Below are positions 1-48,081 of a stretch of DNA of 48,081 bases, in pieces. The notes below the pieces were generated by a model. The model was not told the origin of the DNA and did not search any database. It worked only from the letters and a program-made list of their open reading frames with translations. Source of the stretch: Phoronis australis (lineage: Eukaryota > Animalia > Phoronida); NCBI GenBank assembly GCA_002633005.1, contig NMRA01000037.1, positions 543,425 through 591,505 of the forward strand. Direction: 5' to 3'. How positions within the stretch are numbered: the first letter of the stretch is position 1; the number at the start of each line of letters is the position of its first letter. The position numbers were made by a program, and so were the translations under genes.

Positions 1-281
1 GAGTTATAATTAACACATACCATGAATCACTATGTGGAGACAATTAAGTCAACATAATTTGAAATTTGTCCTGATTCGCTCGAGCTTCCTTCACCGCTCA
101 GTCTTGCGCATGATATCAATTGAAATTCTGTGGCAGTTCCAAGGCTAATTCAACCCCAGCCAGCTAGCTGTACAAAGATGAAGATTAAAGTTTAACTAGG
201 AACTGTTGTGTTACCATTGTGACCATGTTCAACTTGTTAGTGGTCTGTTATCAAAGAACTGATATTACATTTTCAGGGACC

Positions 282-478
282 ATGTCTCGATACGGTGGTT
301 CCAAAGTCTATGTGGGCAATTTGTCTGGAGACGCATCAGAACATGAGTTAGACAGGATGTTTAGCAAGTACGGTAATGTGGAAAGCGTGTGGGTGGCGAG
401 AAACCCGTCTGGGTTCGCTTTCATCCAGTTTGACGATCCGTATGACGCGGAGGAAGCAGTGAGAAAACTTGACGGAGA
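282..478 (+). CDS. SRSF7: SRSF7-like coding exon 1 (RRM)
   Basis: tttcag|ggaccATG; [14 protein letters not shown]...RKLDG; donor GA|gtaagt at 479. Confidence 0.95.
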
Positions 479-3400
479 GTAAGTACTGGATAGCCTGCTG
501 TGTGTAATTGTCCCTCACCGACCATTAAGGAGACGCGGTATTTACATTTTACGTTGGTTCATCACATAATGTTAAGATATTTTTCATAATTTGTGTTTTA
601 TACTGAATTTGTCTGAAAGAAAATTTGTCTGCCCAAATTTTGTACAAGTTGATTTGGTGACCTTGATGTCGTTTTAGAGGTTATAGCCACAAAATGATAT
701 TGAATTTGGGAAAATGTTATTCGCATGATGTAGATGCCCTAGTTTTCTGTTTTCAAAAACAGAAATCATAGCAAATGTAAAATACTGTTTTTCCCCGTTT
801 GTAAATTCTTAAAATCTGACCATTTCAGAAATATCTATGAATTGCATTAAAATCTTTCCTGCTCAATTATGCCACTGCTCCGTTTTACTGATAACTTGCT
901 GCAGTCCGTGTTTATTGTTTTTTTAAAACTGGAAAGAGAACAGTGCCACCTTCAGAAAGAATGAGGAAATACTTGAACAAGTCCGCTGGAAAATGATCGT
1001 TGATGGATTTATGTGCAGTATATATTGGATTTGATTTATTATCTTCTTAATTTTTGGTAATTAAAAACAAAAGATTAGAATTATGGTTACTGTATCCACT
1101 ACTGAAATGTATGAATTCTGTTCCTAACCTCAGATTCCGTGAATGAAGTAGGATTCAGTGGAATCAGTTCATTTTCTGTTATCGTCGAAAACCAGTGTCT
1201 TTACCGATATCTCAAGAAGGGAGCATTAGGTTTTGTTGGTATTTCCAGCATTCTCAAGACTAAACATTAATTGTATTTAGGACATTATCGGCGTCTTTTT
1301 ATTTAATTGAATATTTACAAAACTGAGTTTCAACTCTGCAAAGCTATATTTGTTTCTGAAAGTAGAAAGCCTGTAGAATTTGAACTTTGAACTTTGAACT
1401 TTTACCAATCTTATCAGTGAGTCACAGTAGTTAAAAGGGAAGGAACATTGATAACAAATTAACTAACTGTATCAGTAACATTAGGTGTACGTGAATGTTC
1501 CGCAGTTTTCTAAATTATTTCATTTTTGTGTTATGCAATTTTTGAGATTTTTTATGAAAACCACAAAAGTCCTGTTTTTGATAGCCGTTCATGCAAAACT
1601 GGAATGTTTTAAAACGAGGACCTAACATTGTTTTGGAGAAGTGCATAAAGTATCTGAAAGTTCTCTGTGAAGCTGTTCAATCATTTCTCATAAACCATGT
1701 TGCGAAATTAGTCAAATTTTTCTTGTGTCCAACATCGCCTTGAAGCTGCATTTCGTCCTGTTCAGTTTGGTAAAAATGAAAATCAAATGGGGCATGATTA
1801 GGGGTTCATCCAGGATTTCAAAGATGAGCTGTCAAAAATGGGCTGTTAAACGTGGGCTGTCAAAAGTGGGCTGTCAGAAGTGGGCTATCAAATCGGTTTT
1901 CTCAAATTCGTAGGGTGTCCATGACCAATTACTCTTTACTGTGTTGTGACCCGTACTCAGTTTGCTGTTAGTTGTGTTGTGATACTGTGGATTTGTGGTT
2001 CTATAATAAAGTTTATTGTATCTTACATCATATCTTAAACTAACATTTTTATTCTGGACAGGCTATTGCTCCAAGAGCTACTGTTAGCACTGTGAAGTTA
2101 GGAGAGATGCTGATTCTTTTTATATGTGGACGCATTATGCCGTCATCTCCGTCCGTCCCGGCGGCGTCCGCTGCTCTATCTCCAAAACCCTTTGACATAC
2201 GTTCATGAAATTTGGCACATATGTTCCATTCATGAATGGGACGGCATGTGCGAACTTTCGGGCGGATCCGACTACCGGTGTGCCCCCTAGTGGCAATTTT
2301 AGTTTTTTACGCTTTGTATCTTCAAAAGTCCTGAACGGATTTTCATGAAATTTGGTATGCAGGCACCTAGTAGTGAGATGACGCTATCCGGCCGTTTTCG
2401 GATGGATTCGACATAGTTTGCGCCACCTAGTGGCCATTTTTAGTGTTTTCGAGTCTGTTTTTGTGCTTCCACCCCTGTATCAACCAAACCGCTCAAAGGA
2501 TGATTGTGAAAATTGGCATGTATGTGCTTACTATGTAGAGGACGGTTGACGATGATTTTCCGACGATTTCGACTACTGTGGCGCCTCCTAGTGGCAGTTT
2601 TGTTTTTTTTTTACGCCTATGGCTGTATCTCCTAAACCGTTCGCAGGAACTTTACGAAATTGTGTAAGTATATTTATATGATGTTAACAACGGAAGATGA
2701 CGACTTTTGGACGGATCCGACTACCGGTGTGCCCCCTAGTGGCAATTTTAATTTTTTTACGCTTACCTTTGTATCTTCAAAAGTCCTGAACGGATTTTCA
2801 TGAAATTTGGTATGTAGGCACCTATTAGTGAGATGACGCTATCCTACTGTTTTCAGATGGATTTGACGTAGTTTGCGCCACCTAGTGGCCATTTTTACTG
2901 TTTTCGAGTCTGTATTTTTGCGTCCACCCCTCTATCAACCAAACCGCTCAAAGGATGATTGTGAAAATTGGCGTGTATGTGCTTACTATAAGGAAGACAG
3001 CTGACAATGATTTTCAGACGATTTGGACTACTGTGGCGCCTCCTAGTGGCAGTTTTGTTTTTTTGCGCCCATGGCTGTATCTCCCAAACCGTTTGCAGGA
3101 TCTTTACTAAATTTAGCAAGTGTATTTATGTGATGTTGACAACGGACGATGACGACTTTAGGATGATTCTGATTACCGGTATGCCTCTAGTGGCAATTTT
3201 AGTATTTGCCTCTAGTGGCAATTTTAGTATTTTACATTGACCTCTGTATTTTCATAGGTCTTCAGGTGTATACTTTGTGTTACTTCGTGACTGTGAAGGA
3301 AAAGTTCCAAGTAGAAATTTGTTTCTGGCATTCTAATGCTGTGCTAATCTCGTATGTTGGTAAATTTGTTTTTAATTCTATGTTTCTGTGGTGCTTTAAG

Positions 3401-6400
3401 CAACTGGTGTATAGGATGTGCTTGTATTATGAAGATTACTCACATTTTGCCCCTAGCCTATTGAGGAGACAATGACCATGCCTTTCCATTTTGCAAAGTA
3501 TGCCCTCTACTGGCCACTTTATGGTACCAATAAACAACCCTAGAAGGATACCGTATGCGGTGCAATTGTGGGCGCATTTCAACGCTCCGCGTTGCTCTTG
3601 TTTATGTTTTCGAGTATCTCCTAAACCGTTCGCAGGATCTTTACGAAATTTAATAAGTGTATTTATATGATGTTAACAACAGACGATGACGACTTTTGGA
3701 CGGATCCGCCTACCAGTGTGCTCCCTAGTGGCAATTTTATTTTTTTCTTCACAAGTCCTTAACGGATTTTCATGAAATTTGGTATGTAGGCACCTATTAG
3801 TGCGATGACGCTATCCTCCCGTTTTCGTATGGATTCGACCTAGTTTGCGACACCCAGTGGCCATTTTTACTGTTTTTTGGCGTCCACCCCACTATCAACC
3901 AAACATTTTGCCCCTAGCCTATTGAGGAGACAATGACCATGCCTTTCCATTTTGCAAAGTACAACATACTACATATATGCCCTCTACTGGCCACTTTATG
4001 GTACCAATAAACAACCCTAGAAGGATACCGTATACGGTGCAATTGTGGGTGCATTTCAACGCTCTGCGTTGCTCTTGTTTTCTTTGGGGCCCAAATGCTT
4101 AACGGTGTGTCCTACCGTATATAGGATTTCTCTAGATGAAGCTCCGTGCTTGTGAAATCAGTATGATTCCTTACCGTGATTCTATTTCCGTTACCACTGA
4201 GGTAATCAGTCACTAAGCTCATTGGAGGTATTTACATGTAGCCTGTGGCCTGAGTTGATAACGGATATCAAATTAGTTTTTTGTAACGGTAGGCTGGTTT
4301 ATAGCTGTTTAAAGTGCACAGCAATGATGAACCTTCAATATATGGTTTATGTTTTGTGAACAGAGAGATGTTGAGATTCAGTATTTATTGAGTTTTTCAG
4401 CTTTTTTCATTTTCCTGGCATAATAGTGATGACACTCAACTGTCTTAACGATTGACTTATTTTGTTACTTTGCCTTATCCATGGTTTTCAATTCGAGGTT
4501 GCTGTGATTTACATCGTTTTGAACCTTGAATCCTTGTCAAACTTAAACCTACGTTTTTTTGTTGTAGATACTGCTGTGGTGATCGTATTCGGGTTGAGAT
4601 CTCCACCATGAAAGGGCGGTCGAGTCGTGGGCGTGGTGTGCCATCTCGCAGGAGAGCCTTTTCCCCGTCCGACAAATGTTTTAATTGCGGACGCAGTGGT
4701 CACTACGCCTATGACTGCAAGAATCGGGGCTCGCGAAGAAGGTATGGTTGATTACTATGCGATTGCGACAGTAATACCATATGATTTAACATTTTAAATA
4801 GTGCTCGACATAGCTGAAAATGACCTCTCGAAGTTACGAGTGTCTGTCCAATTTGGGCTCGTAAAACTGGCAACCAAAAAGAAACTTTTAATGTCCACGC
4901 GGCGCTCATACGACTAATGCGAGTGAGTTCAATTTTCTACTCTTATTTCACTTTTTCCACTAGTATCTTCGTGCGTTTACTTGTCGAGCCCTGTTAAATA
5001 TAAGTCCTTTAGGCGCATTCATTTCATTGACTATAACACACTGTGGTATGAGTTCAACCTCCTGCAAGTGGCAATTTTCATTTTCACTTTTACTTTAATA
5101 AACAGGTCTTACGTACTTACTAAAAATCAGTTTTCTTTGAAATTCTAACGTTAGTAGGGGGTGAATCTTTAAAACCATTATTTACTCATCTTATTGTACC
5201 TGATTACAGCGTCTTTCTGCTAGAGATCAGCCCCCTGAACCGTCATCTAGAAATGTCATGTGATCAGCCAACTCACTATCTGAGCATCTAAGAAAAGTTG
5301 ATCGTCCTCCCGCGAGCTCAGATCATGAGAGTCGACTCGAGTTTCAGCCTTTGTCACTCCCATTTGACCGTCTAACGAAAAGAGTGGCCGTCCAAATCGG
5401 AGGCAACAATTCCTAGTGCATTAGACCTAACACCTGAGCACGTCGACTGCACAGTCAGAATGTCTATACCGTTATTGGGCCTAGACAACTCCAGAAAATC
5501 CTTTTGGTACGCTTGTCTCGGCTTCACCTCTGAGACATTGTGTCCCACCTTTGACATCAACCGTCACCACTAAGACAACTTATAAACATCCGTTGATTTC
5601 GTCTCTACCATCACTGACTTGCAACGAGTTGACAACAATGTTTGTAAGTTATACTGGCGTTGTGTTATTGCCATCTGGAACTCTCAGTGTTTTCCGTTCC
5701 TGAATTCAAGGAATGCGTGTTGTATTCAGGAGATGATGCCGGGTTGAGGTTTGGGTTATTTTCAGGGCCATAACCAAAATAATGGTACACGCTGAAAGTA
5801 TTCAGACAAAATGACCCGAAATTTCTTTTGTCACGATGGCGTGGCGGAAGCCAAATTCATTGTCAGAAAAGCTTTCCGTCAAAATCGAAATTGAAAAGAG
5901 AGTTAACAGGAAAGTTAGACAGGTGGCCATTCTGTAATTAGAATTTTGACATTTTAATAGTCATTAACTGTCTATTTTGCTGTAATCATTATCAACGGTA
6001 ATGACAAGGAAATGGTATTTTGTCCGATTACTTTTATCCTCTCATGTATGCTTTTGGAAAGCAAGGTACAATGAAAGTGGAATGTATCGAAATTTATTTC
6101 ATTTTTCTAAATGCTCTTAAATAAATGGACTCCATCTGTTGGCTCGGTGGCGCCCAAGGTGTTTATTTTATGTTAATATTGAGCACAGCTGTCCTTGGCA
6201 CTCTTTAAATTTGCCATGTCATATCCGCCAAAATAATATTGTAATGCCCCAACTGTCCAACTGTTCTCTTGGTAGTAAGCTGGTAAGCTTCAGATGGATT
6301 TTCCTTTGTGCATGCACTGCTTGTTAATGACCGTGGCATGCCTAGACGGTCAGCGAAACTGTTGGTAGCACCCAGCGTTGTTTCATTTTCTCTATCGATG

Positions 6401-8908
6401 TTGTGTGAGATACCGACATTTAAAATAACTGGGGTCATTATATAAGATTCAAGTTTATCCATAATGTTGTCATGTGTTGCATTGCAGTTTGGTAAAATTT
6501 GGATGTTTTGGCAAGCGCATAAGGTGTTTTTTTGCGATACCTTTTTCATTGAGAGTGACCACCAATTATTTTAAAAGTTGGTTAAGTAATTTGCAGTCAC
6601 TGAAAGCTCCCAAGAATTTGCACTGTCATGTGGCCAGTCTCACTCTACCATTATATTTGAGTAAAACAGGATGTTTTTCTGTCACGATCCACTTCAAAGC
6701 ACATCCTGTTTATTGGTTTCCAGTGTGTTCGATATTATGCCATTTGATTTATAGGTCGCGGTCACGGTCTCCCCGCCGTAGGAGGAGTTCAAGTCGTAGG
6801 AGAAGTTACAGTCGCAGTCCTCGCAGGTGAGAATAGATGAGATGAGGTATTTTTGAAAAGAGCTAGATACCATCCCCTAAGGAAAGCATGCCCCAGATCA
6901 TTTGCCTCTCCACCCTCTTGCGTAGCAGAACCCTCGCATATATATACATACTCTTGTACATACCAGCTGCCGATGTCTACAATCGTATGACCTTTCAGAC
7001 AGACCTAGACTTGATGGTCTACATTATTTCACAATTCCGTCACAACTACATGGGTTATTGTAGAAGTCGAATTTGCTTTGGAGAAATTATTCCATGACAA
7101 TGGACTTCCCATCAATCTATGTTAAAATCAACAGCGGGTGCAATGTTTCAGGGGTGTTGTGGCCCTTACTTGTTTCTTTGGTTGAATCACAGTGCCTTCA
7201 TGCAGAAAATTTAACATAACACTGGGTGTATAATCCACGTAAGGCAAAATATCAATTTCTTTTAGTTTGATCAATCATTGTGCATTTTAAGCCCAGAAAT
7301 CTGTTGATGATTCAAAAATGGTAATGATATTCAAGAGATTTGACGGTCGTGTAGAGTTACAGTTCTTAACAACACAGTGCATCACATTTTGCTAGAATTG
7401 ATGTCCTTTAACCGTTGGTGGTAACACTTTGTATCACCGTCAGATGAGTTTACGGGTACATCACGGGTCTGAGGCAGCCACCAAAGGGATACTTTGGGAC
7501 CAAATCTGAGCAAGTGTCACAAAAAAGCTGCAGATGCCAACAATGAGATTGGTTGTGTTGAGAGGATGGCGGGTTTCCCCAGCAAATGTTTCATCTCATG
7601 ATTTTCTTTTATTCGTGTCTAGGTCAGGCAGATCAAAGTCTCGCTCACATTCGAGGTCTAGAAGGTAAGTTCTGATTTTCTGTGTCTTGGCAGGGCTTGG
7701 AATTTTCCGCGGAAACGCGGATTTCCGCTTTTTTCAAATGTTCTGTCCGCGTATTTCATTATATTTCCGCGTAAAAAAAATCGGATTTGATATAAAATTT
7801 CCGCGGCAAATTCCTTTCTTACCGCGGCGTTGCAAACGACGTTCACCTCGAAAAGTGGAAGTTGCTCTCTATGTTTCGGAGGAACGTAAATTGTCAACAT
7901 TGCCGGGGCATCTGGGATAGCGTGGTGGGATTTTCAATGGCGTCTCGTGTTATTGTAAACCGCGGCGACAAATACTACGGCTCTGCAGCCAAAATGTGTG
8001 GGTTGGGAGTTTACGGACGAGCTAAAAGGACGCAGACGCATGCTACTGATGGTGGTAACGTTTTTTTTTTATTTTATTCCCCCCGATTTTTGTCGGGGAA
8101 AGGTTCGCATCGACGATTTCAAGCTGGATAGCGCGCATCGTTTGGGCCGTAAAAGTTTAACGCGTTTTTTGTCATTGGTCATTCCAAGCCCTGCTTGGGC
8201 AGGTAACCCTGACAACAGGCATGACTTTGCACAGTGTTGTTGGAGTGATGGTAAAAACTGGGAAGAGAATTAAAGCTCTTGTGTGTGTATTGTGTTAATT
8301 GTAAAAAAGGTTCTTTTTGGGATACATTGTGTTTTCCTAAATTTTAGATTTCAATGGGGTTAATTTGAAATAGGAGATATGTAGAAAGTGGCAAATTTAT
8401 AGAAGTGTTACACGAAAGTTAAGAAGGGATGTAGTGTCATTGGTAGCCAGCATTCTTGCCTTTGAACTTAGTAACAAAATGAATAGTTCAGGCATTTAAG
8501 AACGATAAAAAAGATCAATAGTCACAAACCTTACATTTTTGTGAACCATGATATTCCATGTTAGCACAACTTTGGAGACTGTCCCAAAGTGCATTCTGTT
8601 CACTGTATACTTGTATGAGGCTGTGTATTGATTGTTCCAGGCCGCATGCTCGTAGTGGTTCCCGCGACAGGCGTCACTCCAAATCACCTGCTCGCAACCA
8701 CTCCAAGAGTCAGTCACGCGACAAAAGTCGGTCGCGCTCCAAGAGTCGGTCACGCTCCAAGAGTCGCTCGCGCTCCAAGAATCGGTCGCACTCCAAAGGT
8801 CGCTCCGGCTCCAGGAGTCGCTCTCGCTCAAAGTCAAAGGCTCGAAGTGCCAGTCCCGCTGAAGAGAGAAATAATGAAGACCAGGACAATATTGGTGATG
8901 ACAAGTAG
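282..8908 (+). CDS. SRSF7: Serine/arginine-rich splicing factor 7-like (9G8/x16 type), join(282..478,4568..4741,6755..6826,7623..7664,8641..8908), 250 aa
   Basis: RRM (KVYVGNL...[17 protein letters not shown]...AVRKLDG...RIRVEIST), zinc knuckle [14 protein letters not shown] and RS domain. All four introns are GT-AG phase 2; spliced length 753 nt. The zinc knuckle favours SRSF7 over SRSF3. An acceptor at 275-276 implies a non-coding first exon upstream. Confidence 0.92.
1825..1892. repeat. 14-bp minisatellite (TGGGCTGTCAAAAG, about 5 imperfect copies)
   Basis: tgagctgtcaaaaa-tgggctgttaaacg-tgggctgtcaaaag-tgggctgtcagaag-tgggctatcaaa. Confidence 0.85.
2117..4081 (+). mobile_element. Non-autonomous Helentron/HINE (DINE-1/pearl-like) element with internal tandem array and duplicated 3' end
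   Basis: T-run start, GTGGACGCATT (2126) recurring near the ends as GTGGGCGCATT/GTGGGTGCATT, a GTCC microsatellite near 2150, ~140-160 bp subunits forming a ~450 bp higher-order repeat, and a 3' hairpin CAACGC-n3-GCGTTG followed by CTCTTGTTT at ~3603 and again at ~4080. The repeat is certain; the family assignment is by architecture only. Confidence 0.7.
4568..4741 (+). CDS. SRSF7: SRSF7-like coding exon 2 (RRM end + CCHC zinc knuckle)
   Basis: ttgttgtag|A; (E)[57 protein letters not shown]; donor AG|gtatgg. Confidence 0.93.
5210..5643 (+). other. Candidate stop-containing (poison) cassette exon of the SRSF7-like gene
   Basis: Acceptor cctgattacag|C at 5208-5209, donor TTT|gtaagt at 5644, in-frame TAA at 5289-5291; rich in GATC/GAC/CATC words; same intron position as vertebrate SRSF3/SRSF7 poison exons. 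Confidence 0.6.
6755..6826 (+). CDS. SRSF7: SRSF7-like coding exon 3 (RS domain)
   Basis: tttatag|G; [25 protein letters not shown]; donor AG|gtgaga. Confidence 0.9.
7623..7664 (+). CDS. SRSF7: SRSF7-like coding exon 4 (42-nt RS exon)
   Basis: gtgtctag|G; [14 protein letters not shown]; donor AG|gtaagt; symmetric phase 2-2. Confidence 0.88.
7691..8193. mobile_element. MITE with 13-bp TIRs and 5-bp TSD (hAT-like ends)
   Basis: CAGGGCTTGGAAT ... ATTCCAAGCCCTG perfect TIRs; CTTGG on both flanks (7686-7690, 8194-8198); CpG-rich interior with repeated CCGCG words. Confidence 0.85.
8641..8908 (+). CDS. SRSF7: SRSF7-like last coding exon (SRSRSK repeats + acidic tail)
   Basis: ttgttccag|G; [16 protein letters not shown]...[12 protein letters not shown]...[18 protein letters not shown]. 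Confidence 0.9.
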
Positions 8909-9604
8909 CTTAGGGTGAACCTGTTCTGGGTACCCACTGTTGGAACTGTTGTATGTTTGGCATACGGTTGAACGCAGTGGGAGATTAGTTTGCAGACAAT
9001 GGGAGCCTTTGAAGTAGCATTGTGGTGACAGATCACGTGGAACAGATACTAGTGACCTCTGGAGGATGAGGAGGCAATTACGCATTTATTAAATTTTGTC
9101 AGGTCTAATCGCATACTCTGTAAAATGGCTTTTTCATGAAGCCAATCATGTTTCCCTGCGCCCCTCCCCCCTGCTTTCTGAAAGTTTCCATCGTGATCAG
9201 TTCCCTTGTGGTTAAGTTTTGCATATGATTGAAAAGATACTTTTGCTTGTGTCCTTGCTGCAGGCTGCTGCATTGCTAGAGTGAAGCAGACTAGTGGCAA
9301 TGTTAATAATTGTCTGAAAGAATCGTATTGTATAAGGTCGTTCTTTTCTCTTGGCTATGTCTGGAAGTGCTGAGTAGAAGCTAAGTTGCTGCATTTCACA
9401 GGCTAGGTATAAGTTGCATTGACAAGTTTGGAAACTTTGTATTTTTAGCAAAATATGTTCCTGTTTCTGATAATGCAGCATAGTTTTGTCATTATAAGGT
9501 GTGAAAAGTAACAGTTGGTATTATTTTGGTAAACCTCCCTCTTGAATTTTGTCCTTTTGGGAGTTTGACGGTTTCAGCACACACTGTTGCCAGTTTATTT
9601 CCGC

Positions 9605-9610
9605 AATAAA
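9605..9610 (+). terminator. Probable polyadenylation signal of the SRSF7-like gene
   Basis: AATAAA about 700 nt after the stop, followed by a GT/T-rich stretch. Confidence 0.5.
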
Positions 9611-10806
9611 TAAGTTGTTTCTGTGTGTAAACATTCTTGGTAGAATTTCAATCTTCCAGATCTGCTAAGTTTCTCTGTTCATGTATGTAAACAAATGGAT
9701 ACTAATTCTACAGAGCACAGTTAGTGAAATGACTGTGAGGTGAACAGGTTTTTTATTGGTCAGATGTGCAAGTAATTTTTTCTTATAAAGAACCGTTTTT
9801 TTCTGTGTAAAGCAATTATTACATGCTTTTGTCATCACTGGTTCTGTTAGGATGCTGTTGGCACAGGTCTGTAATCTCTTGTTTTCTATGTGTGACAGAT
9901 TGCATAAGGGTAATACCTAGCTGTACTATCTCCCTGTGTAATCAAAGACTTTATAATCCTTTTGATACGTCTGTGTTTCCAGTTAAGATTATCTTTGCTT
10001 TGTTTAACTGAATTCCTTTGTCTAACATGTTTAATGTGTGAAATATACTTGCATTTTTATAGGAAATACTGTCAGAGTTTTCTTGGTCCCTCCTGTTGAA
10101 TTTTGTCTGTTAGGAAAAGGAACAGTTATTATTTGACACCCTACCAAAGCGGCGCCGAGAGCGTTGAAAGTTTTCAAGAGCGGCATCTTTGAAGCCCATT
10201 GTTTTCGTTCACCATTTGGGGTGACGCCAATTTTTTTTTTAAGAAGACTCATCAGTATTCTTTGTTAGGATTCAGGTTGACCAAATTAGCACTGGTGAAA
10301 ATCAAAAGTATTATAAATTTATGATGACGTAACTCACCAGTCGTAGTTTCACGTAAGAGATGACTTCAGAAAACTCGAAAAAGTACAGCTAAACCCGCGT
10401 AATAGGTATGGATAAACTGGATAAAAGGATTAAACATGTATCGGGCGAAATGCGACTTATTTAGAGAGCTGAATGCATCAACTAAAGGAAGTGGGCCGCG
10501 TAACTTAGTCCGAGTAAGACAGAAACCGACTTCTTCGTGTCCGATTTATGCGGGCTTTCCCACTGACAGAAACGTGATTTAACACATTCAATATTCAACC
10601 GAATAATTGCCACGTTTATCATAAAGGTGAGAGGACGCGTGTTCGTACTGGCTTATCGTCTCCGTTTGTCTTGTTATCGATGTATTATTAATCCATTGTG
10701 TTATATCTGTCATAAGAATTCTGTCATGTGATTGGAGATACGAGGTGCTTGATAATTGCTGCTTATAAATGTGAAGGAATCTGTGACGCGCCTCATCTCG
10801 TGGAAA

Positions 10807-26674
<15,868 letters not shown>

Positions 26675-26883
26675 TTAGACGCACAAGCAAACAGCGAGTT
26701 GTTGCGAACCCTCACGTGACATTTCACGAGCAACTGGAATGGGAGAATTTCAATTTACAATTTGATCAGACACTTCTTTCCGAAATGCTGGAATACCACT
26801 CAGCGCGTGTTCCCAATGTATATTTACCTATGGTGTTCACATCTATTAATTGCCCGATGTGGTCTACAAACTTCAGTTAGTCG

Positions 26884-26889
26884 AATAAA
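26884..26889 (+). terminator. Probable polyadenylation signal of the GAA-like gene
   Basis: AATAAA about 210 nt after the stop codon. Confidence 0.5.
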
Positions 26890-27263
26890 ACACCTATAGG
26901 CCTACGCCCAGTGTAGCCATAGCTATTTTAAATGCTTGAGATTGCTGAAGAAAACAATTGACCTCTCCAAGAGGTATACGCCTTGAATTTCAAACTAGAT
27001 AAGACAAACCATCGATGACCGGTTCGATAGCAGTAATATCCAACAGATGTGTGTTAATAGCTGTGTAGAACCAAATAGGCAGCTTGATATTATTTTAAGC
27101 GACTTATTCTTATTAAATGAGACAAGAAATTCAATTTTGGGCCTTACAAGTGGTACCCTCAAAGCGACAGCAGAGCGTGGCCTCGTGCGAACATTAATAT
27201 AGAGGGTCCACTTTTTGACCCGAAATTGATTTTTTGCGCATTTCTTTTCAACAAGAACAAGTC

Positions 27264-27715
27264 CAAGGGACCTAAACTACACGGTCAACGGACTCACGTA
27301 AACACGAGCACAGACGCATGAACACGACTTACGGACCAGCAAACACTGTCCACTGACTCACACACACGGGAACGGGCTCACAAAACACGATCCACGCACC
27401 CAAATACACGGGACACTTACTCATGTTCACGAGGAAACACGGTCAACGGACCGCCAAACACGGGTCACGGACTCATCGGCTTCCTGGGTCAGCTGACATC
27501 TTCATTTTGTCCGTAAACCGTGTTCGGCGGTCCGTTAACCGTGTTTCCTCGAGAATACGAGTCCGTGATCCGTGTATTTGGGTGCGTGAATCGTGTTTTG
27601 TGAGTCCGTTCCCATGTTTGTGAGTCAGTGGACGGTGTTTGCAGGTCCGTTATTCGTGTTCATGCGTCCGTGCCCGTGTTTATGAGTCCGTTGACCGTGT
27701 AGTTTAGGTACCTTG
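27264..27715. mobile_element. Foldback-type MITE: ~205-bp inverted arms, 5-bp TSD
   Basis: CAAGGGACCTAAACTACACGGTCAACGGACTCA... mirrored by ...TGAGTCCGTTGACCGTGTAGTTTAGGTACCTTG; AAGTC on both flanks; arms built from short AAACACGG subrepeats. Confidence 0.88.
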
Positions 27716-28007
27716 AAGTCATAATAAGAAATATTAAAGATGCCTTCTACATTTCAAATGGTTACGATCACACATCTTCTGTGTTATTGTTATTGACCTG
27801 TCTTTGTTTCGATGATTGGTCAGTGTTGTGTGGGGGACGGAGAAAGACGTGAAAAGAATACTCCTCGTGCCTTACTGGCGGATCTTAGAATCCGTAAGGG
27901 GGGGGGAGAGGCAGATACGATTTGCGAAGGAAAAATGTCCGCATAGCACACCTTTTTAGTCGTGCTCGCTGGGGGAAGTGGTAGACTCAATTCCCCCCCC
28001 CCCCCCC

Positions 28008-28217
28008 NNNNNNNNNNNNNNNNNNNNNNNNNNNNNNNNNNNNNNNNNNNNNNNNNNNNNNNNNNNNNNNNNNNNNNNNNNNNNNNNNNNNNNNNNNNNN
28101 NNNNNNNNNNNNNNNNNNNNNNNNNNNNNNNNNNNNNNNNNNNNNNNNNNNNNNNNNNNNNNNNNNNNNNNNNNNNNNNNNNNNNNNNNNNNNNNNNNNN
28201 NNNNNNNNNNNNNNNNN
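28008..28217. other. Assembly gap (210 N) flanked by poly-C
   Basis: Run of N. Confidence 0.99.
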
Positions 28218-29660
28218 CCCCCCCCCCCTCCGATTACTCGCTTAACTGTGATTTGACGTCTCTGCGTTTGAGAAGTATTATCATGACAAATGTGTGCCCT
28301 GGATAGTTTGTGAATCAATCAAAAATCGATTTTGTACAAAATCCTATATACCACGCGTTAAATCGAACGGGCATGATCCTTCGATTGTCACACGCACTGC
28401 ATAGGGTAAGTCGATTTATTTATCCGTCGTTGTTGGTATTCTTCAAGTGGTATTAGAGTGCTCTATGTTTAGCGGATTCATTGACAAAAATTGTAGTGAC
28501 AGTAGTCCGAAAATGTTGGTTTCCATAGTTCACGGGGCGCGTTATCATGTTACCATCTGCTTGGAGTGGTAGATTGCCAACATCCGCTACTGGTGCAGAA
28601 GGCGGGACTTCCTCCCCCAGCTTGTATCGCTTGCGGTTTTACATTTCTATTATGGGTCAGAGTAGTTACAAAGTGGTCTTTTTAGCTGGCATATATGGTG
28701 ACCTCAATTTTCCTGTCGATGATATCAATGAACACATTTAGTTTTGTTCGAAAATGCATCAGGGCAACTATAGGATTTCCGATGCAGATTAAAAATGGCC
28801 GACACGGTGATAAAACGTTCGCATTAGAAAGCATTGGTAGGCTTAGTGTTGGTGGAAAGTTGAGTCAACTTCAACTTGAGACCAATCAAGCGAAATCTGC
28901 AAAACGTTGATCACCTCTTACAACAGTACAGATAATAAGACAGACAATTATTTCTTACACAAAATATTAGAACACAAAATATCCGAACAAATCTCTAGGA
29001 TAGTGTATATTGTCTCTAAACTCTAAAATAAAAATATTCGTATACAGAAAATAACTATGAAAATGGACCAATTATACGATGAACTTGAACTAAACGCGTC
29101 CATGTCAAACTGTAAACCGACACCTCGTAATTTCCCCTTCAGCTGCCACGGCCTAATTCAGAGAAAACCTGTAAAAGTAAAATACCGTGCAGAATGGACA
29201 GAGAGAAGGACGATTTTATGTCAACAACATGCAAAGTGTTGTAACTAAGTACTTAATGATAAAGTTTCTGGTTAGACTGCAAAGTATTTATATCAATCTG
29301 GCAAGTGGCTGAAAATTTCTTTAAGCTGCTAAAACATGTTCTGGGGTTAAAATTCACCTTTCTTCCTAAGTGCACGTGCCCTAACACTCACTGAAATCAA
29401 CGTGAAACTGAAATTGGTTGCCAACGCGTGGATTTATCCTAACGACCAGATTGTGAAACTAAACCTGAGCATTAACTGAAGAAATGATGACGTGCCACTT
29501 CATCTCGTCATGAATAAATCATTTCAAATACGAGTAAGAAAGAAGACGAAGCCGACGTTATTACAAGTGGCCTAAACGATAACATTATACTTGAACAGGA
29601 TGTGCGGTCTTATTGCACTTAAACCGTAAGGGTAGCGAATGCATAAAAAAACATATTACG

Positions 29661-29766
29661 CTGCTTTAACCTAGCAATCCGTTAAATACGGTAATTGGGT
29701 GCAGGGTAAAACATGCACTGTTTTAACCTAGCAATCCGTTAAAGGCGATAATTGGGTGCAGGGTAA
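29661..29766. repeat. 57-bp tandem duplication
   Basis: CTGYTTTAACCTAGCAATCCGTTAAA...TAATTGGGTGCAGGGTAA at 29661 and 29718. Confidence 0.9.
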
Positions 29767-32700
29767 CGCAACAAAACAAAAGTATTGGAGGTCAGACAGG
29801 ACCGGGGCTAATATTAGATTCGTGTTTCCTCAGAAAAGCAACACCACCGGGGTCAACACACAGGAAAGATAGCAGCAGTGTAAAAAGGTCCTAAGCATTG
29901 CTAGTGCTTGATATCTCATTTTGCGCGAAAGTTGACCCCGGCAGAAGAGTTAGTCAAGATTCTTTAGTAATAAACACATTCATCCGGGTGAACGCCCACG
30001 TTCAACAAAGAGTCTCTTGAAATGTCCAAATATTCACTTTTTAAGTTCATACTTTGCTTATGGCATTTTTTTCGCGCAAAACGTTCGCGAGGAACGCGCA
30101 ATTCGAATGGAGCACTAGCTTTACTCGCTAAATTCTCGAGTCGATGGAACGCAGGTTACGTTCCTCAAGTTTTCAGTGATGTCACCGGAAGTTTACGCGT
30201 CTCAGAATGCATTTCGAAAAAACGACAGCAGCGCCGTCGATGAGATTCCACAAACTTGAACTCCTAAAATGCCCGAAACTCGCTTACATTTGTACAACGA
30301 CTTGTCAGAGTTAAATTTAGATGCACCTGTTCTTATTCTCCAACTTACGCTTTAGTTGACATTTGCACGCGAGTCCTACTTATCCGAATTCACCATCCGG
30401 AAAAACGCCTAACCCTGACTTCAAAAAATTCAGGCGATTACAGTATGGTTTCCGCGAGAACAATCCACGAACCTCTTTTGTAAAAATCTTCATTCACATA
30501 ATCTGCATAATGAAGATTGAATCATTTCGATAATTTTGGACGGTACACTGATCACAATGTTACGAGAATGTCCTGAACGTTTAAGAGGCAACAAAGCTGG
30601 AGTTATGTATGACCATGTAAACTCAACTCTACAGACCAAGAACTATCCACAAACCTATTTGCCTGTGTTTGTCAACGCGCCTGCGCCGCCCCCATATCCA
30701 TATCCTTTCGGTCCAAACTCTCGCCCATAGCATCCTTTACAATAAATCTCGCCCACACCATCGTCCTGAGCCTTCCTCTCGGCAACTGTGTTGCTGTCCA
30801 AGCTTTTGTTGCAACTCTCTGTCGAAACACGTCGACAATGATTTTAATGAAACTGGGACGATCTGTTATTATAGCACTGTTGAAATCATTAGTGATTTAG
30901 TCGGGGCAGGAAGAAGTGTTTTAATACTTCCATATGTCAAAGAGCAGTGTGATTGCAGATTGCTTCACCTAGCTCCTTCAAATGTGTCTACGATGAAATT
31001 GAGAATCCATTGGGATGAAGAAATTAAGACAACCTATCGAAACATTCAAACACGATTTCTCAAGTCGCTTCCTTTCCCGTTTGGTAATGGAGTGGCAGCC
31101 ATGATACATAGAACGAGTCCGAGAAAACAAGCGTTCATGTGACGAATGGTAATTTTCAACCGCCAAGCAAGTGAAAACTGTCACACCTTAAGCAATCCTG
31201 CCAGTATGCAAGAAGTGTTTAAAATACACCTGTCCATATCTTTTTGAGCTATTCTTTTTTTAAAATGTGTCGCACAGTTGACATTGATAATTGCCAAATC
31301 ACTTGTTATATATTTTCTGTAAATTACATTGGTGTAAAACCAAGACGGTTGTACTGGCATTCTCAGCCTGAAACAAGCAAATCCAAACATAAACGACGTT
31401 TTTCGAGGAAATAATTAAGTGAAAACATATGTGTCAGATTGAGCTCATACGTAAAGACTGTTTTCCTACACTGCATCTACTGTTTTGGCCTCTTTAACGG
31501 CCGCTTTATTTCGAAATGAGGTGAAGCTCCTACACCGTTGAGCACGATATCAATCGGCACTCGTTAGTATACGAGTGATAGAAGCTAGTGGAAAACCTAT
31601 GGATTGTCGCATTTCTGCACTTTGTGGGGATGAAGCCCTACCACTAGCGTTTTGAATAGGGCCTATCCACTATGTAGTTGGGGTTTACCCAAATTATTTA
31701 TCCGCTCTGTCGTGTGGTTTTCGCTCGACTTTTTCTTCCCTTTTGATTGGCAGAAAAACGCTTTTAAATTTCTTCACCATCACCACACCCTACGCATCAA
31801 TCTACCAACTAACAAGCGATAGACAAACTTTGTACAGACTTTCTGGAATTCTGATCGAATCTGACCTGTTCCACAGAACGGTGAAAAAGGGTCATTGTCC
31901 GCTACAGAGAACTAATTTGATGCTCGTTATTTAGTGGAGAAAGTGGGCTCCCAAAATGTGGGACCCCTGTATGAGACTAGTTCCAGACATCTGCTCACAA
32001 GCACGCATAAGATAATTACGCACTACATGTAAAACATCCTCGCTTGTGCCAGCTCCCTCCAGCGGCGATGATCTCTTCGTTCGAATACACTGTCTTTCCA
32101 CAACGCCCGCACTTCTTTCCGCCTCCCCAGTTTGGCATAATGTCAGATCTGTAAACACACATGTACAACTATTGTAAACCAGATTGCGCTCACTGGCCCA
32201 AGTGAAAGGCGCGAAAGGCGAGATCACGCAAGTCTTCACGAGACATGCATTACAACAGAAGCACGTGACTGCACTAGAATTTCTCGGCCAATTCAAAGGG
32301 CATAATCGGGGGAGCCAAAAATTTAAAATTATTGAAATTACTGTGTCCAATTCCGCATTATCATTAACGCAAGACCCTTTCAACTTTATATAAAGTCATT
32401 CCTATTCATTTTAGTTGATTTACTTCGGAATAAATTAAGACTGTATAGACGGTAAGTCAACGACACTCGAACACATCGTACGTTAAAACGACCGGCGCAA
32501 AGTTATTTACTAGCGGTGAACGTGAAGTTTTTTTGTGGCATTTCTTCCCTGACGGCACAGACGGTGTCTGGAACGCACAGACGACGGGGGTAGGGCAAAA
32601 AACGGGTAGCGCAAAATTGATGGAGGAAATCTCCCCGCCCGTGATGCCACACGTCGGGATGCCGCCTGCCTGGGGCAGACCGTACCTGCAAGCCACAAAA

Positions 32701-35700
32701 CCGCGTCATTTTCAAGATTACTGAAGTTGTTGACAACTTCAGCCTGATACGCCCGAGGAACGGCACGGTTATTCGCCTTTATATGAGGGGTAGGGCCCGC
32801 CAAAGCAATTTCGTTCAAAGTTATTTCCAAAAAGTAAACGGGGCAAATGTCAAGAGCTCTATGACTCACTAGGGGCAGACGTGATACTCCAGGCATCCTT
32901 ATACTTGTCCTGTTGATTTCCTCTTTTGTTAAACACAGATATTACTTTTCAAGACACTTTTAGTTGTGAATAAATCGGCCGCAGTCCGATGGGATTACTT
33001 CCCGCCAAAAATTTCCAAGACAATTTCAATCCGAAATAGTGACGGGAAAGGCAGTCAAAAGTTTCACGACGGTGCAACTGCATGGTATATTTAGCTAATC
33101 AACTGTCTGGACTCAAAACGAGTCCCGAAAGACGTTTTTCGGATCGTGCACACATAAGCACAGCACACTGGCCTCGATCACTGGCAGCAGAGAACGTTGA
33201 CATATGTTCCAGGCTGATAAATTAATAGCAACCCTGTATCTCATGGCGTAAGATATGATATAAACACGTACGCCAATCATCATCAATGGAAAACTAGTGC
33301 GGCATTCCATTTGGTCGATAACAAAAATCGACTGTGATGGCATTTCAGGCTATTAGCTGTAACCTAGTACAGTGCGGGTGCCAAAAATATACACACAGTC
33401 ACTGTCAGATAGATAGTACCACAGCCCGAAACTGGTCTGTCCGGTTTCCATTCATTCATTGCAAATAGAGTAGAGTTAAATCGTAAAAGCTGCGACATTA
33501 GATTGTCATAATGAATCTGAAAATATGCTGGTCATTGGAACGATAGATAGGTCAACATGAATTTCAGGCAAAACAAAATTCTGATTTCAAAGTCTATAAC
33601 ACGTACCACCAGGTACGATAATATGGCCCCGCCCATTAATTGCCATTTCTTCAATGGGCACTTGTTACAAGCTTGAAGGTGGGCTCATTTATTATTGCAT
33701 TTTACTGAAGGTCACACGGGGGTCATGCAGTATATAAATCATGGAACGAAATAGCTGCTGTCAGCTAATCAGTTTACAATGAAATCTGTCTAGATTACTC
33801 GAGTTGAGATTTCACAGGTTAATTTGAACATCGGGTCTGATGTTTCGACATAACATTCCAAACACACTGTCAATACGATAACAGTCAAGTGCTCCTCATT
33901 AGACAAACCGTGTCCACGCCCTCAACTGTGTACATTCGACCAATGTGTATTGAACAGCGTTGAAAATCAACAAGTGTCATTCTCATGCCCGATTAAGCGC
34001 TCACTACAGGTAAAAACTCATCATCGCTAACTCGACTCGCGGAGGACGTGAGCAACGACAGTGGTTAGGGAAAATTGGGATTTCTAGCTGTACACCAGTC
34101 ATGTTCGGGATGACATTGTTTTGTTTAAGTGGCTATTCAAACACTTTAAAAGGTTCTTAAAGCTGGACCGATATTATCACCACAAGAGACATGCGTGCCA
34201 CGTAGCAATCACCGACCAATTACGCAGCCAACCTTTCTTTTAGCGACCGTTTAAAAACGGTGGCGAAAAGAAGCTCATTCGGTGGCACTGTCTATATTAT
34301 GGCCTGCCACCATTACGCTCACAATTATCGGGATAACTCAGAGTGATGACGTAAATGACTGACACGCAACACTTGCATATAATTATTTAAGTCACCAGCC
34401 AACCTGATGACCAAATTAGGAAGCATAATAACTTGCGCTTTTGAAGAGGCCGAAACGAGTAAGCTCGACCACATCTCAACTACACGTACACAACCAGTAG
34501 AAAAAAATATCGGCGCAACTCAAGACAAATCAATCTAGCAACACGCCAGTCACGAATGCGTACAATGCAGTTGCCTAGTAGTACAATGATAGTGGCATGA
34601 TCTAAACACATTGACTGTGATATTGTCCCTAACTCATGTTTATCACAAACTACAGTTTATCAAGCGTGACAAGATCAAAACTGTTGTAACTCTGCTTACT
34701 AGTCGGGCTCACTTGTTGACTTACGCAGTCTTCTTTCTTGCCTTGTTTGAAGCGCAAAGATGTCCAGCAGCGAATGAGTCAGTGCTGTGTGTTGGACGTG
34801 ACAGAAATGTACGGTAACGCCAATAAGACACAAAATATATTTTTTTTGCAATTTTGTATTTTTATTAGCACCGAGCTCTGGAGTAGAATGCCAACTTCGA
34901 TCAGACTCTGCTGAGGTGGCGCCACGCATGCATGGGTACTTGTTTCCATTCATTTATTCCGGTACTGTTTCTTGTTATGGAATACAGGGCTTAGGGTGGA
35001 ATTATTGTTTTGTGTCAATATAGTGTATGTTTAGAACAATTACCAACGAAAACTTTTTCAGAACAGCTATCATTCACGTTTTTGCATTACTTTGCGATCT
35101 AATGACTCCACACATTGTGAAACGGAGGATCATCTGAATTGCGATTCAGAGATTCGGGAAGCCAGCCGTGTGTACAACCGCTGCCAAGCTGACCGACGAA
35201 ACGGAGAAAGCCCAACATGGGACTGAGACGTACTGAGATAATGTCGAAAGATTACAATTTCCTGAATATATACCTACATGATCAAGCATCTTCTGAACCT
35301 AATGCGATACCAAAATCATGTACCTAGGGCAAATAAGAACAGAATACATTTTTAGCACTGGACCAATAGGAATAGTGCCACCTCATAACTGTGACTTAAA
35401 CGTTCCACAACTTCGCCGTTTTTAACCGAACTGTATATGAGCCATGTCATTAGAAAGCTCTTTATGAGGTCATGAAAGTGTGTGATTACACCGCAATAAT
35501 AATAATTACTATTATTTACATATCTCACATGATAATTTTTTTGATTCTAAAAACCAAGAGTGTTACCAAAATGTGAAAAATAAGTAATTAAATAATCAAA
35601 TCCTTCATACATTAATTGGTTGATTAATTAATTAATTATTCAACTAATTAAGTTGTAATATCAATTAATTTAGGGTTAAGAAAATGAACCAGAGATTTAG

Positions 35701-38359
35701 GCTCTATATAAATGACTAATAATACTAGCAGGGAAATAGTTTCAGTGATTCAAAAGATTGCTACCTGATAAAGACAAATATTTTAGAATATGGATCCTCA
35801 AAGTTGCTTTGAATAGTCAGGCATTCATCCAAAATAGTATGTCTTTATATACCGATTTGACCTTTGATGCTGTTTGCTGCAATTGCATTTTTCAGTAAAA
35901 ATTCAGTATGCAAATTCTTTTACAAAAAATTAGTAAACTAAATTACTCAAACTACCTGTGGGAAATTCGCAGATAAGGGTTTCTTGATAGACAAAATTGG
36001 GCAAACATGTATTGTGTAGCTTTGGAATATACAGTCGATAGCTTATTACATTGGTTGCGCTGTAATACTGGTACATGTACGTGGTGTGCCACCGTAAATC
36101 AGAGACACTGGAAAAAATTTTTACTATATGTCATGTTACTAAAGAAAATAGACTCTGGAAAGCAATAATATTCATAACAAAAAGGAATGATGGTGTAAAG
36201 GGTTGGAGGGGAGAATTTAAAAATGGAGCAGTCAGTCCGCCTAGAGCCGGGGACTGTTGGCAAGTACACTCTCGGGGACATAAAGTATATTTTAATTTTA
36301 TTTTACAAGCGTGCATTTTATTAATAGAATTTTAGTCACCATTTGAACGAAGAAATATCAAAAAGTACGCGTTTTGTCGATGAGAAGAACTGGATGTCTT
36401 TCATAACCACCATACATTAGACAACAATAGAACCCAGGCTAGAGGTCAGTAACACTATGACCTCGCTAAAAAGCAAGACTCCAAGCTATTACGAGAATTA
36501 TTGCCGTGCATTTCAAATGAGAACGCGTGATTTTGGCTAGGTTATATAGAGGTCCTGGCGTAGGTCCTAGCGTTACTGAACTCTACCCAGTTGCATGTAA
36601 ATACCAAAACCATTCATAAAACAACGATTAGCCTCCGTGCAGTTGTGTCTGACCACCTCGATCACAGAGGGCAATGTCCTCACCGAGGGGTACATGCCCA
36701 GCAAACCTAAGGGGGCTCAAAGTTTTCTGATCTGATTCTTACGAAATGGATTACTTTATGGGTTAAGAATTTTTTTAAAGGGTCCATTATATGAAACGGA
36801 AATCGAACGAAGAGCTTCATATTCTATTTGACTGTTGTGCTTTGTTTTCTAAAGACTTATTACGACAGTAAACCTTTTCAGACGTTAAAGTCTTGAAAAA
36901 TGTTTACTTGCAGCTTGGAAACGATTTACGCTCATTGTTATGCGAACAGAAATTTGTTAAGGCGAAACTTCCAATACTTTGTAACAATCATTCTATTGCT
37001 ATATTCGTATTTTTTTCAAAGAGTGGAGCTCGATTCCTTGACATGTGGAGCCAACTAAAGTTTGTACGAGTAAATGACCGGTATTTGTCGTGCTAACCCC
37101 CCCATAAAACTCCCCACAACATAAAAATATTGGAGCGATGCGCTTGAGTAAATAGGTTACAAAAGGCACAATAACATCGGATTCCTCTAGTTTGTGAGTC
37201 GAGTCATATGTCAGGGCTGGCTAGTACCCACAGAGTCGGCGATGGTCACTCGAACACATGTTTCTTGAGTGACCCCAGGCCTACACAAAGCATTACACAG
37301 GCAATGCAAAATTACAATAGCATAATGCTGAAAACAGCGGGGAATTCCGAGCTCTGTCGTTACTGAGTTCTGCCCGGTTTATTGTGAAAAGGCGGATTAC
37401 TTGTATCAGGAGAAAACTTGATACTCTCTCTTGATGAATTATGAACTGTCTGCCTACATATTGTCGGGAGACCTAACTGCGAAAGTAAAAGCAGACAACA
37501 TCTGTTACATATGATGTCAATGGCAGGCGGATCCAGGGGAGAGTTTCAGAGACCAGGACACCGCCCCCTGTTTTAGCCAAAGCGGGGAACATAACAAAGG
37601 AAAATATACGAATTCTCTTTTTTTCATTTCTATAGACTGCTGGGCACAGAGATCACGACGCTTAATCTCATTGCTATTTTTCTATACATTGTTTGTGTCA
37701 TAGAATTTTCCATTCAGATTGTTTTACCTGGGCATCCCCTGCAAGTTAGATCCTATCTCCATCGGTACACGGTCACGAGTACAATTAGTCATGGCGGTGC
37801 TTGAGGCGTTTTGTAAGGCTTGAATTTTTCCCTTATTTTGTCGTAAACTCCGAACTCTGCAGTAGGGGAAGGACTGACACACGCCCGGGAGTCCATGAAC
37901 AACTCAAAGTTCTGACAAATTACCCCCACACAACAGAGGGTGCTGTTCGCCACGTATTGCAATTACGATGTAAGGGCGGTGAGAGCAGTGTTGTTGCCAT
38001 TTACTTCCTGAATGATTTTCCAAAGAAAAAAATCCTTCAAAGAAAAAATCGGAAAATGGTTGCGCATCATGTTCTGCATCGTACATCAAACAAGGCAAAT
38101 GCAGTCGAAATATAATGTCAATTAATTTGTTTCATTTGAAAACAATAGCCTTGTCCTTGGTAAAACTTGACAACGTTTCCCTCCCGGAAAATCTCTTGGG
38201 CGTTTAATATCTATTACAGTAAGTTTATCCCGTGTCAACTAGGCTACAATACTGTAATATATGACTAATAAATCTATGCTGCGTTATCACCACCAAACAC
38301 TCCCACAACGTTGGTTGGATTCCATTGCGCATGCGTTATGTCACTGTCCCCTTTTGTCA

Positions 38360-38447
38360 CTGTTCCGCTGCAGTTCGTTACAGGTAGCTTCATTGTGTGC
38401 CTGGCTTTTTGCTTAGAACGCTGTCACTTATCACAGTGAAAACACAG
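38360..38447 (+). other. Probable non-coding 5' exon of the transgelin-like gene (start approximate)
   Basis: Strong donor CAG|gtaagg at 38448; the first coding exon has an acceptor (40415-40416) only 8 nt before ATG, so an upstream exon is required. Confidence 0.45.
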
Positions 38448-39016
38448 GTAAGGGAATCTGTTTTTCAATTTGTCCAGGTGAGAAAGTGGTCCACGTCACG
38501 GTCACCTGTCTGTTCGTCGGTACAATTTCTCCCGCGGAAAAGGAATTAGGTGTGGTTTATTTTCGGCGCCTGAGTTTTGTCTAGAACTTGTTTCTTGCCA
38601 ATAGGGCGCGGGTTTGGTGTCTGCTGGTCTGTGCCTGTAGTTAAGAGGATCGCAGCTATTAAAGACGCTGCAACTGGAATGGTTTCTAACCACACATGGA
38701 TAAAACCTGCAAGACCTCGGTTACAATATTTTTATGAGGGTTACATCAACTTCCTTTGAAATATACTTTTCAATCACTTCACAGACTGCGTAACGATGAA
38801 TATACAAGTTGCATGAGTAGCAAAAAGGGCGTGGCGCTATTACCAGTAAAAACAGAAAGCACGAACTTATACAGCCCCGGATTTTAGTACTGATCAATTC
38901 GCGGCTGACCCGGCCCGCCAATGCACCTCGGATTTATCGCCGTGAGCTTATATAATACTTTAAGTGGTGTCGCCAATGTCCTGTATGTAGCTCAGTGTAA
39001 ACGTACAGATATCAAA

Positions 39017-39026
39017 CCATATATGG
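39017..39026. promoter_or_regulatory. CArG box (candidate SRF site) CCATATATGG
   Basis: Perfect CC(A/T)6GG about 1.4 kb upstream of the transgelin-like ATG; a second one, CCAAATTAGG, at 34411-34420. Confidence 0.4.
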
Positions 39027-39889
39027 TTATGTTTTGAAATCCTTCAACCTTTGTGGTTTTAGCGATCAAGCTAACTAAGCTTGTCTTTTCAAACTTGTCG
39101 TACAAGTCATTTGACCTCTGCTGACTAAAGCGAACTATTTGCGAGTTATTCATTAATGACCTATTGTCGCCCAGTTATTTCCTACCAAGTTGGGGATTGT
39201 TGACCTTATTTGCGGAGACGTCAGCTTATTTGTCTAGAGGTCACGTTAAACCAGCCAATATTACAATGCAAGCTGATGACGCCCGGATGTCACAGGAGAT
39301 GATGAGTCATTTAATGACGTTGGATGTGTTCAATAATATTTCCATAACTTGACCTCGATAGTACTGGCATACCAAACAACTAGCTGGTGAGTCCCGCAGT
39401 GCTGCAAATTCAGAGGTGGGTAAACGCCCTTATAGTCTAGTTGCGGCCTGTCGGCCCAGAAATGTAAAGGTGTTATGAACGGGCTCAAGCTGCTTGACCA
39501 TGCGACTAAGATTATTATGTGAGATAGTGGTGTTTTGCCGTTGACAGAGGCTGAGAAGTGGTTCTATGGCTATGAAGGAGAGGAATGATCGTTACTGTTT
39601 GAGAACGTGTTGAGGGTATAAATTAATTACCCTAGGCGAGAATTCAACTTGTTAATACAGGTCGCAACGACTACTCATGTCCATGCTTTTGGTTAGAGAT
39701 GCGATGAGATCAAGTTCGTGGGTGAAAGTGATTTTAACCAAAGGGTTGTGGAAGGCCGATGGGCCAGTTTAAGCAAGTAAAAAATCGCACTGAGACCCGT
39801 TTACTGTCGTTTAATTGTTAGAAGGATGCCGGTTGCGTCGCGTTAACAAATTCTAAAAATGACGTTGCCATCTAGTCCTCTAAAACAAA

Positions 39890-40121
39890 ACTGTAATCTT
39901 CGACAACCCTCAAGTATTTCGAGCAAAATTCGAAAATTCTTTACAAATTCTGCTAAAGGGGGAAGCGAGACATACGCTTTAGGCGAGTTACACAACAACT
40001 GTTGTGGAAGACCGTCCACCAAGAACGATTAATATCCTTATTATCTGTTACAAAGAAAATACGAATTTTTAAATTCAACGCTGCATTTATCACTCGAGCG
40101 GGAAGCCAGTGGTGCTTTAGC
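39890..40121 (+). repeat. Dispersed repeat fragment, copy 2 (homologous to 21480..21716)
   Basis: Same colinear blocks as copy 1, heavily diverged. Confidence 0.7.
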
Positions 40122-40424
40122 ACTGTGTTCTGTGTTCTCAGTGACTGAATAACGTCAGTGCAATATCACATAGTTTCGATTATTTTGTCGTCTTGTTCAT
40201 TTTTGTTATCTGCAGATTCTCCTATTAATTATTTTCTTTCTATGTGAGGTCCACGTTCCAGCTTTGTTATTATTATTATATTCCTGTGCGGTATGTAACT
40301 GATTATGTAAATGGCATTTGGGTAATGAAAAACCACCTAGATTATTCAAATTAAGGAGTTTTTAGAGGGAAATGTTTTACGTGTACCTTAATCAACGACA
40401 ATATTTCTATTTTCAGACATCACA

Positions 40425-46334
<5,910 letters not shown>

Positions 46335-47594
46335 ACACCACAGACACTTACAGAGGACATGGCAAAAGGAGCGGACTTTATGTTATGTATACTTCCTACT
46401 TCTACCGTTGCCACTCAATGACACGAAAAGCGGAAGAACGATCTTCGTCTTTCAATTCTCATTGTAAACCGTAACCTAACGAGTTTGCTAATTATTTCGT
46501 TCATATTTCCATGGTTTATTTTTTATTTTCGATAGTTATGGTTGGTGAAACGTTTTGAGCTACTGTCATTGTTATAAAAATTAATACAAGTTTACAGAGA
46601 ACTTCCCAGTATTGCATTTAGTTTCCCGTGGTCAAGGTTATCAGACGTCGTGCACAAAACCTAAGAAAAAATTCTCAAAATACACACCACTGAAAATTGC
46701 AGTCTTCGCTTTCTGTCAAAATCTTTTGGCTCTTGTTACCAGCTATTGTAAAACTGGTCTTATTTGCTCCGAAGGTTAGAAATGGTTTCAGGCTGAGCTT
46801 GTGAAGAACAGACAGTTCTTTGGTATTTCAGACCAGGATAGGTACCTTGTGCGTCCTTGGCCCACGCCGAATAATGTTTTTTTCACAGAAAAAAAATACC
46901 CAAGTGTTTCGCATGAAGGCCTTAAACGTCACTTGTAGGGTGCCATTATACATCGCTTAAATAGTTGACGTTTGATTGAATACATCAATGTCAGCGTTTT
47001 GTCTAGTTTCACTCGTGTATTTCGAAACTTTGTTCCTTGATTTTACTGAAGTGTTTCCCACGATAACGCGCATGCCCAATTCCGGATACAGACGCACAGA
47101 CGCAGCTTCAAATTTTAGCCCATGGACCTATGAATACTGTTATTTAGGTGCATGTAAATCGCTTGTCACAGCCGGTTAGTTTCAGCATTCTAGGGAATAT
47201 CAGACGCAACTTATTTCAATGCAATTCAAACAAAAGGTAGGAATGCAAAAACATTGCTTTGGAAGAGAAAATATACGAAAACACGACAGACGATTTTTGA
47301 CACCAGGGTACGGGATCTTTTCTCCAATCGGGCCAGACTTTACTTTAAATCGAAATTTAACCAACCACGCTGCAGGATTAGTGTCAGCGGAAATTTGTAA
47401 GTTTACTTGTAGCGTGACCTGGAATTGGTTAGTTTCCAGAATAGAATTGAAGTCTGGAGAAAATGAACGGTTTGGTCCTCACGGGAAAGTTTACTGAGCA
47501 ACACGCAAATATTATATTCCACGTCCCAAATATTCAGCAACAACATTACAAATAGAGCATTTTCTTAAAGCCCAACTCGCGTTACTGTAGCATT

Positions 47595-47652
47595 GTGTGT
47601 GTGCGCGCGTGCGTGTGTGCGTGCGTGTGCACGTGCGCATGTGTGCGTGCGT
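47595..47652. repeat. (GT/GC)n alternating purine-pyrimidine microsatellite
   Basis: gtgtgtgtgcgcgcgtgcgtgtgtgcgtgcgtgtgcacgtgcgcatgtgtgcgtgcgt. Confidence 0.9.
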
Positions 47653-47818
47653 CTATAAGTTTGTATGTATACAATGGCGGATCTAGGATATCTTATGGGG
47701 ATCTCCAATCACAACTGTTGAATGAAAATATCCACAAAGAATCGTCCAGTAAAGGAAGTCATCAGGAAATCTTGAAAAATTCGAGAATGACAAGTTGTGT
47801 CAAAGAACCTGCTGACAG

Positions 47819-47872
47819 AAGTTTGTATCACTGTGACATACTAAGTTTGTATCACTGTGACATACTAAGTTT
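47819..47872. repeat. 24-bp perfect tandem duplication
   Basis: AAGTTTGTATCACTGTGACATACT twice, plus AAGTTT. Confidence 0.92.
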
Positions 47873-48081
47873 CGAAAAAACTCATAAGGGCAAGCGGAGC
47901 TATATGGATATGCAAACCGAACAACTTGAGTTCAATTATGACCAACAACTCGATAAAATTCTTGGCGAAATTTTATTTCACTAAGTAACTAGAAACTTTC
48001 ACGACCAATACTTGACGAATTTCATTTCGAGAAGTAAAAAGTGGGCTATATCGAGACATAGGCGGATTTAGGGGGGGGGGG

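What the first reader, a model, noticed from the sequence alone, without database searches (positions are those of the whole stretch)
5210..5643. Hidden poison cassette exon in an invertebrate SRSF7-like gene (candidate AS-NMD autoregulation)
Seen: the intron after the zinc-knuckle exon contains a 434-nt block bounded by an acceptor (tgattacag, 5208-5209; alternative ctgctag at 5222-5223) and a GTAAGT donor (5644). Either acceptor gives an early in-frame stop (TAA 5289-5291 or TGA 5261-5263) with several exon junctions downstream. The block is less T-rich than the flanking intron and dense in GATC/GAC/CATC/CAAC words. Established: vertebrate SRSF3 and SRSF7 carry an ultraconserved stop-containing exon of similar size between the RNA-binding part and the RS domain, bind GAY/CNYC-type motifs, and promote its inclusion to trigger NMD. 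Inference: this is the equivalent autoregulatory switch, invisible to ORF-based annotation; if translated it would give an RRM+zinc-knuckle protein lacking the RS domain. From memory, GTCATGTGATCAGC (5255-5268) resembles a stretch of the mammalian SRSF3 poison exon, which needs verification.
Basis: partly seen in the sequence, partly recalled or inferred. Interest (0 to 1): 0.8.

Follow-up and report, generated by a model that had tools for sequence, protein, structure and literature searches.

The report
Ancient poison exon in cnidarian SRSF7
RNA reads show that a stop-carrying 434-base exon is spliced into some messages of a splicing-factor gene (SRSF7-like) in what is likely a coral-group animal, at the same intron as the vertebrate 'poison exon', which would likely let the protein turn down its own output and would likely date this switch to before the cnidarian-bilaterian split.

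Summary
Confirmed as a real, alternatively spliced exon. In three stranded RNA runs, reads join 4741^5210 (7 reads, plus a contig from a second study), 5643^6755 (24) and the skip 4741^6755 (21). Inclusion per run is about 0.64, 0.88 and 0.20. The second acceptor (5224) was not seen. The gene is SRSF7-like (RRM, zinc knuckle, RS). A neighbouring gene points to a hexacorallian cnidarian. Inclusion stops translation at 150 aa, 352-466 nt before three junctions. A bird-like SRSF7 locus has a 449-nt poison exon in the same intron and phase. The two exons do not align, yet share more 8-mers (16) than any of 1829 control windows. Similar C-rich, splice-site-bounded blocks of 353-522 nt lie in that intron in 13 other unnamed animal loci. 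In one species pair only that block aligns. NMD and autoregulation are inferred, not tested, and the high steady-state inclusion argues against efficient decay alone. The mechanism is known (vertebrate SRSF3/7, worm rsp-6, pan-animal SRSF5). The depth of this event was not found in nine literature searches.

The parts
277..478 (+). RRM-coding exon (ATG at 282; 5' boundary 277 predicted from the acceptor)
   Evidence: Pfam RRM_1 3e-18; best PDB hits SRSF7 and SRSF3 RRMs; loose read ends at 4568 carry this exon's 3' end in 18/12/31 reads
4568..4741 (+). Zinc-knuckle exon; both flanking introns in phase 2 at the vertebrate SRSF7 positions
   Evidence: Pfam zf-CCHC; phases and positions compared with L002, L003, L006, L031
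4742..5209 (+). Upstream intron (468 nt), partly retained or slowly spliced; retention gives a stop after 126 aa
   Evidence: sense read depth about 1-10; translation
5127..5154 (+). 28-nt element with a branch-point-like word at 5145; 24 of 28 columns match L031:190-216, upstream of the tetrapod poison exon (lead only)
   Evidence: no comparable match in 29 other loci
5210..5643 (+). Poison cassette exon, 434 nt, C/CNYC-rich
   Evidence: junction reads 2/2/3 plus an X4 contig (5' side) and 5/13/6 (3' side); skip 2/1/18
5289..5291 (+). Premature TAA; inclusion encodes 150 aa (RRM + zinc knuckle + 27 extra codons), 352/424/466 nt upstream of three junctions
5577..5650 (+). Predicted hairpin over the exon's donor: either of two upstream arms (5577-5589 or about 5615-5624) can pair with about 5637-5650
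   Evidence: opening cost 10.1 vs 4.4 kcal/mol, 0 of 300 shuffles as high; not seen at 15 other candidate donors
5644..6754 (+). Downstream intron (1111 nt), partly retained; holds a multi-copy repeat near 5785-6035
   Evidence: depth and both-strand reads
6755..6826 (+). First RS-domain exon
   Evidence: junction reads
7623..7664 (+). Second RS-domain exon
   Evidence: 6826^7623 in 6/16/26 reads; 7664^8641 in 7/8/20 reads
8641..9620 (+). Last exon; normal stop at 8906-8908 (250-aa protein); AATAAA at 9605; the true 3' end was not determined

Best explanation
The 434-nt block is a spliced cassette exon with an early stop in an SRSF7-like gene of a likely hexacorallian cnidarian, and it likely works as the negative-feedback switch known from vertebrate SRSF3/SRSF7: the protein would bind the exon's CNYC-rich words, promote inclusion, and send the message to nonsense-mediated decay or nuclear retention. 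Shown: inclusion, skipping, partial retention of both flanking introns, the stop far upstream of three junctions, and the same intron, phase and size as a tetrapod SRSF7 poison exon. Inferred: the weak donor (no exonic consensus, predicted to lie in a hairpin) makes skipping the default; rising SRSF7 binds the exon and opens or strengthens the donor; the included message is an NMD substrate; any escape gives an RRM + zinc-knuckle protein without an RS domain. Also inferred: the exon descends from one element in the cnidarian-bilaterian ancestor whose sequence turned over while its size, place and word content were kept.
For: Junction and skip reads in 3 of 3 raw runs, all on the coding strand; a contig from a second study carries 4741^5210. 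Inclusion differs between runs (3' junction:skip 13:1 in X2, 6:18 in X3, Fisher p 1e-4). Stop 352-466 nt upstream of junctions. Tetrapod L031 has a 449-nt exon in the same intron with CNYC 5.8 per 100 nt, the same as the window's. Shared 7/8/9-mers 33/16/7 exceed all 1829 control windows (maxima 27/12/6) and dinucleotide and trinucleotide shuffles (p 0.0005-0.02); the reciprocal profile peaks on the L031 exon. Thirteen other animal loci show 353-522-nt CNYC-rich blocks with acceptor and donor. The CNYC peak is closed by a consensus donor in 8 of 13 loci against 3.4 expected (p 0.007). Between L013 and L020 only the block aligns (74%; 85% vs 59% in flanks). Transcript L041 carries a 192-nt insert with an immediate stop at this junction relative to L040/L042/L051. 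Literature passages: SRSF3 binds and promotes the SRSF3 and SRSF7 poison exons (PMC3439968); SRSF7 binds GAY and CNYC and autoregulates (PMC9022966); worm rsp-6 has a PTC cassette exon that is an NMD substrate (PMC2265522; PMC5765348).
Against: No NMD-inhibition or binding data. Pooled inclusion is about 0.42 without known NMD inhibition, high for a rapidly degraded isoform. The exons do not align (local and global scores p 0.03-0.33) and the shared words are not colinear. With tetranucleotide-preserving shuffles of the window exon the word sharing drops to p 0.05-0.17. Eleven other invertebrate blocks do not share significantly more 7-mers with L031 (147 vs 130 +/- 14); their sharing with the window exon rests mainly on L005, L037 and L043, which were noticed through that sharing. 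GAY/GAYGAY, the zinc-knuckle-type motif, is not enriched. Blocks in other loci were bounded by eye and, except L041, have no spliced evidence. Four contig-cut invertebrate loci (L011, L012, L025, L032) show no block, and teleost L002/L003 have introns too short for one. Lower within-species variation in the exon is not significant (p 0.21 and 0.30).
Confidence: 0.72

Rival explanations
1. The exon works mainly by nuclear retention or by an NMD-resistant message: included, intron-retaining transcripts stay in the nucleus, bind SRSF7, or yield a truncated RRM + zinc-knuckle protein that competes with the full-length one, as described for mammalian SRSF7.
For: High steady-state inclusion (0.20-0.88) and read depth on both flanking introns. 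The upstream junction is rarer than the downstream one (7 vs 24, p 0.003). A review describes intron retention, nuclear bodies and split ORFs for SRSF7 (PMC9022966 passages).
Against: No AUG or near-cognate start in the RS frame inside the exon, so there is no second split ORF of the mammalian kind. Fully spliced junctions occur on both sides. Library type (poly(A) or total RNA) is unknown, so intron reads may be pre-mRNA.
Confidence: 0.17
2. It is a poison exon, but it arose independently in cnidarians and vertebrates in the same intron, because that intron separates the RNA-binding part from the RS domain; the shared words reflect binding sites of the same protein, not descent.
For: No alignment and non-colinear words; the sharing is largely explained by tetranucleotide content; SR-gene poison exons are reported to arise repeatedly (PMC4379411).
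Against: Like-sized blocks at the same place in 13 further animal loci would need many separate origins. The 28-nt upstream match to the tetrapod locus is the best of 408 windows, p about 0.001. This rival concerns history only and is compatible with the mechanism above.
Confidence: 0.25
3. The block is unregulated cryptic splicing or an exonised repeat with no function.
For: Low read counts; a premature stop is expected by chance in any 434 nt; the gene's introns hold several repeats.
Against: Inclusion is near that of skipping. The exon gets only sense-strand, near-identical reads, unlike the repeats at 5785-6035 and 7691-8193. No repeat family among those shown touches it (20 of 29 direct families and all 13 inverted pairs shown). 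It ranks first of 1829 windows for words shared with the vertebrate exon.
Confidence: 0.04

Closest known systems
Vertebrate SRSF7 (9G8) intron-3 poison cassette exon
   Same: RRM + zinc knuckle + RS gene; same intron and phase; 434 vs 449 nt; early stop; CNYC 5.8 per 100 nt in both; nine exact shared words of 8-10 nt
   Different: Not alignable; words not in the same order; GAY less enriched (3.5 vs 4.5 per 100 nt); donor has a perfect intronic but no exonic consensus, the reverse of L031; no re-initiation AUG in the RS frame (also none in L031); the mammalian split-ORF feature is known to me only from a review
Vertebrate SRSF3 (SRp20) poison exon
   Same: Same family (RRM E 8e-20 to SRSF3); stop-carrying cassette promoted by the protein itself (PMC3439968); CNYC motif
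C. elegans rsp-6 PTC cassette exon
   Same: Invertebrate SR gene with an NMD-substrate isoform encoding the RRM without the RS domain
   Different: NMD is shown there, not here. That rsp-6 is the SRp20/SRSF3-type gene is recalled; its intron position was not compared
SRSF5 unproductive splicing conserved from anemone and fungi to human (Lareau and Brenner 2015, PMC4379411)
   Same: Poison exon or retained intron at one homologous intron across animals, including anemone, often with flanking intron retention
   Different: Different SR subfamily and intron; that paper's main text does not mention SRSF7 (0 occurrences)

Membership tests
SRSF3/SRSF7 subfamily, SRSF7 type | Single N-terminal RRM closest to SRSF3/7 | tested here: met
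   PDB best hits SRSF7 4.7e-20 and SRSF3 7.9e-20, against SRSF1 1.3e-9
SRSF3/SRSF7 subfamily, SRSF7 type | CCHC zinc knuckle between RRM and RS domain | tested here: met
   Pfam zf-CCHC 3.6e-7; RS domain in the spliced 250-aa product
SRSF3/SRSF7 subfamily, SRSF7 type | One-to-one orthology with vertebrate SRSF7 | tested here: inconclusive
   63-66 of 109 residues identical to five vertebrate proteins; tree of 21 rows unresolved, window on a long branch; both introns flanking the knuckle exon match in position and phase
SR-gene poison cassette exon (AS-NMD) | Alternatively included and skipped internal exon | tested here: met
   7, 24 and 21 junction reads in X1-X3
SR-gene poison cassette exon (AS-NMD) | In-frame stop more than 50-55 nt upstream of a downstream junction | tested here: met
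   352, 424 and 466 nt
SR-gene poison cassette exon (AS-NMD) | Inclusion isoform degraded by NMD | not testable with these tools
   No NMD-inhibited data; pooled inclusion 0.42 at steady state
SR-gene poison cassette exon (AS-NMD) | Inclusion promoted by the gene's own product | not testable with these tools
   Only motif content: CNYC-rich, GAY not enriched
SR-gene poison cassette exon (AS-NMD) | Sequence conserved above flanking intron among relatives | tested here: inconclusive
   No close relative's locus was retrieved; within-species contrast not significant; met for the equivalent block in L013/L020
Split-ORF (bicistronic) SRSF7 isoform | Re-initiation codon inside the exon in frame with the RS domain | tested here: not met
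   Five AUGs, none in the RS frame; no near-cognate start in that frame
Known structured ncRNA (Rfam) | Match to an Rfam model | tested here: not met
   0 matches at E up to 1 in 4400-7000

The most novel reading that the evidence does not exclude
The SRSF7 poison exon is a single element older than the cnidarian-bilaterian split, kept in most animal lineages as a 350-520-nt exon in one intron. Its sequence has been rewritten beyond alignment while a shuffled vocabulary of short words, and perhaps a 28-nt upstream branch-point element, survives from corals to birds. Comparing these exons would expose the minimal grammar behind vertebrate ultraconservation. In this species a hairpin over the donor would be the switch that SRSF7 opens.
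Probability: 0.45. Interest if true: 0.7.

Novelty: new member of a known kind. Interest (0 to 1): 0.5.

Why it matters
Why SR-gene poison exons are ultraconserved over hundreds of bases is still open: PMC4379411 says their sequence requirements were not dissected. A cnidarian exon with the same place, size and word content but no alignable sequence, plus a dozen invertebrate counterparts, is a natural mutagenesis series and can be swapped into vertebrate minigenes. It would add SRSF7 to SRSF5 as an unproductive splicing event of pan-animal age. It also marks an isoform that ORF-based annotation misses and that makes up a large, variable share of this gene's RNA in the runs examined.

Tried and rejected
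No genome is held for the window, so paralogues and UPF genes were not checked. The look-up of sequencing runs listed no indexed RNA holder; the raw runs added by species label did hold the gene. Homologue searches with single exons were weak (2 hits; none). tblastn of 17 post-knuckle protein tails, vertebrate and invertebrate, against the intron gave only chance-level hits. blastn of the exon against 63 loci gave no hit under E 0.7; among 25 intron stretches the window aligned to none. Alignment to the tetrapod exon was not convincing. The alternative acceptor at 5224 had no listed joint. A split-ORF reading was rejected. Rfam found nothing. The donor hairpin is not general: 0 of 15 other candidate donors reached p under 0.1, and 1 of 16 constitutive donors reached p 0.03. 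The within-species variation test was not significant. Exact look-ups gave no names for 10 invertebrate proteins (4 in the collection, none named), so those loci have no taxon. The protein tree was unresolved. The Atlas search was uninformative on taxon. Konigs et al. 2020 is not held. Earlier findings of this scan: none.

Full report
Gene and organism. The window holds an SR-protein gene on the + strand. The RRM exon runs to 478, the zinc-knuckle exon is 4568-4741, and the RS exons are 6755-6826, 7623-7664 and 8641 onward, giving a 250-aa protein. The RRM's best solved relatives are SRSF7 and SRSF3 (E 5e-20 and 8e-20; SRSF1 1e-9), and the knuckle makes it SRSF7-type. A tree of 21 rows did not resolve orthology. 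One exon of a neighbouring transgelin/myophilin gene is 85-90% identical to proteins of three stony corals. Over its two main exons identity is 79-88% to those corals, 70-83% to two of three sea anemones (the third aligned 52% and 78%), 65-74% to octocorals and 57-68% to other animals. The organism is therefore likely a hexacorallian cnidarian. No whole genome is held.

The observation. The block is C-rich and T-poor. CNYC words are far above the intron background (25 vs 7.7) but only marginally above dinucleotide shuffles (p 0.086). GAY is not enriched and GAYGAY is absent.

The exon is spliced. Four runs were laid, three of raw stranded RNA reads (18-19% of each read) and one of contigs from another study. 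In X1/X2/X3 the joints are 4741^5210 in 2/2/3 reads, 5643^6755 in 5/13/6 and the skip 4741^6755 in 2/1/18. An X4 contig also carries 4741^5210. All reads over 4500-5714 have the orientation of the coding exons. Inclusion works out at 0.64, 0.88 and 0.20, pooled 0.42; X2 and X3 differ (p 1e-4). Counts are small. No joint to 5224 was listed. Both flanking introns carry reads (depth up to about 11 away from the exon edges and the repeat), and the upstream junction is rarer than the downstream one (7 vs 24, p 0.003). Inclusion ends the frame at TAA 5289-5291, giving 150 aa, with the stop 352, 424 and 466 nt before three junctions. No AUG in the exon is in the RS frame and the exon has no poly(A) hexamer.

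Comparison with a vertebrate exon. A scan of metagenome contigs returned 63 loci. L031 is a tetrapod SRSF7 locus (90% to a bird protein over 69 residues). Its knuckle exon ends at 107, a 449-nt exon that I bounded from its splice sites lies at 303-751, and the RS exon follows at 989. A database SRSF7-like protein carries a tail matching that exon's start (P0128, 29 of 32). Intron position and phase match the window on both sides of the knuckle exon. The two exons do not align (p 0.03-0.33). They share 33 7-mers, 16 8-mers and 7 9-mers, more than any of 1829 same-size windows on both strands of the 48 kb (maxima 27, 12, 6); the reverse complement gives 12, 1 and 0, and the reciprocal profile peaks on the L031 exon. 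Dinucleotide and trinucleotide shuffles give p 0.0005-0.02. Tetranucleotide shuffles give 0.05-0.17 on the window side and 0.01-0.04 on the vertebrate side, so much of the signal is shared short-word content. The nine exact matches are not colinear. Separately, 5127-5154 matches L031:190-216 at 24 of 28 columns, 55 and 86 nt before the respective acceptors, and holds a branch-point-like word. It was reached by 2 and 0 of 3000 shuffles and is the best of 408 windows. It is AT-rich, scored E 0.068 in the 63-locus search, and was not found in 29 other loci, so it is a lead.

Other animals. After setting aside near-duplicates, spliced transcripts, unrelated knuckle proteins and loci with too little downstream DNA, I examined 19 loci besides the window. 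In 13 unnamed non-vertebrate-like loci (L005, L010, L013, L016, L017, L020, L030, L033, L037, L043, L047, L056, L058) the same intron holds a 353-522-nt block with an acceptor, a donor, an early stop and CNYC at 3.4-8.4 per 100 nt, against 0.4-2.9 in the flanks of the 12 where flanks were measured. I bounded these by eye, helped by word and CNYC profiles, and a stop is expected by chance. L008 has the block without a consensus donor. L011, L012, L025 and L032, cut by contig ends, show none; nor does teleost L006. Teleost L002 and L003 have complete introns of 126 and 169 nt. In a rule-based test the CNYC peak is closed by a consensus donor in 8 of 13 loci against 3.4 expected (p 0.007). With the six rows I left out put back, it is 11 of 19 against about 6.0 (summed by hand). 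Between L013 and L020 only the block aligns (85% vs 59% in flanks). L047/L050 give 92% in the block, 95% upstream and 77% downstream. Transcript L041 has a 192-nt insert with an immediate stop at this junction relative to three spliced transcripts; its CNYC density is 8.9 per 100 nt. A 5-mer model trained on 12 other blocks ranks the window exon above all 1829 control windows, but that test is partly circular. Eleven invertebrate blocks do not share significantly more 7-mers with L031 than shuffles do.

Structure. Folding of 5110-5660 gave z -2.25 and a stem over the donor. Freeing the donor costs 10.1 kcal/mol against 4.4 in shuffles (0 of 300 as high), but none of 15 other candidate donors shows this. 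It was noticed after the fact and is at most lineage-specific. Variation within the species is lower in the exon than in the last exon, but not significantly (1 of 434 vs 12 of 1160 sites, p 0.21, the latter list truncated).

Mechanism. Shown: regulated-looking inclusion of a stop-carrying exon between the RNA-binding and RS parts. Inferred from the family: the protein binds CNYC-type words in the exon, promotes inclusion and lowers its own output through NMD, with intron retention as a second outlet. The support is published work on SRSF3 and SRSF7 (PMC3439968 passages; PMC9022966 passages; PMC7764535 passages) and on worm rsp-6 (PMC2265522 and PMC5765348 passages). The strongest point against is the high steady-state inclusion, which leaves nuclear retention or an NMD-resistant isoform open.

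What is known. Poison exons occur in all vertebrate SR genes. One SRSF5 event is conserved to anemone and fungi (PMC4379411: abstract, one of four parts of the main section in full, and passages). Low-abundance isoforms are noted for fly Rbp1 genes (PMC7726792 passages), and a Smndc1 poison exon is conserved across kingdoms (PMC11357089 passages). Nine searches of the held library, judged from listings and from passages of the papers above plus PMC3173450, PMC12632421 and PMC3556307, showed no account of this SRSF7 exon in cnidarians or across invertebrates. Lareau et al. 2007 was not read and Konigs et al. 2020 is not held; no supplements were opened. Any of these may bear on novelty.

Verdict. 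A real poison cassette exon and a new member of a known kind. Its interest lies in the phylogenetic depth and in word-level likeness without alignment. Interest 0.5.

Noticed in passing
window 5210-5643: In X3 the depth inside the exon (30-48) exceeds what its two boundaries account for, and rises past the stop codon. GC bias, 3' bias or decay fragments could explain it; no pile of read ends was listed.
   Followed up: partly
window 2176-4080: Intron 2 holds an array of related 105-300-nt repeat units sharing a short core word.
   Followed up: no
window 7691-8193 and 5785-6035: Multi-copy repeats that draw reads from both strands; the first reaches depth of several hundred and has sharp ends, like a short mobile element.
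   Followed up: no
window 5097 and 6120: AATAAA in each intron flanking the poison exon; possible intronic polyadenylation, with no read-end evidence.
   Followed up: partly
L008:2334-2938: Two different zinc-knuckle exons in tandem (knuckles at 2454-2495 and 2867-2908), each with its own phase-2 donor, ahead of one RS exon at 5144: possibly mutually exclusive exons.
   Followed up: no
L037:3478-3964 and L047:792-1208: These candidate exons have an AUG near the 3' end in frame with the RS domain, as a split-ORF would need; the window and L031 do not.
   Followed up: partly
L002:666-791 and L003:461-629: Teleost srsf7a-like loci have a short intron here with no room for the poison exon, suggesting loss in one paralogue.
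   Followed up: partly
window 10756-24121: Exons of a gene with a trefoil domain that looks like a lysosomal alpha-glucosidase (the family name is my recalled reading).
   Followed up: no
window 40425-46331: Transgelin/myophilin-like gene, used to place the organism.
   Followed up: yes
window about 28000-28230: Assembly gap between poly-C runs; the window has 212 N.
   Followed up: no
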